Assembly: GCA_035765795.1 (NCBI GenBank)
Contig: DASTWX010000238.1
Span: 4,635 to 68,634, forward strand
Source: Pseudolabrys sp.
Lineage (GTDB): Bacteria; Pseudomonadota; Alphaproteobacteria; Rhizobiales; Xanthobacteraceae
Length of the DNA: 64,000 bases
Reading direction: 5' to 3'
Numbering within the stretch: the first letter of the stretch is position 1; every line of letters starts with the position of its first letter. Position numbers and translations under genes: made by a program. A model generated the notes under the pieces. The model searched no databases. It saw only the letters and a list, made by a program, of their open reading frames with translations, and had not been told where the DNA came from. Shown one piece after another: positions 1 to 64,000 of the stretch.

Positions 1-2
1 GC

Positions 3-1151
3 ATCCTTGACCTCGGACCGAATGCGCGTGACGTCGCCCACGCCAAACTGCACGACAATCCGGATACCTGGCTACGCTTTACCGATCTCGTCTTCATCGA
101 TCCGATCGGCACCGGCTGGAGCCGTACCGTCAAGCCGGAGGACGCAAAGCATTTCTGGAGCGTGGACAGCGATGCCGAGTCGATGGCGAAAGCCATCGCT
201 CTCTACGTCGCAAAGAACAACCGCGACGGCTCGCCCAAATACATTTTAGGCGAAAGCTACGGCGGATTCCGTGCCGCCAAGGTCGCGCGTAGCGTTCAGC
301 ACGATCAGGGCATCGTCATCGCCGGCATCGTGATGCTGTCGCCGCTCTTGGAAGGTTGGCTCACGTTCGGCGACGATCAATCGGCGCTCAATTCCGCGCT
401 GATCCTACCCTCGCTCGCGGCGGCGCAGCTCGAGCGCGGTAATCAACTCACCGACGACAAGGTGAAAGCGGCCGAAAAATTCGCGCTCGGACCTTATCTG
501 TCGACGCTCGCCGGGTCGCCGCCGCAGGGCGAGGCGGCGCACGCCTTCTATGAAAAAGTCGCGCAGTTGAGCGGCTTGCCGCTCGATTTGATCACGCGCC
601 AGCATGGTTTCGTCACCAATGGCGTGACGAAGAACTTGCGGGAGGGCAAGATCGTCAGCCATTACGACGCGACCTTCGCGGTCGATGCCCCCTACCCCGA
701 CCGAGACTCGTCGCACGCGCCGGACCCGATCCTGAGCGGCGTCGCCCGCGCTTATGGCGGCGCCTTCGCCGCTTATGCGCGCAATGAACTCAACTACAAG
801 ACGGAAGTAACCTATAAGCTCTTGGCGGATGATGTGACCCGCGGTTGGGACTGGGGTCACGGCCGCAGCCGGATCGGGGTCGAGAACGATCTTCGTCTGC
901 TGCTCAGTTTCGATCCGTCGTTTCGCCTGCTGATCGGCCATGGCTTGACCGACCTGGTGACGCCGTTTGCCGAAACGCAATACGTGCTCGATCACATGCC
1001 GTCGTTCGCGCCGGCTGGGCGCGTCAGCTTCAAACTGTATCGAGGTGGGCACATGATCTATCTCGATCCTTCCTCGCGAAAAGACTTTACCGCCGACGCG
1101 GCGGCATTCTACAGGACGGGGGAGACTGAAAACGCCTCCCCGTCACCTTGA
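3..1151 (+). CDS. Peptidase S10 (serine carboxypeptidase-like), 5'-truncated by the window edge
   Basis: Frame is open from base 3 (ILDLGPN...DNPDTWLRFTDLVFIDPIGTGWSR). Nucleophile motif GESYGG and C-terminal GGHMIY His motif are present. TGA at 1149-1151. Confidence 0.88.
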   Translation: MLDLGPNARDVAHAKLHDNPDTWLRFTDLVFIDPIGTGWSRTVKPEDAKHFWSVDSDAESMAKAIALYVAKNNRDGSPKYILGESYGGFRAAKVARSVQHDQGIVIAGIVMLSPLLEGWLTFGDDQSALNSALILPSLAAAQLERGNQLTDDKVKAAEKFALGPYLSTLAGSPPQGEAAHAFYEKVAQLSGLPLDLITRQHGFVTNGVTKNLREGKIVSHYDATFAVDAPYPDRDSSHAPDPILSGVARAYGGAFAAYARNELNYKTEVTYKLLADDVTRGWDWGHGRSRIGVENDLRLLLSFDPSFRLLIGHGLTDLVTPFAETQYVLDHMPSFAPAGRVSFKLYRGGHMIYLDPSSRKDFTADAAAFYRTGETENASPSP

Positions 1152-1257
1152 GGTGCTCGGCCGAAGGCCGAGCCTCGAAGGGCGACGGCCCCGTCCTGGC
1201 CTGTCATCCTTCGAGGGCTCGCGCGCAAAGGAGCGCGCTCGCACCTCAGGATGACGG
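1140..1257. repeat. REP/RIME-like nested palindromic element
   Basis: Terminal inverted repeat CCGTCACCTTGAGGTGC (1140-1156) / GCACCTCAGGATGACGG (1241-1257), 2 mismatches. Internal GAGCCTCGAAGG / CCTTCGAGGGCTC pair plus short hairpins. Confidence 0.8.
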
Positions 1258-1398
1258 AATGAGTCAACGCTTCCGAAGCCCAGTATAAGGCATGTCCGAT
1301 GGTGCGGAAGCGCTCTGTCCGATAACCCGAGAGCACAGGTTTCGGGACTGTTGGGGGGAGTGGTCAACCCAAGGTGCGAGTGAAGCGGTCGCGGCAGA

Positions 1399-2193
1399 TC
1401 AGGCGTTCTGCTCCAAAGATGCTCGAACCTCGGTTTCAATCATCTTCCAAATGCGATCGACCAGCGAGACGAACTCGACCTTTCGCTTTAGCTCCAAGGA
1501 GCGCGGCCGAGGGAGGTCGATTTTGACCTGGTCACGAATCGTGCCGGGCCGTGCGCTGAACACGACGACGCGATCGGCCAAAAATACGGCCTCATCGATC
1601 TGGTGCGTAATCAGCACGACCGTCTTTCGCGTTTCCTGCCAAATCGACATCAGTTCTGTTTGCATGATTTCGCGCGTCTGTGCATCGAGGGCAGCAAACG
1701 GCTCGTCAAGCAACAGAATTTTGGGATCGACTGCAAGCGCGCGGGCAACGTTCACGCGTTGGCGCATGCCGCCCGAAAGCTGGTGCGGATAGTGGTGCTC
1801 GAAACCGCGCAAACCCGCCAGATTGATGAATCGCTGCGCCGTCTTTGCAGCTTCAGGCTTGGGAACATGTGCGAGCGTAAGACCATACGCGACGTTCTGG
1901 ATGACGGTCTTCCACGGCAACAGTGCATCCTGCTGGAACACCATCGCCCGATCACGGCCAGGGCTACGGACCGGCACACCGTCAACTTTTACGCTGCCGT
2001 TGCTCGGCGCAAGCAAGCCGTCAACGATGCGGAGCAGCGTGGATTTTCCGCTGCCGCTCGCCCCGACGATCGCGAGAAATTCTCCCTCCGTGATAGACAG
2101 ATCGATGCTGCGTAGCGCCTCGACCGACGGCTTGCCCAGGCGCGCAAAAGTCTTGCTCACGTTTTCGATCTTGAGCCGTACGTCGCCGCTCAT
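1399..2193 (-). CDS. ABC transporter ATP-binding protein, NitT/TauT family
   Basis: Walker A GASGSGKST, signature LSGGMRQR, Walker B LLLDEPF, H-loop. ATGA overlap with the permease. Confidence 0.95.
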   Translation of the reverse strand: MSGDVRLKIENVSKTFARLGKPSVEALRSIDLSITEGEFLAIVGASGSGKSTLLRIVDGLLAPSNGSVKVDGVPVRSPGRDRAMVFQQDALLPWKTVIQNVAYGLTLAHVPKPEAAKTAQRFINLAGLRGFEHHYPHQLSGGMRQRVNVARALAVDPKILLLDEPFAALDAQTREIMQTELMSIWQETRKTVVLITHQIDEAVFLADRVVVFSARPGTIRDQVKIDLPRPRSLELKRKVEFVSLVDRIWKMIETEVRASLEQNA

Positions 2194-2990
2194 TCATGCC
2201 TCCAGGGAGCCAACCGGTGCTCCAGGGTCTCGAACAACATCGTGCCCAGCAAACCCATAGCGCCGAGGAGGAAGACGTAGGCAAGCACCCGGGCGGTATC
2301 GAACGTTTGGCTTGCCGACAGAATTGCGAAGCCGAAGCCGGCGAACGAGCCGAAGAACTCCGCAACCACAATACCCACGAGCGCGCGGGCCCAAGCCACA
2401 CGAATGCCGCTGACGATGAATGGAAGCGCAAAGGGAAACGTAACCGTCGTGAACACCTGTAGGTTAGTCGCGTTGAAGGAGCGGGCCGCTTCGATCAACT
2501 GCCGGTCGGTGGCCCGCAAGCCGGTCTCAGTCGTGACAACTACAGGAAAGACGGCGACAAGCAGAACAAGGACGAACTTGGACGCGAAACCGAGACCAAG
2601 CCAAGCGATGAACAGCGGCGCGAGCGCGATGATCGGCACGGAATTCAGCGCGGCCAGAAGCGGACCAGCCGTGAGCGACAGCGCGCGGCTGGATGCCAAC
2701 GAGAGCCCGAGCAAGACCCCAATAGCGACCGAGACAACGAATGAAATACCGACCGCGGTGACGGTTGCGACCGCGTTGGTCCACATCGCGCCGTCGTTGG
2801 CCTCCCGCACCAAGGCCCGCGCCACATCAATTGGCGGGACCAAGACGAGCCGGTTGGTGACGAACAGCGTAACCAATTGCCAGACGGCGATTACGCAGAC
2901 AGCCGATATGGCGACCCGGGCGGTCGCCGCCATCCGCCCGTCTTGCTCGAGCACATCCAGTATTTTTCGCAAAGCGCTCGGCTCTTGCAT
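2190..2990 (-). CDS. ABC transporter permease, NitT/TauT family
   Basis: Hydrophobic helices and EAA motif (LIEAARSFNA). One-base overlap with the amidohydrolase stop. Confidence 0.93.
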   Translation of the reverse strand: MQEPSALRKILDVLEQDGRMAATARVAISAVCVIAVWQLVTLFVTNRLVLVPPIDVARALVREANDGAMWTNAVATVTAVGISFVVSVAIGVLLGLSLASSRALSLTAGPLLAALNSVPIIALAPLFIAWLGLGFASKFVLVLLVAVFPVVVTTETGLRATDRQLIEAARSFNATNLQVFTTVTFPFALPFIVSGIRVAWARALVGIVVAEFFGSFAGFGFAILSASQTFDTARVLAYVFLLGAMGLLGTMLFETLEHRLAPWRHE

Positions 2991-4375
2991 CAGCCTGGAT
3001 ACTGAGCGCGCGCCTGCCGCCCCCAGCCCTTTTCGCCAACAACCTTCCCGCCTTTAAAGACGGTGCGCCCACGTACGATCGTTTCGATCGGCTTGCCGCG
3101 CACCCTGTTGCCCGCATACGGGCTCCAACCGGTCAGGCTGAGCACGTCGTCATCACGAATTTCGTATTCCTTCTCGAGATCGACCAACACCAAATCGGCG
3201 TGGTGGCCGGGCACCACATCGCCCTTTTTGCCGATGCCGAAGATCGCCGCCGGCGCTGTAGAGGTCGCCTCGACCACACGCTCCAACGAAATCTTGCCCT
3301 CCTGTGCGGCCGTCAGAAACATGCTGAGATAGAATTGCGTAGAGGGCGTCCCGGTATGCGCCTGCCAACCATCTCGCCAGCCGATCTCCTTTTCTTCCCG
3401 CGTATGCGGGGCGTGGTCGGTCGCGACAATATCGATTGTGCCGTCGTTCAGCCCTTCCCAGAGACTCGGCACGTTCTTTTCCGGCACCCAATACGAGAGA
3501 GCATATGAACCAAGCCGCTGGATGGACGACCAATCGCAACCGAGGAATAGAGCCCAGGGATTGATCTCGCAGGTGACCCGCTGGCCCGCGGCCTTGGCCC
3601 GCCGAATCAGATCGACACTGCCGCTCGTCTGCGTATGCAGAATATGCAGGTGGCAACCGGCCGCTTTCTGAAGCCGCAGCAGCGTGGCGATCGCCGTCTC
3701 CCAGATGACTCCATCGTGAGCGGCGTAAGCTTTCGCGTAGGCGAGGGCGTCGCGCTGCTGGCGATTCCAGAATTCCTTCTCGATGACGTCCATCAGCGCC
3801 TGATCGTGCGGATGCACCATCAGCGGCACGTTCACCTTGGCGCAATGCTGCATGATCTCGAGAATGCGTCCATGGTCGTGCACGCCAATCCCCGGCATGT
3901 GCGGGTACGAACGCCCGGTATCCACCACCATGAAAATCTTGAAGGCGGCGATGCCCTGGTCCGCCATCCGTGGGATTTCGTCGGCGATCGTCGGCGCCGG
4001 ATTGAAATTCCAATCCACGATGGCATCGCGCTCATAAATCGTGAATTGCTTTTTCAGTAGATCGAGACTGTTGGGCGGCGGATTGACGTTTGGCATACCA
4101 ACCGTCGTGGTGACCCCGCCCGCCGCGCATTGCATGGTGGAGGTGTGAATGGTGTCCTTGTATTCAAAACCGGGCTCGGATCCTTCGCGATGATGCGAAT
4201 GCATGTCGATGACGCCCGGGAGGATCGCGAGGCCGGATGCGTCCACCACGTCGGCCGCGGCCGGCTCGAGGCCGGGTTCGTAAAGCCCGGCAATCAGGCC
4301 ATCCTTGATGCCGATCGAAGTCTTGACGCGGCCTTTGGAAGTGATCAGCAGGCCGTTCTTAATCACGCGATCCAT
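2990..4375 (-). CDS. Dihydroorotase/allantoinase-like dinuclear metal amidohydrolase
   Basis: DMHSHHRE (HxH), AAGGVTT..MPN, candidate carbamylated Lys in AFKIFM, HILH, TDHAPH, and GxxADLV. AGGAG RBS upstream. Confidence 0.88.
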   Translation of the reverse strand: MDRVIKNGLLITSKGRVKTSIGIKDGLIAGLYEPGLEPAAADVVDASGLAILPGVIDMHSHHREGSEPGFEYKDTIHTSTMQCAAGGVTTTVGMPNVNPPPNSLDLLKKQFTIYERDAIVDWNFNPAPTIADEIPRMADQGIAAFKIFMVVDTGRSYPHMPGIGVHDHGRILEIMQHCAKVNVPLMVHPHDQALMDVIEKEFWNRQQRDALAYAKAYAAHDGVIWETAIATLLRLQKAAGCHLHILHTQTSGSVDLIRRAKAAGQRVTCEINPWALFLGCDWSSIQRLGSYALSYWVPEKNVPSLWEGLNDGTIDIVATDHAPHTREEKEIGWRDGWQAHTGTPSTQFYLSMFLTAAQEGKISLERVVEATSTAPAAIFGIGKKGDVVPGHHADLVLVDLEKEYEIRDDDVLSLTGWSPYAGNRVRGKPIETIVRGRTVFKGGKVVGEKGWGRQARAQYPG

Positions 4376-4401
4376 TCACCTGTCTCCTGGAACAATTTGA
4401 A

Positions 4402-5460
4402 TCAGAAAGAAGCATCGGCGGGCGCGATCCGCTTTTGACGGATCGTTTCCAAGACTTCGACCACGAACTCACGCGGCAACGCGCGGGTGATAAAGACGAT
4501 CTGGGAGCGCCGCTCGCCGCCCGGCCACTCGTCGAGTTCTTGCGGCGGATGGAAGAGGTGCTGCACGGCCTGGACGACGATCGGCTTGTCGCGTCCGGCG
4601 ATTGAAAGGATGCCCTTCACCCGCAACAACTGGTCTCCATGCGCCATGACCAGCGCATCGAGCCAGTTTGCCACATGCTCCCAATGCAGCGGCTCGGCAT
4701 AAGAGAGGCAGAACGAGCCGATGTCGGCGTCGTGCCGATTGACGTCGTGGTGGTGACGATGGCCGTGGCCCTCGTCGGCGCCATACCGATAGGCTTCCGC
4801 ATTGAGCCAAGCCGCCACGTCACTGCTCTTGGCCGCCGGATCATAGACATCGGCGGCCGCCAGATCGGCAAACCGAAATACATCGTTTCCCGCCGACCGG
4901 TGCAGACGCGCGCCTGCATTGAGCGCTAGCACGGCCGCCTCGGTGTTAGCGACCGCCGCGCCGGGCACATCGATCTTGGTGACGATCACGTCATCGGCCA
5001 CCGCCGCCTGCTTGAGGGACTCGGAATGCCGCTGCAGCGTCTGAATGCCGTTCACCGCATCGACGGCCGTAACGATCCGATGCAAGCAGAAGCGTCGTGC
5101 GACCGGAAAGGTCATCAACGCCTGAATCACCGGCGCCGGATCAGCGAGGCCGGTGGTCTCGATCACCACACGATCGAAATCCCTCACCTCGCCGCTTGCG
5201 CGCTTCGCCTGCAGCTCGCGCAGCGTATCCACCAGGTCACCGCGCACCGTGCAGCAGAGGCAGCCGGTGCTGAGCTCGATGGTGTTGTCGTTGCTCGATG
5301 CGATCAGGGCATGATCTATCCCAACTTCGCCGAACTCGTTTACGATCACGGCCGCCCCGGCAAGGTCGGGACTGCGCAGCCAAGCATTGAGGAGCGTGGT
5401 CTTGCCGCTGCCGAGAAAGCCCGTCAGCAGCATTACCGGCGTGCGGTCATCATTTGCCAT
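4402..5460 (-). CDS. COG0523/CobW-family G3E GTPase metallochaperone
   Basis: GFLGSGKTT, NEFGE, GCLCC, ETTGLADP, His-rich HGHRHHH insert, and CobW_C motifs LLRVKG and SQIVFI. ATG at 5460 chosen over TTG at 5472. Confidence 0.92.
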   Translation of the reverse strand: MANDDRTPVMLLTGFLGSGKTTLLNAWLRSPDLAGAAVIVNEFGEVGIDHALIASSNDNTIELSTGCLCCTVRGDLVDTLRELQAKRASGEVRDFDRVVIETTGLADPAPVIQALMTFPVARRFCLHRIVTAVDAVNGIQTLQRHSESLKQAAVADDVIVTKIDVPGAAVANTEAAVLALNAGARLHRSAGNDVFRFADLAAADVYDPAAKSSDVAAWLNAEAYRYGADEGHGHRHHHDVNRHDADIGSFCLSYAEPLHWEHVANWLDALVMAHGDQLLRVKGILSIAGRDKPIVVQAVQHLFHPPQELDEWPGGERRSQIVFITRALPREFVVEVLETIRQKRIAPADASF

Positions 5461-5493
5461 GCGCTCATCCAACGCTTGAACTCCGCCGCTGCG

Positions 5494-6465
5494 TTATTTC
5501 GCCGCGAGATAGCTCGGGTCGTAATACCGAGACAGATCGAACGGCTTTGCTGACGGCGCAGCGCGGCCGAGAGCGGCATCGATGTCGAGGATGTCTTTGA
5601 GCCCCGCGGCCTGCACCTCGAGCCCGGGAGCAATCGCTTTTTGTTCCTCGATGATGAATTTATAGGAGTCTGCACACACGTCCTTCGGAATGTGCGTATA
5701 AGCGGCGAGAATTTCGATCGCTTTTTGCTTATTCGCCGGCTTGTAAATCCAGATGGCCGCATCCTTCAGCGCCTGTGTGAGGCCGACCGCGGCTTTATGA
5801 TTCTTGGCGGCCCAGTCCTTGTTCACGATGAGCGGCGTCTCGATGTAAGGCTTCTTGTAAACGTCGAGGACCTTCATGCCCTGTCGTTGGGCCAAGGTGT
5901 CAAACGGAGCGATCAGCAACGCTCCTTGCACCTGTCCATTTTCCAACGCGACGATGCGGTCTTTGGAGTTGGTGATCGCCACCATCTTAACGCTTTCAGG
6001 GTCGACGCCATTCCGCTTGAGCTGATAGCGCAACAGGTTCGCCGTGCCGCCCTCGACCGCGCCGGCGGTCACGATTTTGCCCTTGAGCTGCTTGACTTCG
6101 TTCACGCCTTTGCCGCCGACCATGCGAAGGATGGTCTTGCCCAGAATGGCGCCGGTGATGACGACGGGAGCACCCTTGTCGACCGCGCGAATGACGAGAT
6201 CGCCGAGCGATATGCCCGCCTCCACGCTGCCGGAGGACACCGCTTGCAACAGGGCCGGACTGCTGCCCGCCCGCAATTCCTTCACCGTAACGCCATGCTT
6301 GGCGTAGAAGCCTTCCTGCTTCGCAATGGCGTGCAGCCACAAAAGGGCGCTGGGAGCCAGCGTGGCGACACGGACCTCCGTCGGCTGTTCGGCGCGTGCG
6401 GCCGCGGTGGTGAAAGAGAGCGCGGCGACCGCGCAAAAGCACAGACTTCGGGCAAGGCGCTTCAT
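5494..6465 (-). CDS. ABC substrate-binding protein, SsuA/TauA/NMT1-like
   Basis: Signal peptide ending AARA, class II periplasmic binding pattern (AKQEGFYAKHGV), and first gene of the operon. Confidence 0.85.
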   Translation of the reverse strand: MKRLARSLCFCAVAALSFTTAAARAEQPTEVRVATLAPSALLWLHAIAKQEGFYAKHGVTVKELRAGSSPALLQAVSSGSVEAGISLGDLVIRAVDKGAPVVITGAILGKTILRMVGGKGVNEVKQLKGKIVTAGAVEGGTANLLRYQLKRNGVDPESVKMVAITNSKDRIVALENGQVQGALLIAPFDTLAQRQGMKVLDVYKKPYIETPLIVNKDWAAKNHKAAVGLTQALKDAAIWIYKPANKQKAIEILAAYTHIPKDVCADSYKFIIEEQKAIAPGLEVQAAGLKDILDIDAALGRAAPSAKPFDLSRYYDPSYLAAK

Positions 6466-6565
6466 CGCAAAAACTCCTTTTCGGCCGGTTACGCAAATCC
6501 AGTCCGCCTCGCTCTGCGAGGACGGCTCACTATGGCAATTCAGCCCCCGGGCTTCAACATGTTTG

Positions 6566-6612
6566 TCATATTTTGCGAATTTTACGATTTGGTATAATGA
6601 AGCAAATTATGA
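6566..6612. promoter_or_regulatory. Candidate IclR operator in the divergent promoter region
   Basis: TCATATTTTGC (6566-6576) / GCAAATTATGA (6602-6612) inverted repeat, 10/11 match, flanking TATAAT at 6593-6598 in an AT-rich spacer. Confidence 0.45.
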
Positions 6613-6639
6613 GAACTGCCACTGACCCCAGGAAACCCC

Positions 6640-7410
6640 ATGGGCGGCCCGAATAGACTGATTTCAGTCTTACAGCTATTCGATAACGGCCGCTCCGTCT
6701 GGACAGTCGACGAGATCGCGGAGGCCTTGACGACGTCCCCCAGTACGGCCTACCGCTCCGTACGCGCGCTGGTGCAAGGGGGGTTCCTCGACCCGGTCAC
6801 CGGTGCGGGTTATGCGCTTGGGCCGGCGTTCATTCGCTATGACCGGGTGCTCAGACAAAACGACCCTCTGATCAAGGCCGCCGATCTGATCATGAGCGAT
6901 CTGCTCTCGCAGACGGACCAAGGAGCCACGGTCATTCTTTGCCGGCGCTTCCGCGATTGCGTCATGTGCGTCCACGAAGTGCAAGGTGCCAAGCCTCATG
7001 CACCAACGAGCTATCAGCGCGGCGTTGCCATGCCGATGTTCATCGGCGCCACATCGAAAATCATCCTGGCGCACCTACCGGACCGCGTCCTCAAGAGTAC
7101 CTACCTCAGCAATGAGCAGGTTATCCGGCGGGTATTGAAGGTTCAGAACTGGCAGCAGTTTCGTGAGCAGCTAAAAGCGATCCGCCGGGCCGGCATTGCC
7201 TTGACCGATTCCGAAGTGGCCAAAGGGCGGATTGGCGTCGCCGCGCCGATCGTCCGCGAGAGTCAGGTGATCGCCAGCATCAGCTTGGTCATCGCCGCGA
7301 AAGCGTTGGGCCACCGCAAAGCCGAAACAATGGTGTCTTCCGTGCTGGCCGCAGCGTCACGTATCTCGCGGAACCTTTCTCGGGAAAAACCCTTAGTCAC
7401 AAGAGGATGA
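6640..7410 (+). CDS. IclR family transcriptional regulator
   Basis: N-terminal HTH (VDEIAEALTTSPSTAYR), effector-domain motifs GATSKIILAHL and GVAAPI. Divergent from the ABC operon. Confidence 0.9.
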   Translation: MGGPNRLISVLQLFDNGRSVWTVDEIAEALTTSPSTAYRSVRALVQGGFLDPVTGAGYALGPAFIRYDRVLRQNDPLIKAADLIMSDLLSQTDQGATVILCRRFRDCVMCVHEVQGAKPHAPTSYQRGVAMPMFIGATSKIILAHLPDRVLKSTYLSNEQVIRRVLKVQNWQQFREQLKAIRRAGIALTDSEVAKGRIGVAAPIVRESQVIASISLVIAAKALGHRKAETMVSSVLAAASRISRNLSREKPLVTRG

Positions 7411-7564
7411 GCAATGATACGGTGCAACTCCTGAGCCGCAAGTTTTTGAGTATGCGGGTCTTTTCGGATCGTTGGCTAAGGGGGGCATTTATGTCATCGG
7501 AACTTTCACGGACATAAAGCGCCGGTGCCCGCTACCATTTGCCTTTCGTCATCGGAAGCCGCAT

Positions 7565-10036
7565 ATGGCCGCCATGTCGGAATTAACACGTCAGCCTGCT
7601 CGGTCCGAGCACACTAACCTCGAAAACGAACTGCGCGACGCCATCCTGGCGAAGCTCACCTATGTGCTCGGCCGCAATGCGGAGACGGCAACCGACAACG
7701 ACTGGTTCCAGGCGACCGCGCTGGCGGTGCGCGATCGGTGTGTCGATATCTGGATGACGTCCCAAGCCGAGACCAAGCGGCTGAGGAAGAAACGGGTCTA
7801 CTATCTCTCCATAGAATTTCTCGTCGGGCGCCTGCTGCTCGACACGCTGACCAATCTGCGGCTTACCCAGGCCACACGACAAGCGCTGCGTAGCCTTGGC
7901 GTCGATCTCGATCGCTTGCGCGAGAGCGAGCCCGATGCTGCGCTCGGCAACGGCGGATTGGGACGGCTCGCCGCCTGCTTCATCGACAGTATGGCGGCGC
8001 TCGGTATCCCAGGTTACGGCTACGGCATTCGCTACGAGAACGGATTGTTCGAACAGCGCATCCGTGACGGCTGGCAGGAAGAAGCGCCGGAAGACTGGCT
8101 GGCGCGCGGAAACCCTTGGGAATTCGCGCATCCGGATACCAGCTATATCGTCCAGTTCGGCGGCGTCGTCGAATACATCGGCGGCGATAACGCGACGGCG
8201 CGCGCAAACTGGTATCCGCACGAAACGGTACTGGCGGTGCCTTACGACACGATCATCGGCGGCTGGCGCGGGCGGCACGCCAATGCTCTGCGGTTATGGT
8301 CGGCGCGGGCGCCCTCACCGATACAATTATCCGCGCTCAATCACGGTGACGTCGTGGGTGCGACCGCGGCGCGGGCACGGGCCGAAGCGATCTCGCGTGT
8401 GCTCTACCCCAACGATGCCACCCCGGAAGGCCAAGAACTACGGCTGCGGCAAGAGTATTTCTTTACTTCGGCCTCGCTGCAGGACCTATGCCGCCGGCAT
8501 CTGGAAGAATTCGGCACGCTGGAGACGCTGGCCGACTATGCCGCCGTTCAACTCAACGATACCCACCCGGCAATCGCCGTCGCCGAATTGATGCGGCTCT
8601 TGATTGACGACCACGACATAGCGTGGGGCAAGGCCTGGGACCTCACGCGCGCAACGCTCTCTTACACCAATCATACTTTGTTGCCGGAGGCGCTGGAAAC
8701 CTGGCCGGCAGAGCTGTTGGGACGGCTGCTGCCGCGGCATTTGCAGATCATCTACCTGATCAACTGGTTTCATCTCAAGCAGACGGAAGAGGCCGGCTTT
8801 AGCGATCCGGCATTCTTGTCCGCCGTGTCGCTCGTGGATGAGAACGCGGACAAATCGATTCGCATGGCCAATCTCGCGTTCGTCGGCTCTCATTGCGTCA
8901 ATGGCGTCTCGGCCCTGCATACTGAACTGCTGCGCAAGACACTTTTTCATGACCTCGCCCGCACAGTACCAACCAGGATCGTCAACAAGACGAACGGGAT
9001 CACTTTTCGCCGTTGGCTCTACGATGCCAATGAGCCGTTGACAGCATTATTAACGCGCCGGCTTGGCGAGCGTGTACTCGACGAGCCGCGCTGCCTCGAG
9101 CAGATCGAGACCCTGACGCAGAACGCCGAATTCGTCGCGGAATATCAGAAGACGCGCATGCACAACAAGCTGCGGCTGGCGGATATCCTGCGTCTGAGCA
9201 CCGGCGTACGCCTGCCGACGCATGCGCTGTTCGACGTGCATATCAAGCGCATTCATGAATATAAACGTCAGTTGCTCAACATTCTCGATGCCATCGCGCT
9301 GTATCAGGCGATCCGCGCCGAGCCCGAGGCCGATTGGGTGCCGCGCGTGAAGATATTCGCCGGCAAGGCGGCGGCGAGCTACGAACGCGCCAAATTGATT
9401 ATCAAGCTCGCCAATGACGTGGCGGCGGTCGTGAACAACGACCCCGTGGTAGCCGACCGGCTGAAGATCATTTTCGCGCCGAACTACAGTGTCAGTCTGG
9501 CAGAAAGGATCATTCCGGCGGCCGACCTCTCGGAGCAGATATCGACGGCCGGCATGGAAGCCTCCGGCACCGGCAACATGAAGCTCGCTCTCAATGGCGC
9601 CATCACGATCGGCACGCTCGACGGCGCCAATATCGAGATCCGCGACCACGTCGGCGCCGATAACGTGATCATATTTGGACTGACCGCTGCGGAGGTGAAA
9701 GAGCGGCAACAGGCGCAATTCAAAGGCGCGGTTGCGGCTGCTGTCTCGCCACGGCTCGCCGCCGTGTTGGAGAGTCTGGCCGCCGGAGCCTTCTCGCCGG
9801 ATGATCCAGCACGTTTCGCGGCCATCGTGCAATCAATCACCGACTACGACCGCTTCATGGTGGCAGCCGATTTCGACGCCTATTGGAACGCGCAACGCAA
9901 AGTCGATGCGTTGTGGCGCTCACCTGCCGACTGGTGGCGAATGAGCATCCTGAACACCGCGCGCATGGCTTGGTTCTCGTCCGACCGCACCATCCGAGAA
10001 TACGCACGAGACATCTGGAACGTGCCGGCTTCTTGA
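7565..10036 (+). CDS. glgP: Glycogen/starch phosphorylase (GT35)
   Basis: YYLSIEF, LGNGGLGRLAACF, QLNDTHP, KRIHEYKRQ, and PLP-Lys motif EASGTGNMK. Start ATG 7565 or 7574. Confidence 0.97.
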   Translation: MAAMSELTRQPARSEHTNLENELRDAILAKLTYVLGRNAETATDNDWFQATALAVRDRCVDIWMTSQAETKRLRKKRVYYLSIEFLVGRLLLDTLTNLRLTQATRQALRSLGVDLDRLRESEPDAALGNGGLGRLAACFIDSMAALGIPGYGYGIRYENGLFEQRIRDGWQEEAPEDWLARGNPWEFAHPDTSYIVQFGGVVEYIGGDNATARANWYPHETVLAVPYDTIIGGWRGRHANALRLWSARAPSPIQLSALNHGDVVGATAARARAEAISRVLYPNDATPEGQELRLRQEYFFTSASLQDLCRRHLEEFGTLETLADYAAVQLNDTHPAIAVAELMRLLIDDHDIAWGKAWDLTRATLSYTNHTLLPEALETWPAELLGRLLPRHLQIIYLINWFHLKQTEEAGFSDPAFLSAVSLVDENADKSIRMANLAFVGSHCVNGVSALHTELLRKTLFHDLARTVPTRIVNKTNGITFRRWLYDANEPLTALLTRRLGERVLDEPRCLEQIETLTQNAEFVAEYQKTRMHNKLRLADILRLSTGVRLPTHALFDVHIKRIHEYKRQLLNILDAIALYQAIRAEPEADWVPRVKIFAGKAAASYERAKLIIKLANDVAAVVNNDPVVADRLKIIFAPNYSVSLAERIIPAADLSEQISTAGMEASGTGNMKLALNGAITIGTLDGANIEIRDHVGADNVIIFGLTAAEVKERQQAQFKGAVAAAVSPRLAAVLESLAAGAFSPDDPARFAAIVQSITDYDRFMVAADFDAYWNAQRKVDALWRSPADWWRMSILNTARMAWFSSDRTIREYARDIWNVPAS

Positions 10037-10070
10037 GTGTGGCACTTTCGTGCGCGCCCGGAACGGCAGT

Positions 10071-11834
10071 TTATTCAGACCTATACCGCCTGCCGCCCTG
10101 CTCGAAGGCCTCGACAACGCGGCGAAAGTCTTCCTGCTCACCAAGCTCTTCCAGCAGCACCGGCAGCTTGCGGCGCCAGTTGGGATGCTGATCAGTGGTG
10201 CCGGGAATGTTGACCTGATCGCGCTCGCCCAGCATATCCTCGATCGACATCACCACCAGCCGTGACGGCGTTTGCGCGAGAAAGGCCGCCACCGCGGCGA
10301 TCTCGTAATTGCGCCAAGCAGGCACGCGTTCGCTCAGGATCTCGTGCAACTTCTTGTGTGCCCAAGCACGCGCATCGTCATTCTCGCCCGGATCGACGCC
10401 GATGCCGCGCTTTACGGCAAGATCGTACATCTCCAACCAGCCGCGGAAGGTGGGGAGATCATGGGTCGAGAACGTCGCCACCGCGCCTGCGGGGTAGGCT
10501 TCCGGCGGCGTGAAGCGCCCGTCACCCTCACGCTCGAACAGCATCACCCGATAGCACCAGAGGCCCCACCGCGTGAGCGTCTCGCGAAAATGCTCCGGCA
10601 CCGTGCCGAGATCTTCACCGACCACCACGCATTTCAATCGGCGGCTCTCCTCGGCAACCACGCGCAGGAGATGGTGGAAAGGAAAGCGCACATAGGTGCC
10701 GTCAACCGCCCCACGCCCGAGCGGGATCATGAAAACGCGCTGCAAGCCCAGCACGTGATCGAGCCGGACGGCGCCGGCGTGGCGCATCGCCGCGCGCATC
10801 ATCAGCCGCACCGACTTGAAATCGTCGTTCGGCAATGCATGCGGATTGAACGGCGCCAACCCCCAATCCTGTCCGCCCCGATTTAATTCGTCAGGCGGCG
10901 CGCCCATCGAAACATCGGCAAGCACCGCGTCCTGCTGACTCCAGGCATCGGCACCGTGGCGGTCGATCCCAACCGCGAGGTCAATGTAAAGACCGACCGG
11001 CATGCCATGATGCCGTGCCGCCTTCGCGCACGCGGCGAGTTGCCGGTCGGCAATCCATTGCATGAATTCGTGGAATTCGCAGCCTTCTTGATTGGCCCGG
11101 CGGAAACGGCGCAACTGTACCCGATCGGGCGAGCGCCAGGGCTGGGGCCATTCGGTCCAGGGCGCCGGGTATTTGCACCGCAGCACCTCGAAACAGGCGA
11201 AGCGCAAAAGCGCCTCGCCTTGCTCGTGTCGATAGGCTTCGAAATCGGCGCGGCGCTCGGCGGTGGCGTTCGTCCGGAAATTCGCATGCGCGAGCGTCAG
11301 ACCGCGCAGCTTGGCAGCCGCTACGCGGGTATAGTCCACGAAGTCGGTCCCGCGTAAAGCCGCAACTTCGGCGGCGAGGCCGGCTTCCTCGAGGCCGGGA
11401 AATTCGGGCACCGCATCGACATCGATGTAGAGTGGATTAAGATAGACGCGGCTATTGGGCGCATAGGGGCTGGCCTGCTCGGCGCGATCGGTGAATAGCG
11501 CGTGCAGAGGGTTTAGACCGACGCCGGCAGCACCGGATTGCGCGGCACAGGCGATCAAATTACCAAGATCGGTGAAATCGCCGTGCCCCCAATTCCGACG
11601 CGAACGTAGAGCATAGAGTTGCGCGGCGAGCGCCCATAGCTTGCGGTCATCGCCTTGAAACGCCTCAATGGGCTCAGGCTGAGCCGGTAGCTCCGGAGGG
11701 CGTTCGTGCCCTCCCGATACCGCAGTCAGCAGCCGCTCCAACGTTTCCGGCCGGGCGGCGTAATACTTTCCGAAAACATCGAAATAGCCGCTTTCGATGC
11801 CCCACGCCTGCGCCGCCGCCGCCAAATCGTTCAT
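10071..11834 (-). CDS. malQ: 4-alpha-glucanotransferase (amylomaltase, GH77)
   Basis: QLYALRS..GDF, SPY.P.SR, catalytic RLDHVLGL / GEDLG / THDLPT, and VNIPGT..HPNWRRKL. Start taken at MNDL (11834). Confidence 0.95.
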   Translation of the reverse strand: MNDLAAAAQAWGIESGYFDVFGKYYAARPETLERLLTAVSGGHERPPELPAQPEPIEAFQGDDRKLWALAAQLYALRSRRNWGHGDFTDLGNLIACAAQSGAAGVGLNPLHALFTDRAEQASPYAPNSRVYLNPLYIDVDAVPEFPGLEEAGLAAEVAALRGTDFVDYTRVAAAKLRGLTLAHANFRTNATAERRADFEAYRHEQGEALLRFACFEVLRCKYPAPWTEWPQPWRSPDRVQLRRFRRANQEGCEFHEFMQWIADRQLAACAKAARHHGMPVGLYIDLAVGIDRHGADAWSQQDAVLADVSMGAPPDELNRGGQDWGLAPFNPHALPNDDFKSVRLMMRAAMRHAGAVRLDHVLGLQRVFMIPLGRGAVDGTYVRFPFHHLLRVVAEESRRLKCVVVGEDLGTVPEHFRETLTRWGLWCYRVMLFEREGDGRFTPPEAYPAGAVATFSTHDLPTFRGWLEMYDLAVKRGIGVDPGENDDARAWAHKKLHEILSERVPAWRNYEIAAVAAFLAQTPSRLVVMSIEDMLGERDQVNIPGTTDQHPNWRRKLPVLLEELGEQEDFRRVVEAFEQGGRRYRSE

Positions 11835-11892
11835 ATCGGGTACTTTTTCACGTGATTGCAAGCATAACGGCAGAAAGCGCATTATTCCGTAA

Positions 11893-11917
11893 GGAACTTT
11901 GGTCTTTTTTTTTGGTT
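11893..11917 (+). promoter_or_regulatory. Putative sigma-EcfG promoter of the glgE operon
   Basis: GGAAC (11893-11897)-N16-GGTT (11914-11917). The spacer contains a T9 run at 11905-11913. Confidence 0.6.
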
Positions 11918-11963
11918 CTTCTCATATTCCGTTTGTGGTTCCTTTCGGGGGGCCGAACCCGAA

Positions 11964-13982
11964 ATGGAAAGCCGCATGAAACAGGTGGAAGTGCAGCGTG
12001 CGGGTGTACGCATGAGAGCGTATCCTTTGAACGACACCTGGGACCTCTCCCCAACCGATCCAACCGGTCCGCGCTTCCGAATCGAAGACATTTTCCCCAG
12101 CATCGACGGCGGACGTTACCCGGTAAAACGAATTGCTGGCGAATCCGTGGATGTCTGGGCTGACATTTTTCGCGAAGGACACGATGTTCTCGCCGCGGCG
12201 GTAATCTGGAAGCCGGAGAACGACCGCGAATGGCGGCGCGAAGCCATGCGCCCGCACAGTAACGACCGCTGGCATGGCTGTTTTACGCCGCCTGAACCGG
12301 GCTGGTACTTGTTCGCGATCGAAGCTTGGACCGACCAGTTCGCCACTTGGCGGCACGAATTCCGTCTGAAGCAAGAAGCCGGCCAAGATGTCTCGGTGGA
12401 GGCGGAGGAGGGCTGCCAACTATTAAGCGACCTGCTACCGCGCGACCGAGAGGCGCGGCGGCTCATCCAGGCAACGGCGCGGAAATTCGCAGCCAGCAAA
12501 GACCCGGCAATTCTTCTCGACGACGTTGTACTGGCTGCTGTCGAGAAGGCCGATAGCAGGCCCGACCTCACCCGCAGCCATATCGTGCCGCTGGTCGCCG
12601 ACCGTGTCCGCGCCCGCGCCGGCGCGTGGTACGAAATGGTGCCGCGTAGCCAAAGCTCGGTCGCGGGCCGGCACGGCACCTTCGATGATTGCATCGCACG
12701 GTTGCCGGAAATTGCCGCACTCGGCTTCGATGTACTCTATTTGACGCCGATCCATCCGATCGGCCGCACCAATCGCAAGGGCAAGAACAACACGCTCAAT
12801 GCCGGACCGGACGATCCCGGCAGCTTCTATGCCATCGGGAACGAACAGGGTGGGCACGAAGCCGTCCACCCTCAACTCGGTACGCTCGATGACTTCGACC
12901 GGCTGGTCGATGCCTGTCACCAGCACGGCATGGAAGTCGCGCTCGATATCGCCGTGCAGTGCTCTCCGGATCACCCGTGGCTGAAAGAACATCCGGAATG
13001 GTTCCGGCATCGGCCGGACGGCTCGATCAAGTTCGCCGAAAACCCGCCGAAGAAATACGAGGACATCGTCAACCCCGACTTCACCTGCGCCGATCGCATC
13101 GCGCTATGGGAAGCGCTGCGGGATGTGATCCTGTTCTGGGTCAATCACGGTGTGCGGATTTTCCGTGTCGACAACCCGCATACGAAGCCATTCCCTTTTT
13201 GGGAGTGGCTGATTCACGACGTGCAGTCACGGCACCCGGACGTGCTGTTTCTGGCCGAGGCATTCACGCGGCCGAAGGTCATGAAGGCGCTGGCCAAGCT
13301 GGGCTTCAGCCAATCTTACACTTACTTCACTTGGCGCACCGGAAAGGGCGAGTTGCAGGAATACTTGAGCGAACTCACCGGCTATCCGGAGCGCGAGTAC
13401 TTCCGGCCAAACTTCTTTGTCACCACGCCGGACATCTTGCCGGTTCAGCTACAAACCGGCGAACCCTGGCTTTTCAAGGCGCGCGCGGCCTTGGCCGCCA
13501 CACTGTCGTCGAACTACGGCATCTACAATGGGTATGAGCTACTCGAGCATGAGCCAATCCCGGGGCGCGAGGAATTCATCAACTCGGAGAAATACGAGCT
13601 GAAGACGCGCGACTGGAACAAGCCCGGCAATATCAAGGGCTACATCAAACGGCTCAACTTTGTGCGCCGTGAAAACGCGGCGCTGTTACAAACCGCAAGA
13701 TTGCGTTTTCTTCTGATCGACGATCCGGCAGTCATTGGCTTCATCAAAGAATCGATCCACGACGACAACGCGGTGGCCGCGGCGATCGCATTGACCGGCA
13801 GCCCGCGCGAATTCTGGTTACATTTCGGTGACATGCTCATCGGGCCGGCAGACGGGAAGCGTCCGGTGCGCGCGATCGAGAATCTTGTAAGCGGCGAGCG
13901 CCACCTGCTCGAATGGGGCGGTGTTCGGCTTCACATCGACCCGCAAAACGAGCCGGCCCTTTTGTTTCGCTGCTACGCGTGA
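11964..13982 (+). CDS. glgE: Alpha-1,4-glucan:maltose-1-phosphate maltosyltransferase
   Basis: GGRYPVKR, WYEMVPRS, ENPPKKYEDI, FRVDNPHTKP, LAEAFTRP, SQSYTYFTWR. Exact start uncertain. Confidence 0.95.
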   Translation: MESRMKQVEVQRAGVRMRAYPLNDTWDLSPTDPTGPRFRIEDIFPSIDGGRYPVKRIAGESVDVWADIFREGHDVLAAAVIWKPENDREWRREAMRPHSNDRWHGCFTPPEPGWYLFAIEAWTDQFATWRHEFRLKQEAGQDVSVEAEEGCQLLSDLLPRDREARRLIQATARKFAASKDPAILLDDVVLAAVEKADSRPDLTRSHIVPLVADRVRARAGAWYEMVPRSQSSVAGRHGTFDDCIARLPEIAALGFDVLYLTPIHPIGRTNRKGKNNTLNAGPDDPGSFYAIGNEQGGHEAVHPQLGTLDDFDRLVDACHQHGMEVALDIAVQCSPDHPWLKEHPEWFRHRPDGSIKFAENPPKKYEDIVNPDFTCADRIALWEALRDVILFWVNHGVRIFRVDNPHTKPFPFWEWLIHDVQSRHPDVLFLAEAFTRPKVMKALAKLGFSQSYTYFTWRTGKGELQEYLSELTGYPEREYFRPNFFVTTPDILPVQLQTGEPWLFKARAALAATLSSNYGIYNGYELLEHEPIPGREEFINSEKYELKTRDWNKPGNIKGYIKRLNFVRRENAALLQTARLRFLLIDDPAVIGFIKESIHDDNAVAAAIALTGSPREFWLHFGDMLIGPADGKRPVRAIENLVSGERHLLEWGGVRLHIDPQNEPALLFRCYA

Positions 13983-13990
13983 GGGGGCTA

Positions 13991-16900
13991 ATGAACGTCC
14001 GACCGGCAATCGAGGCAATGGAAAAGAACACCGAGGACGACGGCCTGTGGTTCAAGGACGCCATCGTTTACCAGCTTCACGTCAAGGCCTTTCAGGACAG
14101 CAATGACGACGGGGTAGGAGATTTCATAGGGCTGACGCAGCGGCTCGATTATCTGCGCGATCTTGGCGTCACTACGCTATGGCTCTTGCCGTTCTATCCG
14201 AGCCCCGGCCGCGACGACGGTTACGACATTTCGGACTACGGCGATATCAACCCCCAATTCGGCACCATGAAGGATTTCCGCCGCTTCATGCATGAAGCCA
14301 AGCGGCGCGACCTGCGGGTGATCACAGAACTCGTCGTCAACCACACCTCCGACCAGCACCCTTGGTTCAAACGAGCCAAGCGCAGCGGCAGACACACCAG
14401 CGCACGCAACTGGTACGTCTGGAGCGACAACGATCACAAATATTCCGGCACTCGCATTATCTTTACCGATACCGAGAAATCGAATTGGACATGGGATGAC
14501 GAGGCCGGCGCATTTTACTGGCACCGCTTCTTTTCGCATCAGCCGGATTTAAACTTCGACAATCCCCGCGTTGTGAGAGCGGTGTTGCAGGTGATGAAGC
14601 GCTGGCTGGATGCCGGCGTGGACGGGTTTCGCCTCGACGCCGTGCCTTATCTCTGCGAGCGCGAGGGCACCAACAACGAGAACTTGCCGGAAACTCACGC
14701 GGTTCTCAAACGTTTACGCGCCGAGCTTGATGCTTATGCGCCGAATAAAGTGCTGCTGGCGGAAGCCAACCAGTGGCCCGAGGACGTGCAAGCTTACTTC
14801 GGCGAGGGCGACGAATGTCATATGGCCTACCATTTTCCGCTGATGCCACGGATTTATATGGCGATTGCGCAGGAGGACCGATTCCCCATCACCGACATCA
14901 TGCGGCAAACGCCTGAGATTCCGCCTAATTGCCAATGGGCCATGTTTTTGCGCAACCACGACGAGCTGACCCTCGAAATGGTGACCGACGCCGAGCGCGA
15001 TTATCTCTGGTCCACCTACGCCGCCGATCCGCGCGCGCGCATCAACCTCGGCATTCGTCGACGCTTGGCGCCTTTGATGGATAACGACCGCCGCAAGATA
15101 GAACTGATGAACTCCATCCTGATGTCGATGCCGGGAACACCGATCATCTATTACGGCGACGAGATCGGCATGGGCGACAATATCTATCTCGGCGATCGTA
15201 ACGGCGTACGCACCCCCATGCAGTGGACGCCGGACCGCAATGGCGGTTTTTCCCGCGCCGATCCAGCCAAACTGTTTCTGCCCTGCATTATGGACCCGGT
15301 TTATGGATACTCGGCGCTCAATGTCGAAGCGCAAACACGTTCGTTATCCTCGTTACTGAGTTGGACGAAGCGAACAATCGGCGTGCGCAAGTCGACCAGA
15401 GTGTTCGGCCGCGGTACCTTGACATTCATCCGGCCGGAAAACCGTGCCGTGCTCGCCTATGTACGCCAGCTCGGCGAGGAAGCGATCCTCTGCGTCGCCA
15501 ATATGTCGCGAAGCGCGCAGGCGGTCGAGCTGGACATGAGCGCCTGGGAAGGACGCATTCCGCAGGAGATGCTCGGCCGAACGCGCTTTCCACGCATTGG
15601 CGAACTACCATATCTGGTCACGCTGCCGCCCTACGGCTTTTTCTGGTTCTCGCTGCTCAAAGAACCCGGTCAAATGCCGGAAAAAGTGCTGCCACGCGAG
15701 ATCACCACCCTGGTGCTTGGGCCGGAGTGGGAAGACTCCATTTCAAAATGGACGCGTCGCACATTCGAGACGGACGTACTGCCCGGCTTCATGCCGGACC
15801 GCCGATGGTTTGGGGATAAAGCGTCCCGGCATGTCTCATTCAAGGTCTCGGTCGCCATTCGAATCGAGCAGGCGGAGAACCGGTTTGGCGCTGTCATCGC
15901 CGATGTGAAGGGCACGCATGGTACAAGCCGTTATTTCCTCCCCGTCACTGTCCGATGGACACGCTATACCGATGTTGATCGAGCCCCGGCGAGCGTCCTT
16001 TGCGCAGTCCGGCGCGGATCGCGCGAGGGCGCGCTGCTCGACGCCACAGCCGAGCCGGAGTTTATCGCCACCGTCTTGGTGAAAATTCATGCGGGCGAGA
16101 CGATCGGAAGCGATACAGCCCGAATCGAATTCCGTCCGACGACGCCGTTTACCGCCGAACCATTGCCGCAAGTCGAGCACGTCACAGCCATCGCGCGCGA
16201 GCAGTCAAATTCGAGTGTTATTGTCGACAACAAATATGTCGTCAAGGTTCTGCGGCGGATCACGGCAGGTATCCATCCGGATATCGAGGTGGGCCGTTTT
16301 CTTGCCGATGTTGCCCATTTTCAAAACGCGCCCCAGCTTCTCGGTTCCGTCGAGTTGGTCGAAGGCGAGAACCGTAGCGCGCTCGCAGTCGTACACGCGT
16401 TCGTGGAGAACCAAGGTGATGCATGGGGCGTCACTGCGGCCACGCTCGACCGGTTGGTCGAGGAGCATCGGCTGCTCACTACGGAAACCCCGCTGGAGTC
16501 CTTGGAAAACGCCTCCATGCTCCAGCGCATCCGCCAGATCGGCCGCCGCACGGCCGAGATGCACGTGGCCTTGGCCTGCCGGGACGACATTCCGGCTTTC
16601 GCGCCGGAGCCAATCTCTGCCGATGACGTTACACGCTGGTCCGAAACCATGGTCGAGCGCACGCGGGGCGCCTTCGGTCTGCTCGACCGGTTGCGCCGCG
16701 AGCTTCCCGAACGCACAGCGGTTTTGGCGCAGCGCCTGCACGACAACCGCGACGCCATCCTACGCTATATTGGCAACATCAAGGGCACATCCATTGATGG
16801 CCTCAAAATCCGCCATCATGGCGATTTTCACCTTGGGCAGGTGCTGATCGCGAAAGACGATGCCTACATCCTCGATTTCGAGGGCGAGCCGCGTCGCAGC

Positions 16901-17281
16901 CTCGATGAGCGCCGCAGCAAAGCGCCGCCGGCGCGCGACGTGGCCGGCCTTCTTCGCTCGATCGATTATGCCGCCAGCAGCGCGCTCGACCGGGCCGGTG
17001 ATATCACCGCGGAGGAGCGTGCGGGCTTGGCTATGGGTATTCGCGACTGGTCAGGGCGCATGACGGATGCATATTGGGAGAGCTATCGCGAGGCGCTCGG
17101 CGAAGGCGCGCGCTTGTGGCCGACCGATGCCGCGCAGACGCAATATCTGCTTGACGTTTTCCTCCTCGAGAAAGCGCTTTACGAAATCGAATACGAGCTC
17201 GCCAATCGACCGGCATGGTCGCATATCCCGATCGAAGCGAGCTTGCGTATTTTCGAGCAGCGGGGGGTGATCGGCCCATGA
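13991..17281 (+). CDS. treS: Trehalose synthase / maltokinase (TreS-Pep2/Mak) fusion
   Basis: GH13 motifs [28 protein letters not shown]-terminal kinase motifs [33 protein letters not shown] before ATG 13991. Confidence 0.96.
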
Positions 17282-19428
17282 GCGATCTGCCCCCGGCTGC
17301 GCGCGAGATCATCGCCGGACGACACGCTGACCCGTTCAGCTATCTCGGACCGCATTTTGAAGACGATCATAAGGTGTTGCGCGTCTTCCTGCCTGAAGCG
17401 AGCCGGGTAGTCGCCGTGGGCGATGCCGGCGAGCGCGAACTCGAAAAACTCGATCCCGCCGGATTGTTCGCCGGTCCGCTCGACGGCATCCAGCAATATC
17501 GGCTGCGCGCGCGGTTCGATGACAACGAAGTCGAGTTGGAAGACCCCTACCGCTTCCCACCGGTGCTGACGGATTTCGACCTTTATCTGTTGGGCGAAGG
17601 CACTCATCTGCGGCTTTACGACAAGCTGGGCGCGCATCCCATGGAGCTCGACGGTGTTTCCGGGGTGGCTTTTGCCGTATGGGCGCCGAATGCCGCGCGG
17701 GTGAGCGTCGTCGGCGATTTCAATTTCTGGGATGGCCGCCGCCATGCCATGCGCGTGCGCGGCAACGGCTACTGGGAAATTTTCGTGCCTGGCGCTAAGC
17801 CGGAGCATAAGTACAAGTACGAGATCGCTTCCCGCTCCGGCGCGCTGCTGCCGCTGAAGTCGGACCCGGTCGGTTTCGCCAGCGAAATGCGGCCGGCTAC
17901 CGCCTCCGTTATAATTGACGAGACCAGGCTGCCGCGGCCGGTCCCGGCTCCGGAGAATGTCAACGCGATCGACAAGCCGATATCGATCTACGAGTTGCAT
18001 CTCGGCTCCTGGCGCAAGAAAGGTGAGTACGGTCAATATTGGCTGACCTATCGCGATTTGGCCGAGCAGCTTCCGCCCTATGCCGCCGATATGGGATTTA
18101 CCCATGTCGAGCTTTTGCCGGTCGCCGAGCATCCCTTTGACGGGTCGTGGGGCTATCAGCCCACCGGGCTCTTTGCGCCGACGAGCCGCTTCGGCCCACC
18201 TGACGATTTTGCCCGCCTTGTCGATGCCCTTCACCAAGCCGGCCTCGGAGTGCTGCTCGACTGGGTACCTGGCCATTTCCCCGATGATCCGCACGGGCTC
18301 GCGCAGTTCGACGGCACCGCCCTCTATGAGCACGCCAATCCAATGCAAGGGCGCCATCTCGACTGGGATACGCTCATCTATAACTACGGCCGCGTCGAGG
18401 TCACCAATTTCCTTTTGGCCAACGCGCTGTTCTGGCTGGACCGCTATGGAGTCGATGGGCTGCGCGTCGATGCGGTCGCCTCCATGCTCTATCTCGACTA
18501 CAGCCGTCCGCCCGGGGGCTGGGTACCGAACAGGTTCGGCGGCCGAGAAAATATCGAGGCGATTGGATTCCTGCGCCGGACAAACACGGAAGTGTTCAAA
18601 AATTTCCCGCAGGCGACCACCGCAGCCGAAGAATCGACCGCATGGCCCATGGTATCGCGCCCGGCCGATTGGGGTGGACTAGGCTTCGGGTACAAGTGGA
18701 ATATGGGTTGGATGCACGACACTTTGGAGTACATTTCCAGGGATCCGATCTATCGCCGCTATCACCACGGCAATATCCTGTTCGGCCTCCATTACGCCTT
18801 TTCAGAAAATTTCATTTTGCCGTTGTCACACGACGAAGTCGTGCATGGTAAGCGCTCGATCCTCGGCCGCATGCCGGGCGACCAGTGGCAGCGTTTCGCC
18901 AATTTGCGGGCCTATTACTCCTTCATGTTCGGCCATCCGGGCAAGAAGCTGATGTTCATGGGCTCCGAATTCGGCCAGGACGGCGAGTGGAATCACGATG
19001 TCAGCCTTCCCTGGCACCTCACCGAGCAACAAAACCATGCAGGCGTGCAGCGGCTGGTGCGCGACCTGAATAAGATTTATCGCGGGACTCCGGCGCTGCA
19101 CACGCTCGACTGCGACCCCAACGGTTTTGAATGGCTGATCTCGGACGATGCCGCTCACAGCACCTATGCCTGGCTACGCAAAGGCAAGAACGCCAACGAG
19201 CGCTGCGTTGTCGTGGTCAATTTCACGCCGCAGGTTCTGCGCGATTACCGCGTCCGCGTTCCTTTTGCCGGCATCTGGCGCGAAATATTGAATTCCGACG
19301 CGGCGATCTATGGCGGCAGCAATGTCGGCAATGCCGGAGCCGTTTCCACCGTTTTGACGCGCGACAGCCCGGAGCTTCAGCTTGTTGTCCCACCCCTCGC
19401 GGCCATATTCCTCGTTCCCGAAGTCTAG
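17278..19428 (+). CDS. glgB: 1,4-alpha-glucan branching enzyme
   Basis: [44 protein letters not shown] overlap with treS. Confidence 0.97.
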
Positions 19429-21496
19429 CGGGCACCTCGCAGCCGGCGCGCCTTATCCGCTCGGAGCAACCTGGGACGGCCGCGGCACCAACTTCGCTTT
19501 GTTCTCCGCCAACGCCACGCGCGTCGACCTCTGTCTGTTCGACCGCGAGGGACGGCGGGAGACCGAGCGCGTCACAATGCCGGAGCGTACCGATGACGTC
19601 TGGCACGTCTACCTCTCGCACATATCGCCGGGACAACTCTACGGCTACCGCGTGCAAGGTCCGTATGAGCCGCTGCACGGCCATCGATTCAATCCATTCA
19701 AGCTCCTGATCGATCCTTACAGCAAACGGCTGGGCGGTCACTTTGCATGGACGGACGCCCATTTCGCCTACCGTACCGGAGCGAAGCAAGAAGACCTCTC
19801 CTTCGACAGGCGCGACAACGCCCGCGCCATGTACAAGTCCATCGTCGTTGATTCGGCACACACCTGGACTCACAAGCGGCGGCCGCAGACCCCCTGGGAA
19901 AGCACCATCATTTACGAGGCGCACGTCAAGGGACTGACGAGGCAGCGCGAGGACGTGCCGCCGGAAATGCGCGGCACCTATCGTGGTCTGGCCGAGCCCG
20001 GCATGATCAAGCATCTGCGCAGCCTCGGCGTCACCGCGATCGAGCTTCTGCCGATTCATGCTTTTCTCGATGATCGTCATTTGCTCGACAAAGGACTGCA
20101 TAATTACTGGGGCTACAATACGCTCAGCTTCTTCGCGCCGGATGCGCGCTACAGCACCGACCGCGTGACCGACGATTTTAGGGCGATGGTCGCGGCGCTG
20201 CACGATGCCGGCATCGAGGTCATCCTCGACGTGGTTTACAACCATACGGCGGAAGGCAACCACATGGGCCCGACGCTATGCTATCGCGGCATAGATAATG
20301 CCTCATATTATTGGCTGATGCCGGACAAGCCGCGCTATTACGACGACTTCACCGGCACCGGCAATTCGCTCAAACTCACGCATCCGCGCGTCCTGCAGAT
20401 GGTCATGGACTCGTTACGCTTCTGGGTCGAAGCATTCCATGTCGACGGCTTTCGCTTCGATCTCGCCACCACGCTCGGCCGTACGCCGGCATTCGACCGC
20501 AATGCAGCTTTCTTCGCGGCGGTGCGGCAGGACCCGGTGCTATCGAGGGCCAAGCTGATCGCCGAGCCATGGGACGTCGGCATCGGCGGCTACCAGGTCG
20601 GCGGCTTCCCCACCGGCTGGTCGGAATGGAACGACTTCTACCGGCACACCGTGCGTCGGTTTTGGCGCGGCGAAGGCAACCTGATCGGCGATCTCGCCCA
20701 CTGCATGACCGGCTCGGCGGCCCAATTCCAGCACAACGGCCGCGGTCCACGGGCAAGCATCAACCACGTCACCGTGCACGACGGCTTTACGCTCGGCGAC
20801 TGGGCAAGCTATGAGAACAAGCATAACGAGGCGAACGGCGAGGACAATCGCGACGGCTCCGACGATAACCAAAGCACCAATTGCGGCGTCGAAGGCCCGA
20901 CGGACGACGAGGGCATTCTGGCGCTCCGTCGAAGATTGCGTCGCAACCAACTCGCCTGTTTGTTTCTGGCGCAAGGCGTACCACTGCTGCTCGCCGGCGA
21001 CGAGGCAAGCAACAGCCAAGGCGGCAATAATAATGCCTATTGTCAAGACAACGAGACCGGCTGGGTCGATTGGTCAAAGCTCGGTAGTGACGACGATCAC
21101 GTCTTGTTCGTCGCCGAATTGATCAATCTCCGCCACCGGTTTGCCCAACTCCGGCCGCGCAAATGGGTGGAAGGCAAACGGCGGGACGGCAGCTATGACG
21201 TGAAGTGGCTGACCCCGTCCGGCGCCGAAATGGAGGAAGCCGACTGGAATTTTCCCGACGGCCATTTCCTCTCCTACGTTCTGGCAGCGGCCGAAGAGAG
21301 CCGCGAGCCGCTGCTCATCGTGCTCAACGGCGCCGACGAGGAAGTCGAGATCAAGTTTCCGCAATGGCCCGGCGTTCTACGCTGGCTTTGCCTCTTCAAT
21401 ACCGCAAACAGCGAAGTGCCCTCGGCGTCGAACGCGCCGGGCTCGCCCTGGACAGCAGAGCCGCGTTCCGTGCTCGCATTTGCGGGGCATCCGTGA
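19382..21496 (+). CDS. glgX: Glycogen debranching enzyme (isoamylase-type)
   Basis: [45 protein letters not shown]. The only upstream starts are TTG 19382/19385, with GGAG at 19371-19374. Confidence 0.95.
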
Positions 21497-23253
21497 GCAC
21501 CGCCTTCCGCTTCGGTCCACGGGTCACCGGAGCCGGAGTCACCTTCCGCCTTTGGGCACCTGAAGCGCGCGAGGTGGCGCTCCTGCTGGATAGGCCTGTG
21601 CCGATGATGAAGGGCGCCTCCTGGTTTGCGGTTGATGTGCCTCACGCGCGTGCCGGGACACGCTACCGCTTCCGCATCGACGGCGAGCTTGATATCCCCG
21701 ATCCCGTATCGCATTTCCAGCCGGAAGATATCACGGGTCCGAGCCAAGTCATCGATCATGACGCATACCCCTGGCAGGCGGCGGGCTGGAAAGGGCTGCC
21801 GTGGCAGAACGCGGTTTTCCTCGAAGCACACGTCGGCACGTTCACCCGGGAGGGCACCTACCGCGCGATGATCGACCGCCTCGACCACTTGGTCGAGACC
21901 GGCATCACGGCGCTTGAGCTCCTGCCGCTGTCCGACTTCCCCGGCCGTTGGAATTGGGGTTACGACGGCGTGCTCCCTTACGCGCCGGACAGTGCGTACG
22001 GACCGCCTGACGACCTCAAGGCGTTGATCGACGCCGCACATCTGCGCGGGCTGATGATCTTTCTCGACGTGGTCTATAACCACTTCGGCCCGGAAGGAAA
22101 TTACCTAGGCCGCATCGCGCCGCGCTTCTTCGCCGAAGCGCACACGCCCTGGGGCGTCGCGATCGACTATCGCGTGCCGGAAGTGCGCGCTTACGCGATC
22201 GAAAACGCACTGCATTGGCTGCGCAATTATCGCTTCGACGGCCTGCGGTTCGATGCCGTGCACGCCATCGTCGAACCGGGCGAGCCGCATATCCTCACCG
22301 AATTGGCGACGGCGGTCAGCGGCTTGGCGGCAGAGACAGGCCGGCAAATTCACCTGGTGCTGGAGAATGATGATAACGCGGTGCGCTTCCTGACGCCTTC
22401 CTCCAAACCTGAAGCGGGTTTCTACCGCGCACAATGGAATGACGATTACCACCACGCTTGGCACGTGCTGCTAACGAAAGAGAACGGCGGGTATTATCGT
22501 GACTATCAGGACTCAGCGGTGCAAGTGGTGCGCACACTGGCGCAAGGCTTCTCCTGGCAGGGCGAAAATTCGCCGCATCGTAGCGGCCGGCCGCGCGGCG
22601 AGCCGAGCGGTCGATTGCCGCGTATGAACTTCGTGAATTTCCTCCAGAACCACGACCAAATCGGCAACCGGCCTCGCGGTCAGCGGCTGACTATGCTGGC
22701 AAAGCCGAGGGCGCTCGAGGCTGCGCTCGCGATCTTGCTGCTGCAACCGGGACCGCCGCTCATGTTCATGGGGGAGGAGTGGGGTGCGACCGAGCCCTTC
22801 CCGTTCTTCTGCGATTTCAAAGGCGAATTGGCCGAAGCGGTCCGTCAAGGGCGGCGGCGCGAGTTCGCCGAAGCCTATGCCGCGCACGGCGAGGAAATTC
22901 CCGATCCCCTGGCGCGCCAAACGCGCGACTCCGCCGTACTCGACTGGCAAGCCCGTACAACGAAGCCTCATGCGGCCCGGCTGGCGCTGGTCCGCGCGCT
23001 ACTCACCGCTCGGCGAAAATGGGTCGTGCCGCTTCTTCCGGCCATGAATATGCCGGGCGAAGTGCGACTCAACGGCGGCGTTTTGCACGCACGATGGGTC
23101 GCGCTGAGTCGGAGTGTACTACTGCTGGCCAATTTGTCCGACGATGCGAGGCCGCACCCACCGGACCTGCTCTGGGGTGCGAGCATCTGGGGGGATAAGC
23201 CGTCGCACGAGCTTCCGCCGTGGTCGGTCTATGCGGCGATCGGAGGCGACTAA
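21493..23253 (+). CDS. treZ: Malto-oligosyltrehalose trehalohydrolase
   Basis: FRLWAP, WNWGYDGV, DVVYNHFGPEGNY, LRFDAVHAI, QNHDQIGNR. GTGA overlap with the glgX stop. Confidence 0.95.
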   Translation: MSTAFRFGPRVTGAGVTFRLWAPEAREVALLLDRPVPMMKGASWFAVDVPHARAGTRYRFRIDGELDIPDPVSHFQPEDITGPSQVIDHDAYPWQAAGWKGLPWQNAVFLEAHVGTFTREGTYRAMIDRLDHLVETGITALELLPLSDFPGRWNWGYDGVLPYAPDSAYGPPDDLKALIDAAHLRGLMIFLDVVYNHFGPEGNYLGRIAPRFFAEAHTPWGVAIDYRVPEVRAYAIENALHWLRNYRFDGLRFDAVHAIVEPGEPHILTELATAVSGLAAETGRQIHLVLENDDNAVRFLTPSSKPEAGFYRAQWNDDYHHAWHVLLTKENGGYYRDYQDSAVQVVRTLAQGFSWQGENSPHRSGRPRGEPSGRLPRMNFVNFLQNHDQIGNRPRGQRLTMLAKPRALEAALAILLLQPGPPLMFMGEEWGATEPFPFFCDFKGELAEAVRQGRRREFAEAYAAHGEEIPDPLARQTRDSAVLDWQARTTKPHAARLALVRALLTARRKWVVPLLPAMNMPGEVRLNGGVLHARWVALSRSVLLLANLSDDARPHPPDLLWGASIWGDKPSHELPPWSVYAAIGGD

Positions 23254-23256
23254 GCG

Positions 23257-26010
23257 ATGCCGCCCGCCGTGCCATTGGCGACTTATCGGCTTCAGCTCAC
23301 GAAAGATTTCGGATTCGACAGCGCGGCGGCGATCGTGCCCTACCTCGCGCGGCTGGGAATCAGTCACGTTTATGCTTCACCGTTCCTGAAGGCGCGGCCG
23401 GGCAGCACGCATGGCTACGACATCGTCGATCATGACCAAATAAACCCCGAGCTCGGCGGCGAGGAGGCATTCCTCCGGCTCAGCGAAAGCCTCAAGCGCC
23501 ACGACCTCGGGCTCATCCTCGACTTCGTCCCCAATCACATGGGCGTCGGCCATGCCGACAATTCCTGGTGGCTCGACGTGTTGGAATGGGGCCAACGCTC
23601 CCCTTACGCGGCAGCCTTTGACATCGATTGGGACGCGCTGCCTCACCGACGGCACCCCGGCGTCCTCTTGCCGATCCTCGGCCGCCCCTATGGCGACGCG
23701 CTGCAAAGCGGCGAGATTGCGCTCCGCTATGATGCCGAGGACGGCAGCTTCGCCGCCTGGTATTTCGAGCATAAGCTGCCGATCAATCCGCAGCGCTACA
23801 GCGAAATGCTGCGCACCATCGTCGCAGCGGCTGGCGCTGCTGACGAGCCCGGCGGCCACGCGCTGATCGGCATCGCGGATGACTACCGCGCGCCGGACAC
23901 ACCGACCTACCGCCAAGCGCCCGAATTAAAGCACCGGTTGAGCACAACCGCGGGAGCCGCCGAGGTAATCGCACGCGGTTTGTCGGCCTATCGGTCCGAC
24001 ACCGAAACGGGCGCCGGCGCGCTCCACCGGCTGCTCGAGCGACAACATTACCGGCTGGCCTATTGGCGAGTGGCATTCTCGGCGGTGAATTACCGCCGTT
24101 TCTTCGACATCAACGACCTCGCCGGGCTGCGCGTTGAAAATCCCGCCACTTTTCGCGCCATCCACGCACTGGTTGCCCGGTTAACTGCCAACGACCGGTT
24201 GCAAGGCTTGCGGCTCGACCACATCGATGGGCTGCGCGATCCGGCGCGCTACACGCTAAACCTGCGCCGATTATTGCAAAAGGTCCGGCGAGAGGCCAAG
24301 TTACGCGGCCCGTTTTACGTCGTGGTCGAGAAAATTCTCGCCAGTGATGAGCCGATGCCGCCCTTCTCCGGCATTGCCGGCACCACCGGCTACGAATGGC
24401 TCAACCTTATCGCCCGCGTTCTGGTCGACGGCCAAGGGCTCGACCCCCTCGAGCGCATTTGGCGCGACTTCACCGGCGAACGCGCATCATTTGCCACGAT
24501 GGTCGAGACGGCCAAGCGCACGGTTATTCAAACCATGCTGGCCAGCGAGTTCACTGTCCTTTGCCGCGCGCTCGCCCGCATTGCCGCCGGGCACTTCTCG
24601 ACTCGCGACTTCACCATCGATCGCTTACGAGCCGCTTTGCAGGCTTACGTTCTCGAATTCCCGGTCTATCGCACCTATGTCACCGCCGCGGGTGCCTCCC
24701 CGGAGGACCGCGCGACCATCCAGGAAGCCATCGAGCGCGCCCAGGCACGCTGGGAAGGCCCCGATCCGGATGTCTTCGATTTCCTGCGCGACGCCATCAC
24801 ACTCGATCTCGCTGCAAACCCCGGCTACAGCGCGCCCCGCGTGCGCAATTTTGCGCTCAAGTTGCAACAGTTCACCGGGCCCCTGACGGCCAAGGCGGTC
24901 GAGGATACTGCCTTTTATCGATATCACCGCCTGATCGCGTTGAATGAGGTCGGCGGCGACCCGGCTGCGTCCGCGCTCAGCCTCGAACGGTTTCATCGCC
25001 GACAGCAGCAGCATGCGGAAACCCAACCCGACGGCCTCGTTGCGACGGCGACCCACGACACCAAGCGGGGTGAGGACGCGCGTACGCGTATTCTGGCGCT
25101 CTCGGAATTGGCCCCCGAATGGGAGACGGCAGTCCGCGAATGGCAAGCACTGAACGCGCCCTTGATCCGTCACGGCGGCGGCAAGCGGTGTCCCTCGCTG
25201 GGACACGAATATATGCTCTATCAGGCGCTGATCGGCGTCTGGCCCGATCAGATCGACGAGGAGTTCGTCGACCGGATGCTCGGCTACACATTGAAGGCGG
25301 CGCGCGAAGGCAAGCGGGAGACAAGCTGGACCAACCCGGACGAAGTCTACGAGGCCGGCTTGATTCAGTTCCTGCGCAACTTGCTCGATCGCTCCATCTC
25401 GGCGGCCTTTCTTCAATCGATTGATGAGATCGCCAAACGCGCCGCCCTCATTGGCGCGCTAACCGGGCTATCGCAGGTGGCTTTAAAGGCGCTCCTGCCC
25501 GGTGTTCCAGATTTCTACCAAGGCACTGAGTTATGGGATTTTTCGCTTGTTGATCCGGATAACCGGCGGACGGTCGATTTCGCCAAGCGCGCGAATGCGC
25601 TCGAGCATTCAACGGACTGGGCCAACTTGGCCACACATTGGCGCAACGGCGGCATCAAGCTCGCGCTGACCCGCAGGCTCTTGCAGCTACGCCGCGATTT
25701 TGCCCCGCTATTCCAGCGCGGGAGCTACGAACCGCTGACGGTGAGCGGCGTTCAGGCCGACCACGTCATTGCTTTTGGCCGAACCTGGAGAGACCAGCGA
25801 CTGGTGGTCGCTGTTGGCCGCCATTTCGGTCGCCTCACGGACAATGGAACAAACTGGAGCCCTGCCTGCACTGCGACAATCTCCTCACCGGACAAGACAG
25901 ATACAAATTACGCTGATATTGTCGGAACGTGTCCTGATTTCTGCAGCAATGAATTAAACGCGAAGCGCCTCTTTCGGCACGTTCCCGTGGCTGTCCTTCG
26001 CCGCCTTTGA
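23257..26010 (+). CDS. treY: Malto-oligosyltrehalose synthase
   Basis: ATYRLQ, GSTHGYD, VPNHM, NYRRFFD, LRLDHIDGL, VEKIL, THDTKRGED, YQGTELWDFSLVDPDNRR. Confidence 0.96.
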   Translation: MPPAVPLATYRLQLTKDFGFDSAAAIVPYLARLGISHVYASPFLKARPGSTHGYDIVDHDQINPELGGEEAFLRLSESLKRHDLGLILDFVPNHMGVGHADNSWWLDVLEWGQRSPYAAAFDIDWDALPHRRHPGVLLPILGRPYGDALQSGEIALRYDAEDGSFAAWYFEHKLPINPQRYSEMLRTIVAAAGAADEPGGHALIGIADDYRAPDTPTYRQAPELKHRLSTTAGAAEVIARGLSAYRSDTETGAGALHRLLERQHYRLAYWRVAFSAVNYRRFFDINDLAGLRVENPATFRAIHALVARLTANDRLQGLRLDHIDGLRDPARYTLNLRRLLQKVRREAKLRGPFYVVVEKILASDEPMPPFSGIAGTTGYEWLNLIARVLVDGQGLDPLERIWRDFTGERASFATMVETAKRTVIQTMLASEFTVLCRALARIAAGHFSTRDFTIDRLRAALQAYVLEFPVYRTYVTAAGASPEDRATIQEAIERAQARWEGPDPDVFDFLRDAITLDLAANPGYSAPRVRNFALKLQQFTGPLTAKAVEDTAFYRYHRLIALNEVGGDPAASALSLERFHRRQQQHAETQPDGLVATATHDTKRGEDARTRILALSELAPEWETAVREWQALNAPLIRHGGGKRCPSLGHEYMLYQALIGVWPDQIDEEFVDRMLGYTLKAAREGKRETSWTNPDEVYEAGLIQFLRNLLDRSISAAFLQSIDEIAKRAALIGALTGLSQVALKALLPGVPDFYQGTELWDFSLVDPDNRRTVDFAKRANALEHSTDWANLATHWRNGGIKLALTRRLLQLRRDFAPLFQRGSYEPLTVSGVQADHVIAFGRTWRDQRLVVAVGRHFGRLTDNGTNWSPACTATISSPDKTDTNYADIVGTCPDFCSNELNAKRLFRHVPVAVLRRL

Positions 26011-26051
26011 TCGCGGCTCGCCATTTCACATTACGAATCCTTCACGGTGAC

Positions 26052-26076
26052 GGAACCTCGACAACGAAATTGCGTT
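26052..26076 (+). promoter_or_regulatory. Putative sigma-EcfG promoter P1 of otsA
   Basis: Exact GGAAC-N16-CGTT in the treY-otsA spacer. Confidence 0.7.
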
Positions 26077-26178
26077 GTCAGCAGCACGTCCGCGGGTGCT
26101 GCGATTTTCTCTCATGCATCCCCGCCGGCAGCGTCACCGGCGAAGGGCGTGCGACACTAGGTCGAGGCAAAAAAATCC

Positions 26179-26212
26179 CACTGCTTTGGAACAAAGCAGT
26201 GAGGAGCCGCTT
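26179..26212 (+). promoter_or_regulatory. Perfect 10-bp inverted repeat overlapping a second EcfG-like motif
   Basis: CACTGCTTTG-GAA-CAAAGCAGTG (26179-26201) covers GGAAC (26188-26192)-N16-GCTT (26209-26212). Confidence 0.45.
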
Positions 26213-26253
26213 ACCGTCAAAAGCCTAATGGCGGAAGAAGAGGACTCGCGGGG

Positions 26254-27720
26254 ATGGCCATGGACATTGTCGTATCCAATCGGGTGGCGCGGATCACGCC
26301 CGGTGGACCGATGGTGGGCGGATTAGCCGCTGCGTTGCTCCCCGCTGTAAAGAAGTCCGGTGTCGTTTGGTTCGGCTCGAGCGGAAAAGTACGCAATATC
26401 GCTGTCTACGGGACACCTCTCGTCGAACTTGAAAGTTACGGGCGTGGCACAATTGCCCGTGTCGACCTGCCCGGACAGCATTACGCCGGTTTCTACGAGG
26501 GATTCGCCAATTCGGCCCTCTGGCCGCTCCTGCATTCCCGCCCCGATCTCGCACATAGCCACGAAGCCGATTATGCCGATTACCGCGCGGTAAATGCATA
26601 CATGGCCCGGACGCTGGCGGCATTCAGTAGTGCCGATTCCACATTCTGGATACACGACTACCACTTTTTGCTGCTGGGCGAGGAACTGCGACGGCTCGGC
26701 ATTCGGCAGAAAATCGGTTTCTTTCTGCACACGCCATGGCCGGAGCGGCGCATTTTTGCGCAAATTCCGCAGCACCGGGAATTAGCGGCGGCGATGCTGG
26801 CCTATGATCTCGTCGGTTTCCAGACCGATCGCGCCCGCGATAGCTTCGCCGCCGTGCTGAGGCATGAATTGCACGTTCCCACCAATGGCCACACTTTTGA
26901 GGGTCCATACGGACCCTGTCGGCTGGCCACCTTTCCGATCGGTATTGATACAGAGGAGTTTGCCGACAGCGCGCTCAAAGCCGTTGACGACCCCGATGTA
27001 CGGCGGCTGCGCGCCAGTATCGTCGGCAGTAAGCTCGTGATCGGGGTCGATCGTATCGATTACTCCAAAGGGTTGGCCCAACGCGTGCAGGCTTACGATC
27101 ACCTGCTTGCCCGCTATCCGGGCTTGAAGCGCCGCCTGACTATGCTGCAGATCGCCATTCCCTCGCGCTGCAATATTCTTAACTACCGCTCGCTACAGGG
27201 CGAATTAGCAGCCTTGGTGGGAGAGGTGAATGGCCGCCACGGCGACATCGATTGGACCCCCATTCGATATCTGAATAGAGGCTTCGGTCAGGCAACACTC
27301 GCCGGGTTTTATCGAACCGCGGCGATCGGGCTGGTTACACCGCTACAGGACGGCATGAATCTGGTGGCAAAGGAATATGTCGCGGCTCAAAACCCGGAAG
27401 ATCCGGGAGTTCTGGTATTGTCTAAATACGCCGGGGCAGCGCAGGAACTCGATGCCGCCTTGCTGGTCGATCCGCAGAACCTCGAAGCCGTGGGCCGTCG
27501 CATCGCAGCCGCTTTGGTGATGCCACCCGAAGAGCGTCGCGCGCGCTGGCAGCGCATGATGGATAGGTTGCTGCGGCACTCGATCCATTCCTGGTTCTCG
27601 GATTTCATGCACGCGCTTAAAGGGCCTGAGCGCGACAACGTGGTGCCGTTGGAGACGAGCAAAGCGCCCGTATTGCCTGCGGTCGATAGTGGCAGCCCTG
27701 CCTGGGCGGCGCATTTGTGA
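26254..27720 (+). CDS. otsA: Trehalose-6-phosphate synthase (GT20)
   Basis: VVSNR, GGLAAAL, FYEGFANSALWP, WIHDYH, GFFLHTPWP, GVDRIDYSKG, DGMNLVAKEY. Confidence 0.93.
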   Translation: MAMDIVVSNRVARITPGGPMVGGLAAALLPAVKKSGVVWFGSSGKVRNIAVYGTPLVELESYGRGTIARVDLPGQHYAGFYEGFANSALWPLLHSRPDLAHSHEADYADYRAVNAYMARTLAAFSSADSTFWIHDYHFLLLGEELRRLGIRQKIGFFLHTPWPERRIFAQIPQHRELAAAMLAYDLVGFQTDRARDSFAAVLRHELHVPTNGHTFEGPYGPCRLATFPIGIDTEEFADSALKAVDDPDVRRLRASIVGSKLVIGVDRIDYSKGLAQRVQAYDHLLARYPGLKRRLTMLQIAIPSRCNILNYRSLQGELAALVGEVNGRHGDIDWTPIRYLNRGFGQATLAGFYRTAAIGLVTPLQDGMNLVAKEYVAAQNPEDPGVLVLSKYAGAAQELDAALLVDPQNLEAVGRRIAAALVMPPEERRARWQRMMDRLLRHSIHSWFSDFMHALKGPERDNVVPLETSKAPVLPAVDSGSPAWAAHL

Positions 27721-27752
27721 TCAGACGATCGTTGGAAGCGGCGTAGTCATGG

Positions 27753-27777
27753 GGAACGTTCCGTCGCCGCCCCCGTT
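27753..27777 (+). promoter_or_regulatory. Putative sigma-EcfG promoter of the cytochrome c / PQQ dehydrogenase operon
   Basis: Exact GGAAC-N16-CGTT about 100 nt upstream of the cytochrome gene. Confidence 0.68.
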
Positions 27778-27872
27778 AGAAAACCGGGCAGCGAAGATGT
27801 AGCCGTCCGCAACCATTTCAGCAATTCGACCGCTGCCAAACTCGGGGCCTGTAGCGTGTCGAGATTGGCACG

Positions 27873-28377
27873 CATGGGAAGGATTCCTTTTTCCATTTTC
27901 GTTTGGCCGGCGCAGCACTCTCGGCGCGCAGTCATTGCCCTTTGTGGCGTTGCTCTGTTGATGACCGCTACCGGTACAGGCCCGCTGCTTGCAGCCACCC
28001 GCGACGATTACAGCCAGTCCCAAGCCAGCGCAGGCCAACAAATCTATACGCAGCACTGCGCGGCTTGTCATGGGAGCCAATTGCAAGGCGGCGCCGGCCC
28101 CGCTCTCGCCGGTCCGAAATTCGCGGATAATTTGAGCTACAGCAAGATGACAGCGAAGCAGCTGTTCGACTTCATCAAATCGCAAATGCCGAATGACGCG
28201 CCCGGCAGCTTGAGCGACCGGCAGTACCTGGATGTGTTTGCTTATATCCTCTCGAAAAACGGATATCCGGCGGGCCTTACGGCCCTAAGCGAGAAGACAT
28301 TGGGCCAAATCAAGCTGCTGCCTTACCCGGGAGGAAACAGCGACCAAGAGGCTGGCACGACGTCATCACCGAAATGA
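27873..28377 (+). CDS. Periplasmic class I c-type cytochrome
   Basis: Signal-like N-terminus, CAACH heme motif, GGAGPAL, distal Met in QMP. Start uncertain (27856, 27873 or 27961). Confidence 0.88.
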
Positions 28378-28415
28378 CTGGGGGCGGCTGTAACTGCACT
28401 CCGAAGGAGGAGTAG

Positions 28416-30320
28416 ATGAACGGTATCTTGCGCACGATCGTCGCCGCCAATCGCCGAACCTGCCTGCGTGGACTGGCTCTCGGCGTCTCTAGCGCAGCCT
28501 TGTGCTTGCTAATGCAGTCGCCTGCTGCACGAGCCCAGCAGACAGGCCACGGCCAACAAGAACAGCAGCCGCAAAATGCGGCCCCGGCTCAGGGACAAAC
28601 CGCACCGGCGCCATCAGTGGAAAAGAAGAATGCCCAGCCAACCCAAGCCGGACAGCCGCAGCAGAACGAGATAGCCAACAAACCCGACACCAGCCAAGGG
28701 GTGCACGGGCAGGTGCCGTCGAGTGCGGACGTCGATGTCAACGATCGACAGATGAAGGAGGCCGGTCGCAATCGCGACGACTGGCTGCTGCACGGGCGGA
28801 CGTATTCCAACCAACGGTACTCGCCGCTGCGTCAGATCAATGACCGCAACGTGGACGAGTTGAAGCCGGTGGCCATCATTCAAACCGGCATGACCGCCAG
28901 CTTCGAAACGACGCCGATCGTCGCGGATGGAATCATGTACGCCACGACACCGGTTGTCGACAACAAGATGAAAGTCATGGCGTTCAATGCTGCTACCGGC
29001 GCGCGTATCTGGGAGACAACTTACAATCTCGGCAACTTCAAGATTTGCTGCGGGCCGGTCAATCGCGGCGTAGCCGTCGGATATGGAAACGTCTATTTCG
29101 TGACGCTCGACGCAAAACTGATCGCTCTCGATGCCAAGAACGGCACGAAGAAATGGGAGGTTCAACTCGCCGATCCCCGCGCGGGCTACTCGGAGACAAT
29201 GGCCCCTCAGATATTCGACGGCAAAATCATCGTCGGCAGCGCTGGCGGGGAATGGGCAATCCGCGGCTTTGTCGCCGCCTACGATGCTAAAACGGGAAAG
29301 CAAGACTGGCGCTGGGACTCGACCGATCCGAAGACGTTCGAGAGCGATTCCTACAAGAGCGGCGGCGGCATGGTCTGGACCACGCCAGCTATCGATCCGC
29401 GGCGCGGGTTGGTCATCTTCTCGACAGGCAATCCCAATCCGGACCTTAACGGTGAAAGCCGCAAAGGCGACAACCTCTGGACCGACTCGATCGTTGCGCT
29501 CGACGTCAACACCGGCAAGCTGAAATGGTCTTATCAAGAGGTCAAGCACGATGTCTGGGACTATGACGCCGTCAGTAACGTTCTGCTGTTCAACGTCGAG
29601 CAAAACGGCAAGAGCGTTCCGGCGGCGGGCGAAGCCGGCAAGGTCGGCTGGTTCTTTATCGTCAATCGAGAAAATGGAAAGCTAATCCGCAAATCAGAGC
29701 CGTTCGTACCGATGTCGAAGAACATGTTTACGACGCCAACCAGAGAGGGCGTGGAGATGCTGCCTGGCGCCAATGGCGGCTCGGAATGGTCGCCGCCGGC
29801 ATTCTCGCCGAAGACACACATGGTCTACATCCTGGGCCTCAACCAACTCATGAACTTCACGCTCTCAGATGCAACCAACATTCCGGGCACGATGCGGCTT
29901 GGCAGCACGTTCAAGAACGTGACAGGCGAAAAGGCGCAGCAGAGCGGCACGTTCACCGCAATCGACGTCGATACGGGCAAAATCGCCTGGCAAGCCAAAA
30001 CCCCGCAGCCGATGATGGGCGGCGCGCTGGCAACTGCCGGCAACTTGGTATTCACCGGCGAAGGGAACGGCTGGTTCGACGCTTTCAACGCGCGAACAGG
30101 CAGGAGGCTATGGCGCTATAATCTCGGTGCCGGCGTCAACGCGCCGCCAGTAACCTATCGCGTCAATGGCAAGCAATATGTCGCGGTTGCCGCCGGCGGC
30201 AACTTTCAGATCGACTTCCCCCGCGGCGATGCGATTGCCATTTTTGCCCTCGATACGGAAAACAGTGGCGCCGCACCGGACGAATCGCGCGGTCAGCGTC
30301 ATGGCCGCCAGGGCAGATAG
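28416..30320 (+). CDS. PQQ-dependent dehydrogenase (methanol/ethanol dehydrogenase superfamily)
   Basis: RYSPLRQIN, FETTPIV, vicinal CCG.VNRG, GGEWAIRG, TGNP, HDVWDYD, W-docking repeats. AGGAGG RBS. Confidence 0.92.
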   Translation: MNGILRTIVAANRRTCLRGLALGVSSAALCLLMQSPAARAQQTGHGQQEQQPQNAAPAQGQTAPAPSVEKKNAQPTQAGQPQQNEIANKPDTSQGVHGQVPSSADVDVNDRQMKEAGRNRDDWLLHGRTYSNQRYSPLRQINDRNVDELKPVAIIQTGMTASFETTPIVADGIMYATTPVVDNKMKVMAFNAATGARIWETTYNLGNFKICCGPVNRGVAVGYGNVYFVTLDAKLIALDAKNGTKKWEVQLADPRAGYSETMAPQIFDGKIIVGSAGGEWAIRGFVAAYDAKTGKQDWRWDSTDPKTFESDSYKSGGGMVWTTPAIDPRRGLVIFSTGNPNPDLNGESRKGDNLWTDSIVALDVNTGKLKWSYQEVKHDVWDYDAVSNVLLFNVEQNGKSVPAAGEAGKVGWFFIVNRENGKLIRKSEPFVPMSKNMFTTPTREGVEMLPGANGGSEWSPPAFSPKTHMVYILGLNQLMNFTLSDATNIPGTMRLGSTFKNVTGEKAQQSGTFTAIDVDTGKIAWQAKTPQPMMGGALATAGNLVFTGEGNGWFDAFNARTGRRLWRYNLGAGVNAPPVTYRVNGKQYVAVAAGGNFQIDFPRGDAIAIFALDTENSGAAPDESRGQRHGRQGR

Positions 30321-30402
30321 CTGCCGCATGTGATGCTGAGGTGGTCCACCGCACACAACGCGCTCCCCGCGCTTTCGGAGAGAAGGATTGTTGAGTAGGT
30401 TC

Positions 30403-30436
30403 TAGGGGCGGGCATGTTCCGCCCCTATATTTCTTT
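30403..30436 (+). terminator. Intrinsic terminator after the PQQ dehydrogenase
   Basis: TAGGGGCGG-7nt-CCGCCCCTA stem followed by TATTTCTTT. Confidence 0.7.
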
Positions 30437-30446
30437 GGATCGAAAA

Positions 30447-30500
30447 CCCCTCACCGAATCGCGTTCCGCGATCCGACCTCTCCCTGCGGGAGAGGTGAGG
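30447..30500. repeat. Short REP-like palindromic element
   Basis: Outer CCTCACC/GGTGAGG arms, inner ATCGCG-TTC-CGCGAT and ACCTCTCCC-TGC-GGGAGAGGT hairpins, located between convergent genes. Confidence 0.55.
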
Positions 30501-30540
30501 CGAGCGTGTGGCGCCATCCCGACTCACAACATGATCAGGC

Positions 30541-31917
30541 TCAGTTCGCCTTACGATTCGCTTCGCCGTTTTGCGCCGCGGTCGTGCCGCCGGCCTTCTT
30601 TTCGAGAAAAGCCAGCGCGGCTTTGAGTTGCGCATCCTTCGGCGTGGCGATCAGTTGCGGCTTGATCGGCGCCGACAGATCGGCCTTTGCCTCGGTCGCG
30701 TTTGTGTTCTTGCCGCTCGCGCCGGTCTGCTGGTCTTCTTGATCCGATCCGCCCAGCCGGCCCGGATTATGGAAGGCGCCGTGCAGCGTGGCTTCGCGCG
30801 GCAGCTCGCCGGCGACCTGCTCGTCTTTCGGCGCTTCGACCACGACGTCGGGCGTGATCCCCTTGCCCTGGATCGAGCGGCCGCTCGGCGTGTAATAAAG
30901 CGCAGTGGTGAGGCGCAGGGCTCCATGGCCATTGAGCGGAATAATCGTCTGCACCGAGCCTTTGCCGAAGCTCTGGGTGCCCATAATGGTCGCGCGTTTC
31001 CGATCCTGAAGGGCGCCGGCGACGATCTCCGATGCCGAAGCGGAAGCGCCGTTGATCAAGGCAACGATGGGCGTGCCCGATGGCAGCAGCGTCCCGTTTT
31101 TTGCTGCCGAGTAGACTTCATCGTCGCTTTTGTGGCGCCCGTGGATGGTCACCACTGTTCCGTCGTTGAGAAAATCACCTGCGACCGAGACCGCGGACGT
31201 CAGCAGACCGCCGGGATCGTTGCGCAGGTCGAGCACAAAACCGTTGAGCTTACCTCCTGCTTGCTGCTTCATCTTTTCGATCGCATGCTTGAAATCCTTC
31301 GGCGTAGCAGCGCCGAATTCAGTGATCCGCACATAACCGATGTCGTGCGGCTCGAGCTTCGCCTTGACCGTCTGCACCTGAATGATGTTTCGGGTGATCT
31401 TGACATCGAACGGCTTTTGATTGCCGCGCGCGATGCTGATGGTTACGTCGGTGCCCGGCGTACCGCGCAGTGTGCGCACGATCTTTTGCAGATCGACCCC
31501 ACGTGTGCTCTCGCCGTTGATCGCAACGATCCGATCGCCCGGCTCGAGCCCGGCCTTGGACGCGGGTGTGCCCTCGATCGGCGCGATGATTTTCGGAACG
31601 CCCTGCTGCTCGGAAATTTCGATGCCCAAGCCGCCGAACTTGCCGGAAATGTCGGCCTGCGATTCCTTGAACTCTTGCTCGTCCATGTAGTCCGAGTGCG
31701 GGTCCAGCCTGTTCATCATGCCTTTCAGCGCGTCCTTCGTGAGCTGATGGGCATCGATCTTGTGCACGTAATCGTGCTCGACGAGTTGCATGATCCCGTC
31801 GATGAGGGCGAGATCGGTTTCCGAAGGCCCGCGCTCTGCGCTGCTTGCGCCGGCAAGCGGACAGGCGGCAAACGCGACGGCGGCCACGCCGACGAGGAGG
31901 AGATGCGCTTTTTTCAT
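30541..31917 (-). CDS. ctpA: Carboxyl-terminal processing protease (S41A, PDZ)
   Basis: Signal peptide, LDPHSDY, PDZ (GGLGIEI), LDLRNDPGG, catalytic SASASEI and FGKGSVQ. Confidence 0.93.
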   Translation of the reverse strand: MKKAHLLLVGVAAVAFAACPLAGASSAERGPSETDLALIDGIMQLVEHDYVHKIDAHQLTKDALKGMMNRLDPHSDYMDEQEFKESQADISGKFGGLGIEISEQQGVPKIIAPIEGTPASKAGLEPGDRIVAINGESTRGVDLQKIVRTLRGTPGTDVTISIARGNQKPFDVKITRNIIQVQTVKAKLEPHDIGYVRITEFGAATPKDFKHAIEKMKQQAGGKLNGFVLDLRNDPGGLLTSAVSVAGDFLNDGTVVTIHGRHKSDDEVYSAAKNGTLLPSGTPIVALINGASASASEIVAGALQDRKRATIMGTQSFGKGSVQTIIPLNGHGALRLTTALYYTPSGRSIQGKGITPDVVVEAPKDEQVAGELPREATLHGAFHNPGRLGGSDQEDQQTGASGKNTNATEAKADLSAPIKPQLIATPKDAQLKAALAFLEKKAGGTTAAQNGEANRKAN

Positions 31918-32156
31918 GGATATCGACCTTGAGCTCTCCGATACGGGGCTTCGCTCCGCCCACGCCCCCTAAAGCGATATGCCCCATCAGCACCGTCCCG
32001 GCAACGGGTGTTAAACGCGTCGGGAAATGCTCCCCCCTTAACGCGCCAAACGTGAATTCGATCAATCGGCAGAGCAGAAAATACCGCCCTTCGGCCGAAC
32101 TCCTGCCGCCGCACGGCATTATCGTCCTTGCCGACAACAAGGGTAAGGAGGACGAC

Positions 32157-32684
32157 GTGCGTACTTTATCTCTATCTCTCGTCTTGATCATTCCCCTCAT
32201 GGCAACCGCTGCGCACGCGCAGGATCCGACAGGTGAGTGGCAGGTGGCCAATGGGGCGGCTCATGTGCGCATCGTGGACTGCGGCCCGGCGCTCTGGGGC
32301 GTGGTATCTTGGGAAAAGAGGCCCGGGCGCGACATTAACAATCCCAATCCCGCGCTCCGGCAGCGACCGACGCTCGGCATGCCCATTCTTCTTCACATGC
32401 GCCCGGCCGATGAGGCCAGCAAATGGGAAGGCGAAGTGTACAACAGCGAAGATGGACGCACATATGACGCCTCGATCGCCATACGCAGCGCCGACACCCT
32501 GCACATCGAAGGCTGCGCCCTGGGTATTTTCTGCGGCGGCGAGAATTGGACCCGCGTCACTCAACCCGCGTCAGTTGCTTCCCGAACCCGGGCACGGCAA
32601 ACGACCGGGACCCGCGCACCGAGTAGATCGCCTGCCGCCGCCATCTGCTCACGCGTCGCCGCTTCCACGCGGGGGTCCCATTAG
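32157..32684 (+). CDS. DUF2147-family exported protein
   Basis: GTG at 32157 with AAGGAG RBS, signal peptide, DPTGEW, D..NP....R.RP.LG, W.G.VYN.EDG.TY, GC....CG...WTR. Confidence 0.82.
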   Translation: MRTLSLSLVLIIPLMATAAHAQDPTGEWQVANGAAHVRIVDCGPALWGVVSWEKRPGRDINNPNPALRQRPTLGMPILLHMRPADEASKWEGEVYNSEDGRTYDASIAIRSADTLHIEGCALGIFCGGENWTRVTQPASVASRTRARQTTGTRAPSRSPAAAICSRVAASTRGSH

Positions 32685-35240
32685 CACCGGTTGGAACAGC
32701 ACGGCCGCGGCCAACGTGCAAACGAGCGATAGCGCCAGGAGCTTGCCCATGCTCGAAGTGCCCGGATGATTGGAGAACCATAGGCTACCGAAAGCCGTAG
32801 CCGTCGTTAGTGCGCTGAAAAACACCGCTCGGGTGAGCGGTGATTGAAGCACACCAGCCTGTCCGGAGCGCCACGCCATCATGTAATAGATCTTGAACGC
32901 TACGCCGATGCCGAGCAGCAACGGCAAGGCAATGATATTGGCGAAATTCAACGACATTCCGAACGCGACGGTCAGCTCGAGCGTCACCACGGCGGCGACG
33001 AGAAGCGGAATAATCGTCAGCAGAACGTCGCCGATGCGCCGCAAGACCAGCCATAACAAAATGAAGATCGAGATCAGCGCCCATAAGCCGGCCTCGATGA
33101 AAGAACGAATGATAGTCCGGCCCGACTCGAGGATCGAAATCGGTCCGCCGGTGGCCTGTGGTTCTACCTTGAGCACCGCGCGCGCAAAATTGCGGATTGC
33201 TTCGTTTGTTTTCAGCTCGCCTTTCGGTAACACTTGGACGCGCGCTCGACCATCGGCGGTAAGCCATTGATTGCGGATCGACTGCGGCAAATTTTGTTCG
33301 GTCACGCGTTGCGCCTGCAATGCTGCCCGCAGGCCTCCAAGCGCCGTCTCCAGCGGCTGCACGAATACCGCCTGGGCACGCTCCCGCACGGAAGGAGCAG
33401 CCGCTGCCAAGCGGCCGAGGTCGCCGGCCAGCCGTGTTGCCGCCGCCGCGCCTTGATCTGATAGACCTTCGGCAGCGCCTTCCAGCATCTGTCGGGCGCG
33501 GGTGAGCGCGGCGATATTTTCGGCGTCGGTTGGCGGAGACTGCTTCTCGGCATTCAATGCAGGGCCAAGCGACTCGCCGGCCGCACGGATCATGAAGAGC
33601 TTCTGGTCCTGATCCTCGGGCACATAATTCGCGAGCGTTACGGCTTCCGAGATCTCCGGCACGTTGCGAAGCTTGGCCGCCATCGCTCGAGCGGCTTGTT
33701 GCGAGGGCGCCAGTATGTCGACCGCATTGGCCCCGGCAGTCGGGTCTTTCTGCACGTCGATGTACGTCGCGATCGACTCCGCGTTCGGATTGCGCAGGTG
33801 GATCGGATTGAAATCGAAACTCAGAAAATAGAGCAGCGGCAGCGCGGCGACGACCAACGCGGCAGTTCCGTAAAGGATCGGCATCCGGTGGCGCATCATG
33901 AAGTTGTCGACCGGCGCCAGCGCTGCATAGCCGAGCGGCTCCGGCTCCCCGGGCGGGTTGAGGAGAGTCAACAGCGCGGGCAGGACGGTGATGCTGCCGA
34001 AAAAGGCTATGATCATGCCCAAGCCGGCGATCTGCCCAAGCTCCGACACACCGAGATAGGCGGTGGGCACGAAGGCCAGAAAGCCCGCCGCCGTCGCCGC
34101 CGCCGCCAGCGCCAGCGGCGTGCTGATGTGCGCGCCGGCATTGATCAGGGCCTTTCGCAGGTCGTCATGCGCATATCGCTCCGCACGATAGCGCACACTG
34201 TACTGGATGCCGAAATCGACCCCGATGCCGACGAAAAGGACGGCAAAAGCCACCGAAATCAAATTGAGGGCACCCACCATCATCAGGCCGGCGGCGGCCG
34301 TGACGGCGAGACCGACCACAACCGTAACGAACACAGCGAAGATGATTTTCGGCGATCGCAGCGCCAGCCACAGAATAAACAGCACCACCGCGACGGTGAT
34401 GAGGCCGTTGACGGCGGCGCCATCTTGAACGGTGCGGAACTCTTCATCCGAAATCGGCACCGAGCCGGTAAGCCGCACAGTGGCGCCGAGCTTGTCGTGC
34501 AGGTTCAGCCGGGCCGCGGCAGCGCGGATAGCATCGGTCGCCGCCTTTCCCGGCTCGAGCGCGGCGAAATCGAGGACCGGATGCACGATGATGAAGCGAC
34601 GCAGGTCATTGGTCGTCGGCGCCCGCCCCGCCAACATCGCGCGCCAGGAGAACGTGGCCGGTTTGTTGGCCAGAGCGTCCTCGACGGTCGCGGATGCCTT
34701 GTCGAGCGCGCCAGCAACAGGATCAAGCGAATGAGTCTTCGCTTTCGTCCCCATAACCCCGTAGGTCAGGACACGCGTCAGGCCGCGCAAGCTCGGGTCT
34801 GCGACCAAAACGCGAACAAGCGGGGCTGCTTGGCTCAGGTTGTTCGTCAGCGCCGCGACCTGGGCGGTAGAGGGAAAGAGGAAAGCACTACGGGCAAAGA
34901 ATGGTGTCTCGGCTACCGGCTCGACCGAACGGAACAACTGCTTGCGGCCGGACAGAGCCGCGGACAACGAACGGGCCGCCTCGCTTGCCGCTTCCGATGT
35001 GGGCGCGTCGATGACGACGAGAATGGATTGCGCGTTCTGCGGAAACGCCTTGTTGAAGGCGATCTCGCGCTGCCGCCACGGCAGATCGCGGGAAATCAGG
35101 CCGCTTATGTCGGTGTTGATGGCGAAATGACTGCTGCAATAGTAGCCGGCGAGCACCGCCGCGGCTATCGACAATAAGAGCACTGTCCACGGCCAGCGGG
35201 TGCACTGCGTGATAATGGACTTGATGGCGGATCTGATCAT
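32649..35240 (-). CDS. hpnN: MMPL/RND hopanoid transporter-like protein
   Basis: Two MMPL TM blocks, INTDISGLIS.DLPWRQ, AFAVLFVGIGVDFGIQ, FDFNP..L, NFANIIALPLLLGIGVAF, S.HPGTSSMG. ATG 35240 preferred. Confidence 0.88.
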   Translation of the reverse strand: MIRSAIKSIITQCTRWPWTVLLLSIAAAVLAGYYCSSHFAINTDISGLISRDLPWRQREIAFNKAFPQNAQSILVVIDAPTSEAASEAARSLSAALSGRKQLFRSVEPVAETPFFARSAFLFPSTAQVAALTNNLSQAAPLVRVLVADPSLRGLTRVLTYGVMGTKAKTHSLDPVAGALDKASATVEDALANKPATFSWRAMLAGRAPTTNDLRRFIIVHPVLDFAALEPGKAATDAIRAAAARLNLHDKLGATVRLTGSVPISDEEFRTVQDGAAVNGLITVAVVLFILWLALRSPKIIFAVFVTVVVGLAVTAAAGLMMVGALNLISVAFAVLFVGIGVDFGIQYSVRYRAERYAHDDLRKALINAGAHISTPLALAAAATAAGFLAFVPTAYLGVSELGQIAGLGMIIAFFGSITVLPALLTLLNPPGEPEPLGYAALAPVDNFMMRHRMPILYGTAALVVAALPLLYFLSFDFNPIHLRNPNAESIATYIDVQKDPTAGANAVDILAPSQQAARAMAAKLRNVPEISEAVTLANYVPEDQDQKLFMIRAAGESLGPALNAEKQSPPTDAENIAALTRARQMLEGAAEGLSDQGAAAATRLAGDLGRLAAAAPSVRERAQAVFVQPLETALGGLRAALQAQRVTEQNLPQSIRNQWLTADGRARVQVLPKGELKTNEAIRNFARAVLKVEPQATGGPISILESGRTIIRSFIEAGLWALISIFILLWLVLRRIGDVLLTIIPLLVAAVVTLELTVAFGMSLNFANIIALPLLLGIGVAFKIYYMMAWRSGQAGVLQSPLTRAVFFSALTTATAFGSLWFSNHPGTSSMGKLLALSLVCTLAAAVLFQPVLMGPPRGSGDA

Positions 35241-35638
35241 CGCAGGCGGCTTACCACGGCTCCAGGTACCCAATGCCCGTCGCGCCTCGCAGCCAAGATG
35301 CTGCGATGGCCCGTGGCCATCGTGGTTCTCTCCTGCTGGAGAACAATTGTCCCAAGCCGTCGTTCAAAAGGTCCGGCAGCGGATAAGGTGGAACCCACAC
35401 CGCGATCTAACCACACGCTAAAGCATCAACCGGCTTGGCACGGTTGCAATAGACTCAGATGTGTGTCCGAACTCGGGCGGACGCCAGAAATTGCAAAGCC
35501 GCGACACCGCTGCCGGCGCGCCCCGAGCGGTCCGGACCTCAGGCGCATGGAACAAGGCGCTTGCCCCGTTGGGCTACAGGCGCTCAACAGAACGGCCGGC
35601 CAATCCGCACGTTCGACAGGATGAGCGCGCTAACTCTC

Positions 35639-35980
35639 CTAGACTCGCTCCGTTTTCTTGGCCCGCTCGTGTCGGCGGTTCGCCGCCAACTCGTCGAACG
35701 TCAGGACCAGCCGCCCATCGGGCTCGGCTTCAGCGTAGATCGCCTGCGACTGAGCGCGCGACAAGAACGATTGCAGCGCAGAGCGGGAGCAGTCGGGCAA
35801 TGCAAGGAGCGCGCGGGCCGTCTCCAGCAGACCCGGCTCCTGGCTCCAATAAAATAGTTCAAGAATACGGTTATGGTCTGCGCAGCCGAGCACGAGCGTA
35901 CGGACGACCTCCCATATTTCCGCGTTGCGCTGCAAGGTCTCGCCGGAGACCTCATGGGATGCGGAAACACGCGCCGCCAT
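35639..35980 (-). CDS. Hypothetical protein (113 aa), last gene of the LysR-divergent cassette
   Basis: Strong GGAGGGGG RBS before ATG 35980, protein-like composition, and co-oriented with the three upstream genes. Confidence 0.7.
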   Translation of the reverse strand: MAARVSASHEVSGETLQRNAEIWEVVRTLVLGCADHNRILELFYWSQEPGLLETARALLALPDCSRSALQSFLSRAQSQAIYAEAEPDGRLVLTFDELAANRRHERAKKTERV

Positions 35981-36177
35981 CTCAGCCCCCTCCGAGTGTC
36001 TGGTGGACCCCGCCGCGAGGCCGCACGGAAATGAAGAGGTTTCGAAGCCGTTTCAGTGTCATTTTCGATGCACCTGATTGTTTCGTTCGAAGCTGATCAG
36101 CGAACACAACGTCCCGCGTACATCCTCCCCAAACGTTCTGCTTTCCGGCGACGGATTCGAGATGCCGCCACACGGCG

Positions 36178-36813
36178 TTAGCGCACGCAATCGTGACTTT
36201 CGGAACTGTACTCGACGCCGCGGATGAACGACCATTCTCGGGTGGTGTCGATCCAGTCCGCAGTGGTCGCAACCTTCCCGTACAAGCTGAGTACCTTCAC
36301 TAACAGCGCGTGCACATCGTTCGCGTCCGTGCCTTCGAGGGCATGGCTCGCCGACGCATCGGAGAGAAAGGTAACGCGATGGGCGCGATGATGCGCGTCC
36401 ACGATGGTCGACAGGCATGCTGACTCGCCTGCAAAGCCGGCGAGCACGATATTGGCGCCAATTCCCTCATCCATGACGCGGGCAAATTCCTCGCTGTCGT
36501 AGCAGGACGGCATCTCGCGCTCGAAGACCATCTCGGTCGGCAGTGGCAAAAAACCTTCGATCCAGTGCGAAAAACGGGTGGCGGAGTTGAAGAACGGCGC
36601 CCGCCCGATCCGCCGCGTGAACGCCACCGGAAAACCCATGGTTCGCGCGTGCGCGAGCAGCGTGCGGCAGTTTGCAAGCGCCTGCTCCGCATTGGGGACC
36701 GCCATGCGGCGCGGCGCGGCCACATACTCCTGCTGCAAGTCGACCATGACGACCGTCGGAGCCGTCAGCGGATCGACGTAGGGACGCAAGCTGACGATGT
36801 TCGTTTTGGCCAC
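36178..36813 (-). CDS. Isochorismatase-family (cysteine hydrolase fold) protein, atypical active site
   Basis: VMVDLQQEY, NIVLAGFAGESACLST..DA.HR, V.FLSDASAS. GTG start with AAGGAG 7 nt upstream. Confidence 0.85.
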   Translation of the reverse strand: MAKTNIVSLRPYVDPLTAPTVVMVDLQQEYVAAPRRMAVPNAEQALANCRTLLAHARTMGFPVAFTRRIGRAPFFNSATRFSHWIEGFLPLPTEMVFEREMPSCYDSEEFARVMDEGIGANIVLAGFAGESACLSTIVDAHHRAHRVTFLSDASASHALEGTDANDVHALLVKVLSLYGKVATTADWIDTTREWSFIRGVEYSSESHDCVR

Positions 36814-36861
36814 GTTCGCGCTCCTTGCATGTTCTTTTATTGTCCTCGCAAAACGCGCATC

Positions 36862-37503
36862 TTACGCGGCGCGCTGGTGACGATTGGGCGAGGTGACTGG
36901 ACGGGCGGCGGAGAATTCCAGCGGGCCCGGCTCATCCCAGACACCTTCGGGGCGGATGAGCACATAAGGATCCGACTCGAGCGAAATAGCGTCTGGGTCG
37001 CGCTCGGTGACTAGCAACATCTCCGTGTAGGAATAATCGGAGAAAGTAAGTTCGCGATGCGGCTCCATCGGGCGTGCGCCGAAGCGGCTCCAGAACGAGA
37101 CCAGCCGGTCTTGCGCATGACCATAGATGCGCGTGTAGCCCTTGCGCTTGCAAAGCTTGATGCCGGTCCGCACCATGTCGAACGAGAGCCGTGAACGGCG
37201 AAACTCATGCCGCACGGCGAGGCGCTCGAGTTTTGCGAAATCGGCGAAGAAGCGCGCGCGCAAGCAGGCGGCCGGCTCACCTTTCACTGTGCCGATCAGA
37301 TGCATGGCGCAGAAATCATTTCCGTCGAATTCCTCGCTGAAAGGGCAATCTTGTTCGGCCAAGTAAACCGCCGCACGGATGGCGACGACTTTCATGAGAT
37401 CCGTCATCGATGAAGCGACGCTAATCGAAATTCCACTGTTATGGCCGGCCGACGCATTGGCAGGCGGCAATTTGGCGAGCCGGTTACGCTGCAGAGTACT
37501 CAT
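36862..37503 (-). CDS. GNAT-family N-acyltransferase (ElaA-like)
   Basis: IRAAVYLAEQDCPFSEEFDGND, AKLERLAVRHEFR, GY..IYGHAQ...FWSRFG. Confidence 0.85.
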   Translation of the reverse strand: MSTLQRNRLAKLPPANASAGHNSGISISVASSMTDLMKVVAIRAAVYLAEQDCPFSEEFDGNDFCAMHLIGTVKGEPAACLRARFFADFAKLERLAVRHEFRRSRLSFDMVRTGIKLCKRKGYTRIYGHAQDRLVSFWSRFGARPMEPHRELTFSDYSYTEMLLVTERDPDAISLESDPYVLIRPEGVWDEPGPLEFSAARPVTSPNRHQRAA

Positions 37504-37532
37504 TACGCTTTCCCCACTTACTGAACGCGATT

Positions 37533-37606
37533 GCTTCCGAAGTTCGTCTCAGAGATTGCCGCGATGGGACCACGAACTTCGGAAGCGGGCACTACCCGTG
37601 CCCGCT
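37533..37606. other. Two overlapping perfect hairpins in the intercistronic spacer
   Basis: GCTTCCGAAGTTCGT (37533-37547) / ACGAACTTCGGAAGC (37572-37586), 15 bp. AGCGGGCAC (37584-37592) / GTGCCCGCT (37598-37606), 9 bp. Confidence 0.75.
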
Positions 37607-38215
37607 GGGCGGCGCTCGCTTGACGAGCCGGACATATCGATGGAGTGAGCGCGGGTGTCCCGGCACCGGCCGGAAGCAAAGGCCTTGCATGAATCGCAGG
37701 CCATCTTCGGTGGCAGGTGTCGCGAAGACGTCCGACAACTCATACGGGCATTGCTGCACGCGCGCGATAACCTGCGCGATGCCTTCGGACGCCACCGAAG
37801 CGCCCAGCACCGCCCAGACGTAGATGGCACTCGGGCGCGTTCCATAGGGGGCGAGCAGCGAGGCTGGCGGCTCGGCGAAGTCGCATTTATTGGCGAGCAG
37901 CGCGGACAGGCCGACCCTGTTGAGCATGAGCATGGCAAAGCCGCCGACGATCCGGCCGCGCCGGCGGAATACCCAAACGCTGTCTGGATTGTCGCAGGCA
38001 ATCCGCGCCACAACGTCCTCACGCGCGAGAGCGACGCCCATGGCTACTTTTGCGTTCTCGAGCAAAACGGAAATATCTTCGCTGCGAGCGTGACTTGCCT
38101 CTACACGGCGCCGCACCGGAGGTGCGACCAAATCGAACTCTTTGCCCGGCCGAGCGCTACGTTGCGCGGCAAAGGAATTCGCGTCAGGGCTGTATCCCTC
38201 CGCAGTGGAGAGCAT
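37592..38215 (-). CDS. Hypothetical protein, possible degenerate GNAT fold
   Basis: ATG at 38215. Beta/alpha pattern VWVFRR.GRIVGGFAML, AIYVWAV, ATPATEDGLRFMQGLCF resembles GNAT motifs A and B. Fold call is inference. Confidence 0.65.
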   Translation of the reverse strand: MLSTAEGYSPDANSFAAQRSARPGKEFDLVAPPVRRRVEASHARSEDISVLLENAKVAMGVALAREDVVARIACDNPDSVWVFRRRGRIVGGFAMLMLNRVGLSALLANKCDFAEPPASLLAPYGTRPSAIYVWAVLGASVASEGIAQVIARVQQCPYELSDVFATPATEDGLRFMQGLCFRPVPGHPRSLHRYVRLVKRAPPSGHG

Positions 38216-38277
38216 AATGATTCCTAGGCAACATGCGAAAGTGTAGTAATTTTGTAGTCTGAATCGGGGCTTTTGAT

Positions 38278-39414
38278 ATGAGCAAGATTTCGCAACGGCC
38301 TGTTGCAAAAACGGATCAGCCGATCGGCGCAACACTGGTCGACCGGATTTCCTGGGACGACCTCAAGCTGTTCATCGCAGTGGCGCGCACGCTCAGCTTC
38401 CGGAGGGCGGCGACATCGACGCGCATCAGCTCCTCGACGCTCGTGCGTCGCATCGAACGACTGGAAGACGAATTGGGATTACGCCTGTTCGACCGCTTGC
38501 CGGACGGCGTTGGCCTGACCGCCGAAGGACAATCGATTTATTCGGTCGCTCAGGAGATGGAGCGCGCGAGCCACTCATTGCGCGCCTATCTCGATCAGGA
38601 TCTGACGACCCGCGGCGTGGTCCGCTGCGCGATCACCGAAGGCCTCGGGACCTTTTGGATCCTGCCGCATCTCGCCGAGTTTACCCGCGGAAACCCTTTT
38701 ACGATTGTTGACCTGCGGGCGTCGATGGAATCCGCCGATGTGCTGCGCATGCAGGCCGACGCCGCCATTCAACTCATCCGGCCGGACCATGCCGACCTCA
38801 AAGTCCTGCGCCTCGGCCGACTCCATATTTATCCCTTCGCCTCCCGCCGCTATGCCGATACCTATGGGCTGCCCCGTAGCGTCGAGGAGATGAAACGTCA
38901 TCGGCTTGTCGATCAGACGGCGCCGCAACTCGACGAGGGGGCTTGGCCGCGACTGCTCGGCCTCGACAATGTCGAGGGTATCGTGTCCCTGCGCACCAAC
39001 GCGAGCACAGCGCATTTCTATGCCGTCGAGCAGGGCATCGGCATCGGAGGCCTGCCGACCTACGCCGCCGCCCTGGGCGCCGACGTGGTGCCGGTCGACA
39101 TCGGCATCAAGCACCAGACGGATATCTGGCTGACGTACCACCCGCATGCCAAAACTGTTAAGCGCGTATCGATTTTCATCGACTGGGTGCGCTCGCTGTT
39201 CGACGCCAAGCGCTATCCCTGGTTCCGCGACGAATTCATTCACCCCCGCGACCTGGCCAAGGCCGATACGCCGGCACGCTCCGACCGCGCTACGCGCCGC
39301 TATGTGGCGACCAGCCCGAAGAACGGCGCTGTCGCGTCGATCGACCCGCCGCAACCGGCTGACGAAACATCTCGGCCCATTCGACTGAATGGGCGGTCGG
39401 CGGCGAATGGCTGA
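38278..39414 (+). CDS. LysR family transcriptional regulator with C-terminal extension
   Basis: SWDDLKLF...SFRRAA...SST..RRIERLEDELGLRLFDR HTH, TEGLGTFW, ADAAI, and DIWLTYHP. Confidence 0.93.
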   Translation: MSKISQRPVAKTDQPIGATLVDRISWDDLKLFIAVARTLSFRRAATSTRISSSTLVRRIERLEDELGLRLFDRLPDGVGLTAEGQSIYSVAQEMERASHSLRAYLDQDLTTRGVVRCAITEGLGTFWILPHLAEFTRGNPFTIVDLRASMESADVLRMQADAAIQLIRPDHADLKVLRLGRLHIYPFASRRYADTYGLPRSVEEMKRHRLVDQTAPQLDEGAWPRLLGLDNVEGIVSLRTNASTAHFYAVEQGIGIGGLPTYAAALGADVVPVDIGIKHQTDIWLTYHPHAKTVKRVSIFIDWVRSLFDAKRYPWFRDEFIHPRDLAKADTPARSDRATRRYVATSPKNGAVASIDPPQPADETSRPIRLNGRSAANG

Positions 39415-39444
39415 GAGCGCTCTCTGAAGCATCGCATAAGGCGA

Positions 39445-39521
39445 TGGCGGTCCCGACAGGAGTCGAACCTGTGACCTTCGGTTTAGGAAACCGCTGCTCT
39501 ATCCTGCTGAGCTACGGGACC
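39445..39521 (-). tRNA. tRNA-Arg (anticodon CCT), CCA encoded
   Basis: Reverse strand reads GGTCCCG TA GCTC AGCAGGATA GAGC A GCGGT TTCCTAA ACCGA AGGTC ACAGG TTCGACT CCTGT CGGGACC GCCA, a 77-nt cloverleaf. Confidence 0.97.
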
Positions 39522-39708
39522 GGTCGGGTTGCTGTAGCATAGCTCAATCACCGGCGCATCTATCAGTATATCGCCCTCTGCCCGCGCCTGACGGCGGAAG
39601 TTTCGTCTGCCGTTGACGTTCAGCGGAGGGTAGGGCGAAAAGGCCGCCAAATCCCGCGGACAGCAATCACGACCCGTATTCTCGCTCGCCACTCACTTAC
39701 TCGCGGAA

Positions 39709-40323
39709 TCAGAGCGGCTTGATCTGGACTTTGCGGAATTTGATAGCTCCGGCTCCGTGCTGGAGCGCGATCGAGCCTTCGTCGAACATTCCGTTGCGTA
39801 ACTGAGCCGTCTTCTGTCCGTTGAGCACGACCGTGATGTCACGTCCGTTGGCGGTGATCTCGAACGTGTTCCATTTCGCGCCGGCCTTCGGCATGGGATT
39901 GACCTCGACATAGCGGGTAATCGCACCGGTGCCGTAGCTCGGATCCGGACGCTGATCGAAAATATTCGCCTCATAGCAAGTGCGGTCGGTGATCTTCTTG
40001 GAATCGAGGCAGCGGAAATAGATGCCGCTGTTGGCGTCGTCACTGGGCCAGAATTCGACACGCAGAATGAAATTCTTGTATGGTTTCTTGCTCACCAGAT
40101 AACCAGCTTCTTTGCCTGCCATCTTGTCGGCGAGCACGGCGCCATCCGCAAGACGCCAATTGGATTGGCCGACCTGGTCCCACTGGTCGAGATTGGTGCC
40201 GTCGAACAACGTAATCCATCCGGATTCTCCGCGGTCAGACTGCGACAGCGCCGGGCTTGCGATGAAGCCGCAAGCAACGAGCGCGACGGCAAATTGCATG
40301 AAACGCACTGAACTTGATTTCAT
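39709..40323 (-). CDS. DUF1080 (3-keto-disaccharide hydrolase-like) exported protein
   Basis: Signal peptide, GWITLFDGTNL, NF.LRVEF, ANSGIYFR, YEANI, WNTFEI, G.IALQH, and FRKVQIKPL. Confidence 0.85.
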   Translation of the reverse strand: MKSSSVRFMQFAVALVACGFIASPALSQSDRGESGWITLFDGTNLDQWDQVGQSNWRLADGAVLADKMAGKEAGYLVSKKPYKNFILRVEFWPSDDANSGIYFRCLDSKKITDRTCYEANIFDQRPDPSYGTGAITRYVEVNPMPKAGAKWNTFEITANGRDITVVLNGQKTAQLRNGMFDEGSIALQHGAGAIKFRKVQIKPL

Positions 40324-40510
40324 ATGTGTTTCCCTTCATTGCCGATTGCTGTGGTTGGTGACGGAAGCGCGTCGATCATAGATTTATTGGCAGCAAAGCG
40401 GCAATGCGAAGGTGACCGGTTATGGCGAGCACGCATCGAAAGTTATTAAAAATTAACCCACCCCTCACGCGAACCCAAGTGCGAGAGCCAATCAGATCAA
40501 CACGGTAAGG

Positions 40511-40540
40511 CGCTGCTCTATCCTGCCGGGCTGCGGGGCG
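40511..40540 (-). pseudogene. Degenerate copy of the 5' half of tRNA-Arg
   Basis: 25/30 identity to 39492-39521, including the exact 16-mer CGCTGCTCTATCCTGC, in the same orientation. No anticodon arm or T-arm follows. Confidence 0.55.
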
Positions 40541-40626
40541 TTGTTCGCGCGCTTAGCACCGTGACGACTGCAGCACGTTCGTTTGCTTGCTGCCGGAAAC
40601 CAAGCCGTTTGAGGATGCCACGACGC

Positions 40627-40655
40627 AAACGGGCGCGGAATAAGCTCCGCGCCCG
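40627..40655 (-). terminator. Possible terminator downstream of the Met/His-rich protein gene
   Basis: CGGGCGCGGA-6nt-TCCGCGCCCG 10-bp stem with a short GTTT tail on the minus strand. Confidence 0.45.
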
Positions 40656-40689
40656 CCTATACTCGCCTATATGTACTGCGCCGGGTGCT

Positions 40690-41289
40690 TCAGGTCCGGT
40701 TGTTGAACGGCGGCGGGCCGCCATTTTGAGGACCTGACCCGTTGTTGCCCTGATTGCCGGTGCCGTTGCTGCCGCCCGGGGGTGGGGGGCTGTTCGGCGG
40801 CGGGGGCGGCGCTTTAGGCGGGGGCGGCGGATTGGCGCCGGGTCCCGTCGGATGCTCCCCGCCCATGGTGGCTACTTTGTCGATCAACTTGCTCGCAGCG
40901 TTTACGCAAGCCGCCACGTTCTCGTCTGCCGGGCAGCGGATATCGATCGTGGCATCGCCGCGCTTGAAATGAAACCGCGCGCCTCGCGCGCGCGCCCCCA
41001 TCATTCCCATCATGCCCATGCGGCGACCCATCATACCCATGTGATGGTGACGCCACATGTCCCCATGGTCCCACCGTCCTCCCTTCATGTCTTGATCCTC
41101 ATGGTCCGACCCCCAGTCGCGGTCGCGGTCCCACTGGTTGCGTGGGTGAGCCGCATTTATATCCGGGCCAGACTCGGAACTATTCCCGGCGTGATCGCCG
41201 GAAGAATCATAAGGCTGCGCGAACGTCGGTTGCACGGAACCGACGACCGCGGCGAGTGCCGTCGCTAAAACAATCGAAGCGATTTTCAT
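40690..41289 (-). CDS. Exported hypothetical protein with His/Met-rich and Pro-rich segments
   Basis: Signal peptide ending TFA, HHHMGMMGRRMGMMGMMG, compact GARFHFKRG..IDIRCP......CV domain, and a polyproline tail. Confidence 0.8.
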   Translation of the reverse strand: MKIASIVLATALAAVVGSVQPTFAQPYDSSGDHAGNSSESGPDINAAHPRNQWDRDRDWGSDHEDQDMKGGRWDHGDMWRHHHMGMMGRRMGMMGMMGARARGARFHFKRGDATIDIRCPADENVAACVNAASKLIDKVATMGGEHPTGPGANPPPPPKAPPPPPNSPPPPGGSNGTGNQGNNGSGPQNGGPPPFNNRT

Positions 41290-41322
41290 GGCTGTGCTCT
41301 CGGTTGTCGCCCCGGAAAGCGC

Positions 41323-41347
41323 AACGCGCGCGTCGCTATGGCGTTCC
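41323..41347 (-). promoter_or_regulatory. Putative sigma-EcfG promoter for 40690-41289
   Basis: Minus strand has exact GGAAC-N16-CGTT (plus strand AACG 41323-41326, GTTCC 41343-41347), 34 nt from the ATG. Confidence 0.7.
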
Positions 41348-41427
41348 GAGGCGGTTCAAGGTGCGAACCGGCGTAAGCGGCAGCGACGCCCAAACGCGCC
41401 GGAAAGCCATTACTTTTGCGACACATC

Positions 41428-41453
41428 GGAACGGGCTTCGCCGGCCCCGCGTT
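41428..41453 (+). promoter_or_regulatory. Putative sigma-EcfG promoter for the PRC-barrel gene
   Basis: GGAAC (41428-41432)-N17-CGTT (41450-41453). Confidence 0.62.
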
Positions 41454-41557
41454 GACCTTTCGATCGCGCGCGCCGGGAACAGCGCACGCACTGCTCGCTC
41501 GAAGCGGCGAGCCGCACGACAGCAAACACAACCGGTTTCAGACGTCGAGAGGTGGCG

Positions 41558-42838
41558 ATGAAGGATTGTACGCGAGCTATTTGGATGAAGGATGTCACGC
41601 TAGCGGCGGCAGTCGTCGTGTTTGGCGCGATGCCGGCCAGCTACGTTCTGGCCGCGCCGTCTGTGCCCAACCAGCAACAAACCCAAAATCAGCCCACGAC
41701 GCCGCAACAGCAAGCGCAACAGACCGCCCGGATTCCGCTTCTGCCGGCGTCCGACATTGTCGGGCGCCCCGTAGTGGATTTGAACGGCACGAATGCTGGA
41801 CGCGTCAACTCGATGGTCATCGACACGAAGAACGGCGTGGTCGAATACGTGCTGATCGAAGGCCGCGGTGATTTCGATCTGAACGGTCAACTCATTGCGG
41901 CGCCATGGTCGATCATACAACAACCGCGCGGCAAGGGCGCCATCGGCCTTAAAGTAGATCGCAAGCAACTGGACAAGGCGCCGCGCATTTCGAGCGCCGA
42001 ACTCAATCGCCTCGGCACGGCGGGGTGGCGAACGCGCGTATATGGCTACTACGGCCGTCCCTATCCGTATTACGGGAGCGCCGCCTGGTACGGTTATCCC
42101 CCCGCGCCTATCACCGCGAACGGGCAAGACGCTTCGCTGCGGAACGGCATGACCGGACAAACCAACGGCTCACGAGGTGGAAACGCTCCGGCAAACGCCG
42201 CTGCGGCCAATGGTGCGGCTCGTGCGCCGAACAGTGCAAATGCAACTGCATCCAACGGCGCCCGAGCGGCGAACAACAACAATGCGAGCAAAACCGGAAA
42301 CAATCAGCAGCAGGGGAACGGGCAGCAGGAGAACGGGGGGAACGGATTGTCGGTCAACAACAACGGGGTCATCTCGGCTCTGATGCATGGCTCGACGGTT
42401 GCGCCAAACCAAGTCCAGTCTGCCCCTATCTACGGCCAAAACGGCACTCAACTGGGGCAAATCGACCAGTTATTGATCGACACGCGGACGGGCCACGTCG
42501 CTTATGCACTGGTCCGGCGCGGCGGCTTTCTCGGGCTCAACCCGACTTGGTTTGCCGTACCCGTCGAAGCGCTCTCGTGGCAGTCAAACCTTCCCGGCGG
42601 CAATGGGTATGCCAACGGGGGCGGGGTCGGCTACGGCAACGCAGGCGGACGACGGCTCGTCGTGAATGAGCAGAAACTCCAGAGCGTTCCCTCGGTACCC
42701 GTCAATCAGGCGCACCTGACGACCTACGCTCCTCGGCAGGATCTCGCTCGGCTTTATCAGCACTTCGGCATCAAGCCCTATTGGACTCGGAACGGGAATC
42801 AGTCGAACGCATCAACAACGGGGCAGAACGCGCACTGA
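41558..42838 (+). CDS. Exported double PRC-barrel protein with Asn/Gly/Gln-rich linker
   Basis: Two PRC-like repeats (ASDIVGRPVVDLNG...VNSMVID...VEYVLI and IYGQNG..LGQIDQLLID...VAYALV..GGFLG). GAGAGG RBS. Confidence 0.85.
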   Translation: MKDCTRAIWMKDVTLAAAVVVFGAMPASYVLAAPSVPNQQQTQNQPTTPQQQAQQTARIPLLPASDIVGRPVVDLNGTNAGRVNSMVIDTKNGVVEYVLIEGRGDFDLNGQLIAAPWSIIQQPRGKGAIGLKVDRKQLDKAPRISSAELNRLGTAGWRTRVYGYYGRPYPYYGSAAWYGYPPAPITANGQDASLRNGMTGQTNGSRGGNAPANAAAANGAARAPNSANATASNGARAANNNNASKTGNNQQQGNGQQENGGNGLSVNNNGVISALMHGSTVAPNQVQSAPIYGQNGTQLGQIDQLLIDTRTGHVAYALVRRGGFLGLNPTWFAVPVEALSWQSNLPGGNGYANGGGVGYGNAGGRRLVVNEQKLQSVPSVPVNQAHLTTYAPRQDLARLYQHFGIKPYWTRNGNQSNASTTGQNAH

Positions 42839-42879
42839 GTCCACGCGTGACACCCACGAATGAATGAGAGGTATGTGTC

Positions 42880-43353
42880 ATGACCTATCCAAACACTGAA
42901 CCGGTTGAACCGGTCCGCTACCGCTGGCAAGACCCTGCAAACATGGTGCTCGCGGTTTGGCTTTTCATTTCACCCTGGGTTCTGCAGTTCGGCAGCAACG
43001 CGAGCACCGCGCAACCGGCGAGCGGAGCCGCCGCGGTGAATGCAGTCAGCAACGCTGCCTGGAATGCATGGGTGCTCGCCGTGATCGTGTTCCTCGTCGC
43101 GCTGTCGGCACTCGGGAGCTTTGCTCGTTACGCGCGCGGGCAGGAATGGATCAATCTCCTGCTCGGCATCTGGATTTTCGTGGCGCCGTGGGCGCTCGGA
43201 TTCGCCTACGGTCCGTTTCCGGCAGCGTCGTGGGATCACTGGATCGTCGGCGCGCTGATCTTCCTCGTCTCAGTCAGCGGTCTGTCGATGCTCCAGCGCA
43301 CGCCGGCGCCAGGCCTTCGTCGCGATTACGATCACGAGCCGCAAAGGCGCTAG
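42880..43353 (+). CDS. SPW-repeat integral membrane protein
   Basis: Two repeats, N..LAVWLFISPWVLQF and NLLLGIWIFVAPWALGF. GAGAGG RBS. Confidence 0.88.
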   Translation: MTYPNTEPVEPVRYRWQDPANMVLAVWLFISPWVLQFGSNASTAQPASGAAAVNAVSNAAWNAWVLAVIVFLVALSALGSFARYARGQEWINLLLGIWIFVAPWALGFAYGPFPAASWDHWIVGALIFLVSVSGLSMLQRTPAPGLRRDYDHEPQRR

Positions 43354-43377
43354 CGAGCGAAAGCCGACTGGCGCAAC

Positions 43378-43413
43378 GAACCCGCCGCCTCGAAGAAGCG
43401 GCGGGTTCTTCTC
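43378..43413 (+). terminator. Intrinsic terminator after the SPW gene
   Basis: GAACCCGCCGC-9nt-GCGGCGGGTTC stem followed by TTCTC. Confidence 0.6.
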
Positions 43414-43462
43414 GTCTGCCCCGGGCAATTGACGACGGCATGCTCATCTTTACAAATCGGAC

Positions 43463-44215
43463 ATGGTTTGCCGGCGCCTGACGATTGCCCTCGCTCTGCT
43501 CGTCGTGATGACCGTGGCAACGCGTGCAGCTTGTACGCTCTCGCCGATCGGCTCCGCGACCGTCGCGGCGGTGCACGATGGCCGCACGTTGCAACTTACG
43601 GACGGTCGCGAACTGCGCCTTGCCGCCGTCGAAGCCGACCCGTCAGGCCGCGCGATGCTTGAACGGCTGGCCGGCGGACAAGCGGTGCGGCTGATGCGGC
43701 TTGGCCCGGAGATCGATCGCTACGGCCGACTCTACGCCTTTGCCACGACTGCCGGACGGACGGAAACACTGCAAGCCGAATTGCTCAAGGCCGGCGCGGC
43801 GCGCGTCTCCGCCCGCGTCGGCGATTGGAACTGCGCCAAGACCCTGCTAGAAATCGAAAAAGCCGCCCGCGCGGCCCACCGCGGCCTGTGGGCTCGCGCG
43901 GATTTCTCTCCCTTGGCCGCCACGGACTTGCCCAGGATTCGCGCGAAAATAGGCCATTTTGTCCTCGTTCAAGGCAAGGTCTTGTCCGTGCATCAGAGCG
44001 GCGGCACTATCTACCTGAACTTCGGGCGACACTGGACGCGGGACTTCTCAACCGTCATTCTGCGCCGCAATAAGCGGCTGTTCGCCGACGTGGATCTCGA
44101 GCCACAGCGGCTGCAAGGGCGCCGCATCCGTGTGCGCGGATGGGTGGAACTGCGCCGCGGCCCAGTTATCGAGGCAGCGTGGCCTGAACAGATCGAACTC
44201 GCCGACGGCAATTGA
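43463..44215 (+). CDS. Thermonuclease (SNase)-like exported protein with C-terminal OB-fold
   Basis: V.DG.TLQL.DG.ELRL, DRYGR, LLKAGAA, E.AAR....GLW, followed by a beta-rich C-terminal domain. Confidence 0.82.
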   Translation: MVCRRLTIALALLVVMTVATRAACTLSPIGSATVAAVHDGRTLQLTDGRELRLAAVEADPSGRAMLERLAGGQAVRLMRLGPEIDRYGRLYAFATTAGRTETLQAELLKAGAARVSARVGDWNCAKTLLEIEKAARAAHRGLWARADFSPLAATDLPRIRAKIGHFVLVQGKVLSVHQSGGTIYLNFGRHWTRDFSTVILRRNKRLFADVDLEPQRLQGRRIRVRGWVELRRGPVIEAAWPEQIELADGN

Positions 44216-45705
44216 AGCGGACGAAGAAATTGGTGGCTGGAACGTTGATCTCGGCAATTGGAGGCAAGGCGCGCAAACTTGCGCTTCTGCTGGCGCTGCC
44301 GCTGCTCGCCGGGTGCGCCGCAGTGCCCGGCAACAGCAGGGTTTCCCTCTCGCTGCCGTCGATCGAGCATGCCCCCCGCGACACCATGTCGGCGGCGGAA
44401 CGGCGCGAGCATCTACGTATCCTCGCCTCCTATGGCGGCCAATATCACGATCCGCGCCTGCAAAAGCTGGTCGAACAGACCATGGATCGCCTCGAGGCGG
44501 CGTCGAAGCGGCCGGATCAAAAATATCAGATTACATTGCTCAACTCGCCGGCCATCAATGCGTTTGCTCTGCCCAATGGGCATCTCTATGTCACCCGCGG
44601 CCTGCTGGCGTTGGCCAACGATCAGTCCGAGCTCGCCTCGGTGCTGGCGCACGAAATGGGTCACGTGATCGCGCGGCATGCGCAGATTCGCGAAGAGAAA
44701 GCACGGCAAACTGCGCTCATTAGCCATGTCGTCAGCGATGTGCTCGACGACCCGCAGGTGGGTGCCCTGGCGCTTGCCAAATCCAAACTGGCGCTAGCCA
44801 GTTTCTCGCGTGCGCAAGAATTCGAAGCTGACGGCATTGGCATCGGTATCTCCGCGCGGGCCGGCTTCGATCCCTATGGCGCCGCGCGCTTCTTGACCGA
44901 CATGCAGCGCAACGTCGACGTCAAGGCAGCGGAACACGCGGGCACCCATGCCATCGATTTTCTCTCCGACCATCCTTCGACACCCGATCGCGTGCGCAAG
45001 GCGCTGATTGATGCGCGCCAATTCAGCGCTCCCGGTGTCGGAAGGCGCGATAAGGCGGCATATCTGGATGAGCTCGACGGTATGGTTTACGGCGAGGACC
45101 CGAGCGAAGGCTTCGCCCGCGGCCGCCGTTTCTTGCATCCCAAACTCGGCTTCACTTTCCTCGCTCCGCCGGATTTTACGCTCGACAACACGGCACAGGC
45201 GGTGCTCGGCCTCAAGAACGGCGGCGATCAAGCCATGCGGCTCGATGTCGTCAACGTGCCGGCGGATCAATCGCTGACCGATTATCTCAAATCGGGCTGG
45301 ATCGAGAACGTCGAGCCGGGTAGCGCCCAAACGATGAAAGTCAACGGATTTCCCGCTGCCACCGCGCTCGCCAAGAGCAAGGATTGGTCATTTCGCTTGT
45401 TTGCCCTGCGTTACGGCAGCGACGTTTATCGTTTCATCTTCGCAGCCAAGAATTTGACTCCCGCCGTTGATCGCTCGTTCATGGCGGCGATCGAAACGTT
45501 CCGGCGCATGAGTCTGAAGGAAGCAGAGCAAGTACGGCCGCTGCGGCTGAAGATCGTCACGGTGCGCCCGGGAGACACGGTTCGGTCGCTCGCCCGCCGC
45601 ATGGCAATCCCCACGCTCCGCGTTGAGCGCTTCCGCGTGCTCAATGGCCTGTCGTCGACAGCAAGCCTGACGCCGGGCCAAAAAGTAAAGATCGTGGTGG
45701 AGTAA
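44212..45705 (+). CDS. M48-family metalloprotease lipoprotein with C-terminal LysM-like domain
   Basis: Lipobox LAGC, NAFALPNG, HEMGH zinc motif, SRAQEFEAD, FLSDHP, and C-terminal VRPGDTV.SLA. TTGA overlap with the upstream gene. Confidence 0.9.
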   Translation: MKRTKKLVAGTLISAIGGKARKLALLLALPLLAGCAAVPGNSRVSLSLPSIEHAPRDTMSAAERREHLRILASYGGQYHDPRLQKLVEQTMDRLEAASKRPDQKYQITLLNSPAINAFALPNGHLYVTRGLLALANDQSELASVLAHEMGHVIARHAQIREEKARQTALISHVVSDVLDDPQVGALALAKSKLALASFSRAQEFEADGIGIGISARAGFDPYGAARFLTDMQRNVDVKAAEHAGTHAIDFLSDHPSTPDRVRKALIDARQFSAPGVGRRDKAAYLDELDGMVYGEDPSEGFARGRRFLHPKLGFTFLAPPDFTLDNTAQAVLGLKNGGDQAMRLDVVNVPADQSLTDYLKSGWIENVEPGSAQTMKVNGFPAATALAKSKDWSFRLFALRYGSDVYRFIFAAKNLTPAVDRSFMAAIETFRRMSLKEAEQVRPLRLKIVTVRPGDTVRSLARRMAIPTLRVERFRVLNGLSSTASLTPGQKVKIVVE

Positions 45706-45905
45706 TCGCCGGGGTCACGACACATCACCCGCCTGCCGGCTGCTGTATCGGGAGCGGCCAAGCGAGCGCCTCATGCTCGGGCGTCATGCGCGGGCTACCG
45801 GTCCTTGCGATTTCACTCACTGCGCAGCCGTATGGATCGCCGAAACAAGCGGGCAATGACTGCGTGCAGAACGAGCGCCGGCCATGACGGCACTGAGATG
45901 CGACC

Positions 45906-46871
45906 TCAGCTCTCCCCCGCTTCGTAATTGATGGTGAACTCGCGCGGCACTTCGGGACCCCAGAGATAGAACGAGTCCTCCGGTTTGTGATCGGCGGACG
46001 GCCAGCGCTCTTCCTTCGGGATGTAATCGATGTCGCAGGAATATTCCGAGAAGCTGCCCCACGGATCACGCACGTAGTGGAAATAGTTGGAGCCCAGCAC
46101 ATGGCGGCCGAGGCCCCAGCCCTTGGTCCAGCCTTTGTCGGCCATGCGCATCGCGCCGACGCCGATATCGTTGACGCTGGGCACGTCCCAACTGCAGTGG
46201 TGAAAACCGGGCGCACTCGACTTAACAAGGGCCAGCAGGTGATGATCGCTGCCGTGAATGCCGTGCATGAAGGCGACGATATCCGAGGCGCGGTCGGACA
46301 GACGCAAGCCAAGATTGCGGCAATAGAATTCGAGCGAAGCGTCGATGTCGCGAGTAAAGACCAGCACGTGCGACAAGCGGCGCGGGCGCACTGCTGCTGA
46401 TTTCTCGCGGGTCGTCGCACCGGCTTGGCCGGGGCCGACGGTAACCCATTGGCTGTCGGCCTTGTGGTCCGGAGATACTTTGGGCCCGACCTTCACCTCG
46501 ATCAGCACGCCTTCATGATTGCGAAACCAGAAGCCGTTGCTCTCGAATCCGGGCGGCGGGTCGATCAGCTTGACGCCGTTACCCTCGATCCGCGCCTTCA
46601 GCCGGCCGATGTCTTCGGCATAGCAGCCGAAGGAAAGGTGGTGCAGGGTCTTTGCTTTCACGCCCTCCACCACTGAACCCCACCGATGCTCATGGCCAAA
46701 GGTCTTGATCGCCAGGGTGTTGCCCTTGGCCTGCACGTCGAGACCAAAATTGCCGTAGAAATCCTGCGCCACGCTGGCGTCAGGAACGGCGAGCACGAAT
46801 TGATCGAGCGAATGCACGCCGAGCGCGTCGGCATCCGTCGTCGGCGCGACATATCCTCGAATGGCGGTCAT
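45906..46871 (-). CDS. VOC-family two-domain extradiol dioxygenase-like protein
   Basis: C-domain metal ligands in LSHVLV, DHHLLAL and GSFSEY, plus FHHCSW and GLGRH..GSNYFHY. AGGGAG RBS. Confidence 0.85.
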   Translation of the reverse strand: MTAIRGYVAPTTDADALGVHSLDQFVLAVPDASVAQDFYGNFGLDVQAKGNTLAIKTFGHEHRWGSVVEGVKAKTLHHLSFGCYAEDIGRLKARIEGNGVKLIDPPPGFESNGFWFRNHEGVLIEVKVGPKVSPDHKADSQWVTVGPGQAGATTREKSAAVRPRRLSHVLVFTRDIDASLEFYCRNLGLRLSDRASDIVAFMHGIHGSDHHLLALVKSSAPGFHHCSWDVPSVNDIGVGAMRMADKGWTKGWGLGRHVLGSNYFHYVRDPWGSFSEYSCDIDYIPKEERWPSADHKPEDSFYLWGPEVPREFTINYEAGES

Positions 46872-47029
46872 TGTTGTCTCCCTAGAAAAAGCCGCTGTTT
46901 ATTGCATTGTAGTCCGCTGACCGGGCGCGGCAAAGGCCTACGGGTGCGGCAATAATGCAGAGCCGCACGCCGTTACCCCGGGGAGGTAAGTCGGCCCGGA
47001 AAACAATATTTCTCCCTTCCGCGCCGCCG

Positions 47030-47524
47030 CTAGCGCTGCGATTCTTTGAGGACGTCGATCAGTGAAGCGTTCAGGCGCGACAAGACCTTTGCACCTTGTC
47101 TGCGCTCCTCCTCAGTCCAATCGCGGAAGAGGCGGGCAAGCCGCTTGAGGCGGGCCGCGCGCATTGCTTCCGCATCGTCGCGGCCTTTCGCCGTCACTTC
47201 GAGCACGATCGAACGCGCATCACCCGGCCGCGGCGCCTTGCGGATCAGCCCATGCCGCACCATGGCTGCCACCTGGCGGGTGACCGTCGAGTCGTCCAAC
47301 AGCAGGCGCCGCGCCACCGCACCGATCGTCTGCGGACCTTCCCGCTCGATCAGGCCGACCAGCAGGTAATGCGCCCGCTCCAGCGGATAGGAGCGGCGGC
47401 GCTGCACGGCCTCGAGTCCGCGCACGAGAAAGGCCAGCGCCTCCTCCAGGTCCGCGAGCGCACCGGACGTGTCGTGAGGATCAGCCGCCCGCCGCTCTTG
47501 TTTGTCCTCGGACTCGGCCGCCAC
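47030..47524 (-). CDS. MarR family transcriptional regulator
   Basis: Winged HTH (TIGAVARRLLLDDSTVTRQV, D.RS..LEVT.KG). GTG 47524 has GGAGG 9 nt upstream; alternative ATG at 47569. Confidence 0.88.
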   Translation of the reverse strand: MAAESEDKQERRAADPHDTSGALADLEEALAFLVRGLEAVQRRRSYPLERAHYLLVGLIEREGPQTIGAVARRLLLDDSTVTRQVAAMVRHGLIRKAPRPGDARSIVLEVTAKGRDDAEAMRAARLKRLARLFRDWTEEERRQGAKVLSRLNASLIDVLKESQR

Positions 47525-47602
47525 CGGCGACTGCCTCCATCTTCCACCCACCCCGGCGCTTTCCTTCATAGGACATCTTGTGCGACAGGCCAGGAGGATT
47601 TA

Positions 47603-47617
47603 TCTGTATCATGCAGA
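47603..47617. promoter_or_regulatory. Candidate MarR operator
   Basis: Imperfect palindrome TCTGTATCATGCAGA between the divergent marR and MFS genes. Confidence 0.45.
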
Positions 47618-47642
47618 CAATTTCCCGTCCGAAAGTATCGCA

Positions 47643-48869
47643 ATGCACAGTGACTGCTTGCCCAAGAGGGCGCCGCATTTCCTCGACCAGCCGAAGGCGG
47701 TCTGGGCGACAGCCTTCGCGGCTGTCGTCGGCTTCATGAGTATCGGGCTGGTCGACCCGATCCTGGTTTCCATCGCCAAGGGACTGGATGCAACGCCGGC
47801 GCAGGTCTCGCTGCTGTTCACCAGCTATTTCGCCGTCACCTCGGTCATGATGCTGATCACCGGCTTCGTCGCGAGCCGGCTCGGCGGGCGCGGCACCCTG
47901 CTTCTGGGTTCGGCGCTCATCGTCGTCTTCGCCGGTCTTGCCGGCACGTCGAGCAGCATTCCCGAACTCGTCGCCTACCGGGCCGGCTGGGGGCTTGGGA
48001 ACGCCTTCTTCGTCGTCACCGCCCTTTCGGTGATCGTCGCATCGAGCCGCGGTGGCACCATGTCGGCGATCCTGATGTACGAATCCGCTCTCGGGCTCGG
48101 CATTTCTGCCGGCCCGCTGGTCGGCGCCGTACTCGGCGACATGTCGTGGCGCTATCCGTTCTTCGGCACCGCCACGCTCATGGCGATCGGCTTCATCTCG
48201 ATCGCGCTGTTCCTCGGCAGGACACCGCCGCCTGCCAAGAAGATCGGCATTGTCGATCCGATCGTGGCGCTGAAACACAAAGGCCTGTTCACCACGGCCC
48301 TCAGCGCCTTCTTCTACAATTACGCCTTCTTCACCGTGCTCGCCTTCGTGCCGTTCGTGCTCAATATGTCAGCCTACACGGTCGGAGGTATCTTCTTCGG
48401 CTGGGGCGTGTTACTGGCCGTCTTCTCCGTGATCGTTGCGCCAAAGCTGCAGAGCCGCTGGCCGGGGCTGCATCTGATCTCGGCGATGCTGGTGCTGATC
48501 GCATTGATCCTGCTTGCGGTAGCGTTCGGCTCACGCACGACCGTCGTCGTCGCGGTGATCCTCGCAGGCGCTGTGATGGGCATCAGCAACACCGTCTATA
48601 CGGAGATGGCGCTGGAAGTCTCGAATGCGGCGCGGCCAGTCGCCTCGGCCGGCTACAATTTCGTGCGCTGGTTCGCCGGCGTCGTTGCGCCGTTCGCGGC
48701 GCCGAAGATCGCCGAATTCGCCGGCGCCGAAGTCAGCTTTGTCGTCGCGGCCACAGCCGCACTGCTGGCAATCGCCGTGCTCTTTGCCGGGCGCCGGCAT
48801 CTCGGCCGCTTCGCGAATCCGCATCACGAGGAAATCGTCTCGGCAGTGACAGCTTCGTCGGCACCCTGA
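47643..48869 (+). CDS. MFS transporter (putative efflux)
   Basis: About 12 hydrophobic segments, motif A-like SRLGGR, and motif C GISAGPLVG.VLG. Confidence 0.9.
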   Translation: MHSDCLPKRAPHFLDQPKAVWATAFAAVVGFMSIGLVDPILVSIAKGLDATPAQVSLLFTSYFAVTSVMMLITGFVASRLGGRGTLLLGSALIVVFAGLAGTSSSIPELVAYRAGWGLGNAFFVVTALSVIVASSRGGTMSAILMYESALGLGISAGPLVGAVLGDMSWRYPFFGTATLMAIGFISIALFLGRTPPPAKKIGIVDPIVALKHKGLFTTALSAFFYNYAFFTVLAFVPFVLNMSAYTVGGIFFGWGVLLAVFSVIVAPKLQSRWPGLHLISAMLVLIALILLAVAFGSRTTVVVAVILAGAVMGISNTVYTEMALEVSNAARPVASAGYNFVRWFAGVVAPFAAPKIAEFAGAEVSFVVAATAALLAIAVLFAGRRHLGRFANPHHEEIVSAVTASSAP

Positions 48870-48945
48870 CCGCTTCGCCCTTGCCTTCCAGAGCTCACGT
48901 GTCCCGGGATTGCGCCGTGATGCGGCTCACCACGCGGCCCTCAAT

Positions 48946-48979
48946 CAAGAAAGCCCGGCAGCGCTGCCGGGCTTTCTTG
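48946..48979. terminator. Bidirectional terminator between the MFS gene and carD
   Basis: Perfect 34-bp palindrome CAAGAAAGCCCGGCAGC GCTGCCGGGCTTTCTTG. Confidence 0.8.
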
Positions 48980-49002
48980 CGAATGTTGATGCTCGAGCCG
49001 GA

Positions 49003-49584
49003 TTAAGCCGCCTCGTCCTCGACGGCGTCATCGCCGCTCGGTTCCTCAGCGGACTTGGGGCCGCGGCGCGGGCCCTTGGCCAGCGCACTTTCGATCTCCT
49101 TGACGGCCTCGGTTTCAGTGACGCGCTGCACAGCCGAAATCTCGCGCGAGAGGCGATCGAGCGCCGCCTCATAAAGCTGACGTTCGGAGTACGACTGCTC
49201 CGGCTGGCTCTCCGAGCGGTACAAGTCGCGCACCACCTCTGCGATGGCGACGATATCGCCGGAATTGATCTTGGCCTCGTATTCCTGCGCCCGGCGCGAC
49301 CACATGGTTCGCTTGATGCGCGCGCGGCCCTTCAATGTATCCAGTGCGCGCTTGACCAGCGGCGCCTCCGCCAGCTTGCGCATGCCGACCGAGGCAATCT
49401 TGGCCGTCGGAACCCTTAAGGTCATCTTGTCCTTGACGAAATTGATAACGAAAAGTTCGAGCTTGGCGCCCGCGACCTCCTGCTCCTCGATCGCCATGAT
49501 CTGTCCGACGCCATGCGCCGGATAGACGATGAACTCGTTGGTCTTGAAGCCTTGTCGCTGGGTAGTCTTCTTATTACTGGGCAT
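49003..49584 (-). CDS. carD: CarD/CdnL family transcription factor (possible longer start at 49764)
   Basis: EFIVYPAHGVG, LRVP, KR.MWSRRAQEYEAKINSG, SYSERQLYE. AAGGAG upstream of ATG 49593/49584. Confidence 0.93.
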   Translation of the reverse strand: MPSNKKTTQRQGFKTNEFIVYPAHGVGQIMAIEEQEVAGAKLELFVINFVKDKMTLRVPTAKIASVGMRKLAEAPLVKRALDTLKGRARIKRTMWSRRAQEYEAKINSGDIVAIAEVVRDLYRSESQPEQSYSERQLYEAALDRLSREISAVQRVTETEAVKEIESALAKGPRRGPKSAEEPSGDDAVEDEAA

Positions 49585-50034
49585 TCCGGGCATTACTCCT
49601 TCGCCGGCCGCCTTGCGGCCGCCGGCTACCTTGGCTGCGGGAGCCCCACCGCGGGCGGTACCGCGCGAGGCTTGCGGGGTCCGCCGAGGGGCGGCGGACT
49701 TCTTCGACCGCCGGCTTGCGCCGGTGGAGCCCTTCTTCGACTTTTGACGCGCTTTTCCTGCCACTGCTGTCGCGTGGAAACCTCACGCCCTCTCATCAAG
49801 ATTGTTACGCCCGCGCGAAAAATTAAGGCTCCCGCGACAGGGAGCACTATCGACGACAGGCCTCACTCGTTATGCCGATTTTCAGCTATATAGCACATTT
49901 TTGGGCAGAATCAAAGCCTTATCGAGACCGAAAGTGCAATCCCGCAGTGCCCTTGCCGAAACATTTCAACCTTAGAGGGTGCCGATGACCCAAAACAGAC
50001 CAGTGAAATACTATATTACCGTCGCTACCCGAGA

Positions 50035-50373
50035 TCAGTCGCCCTCACCGGGATCTGAAGAAAAATACTTCGTAAATTTGTTTGGCTGGCCATCGAATTC
50101 CTTGGCATCCGCTGGCGGCTCTCGTTTGACCGTAATATTCGGCCAGGACTTTGAATATTCGGCATTGAGCTCCAGCCATTTCTCCAGGCCCGGCTCGGTG
50201 TCCGGCTTGATCGCCTCGGCGGGGCACTCCGGCTCGCAAACGCCACAATCAATGCACTCGTCGGGGTGGATGACGAGCATATTGTCGCCTTCATAGAAGC
50301 AGTCCACCGGGCAGACTTCCACGCAGTCCATATATTTGCACTTGATGCAGTTTTCGACGACGACGTAAGTCAT
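50035..50373 (-). CDS. fdxA: 7Fe ferredoxin
   Basis: [29 protein letters not shown] and [12 protein letters not shown]. Confidence 0.96.
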
Positions 50374-50459
50374 GCCATCCGAGGCTCCGGTCAAAACGAC
50401 GAACGAGGCTCACTATCGCAAGGCCAATTGGCCTGCAAGCAGCTTTAGGCCCAAAGCTT

Positions 50460-50792
50460 TCACCGTGTGTCTTCGCTAACCCTTCGGCCTGGGGGCCCGG
50501 AACTGCACTCGCCGCTCAAATCGCGGTAAAGCACGCGCGCAGCCGGCGCCCTGCCCCGTTTCTCACAGAACCCGGCCACTTCCAAAACCCGGACCGATCG
50601 GTCGAGAGCGACAGTGAGCACATCCCCAATGCGGACTGGATGGCCTGCCGCCGTCATTCGTTTGCCATTGATGCGAACGCGGCCGGCTTGAGCCAGTGCC
50701 GCTGCGTCAGCCCTGGTGCGTACCATTCGCGCATGCCACAGCCATTTGTCGATGCGCTGGCGGTCGAGTACGGCTGGCGGGCCAATGGACAA
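50460..50792 (-). CDS. RNA-binding S4 domain protein (Hsp15-like)
   Basis: RIDKWLWHAR..RTR..A, GRVRING, VRIGDVL. TTG start uncertain. Confidence 0.9.
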   Translation of the reverse strand: MSIGPPAVLDRQRIDKWLWHARMVRTRADAAALAQAGRVRINGKRMTAAGHPVRIGDVLTVALDRSVRVLEVAGFCEKRGRAPAARVLYRDLSGECSSGPPGRRVSEDTR

Positions 50793-50794
50793 AA

Positions 50795-53700
50795 TCAGGA
50801 AGGCTCCTTGCCATTCTGCTCGAGCTGCTGCTTCAGCGCGGCGAGCTTAGCGAATGGCGAATTGGGATCAGGCTGTTTGTCGCGCCGGTCGTGACTACCG
50901 TGCGGCTTAGCGAAGTATTTCTCCCGCTCGGCCCGATCGATACGCTCGCCCTCACGCCGCGGACGGCGCGACCGATCTTGACGGCGCAACCCGCCGTCTT
51001 GCCGTTCGTCCCGCGCCGCGTCTCTATCCTTGCGTTGCTGGCGTTCACGCCGATCCTGCCGCGCTTGGCGATCATCCCCCTCATGCCGGCCGCGCCGATG
51101 GCGGTGCTCACGCGCGGCTTCGCCTTGTGCCTGCGTCTCGGTTGGCGTTGCACCGGCGGGCTCGCCACCTTCGGCGGACGCGGCAGCTGGCTGCTGGCGA
51201 TGCGGACGCCGCGGCCGGTGCGGACGCCGCTCGGATCGACCTGCCGGCCGCCAAACCTCATAGAAGGCCGCTTCTTCGGCTCTACTTGGCTCCGGCGGGT
51301 CCGCTTGCACAGGCGCCGGTCCGGTACCGTCTTGTGCAGATGTATCGATAGTTTCAGAGGAGAGCGCCTCTGTTTCATCCCGCGTGTGAGGCTGCTGCGG
51401 CACGGTTTCGGCCGAGACCGGCAACAGTTCGGCTCCGGGCAGTACGCCAACCATCGCATCGAGCGGCACGCTTTCAATGGGCGCTTGAGCGGCAGCTTCG
51501 GCCGGCATTTCGGAGGTTGCTTCCGCCGTATCTTGAGTCGCCGATGCGTCTGCTTCCGATTGCTTCTCAGCTTCGGGCGGTTTCGGCCGCCGCTCCATGC
51601 GGTAGCCCAACGCGCGCAGAATGGAGGCGAAGTCTTCGCCCGAAGCGCCGGCAAGCGAGGTCATGGCGCCGGTGACGGTAAACGAACGGCCATCGACTGC
51701 GCCGTCCGGCTTCGTCCCTTGCGCATGTTCGCGCCAAGCCAGTGCCGGGCGAATAAGATCGGCGAGCCGCTCGAGGATATCGACGCGCACCGCGCGCTCG
51801 CCGCAGACGCGATAACCGGCGCTGCGGTAGAGCGGATTCGGAGTTTCCTTGTCGGTGGGAATCGACGTGCGCCCGCTCGCCGCAAGATGCAAGAGATCGG
51901 CGACTCCCTTGGCGTCGGGCGCTTCGTGCTTGAGTGCCCATAATTGCGTCGCTAAGGCGCGCGGCGCCGGTTTCAATAAAGCGGGCAAGTAAATGTGATA
52001 GGCACCGAAGCGCACGCCGTATTTGCGCAAAGTGGCGCGAGAGGGCTGGTCCAGACTCTTCACTTCTTCAGCCACCTTTTGCCGATCGAGCACACCGAGG
52101 GATTCGAGCAGTTGGAAGGCCACGCCGCGCGCCATGCCGGTCACATCTTCCGCCGCCGACAGGGAAAAGAGCGGCGCTAGAAGTTTTTCGATGTGCGTCT
52201 TCAGCCAAAGATCAAGCCGCGTCTGCACCAGTTCGCGGGCCGGGCCGGTCAGATGTTCGTCGGCGAGGATGCGCAGGCGCGGGCGCAGCGTGTCATCGCC
52301 GGCGGCAAGCCGGCCGACCGCGTCGCCCATCCAACGCACCGTGCCGTCATTTGCGAGCACGATCTGCTCGTTGGGAGCCTGCGACAGCCGTGTAGCGCGC
52401 GTTTCGATCTCGCCGGCGAGCGCTTTTTGCGCGGCGGCATTGAGCGCTTTCGCCTCCGAGCCTCCGTTCCCAGAGACGTCCGGCGCAAACATGAATCCAT
52501 CGAGCCGGCCGATAGTATGGCCTTCGACGATGACTTCTCCGGCTTTTCCGATTTCGGTGTCCAGCATCGTGTTTTCTCGCAGCCGCCGCATCAACACGCT
52601 GGTGCGACGATCCACGAAGCGTTCGGCCAACCTCTCGTGCAGCGCGTCGGACAGCTTGTCCTCGATCTCGCGGGCGACCTGTTGCCAGTGCTCAGGATCG
52701 GCAAGCCAATCGGGACGGTTGGCGACGAAAGTCCAGGTCCTGACATGCGCGATCCGGTTCGAAAGAGTATCGATATCGCCCTCGGTCCGGTCGGCGTGCG
52801 CAAGCTGCCGAGCGAACCAGTCAGTCGGAATGTTACCCTCTCGCATCAAGAATCCATAGAGGGTCATAATCAGTTCAGCGTGGTTGGCCGGTGCGATCTT
52901 GCGGTAATCAGGAACTTGGCAGGTGTCCCATAGCCGTTCGATCGCGCGGCGGTCGCACGCAAGCGCGCGCACGTCCTCATCGCGCGCAGCGTGTTCCAGC
53001 ACCAGAATGTCTTCGCCGACGGGCGCACGAGTCAATCCCGGCTCGGCCGGTATCATGGCGAGTGACGCCTGCAACGCGCCGAGTGACGAAAAATCCAGCG
53101 CGGAATTGCGCCATTGCAACGTGCGAACAGGCTCGAAGGAATGGCTCTCCAGCGCCTGCACCAGTTCAGGCTCAAACGGATCGCACCGCCCGGTGGTGCC
53201 GAAGGTGCCGTCGCGCGTCGCGCGGCCCGCACGCCCGGCAACTTGCGCGAGCTCCGCGGCATTGAGCCGACGAAACTGATAGCCGTCGAACTTCCTGTCC
53301 GACGCGAAGGCGACGTGGTCCACGTCGAGATTCAGCCCCATACCGATCGCGTCGGTGGCCACCAGATAGTCGACATCGCCCGATTGGTAGAGCGCGACCT
53401 GCGCGTTGCGCGTGCGTGGCGACAAAGCACCGAGCACCACAGCGGCGCCGCCACGTTGCCGGCGGATCAACTCCGCGATGGCGTATACTTCCTCTGCCGA
53501 GAAAGCGACGACGGCCGAACGGCGCGGCAAACGGGTGAGCTTCTTCTCGCCGGCATAGGTCAACATCGAGAGGCGCGGCCGGCTGATGATATGCGCGCCG
53601 GGTAAGAGGTTCTCCACCACCGGCCGCATCGTGGCGGCGCCCAGTACCAGCGTCTCTTCCCGGGCGCGGGCATTCAGCATCCGGTCGGTGAAGACGTGGC

Positions 53701-54052
53701 CGCGGTCGAGATCTGCGCCGAGTTGTATCTCGTCGACAGCCATGAAGGCCACGTCGAGATCGCGCGGCATCGCCTCCACGGTACAAACCCAGTAGCGCGG
53801 GTTGGCGGGCTTGATCTTCTCCTCGCCGGTGATCAAGGCGACGTTTTCCGCCCCGGCACGGCTCGCTACTTTGTTGTAGACCTCCCGTGCCAACAGCCGT
53901 AGCGGGAGACCGATGATCCCCGACGAGTGGCCGAGCATCCGCTCGATCGCGAGATGTGTCTTGCCGGTATTGGTGGGGCCGAGCACCGCGGTCACGCCCG
54001 TGCCGCGCGCCCGAGTGGAGTGGACCAGCCGCGGAGAAAAGGTCAGGGTCAT
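50795..54052 (-). CDS. SUV3-like SF2 helicase with long disordered C-terminus
   Basis: GPTNTGKT, PLRLLA.E, DEIQL, ATDAIGMGLN, QVAGRAGR, and terminal PDPNSPFAKL. Confidence 0.92.
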   Translation of the reverse strand: MTLTFSPRLVHSTRARGTGVTAVLGPTNTGKTHLAIERMLGHSSGIIGLPLRLLAREVYNKVASRAGAENVALITGEEKIKPANPRYWVCTVEAMPRDLDVAFMAVDEIQLGADLDRGHVFTDRMLNARAREETLVLGAATMRPVVENLLPGAHIISRPRLSMLTYAGEKKLTRLPRRSAVVAFSAEEVYAIAELIRRQRGGAAVVLGALSPRTRNAQVALYQSGDVDYLVATDAIGMGLNLDVDHVAFASDRKFDGYQFRRLNAAELAQVAGRAGRATRDGTFGTTGRCDPFEPELVQALESHSFEPVRTLQWRNSALDFSSLGALQASLAMIPAEPGLTRAPVGEDILVLEHAARDEDVRALACDRRAIERLWDTCQVPDYRKIAPANHAELIMTLYGFLMREGNIPTDWFARQLAHADRTEGDIDTLSNRIAHVRTWTFVANRPDWLADPEHWQQVAREIEDKLSDALHERLAERFVDRRTSVLMRRLRENTMLDTEIGKAGEVIVEGHTIGRLDGFMFAPDVSGNGGSEAKALNAAAQKALAGEIETRATRLSQAPNEQIVLANDGTVRWMGDAVGRLAAGDDTLRPRLRILADEHLTGPARELVQTRLDLWLKTHIEKLLAPLFSLSAAEDVTGMARGVAFQLLESLGVLDRQKVAEEVKSLDQPSRATLRKYGVRFGAYHIYLPALLKPAPRALATQLWALKHEAPDAKGVADLLHLAASGRTSIPTDKETPNPLYRSAGYRVCGERAVRVDILERLADLIRPALAWREHAQGTKPDGAVDGRSFTVTGAMTSLAGASGEDFASILRALGYRMERRPKPPEAEKQSEADASATQDTAEATSEMPAEAAAQAPIESVPLDAMVGVLPGAELLPVSAETVPQQPHTRDETEALSSETIDTSAQDGTGPAPVQADPPEPSRAEEAAFYEVWRPAGRSERRPHRPRRPHRQQPAAASAEGGEPAGATPTETQAQGEAAREHRHRRGRHEGDDRQARQDRRERQQRKDRDAARDERQDGGLRRQDRSRRPRREGERIDRAEREKYFAKPHGSHDRRDKQPDPNSPFAKLAALKQQLEQNGKEPS

Positions 54053-54359
54053 CAAGCGTCCAAAATGGCGGCCTGCGACGCGCAGCCGCGGTGGTTGTGT
54101 ATCATAATGCGACGCTGCTGCGGCGCGTGATTAAGAGCAGGAACGAGTCTCGAACGAAAGCGGCCCGAATCGCTGACTTCCATCGTGTGCAGATTCGTTC
54201 ACGGCGATATCTGGCGGGGCCGAACCGGCTGTCCACTACATATTGTCGAAACGCGCGATTCGGGCGGCTTAAAATCCCATACAATCGTTAACCCTCACCA
54301 GAACTTCCCGGCGCCAAGAGTCAAGCATAACATTGCGGGGCCCAATCGACGCGCTGCTC

Positions 54360-55214
54360 TCATTTGCTGCCATGTGGCCGCTTGATCGAAGCCCGGGTCG
54401 GCGTCGCGACCGACACGAATTGGCCGGCTTCCAATACCGCCTCCCCGATGGGCGTTGGACCTTGGGCGCGGAAGGGCACCAGCATTCGGGTGCCCGCAAT
54501 CGGAGCGAGCCAAACCTCGATGTCGCGTTGTTCGGCGATGTATTTAATAGCGCGACGCGAGGGAATGTAGCCCGCGATTGGCACGAATTTCACCGAGCAG
54601 ACCACGACCGGGCCGGCATAGCCCTTCTCCGCTTTCACCTGATCCATGCGCTTGTAGGCAAGCGCCAGGTCGTAACGGAGCCGTCCGTCGAAAATCGGGA
54701 GCCGCCGGTCGCAGGCCCGCGGCGTCAGCACGCGCCCATCTCCCGGCGCCCGCACAAGCGAGGCAGTCATGGGATCCTGGATGCCATGCTTCTGCGCCTC
54801 CGTTATCGGGATGCGCTCGGGGTCATCGTCGACGGGCGGATCGACTTTGTTGGTCTTCACGTTGCCGTCGCTAATCGCGAGGCGGATTTCGTCGGTTTTG
54901 TTGCGGCTAATGATGGTGGAGGCGTAAAGCGACGAGCCCGGCTTGTCGCCGCCCAACGTCCCGTGAGCGGCCGACGTGCCTTCTCCGCCGGTAAACAGGC
55001 GCAAAAGACCGGTAGTGATGCCGCTCGCCGCGGCGCTGTAATGGCTTCCGCCGATCTCGACCACCCAGCTCCCTTTTCCAATCGGAATGCCGGCGAGCGA
55101 GGCCGTGTAATGGGCTTCGAGGCGCCCTTGCGCCGCGCCCGGCTCGGCAGCGCCAACTCCCGCGAGAAGGAGCGCCACCAGGAACATGGCGGGGATTCGC
55201 CTGCGCGGCAGCAT
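54360..55214 (-). CDS. DUF3108-family exported protein
   Basis: ATG 55214 with signal peptide, Y...LAGIPIG, DPMTA, IFDGRLRYDL, EVWLAP. The ORF-finder extension to 55799 overlaps rpmB and was discarded. Confidence 0.85.
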   Translation of the reverse strand: MLPRRRIPAMFLVALLLAGVGAAEPGAAQGRLEAHYTASLAGIPIGKGSWVVEIGGSHYSAAASGITTGLLRLFTGGEGTSAAHGTLGGDKPGSSLYASTIISRNKTDEIRLAISDGNVKTNKVDPPVDDDPERIPITEAQKHGIQDPMTASLVRAPGDGRVLTPRACDRRLPIFDGRLRYDLALAYKRMDQVKAEKGYAGPVVVCSVKFVPIAGYIPSRRAIKYIAEQRDIEVWLAPIAGTRMLVPFRAQGPTPIGEAVLEAGQFVSVATPTRASIKRPHGSK

Positions 55215-55424
55215 GAAACCTCGACCTCCCGCCCGCGCCGACACATGCCGCAATCGGACGAAGCCACAACGGGCAGTGGAGCAGTTCCCGCAGGCTACAC
55301 CGCGCCAGCCTCGCCCACCTAAAAATTGATCCGCCCTATTCCAATCCTTAGGTCGCCATCGAATAAGTCGAATCTGTGGTTCCTGCTCGTACCTGGGGCG
55401 GCCAATTTTGAGTGGACTGGGCCG

Positions 55425-55454
55425 CTTGACGCCTGTTTCGCCGCTCTTTATACG
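55425..55454 (+). promoter_or_regulatory. Probable sigma70 promoter of rpmB
   Basis: CTTGAC (55425-55430)-N17-TTATAC. Confidence 0.55.
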
Positions 55455-55530
55455 TCCGGGCCGTCTCCCAGATGTCCGAGCCATACAGGTGCGCGCGGAG
55501 CGCGCCGGCACTTTTTTCGAGGGTTTGACT

Positions 55531-55818
55531 ATGTCCTGGCGTTGCGAGCTGACCGGAAAGGGCCCCCTGGTGGGCCACAAGGTGAGCCACTCCAACATCA
55601 AGACGAAACGGCGCTTCCTGCCGAACCTGGTCAATGTGACAATGACCTCCGACACGCTTGGACGGTCGGTCAAAGCCCGCGTGTCGGCTAACGCGCTGAA
55701 GACTGTCGACCATCGCGGTGGGCTCGATGCTTTCCTGCTCAAGGCCAAAGACGCCGACCTCGCGCCCAAGATGCTCGAGCTCAAGCGGGAAATCGCCAAG
55801 AAGCGGGCGACTGCTTGA
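55531..55818 (+). CDS. rpmB: 50S ribosomal protein L28
   Basis: [10 protein letters not shown]...[17 protein letters not shown], and [12 protein letters not shown]. Confidence 0.96.
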
Positions 55819-55829
55819 TACCAGCCGCC

Positions 55830-56876
55830 TCATCGGGCGAGCTTGAACTGCAATAGCAACGTGCGCTGGATGGGCGAGAAATTGTCGTCCGAAACCAGCG
55901 TGAGAATGGTATCGCCTTGCGCATCGCGCGAGACGCCGATCCCCTCCATATTGTCGATCTGATACGCGAGATCGGCCTTGATCAGCGTATCCCCATCCAC
56001 CAGCGCGCCGGCCTTGATGCTCGCGAGCGGGATGCGACGGATACGCATGGCGACGCCGCGCGCGATCGAATAGCGGCGCTCCAGCAGCAGCAGATCGTCG
56101 GACGGCAGAATGGCGCAATCGCTGACATCGAAATCATCGCTGCGTTTGACGCTGAACGTTTTGAACGCGTGACCGCCGGCGAGCAAAAACGCGCGATGAT
56201 TGCCTGCATCATCGAGGCTGCGCTCGGTGACCGCGATCAAATCGCCTTTGAGCGGTGAACTTTGCGGTGCGGCGGCCAGACATTCGAGGCTCTTGTTCTT
56301 AGCGAGACTCTTGAATGCCGGCGGCACCGGGATCGGCTGCCCGCGCGCGCGCAGGCCCTTCTTGAGATCGAACCGCACGATCCGCTGTACCCGTTCGATA
56401 CCAACGTAGGCGTGATCGGCACCGTCTTCGGTAAGCGACTCGGTATCGTACCAGCCGCCCTTGGCAAGTGGCTTACCGTTTTCGCCCAGCATCGGCGCCA
56501 TCTCGACATCGGTAAGACCAGCGGGACGGCCGTCCCGATAGAGGATGCGCCCACGGAGCCAGGCGCCGCGATCGTTGATGGCGAGAAAACGGTTTCCGTC
56601 CGGATCGACATGAATCGCGGAGATGCCACCAAAATTAGGATCTTCCGACGTGAGTTCGAGACCACCCAGAAACGCGAGCGCACCAAAGCGCGTGCGCGAG
56701 GGATCGCGATTGTCAAAGGACGCGATCGGCGCGGCTTGGACAGTGACCGCGGTCGGGGCTGCCGGATAGCGTCCCCGTCCCAATGACCAGGCACCGGCGC
56801 TCACACCGGCAAGCCCGAGCGCGCCAACCAGAATGCCGGTAATCAGCCAGCGACGACGCGAGGACACGAAGCGCAT
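55830..56876 (-). CDS. Esterase-like activity of phytase family protein (Tat-like signal)
   Basis: SRRRWL signal, FGGISAI, DTESL, LECLA, LLLLERRY, IDNMEG, LVSDDNFS..QRTLL. Confidence 0.85.
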   Translation of the reverse strand: MRFVSSRRRWLITGILVGALGLAGVSAGAWSLGRGRYPAAPTAVTVQAAPIASFDNRDPSRTRFGALAFLGGLELTSEDPNFGGISAIHVDPDGNRFLAINDRGAWLRGRILYRDGRPAGLTDVEMAPMLGENGKPLAKGGWYDTESLTEDGADHAYVGIERVQRIVRFDLKKGLRARGQPIPVPPAFKSLAKNKSLECLAAAPQSSPLKGDLIAVTERSLDDAGNHRAFLLAGGHAFKTFSVKRSDDFDVSDCAILPSDDLLLLERRYSIARGVAMRIRRIPLASIKAGALVDGDTLIKADLAYQIDNMEGIGVSRDAQGDTILTLVSDDNFSPIQRTLLLQFKLAR

Positions 56877-57108
56877 GGGGATCAGCCGGTACTCCACTTA
56901 GTTCCCGCGCACTCGCCGCCGCGAAGCCAAAACAGCTTCGCTTTGGCGAAGCGGGGAGCGAGAGTCCAGTATTTTGCGCTGGGTCCCCGCCTCCCGCTTT
57001 CGCGCTGCGCGCTTCGACGGGCGCAGGCATAGGTTCGTCGAAGCCAATTGGCAAAGACGGGTCGCGGGGACGAGCGGAAAATTTCGCAAACGGTGTGCAA
57101 TCGGGACC

Positions 57109-59010
57109 TCAAGCCACGCGCCTCCGTATGCGCGGTCGCGGCTCCGGGCGAACCTCCGCTGCATGCTCTTCGAATAGCTCGGCGAGCTTCTCGGTCATGG
57201 CCCCGCCGAGTTCCTCGGCGTCCACGATGGTGACGGCGCGGCGGTAATAACGCGTGACGTCATGGCCGATCCCGATCGCGATCAGTTCGACGGGCGAGCG
57301 GGTCTCGATCTCTTCGATAACCCACCTGAGATGCCGCTCCAGATAATTGCCGGGATTGACCGAAAGCGTGGAGTCGTCGACCGGGGCACCGTCAGAGATC
57401 ATCATCAGGATCTTGCGTTGTTCGGTGCGGGCCAACAGGCGCTTGTGCGCCCAGTCGAGCGCCTCGCCGTCGATGTTCTCCTTGAGCAAGCCCTCGCGCA
57501 TCATCAGCCCGAGATTCTTGCGCGCGCGGCGCCACGGCGCGTCGGCGGACTTGTAGATGATATGCCGAAGATCGTTGAGACGTCCCGGATTGGCCGGCTT
57601 GCCGGCGGTGAGCCAATGCTCACGCGACTGGCCGCCCTTCCAGGCGCGCGTGGTGAAGCCGAGAATTTCGACTTTGACGCCGCAGCGCTCGAGTGTGCGG
57701 GCGAGAATGTCGGCGCAGGTCGCGGCGACGGTGATCGGGCGGCCACGCATCGAGCCGGAATTGTCGAGCAGCAGCGTCACGACAGTGTCGCGGAATCGCA
57801 TGTCCTTCTCAGCCTTGAACGAAAGCGGGTGCAGCGGATCGACAACGACACGCGACAGCCGCGCGGGGTCGAGCATGCCTTCTTCGAGGTCGAATTCCCA
57901 GGAGCGGTTCTGTTGCGCCATCAAGCGGCGCTGCAATCGATTGGCCAGGCGTGCGACCACGCCTTGCAAGTGCGAAAGCTGCTTATCCAGATATCCGCGC
58001 AACCGGTCGAGTTCTTCCGGGTCACATAGATCCTCGGCCGCGATCGTCTCATCGAACTTGGCAGTGAACGCGCGGTAGTCCGGCCCACGCGGCTCGTTGG
58101 CGCCGAACTGGCGGGGCCGCTGCGGCTCACCTGGGGTTTCCGCGTCACCCATTTCGCTGTCATCTGCCATCTCCGACGTTGGCGCCTCGGCGGCTTCCGC
58201 GGCGGAATCGGGCAGATCTTCGGCCGAGAGTTGGGTATCTTCCATGCTCGACCGCTGCATGTCGTCCGACTCCGTCGCTTCGCCCTCTTCGCCGGACTGC
58301 TGCTGCCGCTTGTCCTCTTCCCCTTCCTCCTGCTCGTCGTCGGAATCCTGGCTGCGGTCCTCGCCCATATCGAGCGAATCGAGCAGGTCGTGCACGGCAT
58401 CCCCGAACAGGCGCTGATCCTCGAGCAATGCTTCCAGCCGGTCGAGGTCGCGTCCGGCGCGCTCCTCGATCAGCGGCCGCCATAGATCGACCAGCTTTTT
58501 CGCAGCCGGAGGCGGCGTCGAGCCGGTCAACCGCTCGCGGACCATCAGCGCCAGCGCTTCCTCGATCGGCGCATCTGCGCGGTCGGTAATCTCGTCGAAC
58601 TTGCCGCGATGATAGCGGTCGTCGAGCATGGCGCCGAGGTTCTTGGCGACGCCGTCCATGCGGCGCGAGCCGATCGCCTCGACACGCGCCTGCTCGACCG
58701 CCTCGAAAACCGCGCGTGCCTGCTGACCCGCCGGCTGCAAACGGCGGTGCACCGCCGCGTCATGACAGGCGACCCTGAGCGCGATCGAGTCGGCGTGGCC
58801 GCGCACGATCGCCGCCTCGCGTTTGCCGAGCTTGCGCGGCGGCTCCGGCAGCCGGACTTTGCCGCCCATCAGGCCGGGCCGCTCGGCGGCGAAAGAAACC
58901 TCGAGCTCGCCCTTACGGGCTATGGCGCGCAGGCAGGCGCCGACCGAACGCTTGAATGGCTCTGTCGGCGATTCCTTCGCCGAGGGCTTGGGCTTATTGT
59001 TCGGGGCCAT
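57109..59010 (-). CDS. cobT: Cobaltochelatase subunit CobT (vWA)
   Basis: RG.ADS.ALR, acidic linker, [49 protein letters not shown]. Confidence 0.95.
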
Positions 59011-59027
59011 GAGTTGTGTTCGCCCTC

Positions 59028-59134
59028 GTCATTCCGGGGCGCGCTGAAAGCGCGAGCCCGGAATCCAGAAACACGCTCCGTGTGTCCAACTCTGGATTCC
59101 GGGTTCGCGAGCTTCGCTCGCGCCCCGGAATGAC
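59028..59134. repeat. REP/RIME-like nested palindrome filling the cobS-cobT spacer
   Basis: GTCATTCCGGGGCGCG / CGCGCCCCGGAATGAC perfect 16-bp terminal inverted repeat, and internal CCCGGAATCCAGA / TCTGGATTCCGGG. Confidence 0.85.
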
Positions 59135-59137
59135 AGA

Positions 59138-60124
59138 TTAGGATAGCGCCACGTTAACCGCGCTCTCCGGCAACTCCACGCCGAAGCAACGCTGATAGAA
59201 CTCGGCCACGATCGGCCGCTCCAGCTCATCGCATTTGTTCAAAAACGTGAGCCGGAAGGCGAAGCCGAGATCGTTGAAGATTTCCGCGTTTTCCGCCCAC
59301 GTGATCACCGTCCGCGGGCTCATGACCGTCGAGATGTCTCCGTTCATGAAGGCATTGCGGGTGAGGTCGGCAACACGCACCATCTTGCCGACGATGTCGC
59401 GGCCCTGCTCGTTCCGGTAATGCTTGGCTTTGGCGAGGACAATCTCGACCTCGTTGTCATGCGGCAGATAATTCAGCGTCGTGACGATCGACCAGCGATC
59501 CATCTGGCCCTGGTTGATCTGCTGCGTGCCGTGATAGAGGCCAGAAGTATCGCCCAATCCGACCGTGTTAGTGGTGGCGAAGAGGCGGAAAGCCGGGTGT
59601 GGCTTGATCACCCGGTTCTGGTCGAGCAGCGTGAGACGGCCCGATGCTTCCAACACGCGCTGGATCACGAACATCACGTCCGGGCGGCCGGCATCATATT
59701 CGTCGAAGCAGATGGCGATGTTGTTTTGCAGCGCCCAGGGCAGGATGCCGTCGCGGAATTCGGTGATTTGCTGGCCGTCCTTGATCACGATGGCGTCTTT
59801 GCCGATCAGGTCGATGCGGCTGATGTGGCTGTCGAGATTGACGCGCACGCACGGCCAGTTCAGCCGCGCCGCCACCTGCTCGATATGCGTTGACTTGCCC
59901 GTGCCATGATAGCCGGTGACCATGACGCGACGGTTCTTGGAGAAGCCTGCGAGGATCGCCAGCGTGGTCGGACGGTCGAAACGGTAATCCGGATCGACGT
60001 CGGGCACGTGTTCATCCGGCGTCGAAAAAGCCGGCACTTCCATGTCGCTGTCGATGCCAAAGACCTGCCGGATCGACACTTTCATATCCGGCAGGCCGGC
60101 GACCTCTGCTGTTGCGGCAGTCAT
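59138..60124 (-). CDS. cobS: Cobaltochelatase subunit CobS (AAA+)
   Basis: [48 protein letters not shown]. Confidence 0.96.
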
Positions 60125-60318
60125 TGATCCTCCACGGCTTCGGCCAGCCCGAAGCCCGATACGGTCCGAATATCTCGACGGTCAGGCTGATGCGGCGGCA
60201 ACTTAGCAGACCGACGCGCCCGGACAACCCGCCCCCCGCGCAGGGCACCCCGAGCATTTTCAATGAGATAAGCACGCCAGTCGCGGCCTGAAAGGCAGCT
60301 GCAGGGTTTTCGCAGGCC

Positions 60319-60918
60319 TCAGCCGAAGCCGACTGACTTCAAGTAGTTGTACGACTGGATGATCTCCACCAGCCGGTCCTCGGTCGAGCGATCGCCCCCA
60401 TTGACGTCGGGATGATGGCGCTTAACCAGTTCCTTGAAACGCGCCTTCACCTGCTGCGCCGTCGCCCCCACCTCGAGGCCCAAAGTGTCGAGCGCTTTAC
60501 GTTCCGCATTACGGATCACGCGGGTCTCGGCCCGGCGTTGCTGTTCCCGACGCATGTCTTCGCCGAACAGGCCAAAGGGGTCGGCGTGCTGAGCGAAGCT
60601 GCTTGCATTCTCGCGCGCGCCGCCTTTGCCGGTTCCCATCTTCCAGGTCGGGCGGTGGCCTGTGATGGCATCCTTTTGGTACGCCATCACGTCCGTGTCG
60701 CTCATGCCGGCGAAGAAGTTATAGGCTTGGTTGTATTCGCGGACGTGATGCAGGCAATAGCGCCAATAATCCTTCTCGCGGCCGCGCCCCTTCGGGGCAC
60801 GATGGGTCGCAGCCTCCTGACAGCCGACCCATTCGCAGATTGGCCCGCCCGACTTTACGCGCCGGTCCTTCTCCGGTTTGACGCGGATACCGTCAAAAAG
60901 GGGTGAGTCGAATTTCAT
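60319..60918 (-). CDS. C-terminal J-domain protein
   Basis: N-terminal CEW.GC...C..H metal-binding-like segment, HVREYN..YN, and J-domain HHPD motif. Confidence 0.9.
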   Translation of the reverse strand: MKFDSPLFDGIRVKPEKDRRVKSGGPICEWVGCQEAATHRAPKGRGREKDYWRYCLHHVREYNQAYNFFAGMSDTDVMAYQKDAITGHRPTWKMGTGKGGARENASSFAQHADPFGLFGEDMRREQQRRAETRVIRNAERKALDTLGLEVGATAQQVKARFKELVKRHHPDVNGGDRSTEDRLVEIIQSYNYLKSVGFG

Positions 60919-60996
60919 GACCTAACAATATGCGCTTTAGCCAATGCCATATTCAAGACTTGACAGCAGGCGCGAAGCGGAAACCGCGGATGCATC

Positions 60997-61025
60997 GTTG
61001 ACACCACGGGGCGCCCTCACTTAAT
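60997..61025 (+). promoter_or_regulatory. Probable sigma70 promoter of bolA
   Basis: GTTGAC-N17-CTTAAT, which would place the TSS a few nt before ATG 61036. Confidence 0.45.
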
Positions 61026-61035
61026 TCGATATGCG

Positions 61036-61311
61036 ATGCGCACTGCCGATCGGATCACGCGGAAATTGACGGAGGCTTTCGCGCCGGAGAGCCTCGAGGT
61101 CGTTGACGAATCGCACCGGCACGAAGGCCATGCCGGGCACCGGCCGGGCGGCGAAACTCACTATCGAATCTATATCGTGTCGGCAGCATTCAAAGGAAAG
61201 ACCCGGCTGCAGCGCCACCGCATGATTAATGAGGCGTTGGCCGGCGAACTCGCGGGCGGTGTCCACGCCCTCGCCATCCACGCGGCGGCGCCGGGAGAAG
61301 GTGGCATTTAG
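61036..61311 (+). CDS. bolA: BolA family protein
   Basis: L.V.DESH.H.GH, THY.I.IVS..F.G..R..RHRMI, VHALAI. Confidence 0.94.
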   Translation: MRTADRITRKLTEAFAPESLEVVDESHRHEGHAGHRPGGETHYRIYIVSAAFKGKTRLQRHRMINEALAGELAGGVHALAIHAAAPGEGGI

Positions 61312-61333
61312 TCAGCGAGAAAGCTCAAAACGC

Positions 61334-62896
61334 TTATGCGAGGCCCATCGGCAAGGGACTCGTTTCCGTCGCTGCAATCATTTCCCGGGCGAGGCGTTCA
61401 AGCATGTCGCGTTCCATCATCCGCGCCGCCGGTTGTCCCCACAGATTTTGCATCTCTGTCGCGTCTTCTTGCAGGTCGTACAGTTCGGCCCAATCCGCGC
61501 CTTCGAACAGGCTGAAACGCGAACTGTCAGTAACCAGGGTGCGCATGCGGATGCGGCCGGGAAAGCCCATGTAAATCCGCTGGCCTTCCTCTTCTATGAG
61601 GACCGCGTCCCGCGCCGCGCCAGAGCCATCGATGACGGGCAGTTGGGAGACACCTTGCATGCCGTTGACCGGCGCAACGCCGGCGCGATCGAGTACGGTG
61701 CGCGCGATGTCAACCGTAGCAGCAAGCCCGGAGCGGCGGCCCGTCATCCGCCGGTCGGCGGTATCCTTCCAGACGAAGGGAACGCGGATCAGGCCTTGAT
61801 AGTGGACCGGGCCTTTCAGCATGAGCTGATGATCGCCCATGAGGTCGCCGTGATCGGAGGTGAATACGACGACCGTATTGTCTGCAAGACCCGATTGCTC
61901 GAGCACGGCCAAGATGCGCCCCACGGCATCGTCGATCATCGCGATCATGCCATAGGTGAGCGCCGTGAGCCGCCGTGCTTCGTCCTCAGTGCAAGCGAAT
62001 AGCGCGGGCGTATCCTTGCGCGCCGTGCCGTTATCGCGTTCATCCAACAGATGGCGCACATGCGGCGGGCTGGTCTCGCGGTCGATTTGCCAGCTGGCCG
62101 GCAGCGGAATGTCGGATGCCCGATACATGTCCCAATAGCGCCCGGGCGGCGTGAACGGATGATGGGGATCCGGAAACGAGCTCATCAAAAAGAACGGCCG
62201 TCCGGCATTCGCAGCGAACTCGCGCAGTCGTGCGGTAGTCTGCTCGGCGACGTATGTTGTCGGATAGAGTTCCTCGGGCAGCCGCGTGCGCCAGGCCTGC
62301 GGGAGATCGGCGGCCTCGTTGGAGAGCGCATTTTGCGGGCCACGAAGCGAATCGGGATCGGGATGTCGCGCCCGCAGCCAACGGGTGTAATGACCTTCGA
62401 CCTCGTCACTGTGCAGGATAGCGAGATCGACGCCGTCGAAGCCGTAATAGGGAAGGTCGAGGTCGTGCGCCGGATCGTCCCGCCATTTGGCCGCGATTTC
62501 CTGGTCATAGCGTCCGCCATTGCCATGGCGCCGCGCCTCCGCGACCCCGGCGCTCGAGGCGCCAACCGCGGGTTTACCGGTCATGTTCTGGAGATGGGAT
62601 TTGCCGACGAGGTGCGTTCGGTAGCCCGCCTTCCGGAGGAGCTCGACGAACGTCACCGATTCCAGCGGCAATGGAATGCCGTTATGCCTCACCCCATTGA
62701 GCGACGGCGGACGGCCTGTCATCAGCGACGCGCGATTCGGCATGCAGATGGCGGACGACACATAAAACCGATCGAAGCAGACCCCGCCACGCGCGATTCC
62801 GTCGATCGCCGGCGTCTTCAGGATCGCGTTGCCATAGCAGCCGAGATGGTCCGCCCGATGCTGGTCGGTGATTATGAACAGAAAATTGGGACGCAT
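61334..62896 (-). CDS. Cys-type sulfatase
   Basis: LFIITDQHR, formylglycine motif CMPNRASLMTG, GKSH, SFPDPHHP, FTSDHGD, ELYDL..D..E..NL. Confidence 0.92.
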   Translation of the reverse strand: MRPNFLFIITDQHRADHLGCYGNAILKTPAIDGIARGGVCFDRFYVSSAICMPNRASLMTGRPPSLNGVRHNGIPLPLESVTFVELLRKAGYRTHLVGKSHLQNMTGKPAVGASSAGVAEARRHGNGGRYDQEIAAKWRDDPAHDLDLPYYGFDGVDLAILHSDEVEGHYTRWLRARHPDPDSLRGPQNALSNEAADLPQAWRTRLPEELYPTTYVAEQTTARLREFAANAGRPFFLMSSFPDPHHPFTPPGRYWDMYRASDIPLPASWQIDRETSPPHVRHLLDERDNGTARKDTPALFACTEDEARRLTALTYGMIAMIDDAVGRILAVLEQSGLADNTVVVFTSDHGDLMGDHQLMLKGPVHYQGLIRVPFVWKDTADRRMTGRRSGLAATVDIARTVLDRAGVAPVNGMQGVSQLPVIDGSGAARDAVLIEEEGQRIYMGFPGRIRMRTLVTDSSRFSLFEGADWAELYDLQEDATEMQNLWGQPAARMMERDMLERLAREMIAATETSPLPMGLA

Positions 62897-62949
62897 GCCG
62901 TCTCTATCCGGCGTTAATGTCGCGCACGATCATCGCATTATTCGTGATG

Positions 62950-63915
62950 TCACTCGACGTGCATGTGCGCCGCTTTGACGACGCCGCCCCATAGCTTGGT
63001 CTCGCGGTCGATCTCGGCTTTCGCCGCCGCCGCACCGGTGCCGACAGGCTCGAGATCCTGCGCGCGCAACTTGGCCTGAAGATCGGGAGCTTTCAGCGCG
63101 TCGCGCACCTTGCTCTCCAACAATGTTGCAACGTTATCGGGCACCCCCGCCGGAGCCATCATGACAAAATACGTGTCCACCCTGAAACCCGGATAGCCCG
63201 ACTCGGCAACAGTGGGAACCTTGGGCGCCAATGGCGAGCGGCGGGGCGAGGATATCGCGAGCCCCTTCAATTTTCCGGCGAGGACGTGCGGAAGGACGCC
63301 GACCGTCGAGACAAAACCGGCCTGGACGTGCCCACCGAGCAGCGCCGTCACCAGCGGCGCGTTACCCTTGAAGGGCACCGCCACGGCCTGGAAGTGCGCG
63401 CGCATGCGGAAATACTCCATCGCCAGGTGGCCCGGGCTGCCATAGCCGGCATGGGCGTAAACGACCGGCTTCTTTCGCGCATAGGAGACGAATTCGGCGA
63501 GCGAGTTGACCGGCACCGATGGGTGGACGACCAGCATCTGGCTCGAGTCGGTAAGAAGCGAAATCGGCCTGAAATCCTTATTCGGATCGAACGGCAGATG
63601 CTTGTAAAGCGCGGGGTTCACCGTGAGCGTCGTGCACAAATCGACGAGCAACGTGTAGCCGTCAGGGGCCGCCTTTGCGACCGCCTCCGTGCCGATGTTT
63701 CCGGCTGCGCCCGGCCGATTCTCCACGACCACCGTCTGCTTGAGGCTGACCGACAATTTCTCGCCGACAGCGCGGGCAACGAAGTCGAGCGGCCCGCCCG
63801 CCGAGAATGGGACAATGATCTTGATTGGGTGGGACGGATAACTATCCGCCTGCGCGGCACCGGCGGCGCCGAGAGACGTTGCAGCGAGCAGCAACAGCAG
63901 CGTGCGCCTGTTCAT
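62950..63915 (-). CDS. Bug/TctC tripartite tricarboxylate transporter substrate-binding protein
   Basis: IVPFSAGGPLD..AR, VENRPGAAG.IG, APDGYTL, GS.GHL, PTVAESG. GGAGG RBS before ATG 63915. Confidence 0.92.
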   Translation of the reverse strand: MNRRTLLLLLAATSLGAAGAAQADSYPSHPIKIIVPFSAGGPLDFVARAVGEKLSVSLKQTVVVENRPGAAGNIGTEAVAKAAPDGYTLLVDLCTTLTVNPALYKHLPFDPNKDFRPISLLTDSSQMLVVHPSVPVNSLAEFVSYARKKPVVYAHAGYGSPGHLAMEYFRMRAHFQAVAVPFKGNAPLVTALLGGHVQAGFVSTVGVLPHVLAGKLKGLAISSPRRSPLAPKVPTVAESGYPGFRVDTYFVMMAPAGVPDNVATLLESKVRDALKAPDLQAKLRAQDLEPVGTGAAAAKAEIDRETKLWGGVVKAAHMHVE

Positions 63916-64000
63916 TGGAGACCTCCCCGATCCTCGTCTTGCGTTTGCACGCTCCGGCGGAACACCGGCCGCGGCGGGGCGCATCGTGCACAGTATCGAA

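Follow-up and report, generated by a model that had tools for sequence, protein, structure and literature searches.

The window analysed here, a 64,000-nucleotide stretch of DNA from Pseudolabrys sp., carries five open reading frames between positions 35,639 and 39,414, all of them present at the coordinates given in a first-pass annotation made from the sequence alone. Four lie on the minus strand, encoding a 113-aa hypothetical protein (35639-35980), a 211-aa isochorismatase-fold protein that begins at a GTG (36178-36813), a 213-aa catalytic GNAT (36862-37503) and a 207-aa protein with a predicted, degenerate GNAT fold (37592-38215). The fifth, on the plus strand, encodes a LysR-type transcriptional regulator of 378 aa (38278-39414), and the spacer of 62 nt that separates it from the operon (38216-38277, assigned to neither strand) was likewise confirmed. 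All five have the codon-position GC of genuine genes (GC3 0.70-0.78, GC2 0.46-0.51; 0.68/0.46/0.75 by position for the 113-aa frame), and homologues elsewhere keep the same gene order, so that these are far more than chance ORFs. The mechanically called frame of the 207-aa protein reaches back to a GTG at 38335 (247 aa); the extra 120 nt do not have a coding GC pattern (0.47/0.45/0.45 by codon position), and its homologues likewise begin at an ATG matching 38215. Ribosome-binding sites had been described for the last three genes of the operon. These were found -- GGGGAAAG for the 213-aa GNAT, a stronger AAGGAG 7 nt 5' of the GTG of the isochorismatase-fold gene, and GGAGGGGG ahead of the 113-aa frame -- and the 207-aa frame is not without one either, since AGGAA lies 7 nt upstream.

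A divergent lysR gene is present in all 64 of the related fetched loci having sufficient upstream sequence, and a co-oriented gene for the isochorismatase-fold protein in 69 of the 74 having sufficient downstream sequence, only fetched loci with enough flanking sequence being counted in either case. The flanking genes vary from locus to locus, and the linkage persists in unrelated flanks. The LysR, the 207-aa protein, the 213-aa GNAT and the isochorismatase-like protein are a conserved core module with obligate LysR linkage, without a transporter of its own; it is real, so far uncharacterised and widely conserved in soil Alphaproteobacteria. The first-pass annotation had proposed a self-contained unit with a dedicated divergent LysR and no described counterpart, and on both points it holds: no account of this gene set was found in the literature, database annotation or curated families. 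It had also counted the 113-aa gene as a member, which the comparisons do not bear out. That protein has no Pfam match, its homologues (39-45% identity, in L059, L066, L078 and L082) lie across the LysR on the far side, and the small genes found 3' of the hydrolase in other loci are unrelated to it (hhalign probability <1%); judged by these alignments it is a variable accessory outside the core. Two other genes recur with the module, one for an XRE regulator (25 loci) and one for a small helical protein (at least 25), and an Aureimonas plasmid carries a minimal variant with only LysR, GNAT, small proteins and XRE. Other neighbours are lineage-specific. Carboxylate/H+ symporters (TcuC-like, HpaX-like, lactate-transporter-like) adjoin the module in some lineages and an acyl-CoA ligase lies directly 3' of it in some; a TonB-dependent receptor, a sulfotransferase, a SAM methyltransferase and an alpha/beta hydrolase are also seen. 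The transporter and ligase associations come from few loci each, possibly of closely related lineages.

The 213-aa protein matches Pfam Acetyltransf_1 (5.8e-6; 27 bits against a cut-off of 20.7). In profile searches it matches ElaA, YjcF, SACOL1063 and PA0115 (5z6n, 1q2y, 5jph, 1xeb) at 1e-10 to 5e-4, its family profile gives 8.7e-11 for 1q2y, 1.3e-10 for 5jph and 2.3e-7 for ElaA 5z6n, and the alignments show a common signature, R..V(F/Y)..EQ..P..E.D..D....H. The C-terminal domain modelled for a fused orthologue superimposes on the ElaA, YjcF and SACOL1063 structures with TM 0.82-0.93 and rmsd 1.3-2.2 A. Profile and predicted fold both place it in the ElaA/YjcF/SACOL1063 clade, though not as an orthologue of ElaA itself: with NCBIfam PRK10314, whose cut-off is 171, it scores 29.8. 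From that family it differs in being always paired with a LysR, in needing or being fused to a second, degenerate GNAT domain, in a conserved extension of ~60 aa, and in its motif A, where RRSRLS stands in place of the usual R/QxxGxG/A; because this pyrophosphate loop does not have the usual glycines, CoA use is not certain. The protein is the most conserved member of the module; column identity averages 72%, and 66 positions are invariant. Its C-terminal extension (about aa 150-213; 36865-37056, minus strand) has the consensus FSDYxYxEM...DPYVxIRPEGxWxxPGxLExSxxRxVTSP...AA, with many positions invariant in both split and fused forms, and is retained even where the hydrolase is absent; its distal part, residues 375-414 of the fused model, is predicted there with pLDDT <50. 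A terminal -AA, possibly a ClpXP-type degron, is found in several GNAT and partner orthologues. A link to the LuxI AHL synthases and FeeM N-acyl amino acid synthases had been suggested, and these do have in common with the module a GNAT-related fold and the concept of a synthase paired with a receptor. It is not upheld: no module protein matches Pfam Autoind_synth, and the nearest structures of the GNAT are those of the CoA-dependent ElaA-type enzymes with which it groups. FeeM membership was rejected because the score of 15-17 bits falls short of the cut-off, 27, and the match covers only the generic beta4-alpha3-beta5 core.

No match for the 207-aa protein was found in Pfam, NCBIfam or PDB sequences. 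Its AF2 model (pLDDT 83, pTM 0.80) nevertheless adopts a GNAT fold, as had been supposed, the top Foldseek matches being GNATs (1l0c at 2e-5, then Ard1, CurA GNAT-L, SbzI and EctA). Only a one-residue loop separates strand 130-138 from helix 140-153 in this model, so it has no pyrophosphate-binding (CoA) loop, and the earlier suggestion of a non-catalytic partner looks right on this ground. It is the fastest-evolving member of the module (29-58% identity), changing far more quickly than the catalytic GNAT. In most relatives the two proteins are fused into one of about 410 aa (range ~376-433), with the 207-aa family N-terminal and the 213-aa GNAT and its tail C-terminal. The GNAT-GNAT fusions for which a survey had been proposed are many: at least 583 loci in JGI metagenomes encode them, and a fused protein has matches at E <= 1e-30 in 1,628 clusters formed at 90% identity. 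Since they are fused in most relatives, the 207-aa and 213-aa proteins probably act together as a tandem-GNAT enzyme, split here into what is presumably a heterodimer with the former as its non-catalytic subunit. The two halves have no detectable relation to each other (hhalign probability 0.9%), and the domain arrangement in the fused-protein model is uncertain (pTM 0.46). MshD (mycothiol synthase), Legionella VipF and MAB_4324 are tandem-GNAT enzymes with one degenerate domain; they likewise have two GNAT folds per functional unit and only one recognisable cofactor loop, and VipF and MAB_4324 are among the Foldseek matches. The module GNATs, however, have no sequence relationship to these three, place the degenerate domain first and the catalytic one second, and occur both split and fused.

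The 211-aa protein belongs to Pfam Isochorismatase (PF00857, 7.9e-22), with 4h17, 3oqp, 3irv and 8cib as its nearest structures; CrcA (PA1677, 8cib), 4h17 and 3oqp are the closest solved relatives. Hydrolase activity is putative, and the active site is altered: D25 is followed by R99 where a Lys is expected and by A132-C133 where Cys-x is expected. Among 56 orthologues the Asp is kept in 52 and the Arg in 48; the nucleophile position is Ala in 36, Ser in 11, Thr in 4, Gly in 3 and Val in 2, never Cys, and the residue after it is Cys in 50. A genuine EntB/PhzD-type isochorismatase, with the GNAT acylating the resulting dihydro-aromatic amine or acid, would agree with the replacement of the nucleophile by residues as small as Ala, Ser or Gly, as PhzD has Gly there (PMC10213629). 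That reading is highly improbable, for the catalytic Lys is lost too, and EntB (2fq1, 1.4e-6) and VibB (3tb4, 5.6e-5) match the profile only distantly and rank well below CrcA and uncharacterised hydrolases, so that EntB/PhzD orthology was rejected; nor were isochorismate synthase, ADIC synthase or other chorismate-pathway genes seen in the clustered loci. The chorismate-derived product proposed earlier is accordingly not supported.

CrcA, the nearest characterised relative, offers another comparison. It too is without the nucleophile Cys, having Ser there, and acts by binding a protein, with no known catalysis (PMC10213629); in Pseudomonas it is an antagonist of the translational co-repressor Crc, outside any GNAT/LysR module, and it retains the Lys where the 211-aa protein has Arg and a conserved Cys one residue past the nucleophile position. 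By analogy, the isochorismatase-fold protein might be a non-catalytic binder or antagonist, and the tandem GNAT might acylate a macromolecule: an ACP, an aminoacyl-tRNA or a protein, perhaps one of the module's own products. The non-canonical active site, the very strong constraint on the catalytic GNAT with its predicted-disordered tail, and the candidate degrons would fit such a regulatory device, as would the growth inhibition of E. coli by ElaA over-expression (PMC6199490) and the fusion of a related GNAT domain to an ACP-dependent enzyme in MadA/YiiD (PMC8666670). We regard it as unlikely: the Asp, Arg and adjacent Cys are strongly conserved, as in a working site, no target is evident, the small accessory proteins are not conserved, and an LTTR normally requires a small-molecule effector. 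For SACOL1063 and a structural homologue, moreover, the activity reported in vitro is acetylation of free amino acids (PMC10267138).

In the LysR, Pfam HTH_1 covers residues 26-85 (2.3e-18) and LysR_substrate residues 111-307 (4.9e-20). Its top NCBIfam matches, GcvA (2.5e-28) and DsdC (3.7e-27), are both under cut-off, and it is closest to GcvA/DsdC-like LTTRs, a group that responds to amino-acid-type effectors. Its first codons (complement AATCTTnnTCAT) are kept across loci, and adjoining its start is a motif common to orthologous spacers (CCCCGATTCAGACTACAAAAT in the window, CCCCGATCCAGCTTACATTGA in L001, CTAATTCGGATTACATTAC in L021). The 62-nt spacer is a putative LTTR operator; a consensus scan found no sigma-70-like promoter in it. 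The first-pass annotation had inferred a self-contained synthesis-and-sensing module; in such a circuit the tandem GNAT would make an N-acylated signal or effector from common precursors, the LysR would be its receptor and auto-induce the operon, and the hydrolase, XRE regulator and small proteins would tune the signal or its turnover. In its favour, enzyme and regulator occur together in all 64 loci with sufficient upstream sequence and co-diverge, further regulators recur, the minimal variant is a single enzyme with three regulator-like genes, and the core lacks a transporter. LuxI/R loci can carry RsaL- or RsaM-type modulators, an arrangement that this one would resemble. There is also a precedent in Salmonella (PMC6277577), where N-acetylation of an amino-acid derivative by the GNAT OatA (YjgM) yields N,O-diacetylserine, which upregulates the cysteine regulon dependent on the LysR-type CysB. 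The likeness would be one of mechanism only, OatA being neither adjacent to cysB nor a tandem GNAT and having no hydrolase partner. We consider this circuit doubtful: the GNAT lies outside the LuxI and FeeM families, cell-cell signalling via LTTRs is rare, there is no indication of export, and carboxylate importers and a TonB-dependent receptor adjoin the module in several lineages.

Our preferred, tentative reading is that the module, gated by its LTTR, N-acylates and hydrolyses a small molecule resembling an amino acid. Small-molecule acylation is suggested by the linkage of LysR and hydrolase, the fusions, the GNAT fold of the 207-aa protein without a CoA loop and its rapid evolution, the grouping of the 213-aa GNAT with CoA-binding structures, the amino-acid acetylation by SACOL1063, the GcvA/DsdC affinity of the LTTR, the uptake and conjugation neighbours, and translational coupling, with a 4-nt overlap of GNAT stop and hydrolase start in 21 of 48 fused loci. 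Several observations weigh against an acylation pathway: the glycine-poor loop of the GNAT makes CoA use uncertain, the hydrolase has neither the canonical Lys nor a Cys at the nucleophile position and is related to the protein-binding CrcA, the XRE and small helical proteins recur, and the Aureimonas variant looks more like a regulatory circuit. Against detoxification, the GNAT is unusually conserved for such an enzyme. The first-pass interpretation is partly supported, in its conserved LysR module, GNAT partner and fusions, and not in its LuxI/FeeM, chorismate and 113-aa elements.

We infer the acyl donor, type of acceptor, LTTR ligand and direction of the process as follows. The tandem GNAT, with the 213-aa ElaA/YjcF-type protein as catalytic subunit and the 207-aa protein as degenerate partner, would acylate an amino-acid-like metabolite on its amine, with an acyl thioester, most likely acyl-CoA, as donor. 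The co-translated isochorismatase-fold protein would act on that compound too, whether by binding or by hydrolysis of a precursor or of the N-acyl product, and the divergent LysR would detect the free or acylated compound and turn the operon on. Substrate-induced processing is at least as likely as signal production, and we lean towards processing or inactivation over quorum sensing; the module may serve these soil bacteria in the inducible processing or inactivation of a specific soil or rhizosphere compound.

The five open reading frames of the cassette lie where the first-pass annotation had placed them, with coordinates, Pfam matches and the GC-by-codon-position pattern of real genes in all five all in agreement (the genome is about 62% GC). 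Four are on the minus strand: a 207-aa ORF (37592-38215, with its start ATG at 38215), a 213-aa GNAT (36862-37503; Pfam Acetyltransf_1, 5.8e-6, above threshold), a 211-aa isochorismatase-like protein (36178-36813; Pfam Isochorismatase, 7.9e-22) and a 113-aa ORF (35639-35980); Pfam assigned nothing to the 207-aa or 113-aa protein. Divergent from them on the plus strand, across a 62-nt spacer, is a 378-aa LysR-type regulator (LTTR; 38278-39414) whose HTH_1 and LysR_substrate domains both score above their Pfam cut-offs. Each of the four operon genes, the 207-aa gene included, has a Shine-Dalgarno-like sequence ahead of it. A 247-aa reading of that first gene was rejected, since the 120-nt extension lacks a coding GC pattern and the homologues begin at the ATG at 38215. 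The spacer holds a motif that is conserved across related loci, with no dyad or T-N11-A box established; a promoter scan of the locus found no promoter-like sites, and a terminator scan found one terminator-like site vs 3.9 expected by chance. At one related locus, L003, the spacer between LysR and the first operon gene (5557-5826) is 270 nt long and repeats the 5' end of LysR and the conserved spacer motif (AATCTTAGTCAT...CCGATCCAGATTAGATTA), suggesting that the control region has been locally duplicated there.

The 207-aa and 213-aa proteins correspond to the two halves of a protein that many other bacteria encode as a single gene. An exhaustive profile search with the 207-aa family gave 478 representative clusters, among them proteins of 376-433 aa whose N-terminal half belongs to the 207-aa family and whose C-terminal half is the 213-aa GNAT, including its C-terminal extension. 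An alignment of the fused proteins, run against JGI metagenomes, found at least 583 relatives, and a protein search with the fused orthologue P0246 found 1,628 clusters at E <= 1e-30, the only names given to these relatives being "GNAT family N-acetyltransferase" (Rhizomicrobium, Methylobacteriaceae, Roseitalea and unclassified Alphaproteobacteria). The GNAT-GNAT fusions for which the first-pass annotation had suggested a survey thus exist, and the split/fused relationship predicts that the separate proteins form a heterodimer. The AlphaFold2 model of the fused protein has a pTM of 0.46, with an unreliable domain arrangement and a low-confidence tail, and therefore nothing is concluded from it about the interface.

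The 207-aa protein has no sequence-level match to known GNATs. Its AlphaFold2 model (pLDDT 83, pTM 0.80) has GNAT topology, and 26 PDB structures match it at E <= 1e-3, all of them GNAT-fold among the matches listed, at 9-17% identity. The CoA-binding beta4-alpha3 loop is absent from the model, in which a strand (130-138) and a helix (140-153) are joined by one residue; the equivalent segment is variable among the fused forms. With no pyrophosphate-binding loop in the model and no detectable sequence similarity to the catalytic half, the protein is best read as a degenerate, probably non-catalytic GNAT domain. An ancient duplication as the origin of the two halves was considered and rejected (hhalign probability 0.9%).

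The association of these genes is widespread. The 207-aa query matched only 41 clusters, nearly all metagenomic, on whose contigs a LysR is followed by a divergent hypothetical gene, a GNAT and an isochorismatase-like gene between unrelated flanks. A scan of one genome per species (185,579 species) gave ten loci, all from Alphaproteobacteria and mostly from uncultured metagenome-assembled genomes (Xanthobacteraceae, Methyloligellaceae, other Hyphomicrobiales, Microbaculum, Thermohalobaculum), with the gene order kept in 10/10; the GNAT is the best conserved member (53-75% identity) and the 207-aa protein the least (29-58%). The 80 fused loci that were fetched again have a divergent LysR, a fused GNAT and an isochorismatase-like gene, and in 21/48 fused loci the GNAT stop and hydrolase start overlap by 4 nt. 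Co-occurrence in other genomes, on which the idea of a self-contained module hung, is borne out: a divergent LysR lies within 700 bp in all 64 non-redundant loci with at least 1.3 kb of upstream sequence, a linkage that is obligate, and a co-oriented hydrolase follows within 500 bp in 69 of the 74 with at least 0.8 kb downstream. With more than 1,000 sequence clusters, the module is common among Alphaproteobacteria of soil and rhizosphere. The window sequence derives from a soil or rhizosphere organism that has not been cultured; the sequencing runs containing it are DNA metagenomes only, and a look for expression data found it in no RNA run. Cultured carriers are Microbaculum sp. FT89, M. marinum, Roseitalea porphyridii and, with a minimal variant, Aureimonas sp. 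AU20 (locus L103; plasmid pAU20a, NZ_CP006368.1 383520-386322), the one match, distant and reduced, in a search of plasmids. Besides a LysR and a tailed 213-aa GNAT (45% identity), the pAU20a variant has two small proteins, one of them from a family of small helical proteins, and an XRE regulator; the degenerate GNAT domain and the isochorismatase-like gene are both missing. This strain could serve as a genetic system.

The 213-aa protein is a member of the GNAT superfamily (PF00583, 27.0 bits vs a cut-off of 20.7; 40.9 bits for a fused orthologue), though motif A (Q/R-x-x-G-x-G/A) is altered to R-R-S-R-L-S, and in orthologues to R-N-T-R-L-S or R-K-S-R-I-A. Aligned to hRgqGmG of SACOL1063, RRSRLS retains the first Arg and the last small residue and has lost the glycines. 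The family profile matches YjcF (1q2y, 8.7e-11), SACOL1063 (5jph, 1.3e-10), ElaA (5z6n, 2.3e-7) and also PA0115, and in Foldseek the C-domain of the fused orthologue P0293, used in place of the window protein, superimposes on members of the same group (TMt 0.82-0.93, rmsd 1.3-2.2 A). By profile and by its orthologue's fold, the protein belongs to the ElaA/YjcF/SACOL1063 clade. It is not an ElaA orthologue (NCBIfam equivalog PRK10314, 29.8 bits vs a cut-off of 171). The relationship to LuxI-type or FeeM-type synthases raised by the first-pass annotation fell away: the LuxI-type Autoind_synth model (PF00765) is not among the Pfam hits of either GNAT-fold protein at E up to 1, or of the fusions at E up to 0.1; the FeeM-type model (PF21926) gives 15.1-16.6 bits (E 0.007-0.02) vs a gathering score of 27; and the nearest structures are ElaA-type. 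In vitro, SACOL1063 and one structural homologue acetylate free amino acids (PMC10267138); over-expression of ElaA inhibits growth of E. coli (PMC6199490), and no function is known for the related GNAT domain of MadA (PMC8666670). Across 18 aligned sequences of the GNAT, 66 positions are invariant. A C-terminal extension of about 60 aa (FSDYxYxEM...DPYVxIRPEGxWxxPGxLExS...) is highly conserved, its distal part being of low confidence in the prediction, and persists in loci without the hydrolase. At the extreme C-terminus (36862-36870 in the window), most aligned orthologues (L001-L021) end in -AA (RAA, KAA, EAA), and similar endings (QAA, HAA, VAA, FSA) are seen in many 207-aa orthologues, the window's own 207-aa protein ending in -GHG; such -AA ends resemble an ssrA-like C-terminal degron for ClpXP.

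That the 211-aa protein has an isochorismatase fold is certain (PF00857, 78.6 bits vs a cut-off of 27); its chemistry is not. The active-site register was taken from HMMER alignments to 3oqp, 4h17 and 8cib and from PMC10213629. In these alignments the catalytic Asp is retained, Arg replaces Lys, and Ala followed by Cys stands in place of the nucleophile Cys, so that the catalytic residues are altered. The same is seen across the family: Asp is present in 52 of 56 orthologues, the Lys position is Arg in 48 and His in 4, and the nucleophile position is occupied by Ala, Ser, Thr, Gly or Val, with no Cys in any (0/56), whereas the next position is Cys in 50. The family does not carry the Asp-Lys-Cys triad, and conservation of the Asp/Arg/Cys set speaks for a functional, if non-standard, site; these residues are also targets for mutation. 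In place of the nucleophile Cys, PhzD has Gly and CrcA (PA1677, 8cib) has Ser, and CrcA acts through binding of the Crc protein (PMC10213629), a precedent that keeps a non-catalytic role open for the present protein. Among structures, the family profile comes closest to uncharacterised hydrolases and CrcA; its matches to EntB, VibB, RutB and N-carbamoylsarcosine amidase are distant, with EntB (2fq1) at 1.4e-6 behind 18 other structures. No chorismate-utilising genes were seen among the clustered neighbourhoods. The protein has neither the close similarity nor the chorismate-pathway neighbours of a true isochorismatase such as EntB or PhzD, and a role for the cassette in a chorismate-derived pathway, as the first-pass annotation had allowed, is highly improbable.

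The 113-aa gene lies outside the core. Members of its family (39-45% identity) occur in four fused loci, there on the opposite side of the LysR. A family of 126-131 aa follows the hydrolase in the closest split-type relatives and a helical family of about 60-140 aa does so in at least 25 loci; no relatedness was detectable among these three kinds of small protein, and between the 113-aa protein and the small genes that follow the hydrolase elsewhere, tblastn, HMM and hhalign found no homology. The helical family lies directly 3' of the hydrolase (for example L099 6860-7141, L052 6867-7205 and L009 7957-8259), frequently has a basic tail (HMM consensus ...LIELLRDLGLEESAQLLEMARLDLQMKLHGISEAELDALCDALE...), has no member in the window, and gave no significant Pfam match for the one representative scanned. 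An XRE-type HTH regulator adjoins the module in 25 loci. Four fused-type loci (L027, L035, L052 and L067) each have two LysR paralogues, at about 2200-3300 and 3850-5000; the copy away from the GNAT is 63-65% identical to the window LysR and the GNAT-adjacent copy 45-49%, and the former lies beside XRE genes, with one of which it forms a divergent pair in L027 and L052. Other neighbours are confined to particular lineages: carboxylate/H+ symporters (TcuC-like, HpaX-like and lactate-transporter-like), a TonB-dependent receptor, an AMP-forming acyl-CoA ligase directly downstream, a sulfotransferase, a cupin, a SAM methyltransferase and an alpha/beta hydrolase.

The flanking genes of the window appear unrelated to the cassette: an 874-aa MMPL-family membrane protein (32649-35273, minus strand), a 3-keto-disaccharide-hydrolase-like protein (39709-40323, minus), a 199-aa His/Met/Gly/Pro-rich protein with a signal-peptide-like N-terminus and no Pfam hit (40690-41289, minus) and a PRC-barrel protein with Asn/Gly/Gln-rich low-complexity regions (41552-42838, plus). 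A tRNA-Arg(CCT) gene (39445-39521, minus) lies 30 nt past the LysR stop with its 3' end toward the cassette, a typical position for an island insertion site; a search of 35200-39600 turned up neither an integrase nor any direct repeat of the tRNA end, and a genomic island there was rejected. PADLOC models gave no hits for any module protein, so a known defence system was also set aside, as was a type II GNAT toxin-antitoxin pair, the layout being that of a LysR-divergent operon and not of an antitoxin-toxin pair.

The mechanism we infer is that the 207-aa and 213-aa proteins form a heterodimeric acyltransferase that would N-acylate an amino-acid-like small molecule from an acyl thioester, that the hydrolase-fold protein may act on or bind the same compound, and that the LTTR would sense it. 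Such a pathway could provide for inducible processing or detoxification of the compound, the favoured reading though short of probable: operons divergent from an LTTR usually work in this way, the regulator is similar to GcvA and DsdC, SACOL1063 uses free amino acids as substrates, and the neighbours are genes for uptake and conjugation. The extra regulators and minimal Aureimonas variant, the exceptional conservation of the GNAT and the non-canonical hydrolase site point elsewhere, either to the signalling circuit of the first-pass annotation, which is possible though rather unlikely, or to a macromolecular target for the module, which seems to us quite unlikely. A more far-reaching reading, which we offer as speculation and would not expect to hold, is a widespread and hitherto unrecognised ligand-making and ligand-sensing circuit of soil Alphaproteobacteria, in which the pseudo-GNAT/GNAT pair would make an N-acyl (amino-acid-type) effector for the linked LysR, and the hydrolase-fold protein, XRE repressor and small helical proteins would provide for turnover or homeostasis.

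Each part comes from a known superfamily, and as a kind, modifying operons under LTTR control are nothing out of the ordinary. The combination -- a split or fused pseudo-GNAT, a tailed ElaA-type GNAT, an isochorismatase-fold partner with an Asp/Arg/(Ala)Cys site and an invariably linked LysR -- is undescribed in Pfam, NCBIfam, PADLOC or the searchable literature, where titles and abstracts on GNAT, isochorismatase, LysR and operon mention no such system. We know of no established physiological function for the ElaA/YjcF GNAT clade, or for many of the isochorismatase-like proteins that lack the catalytic Cys; here one of each is locked in a compact module with a dedicated LysR. The module is abundant, tightly organised and experimentally tractable, whatever its putative function proves to be. 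Should it serve neither signalling nor detoxification, it would be one more conserved operon of unknown substrate; a detoxification device would imply a soil toxin or plant metabolite not yet known; and if the product is the ligand of the LTTR, the two would make a new class of enzyme-receptor pair. If the circuit reading is true, an ElaA-family enzyme would be the basis of a signalling system that is not of the LuxI/LuxR type, and the orphan ElaA family would gain its first physiological role.
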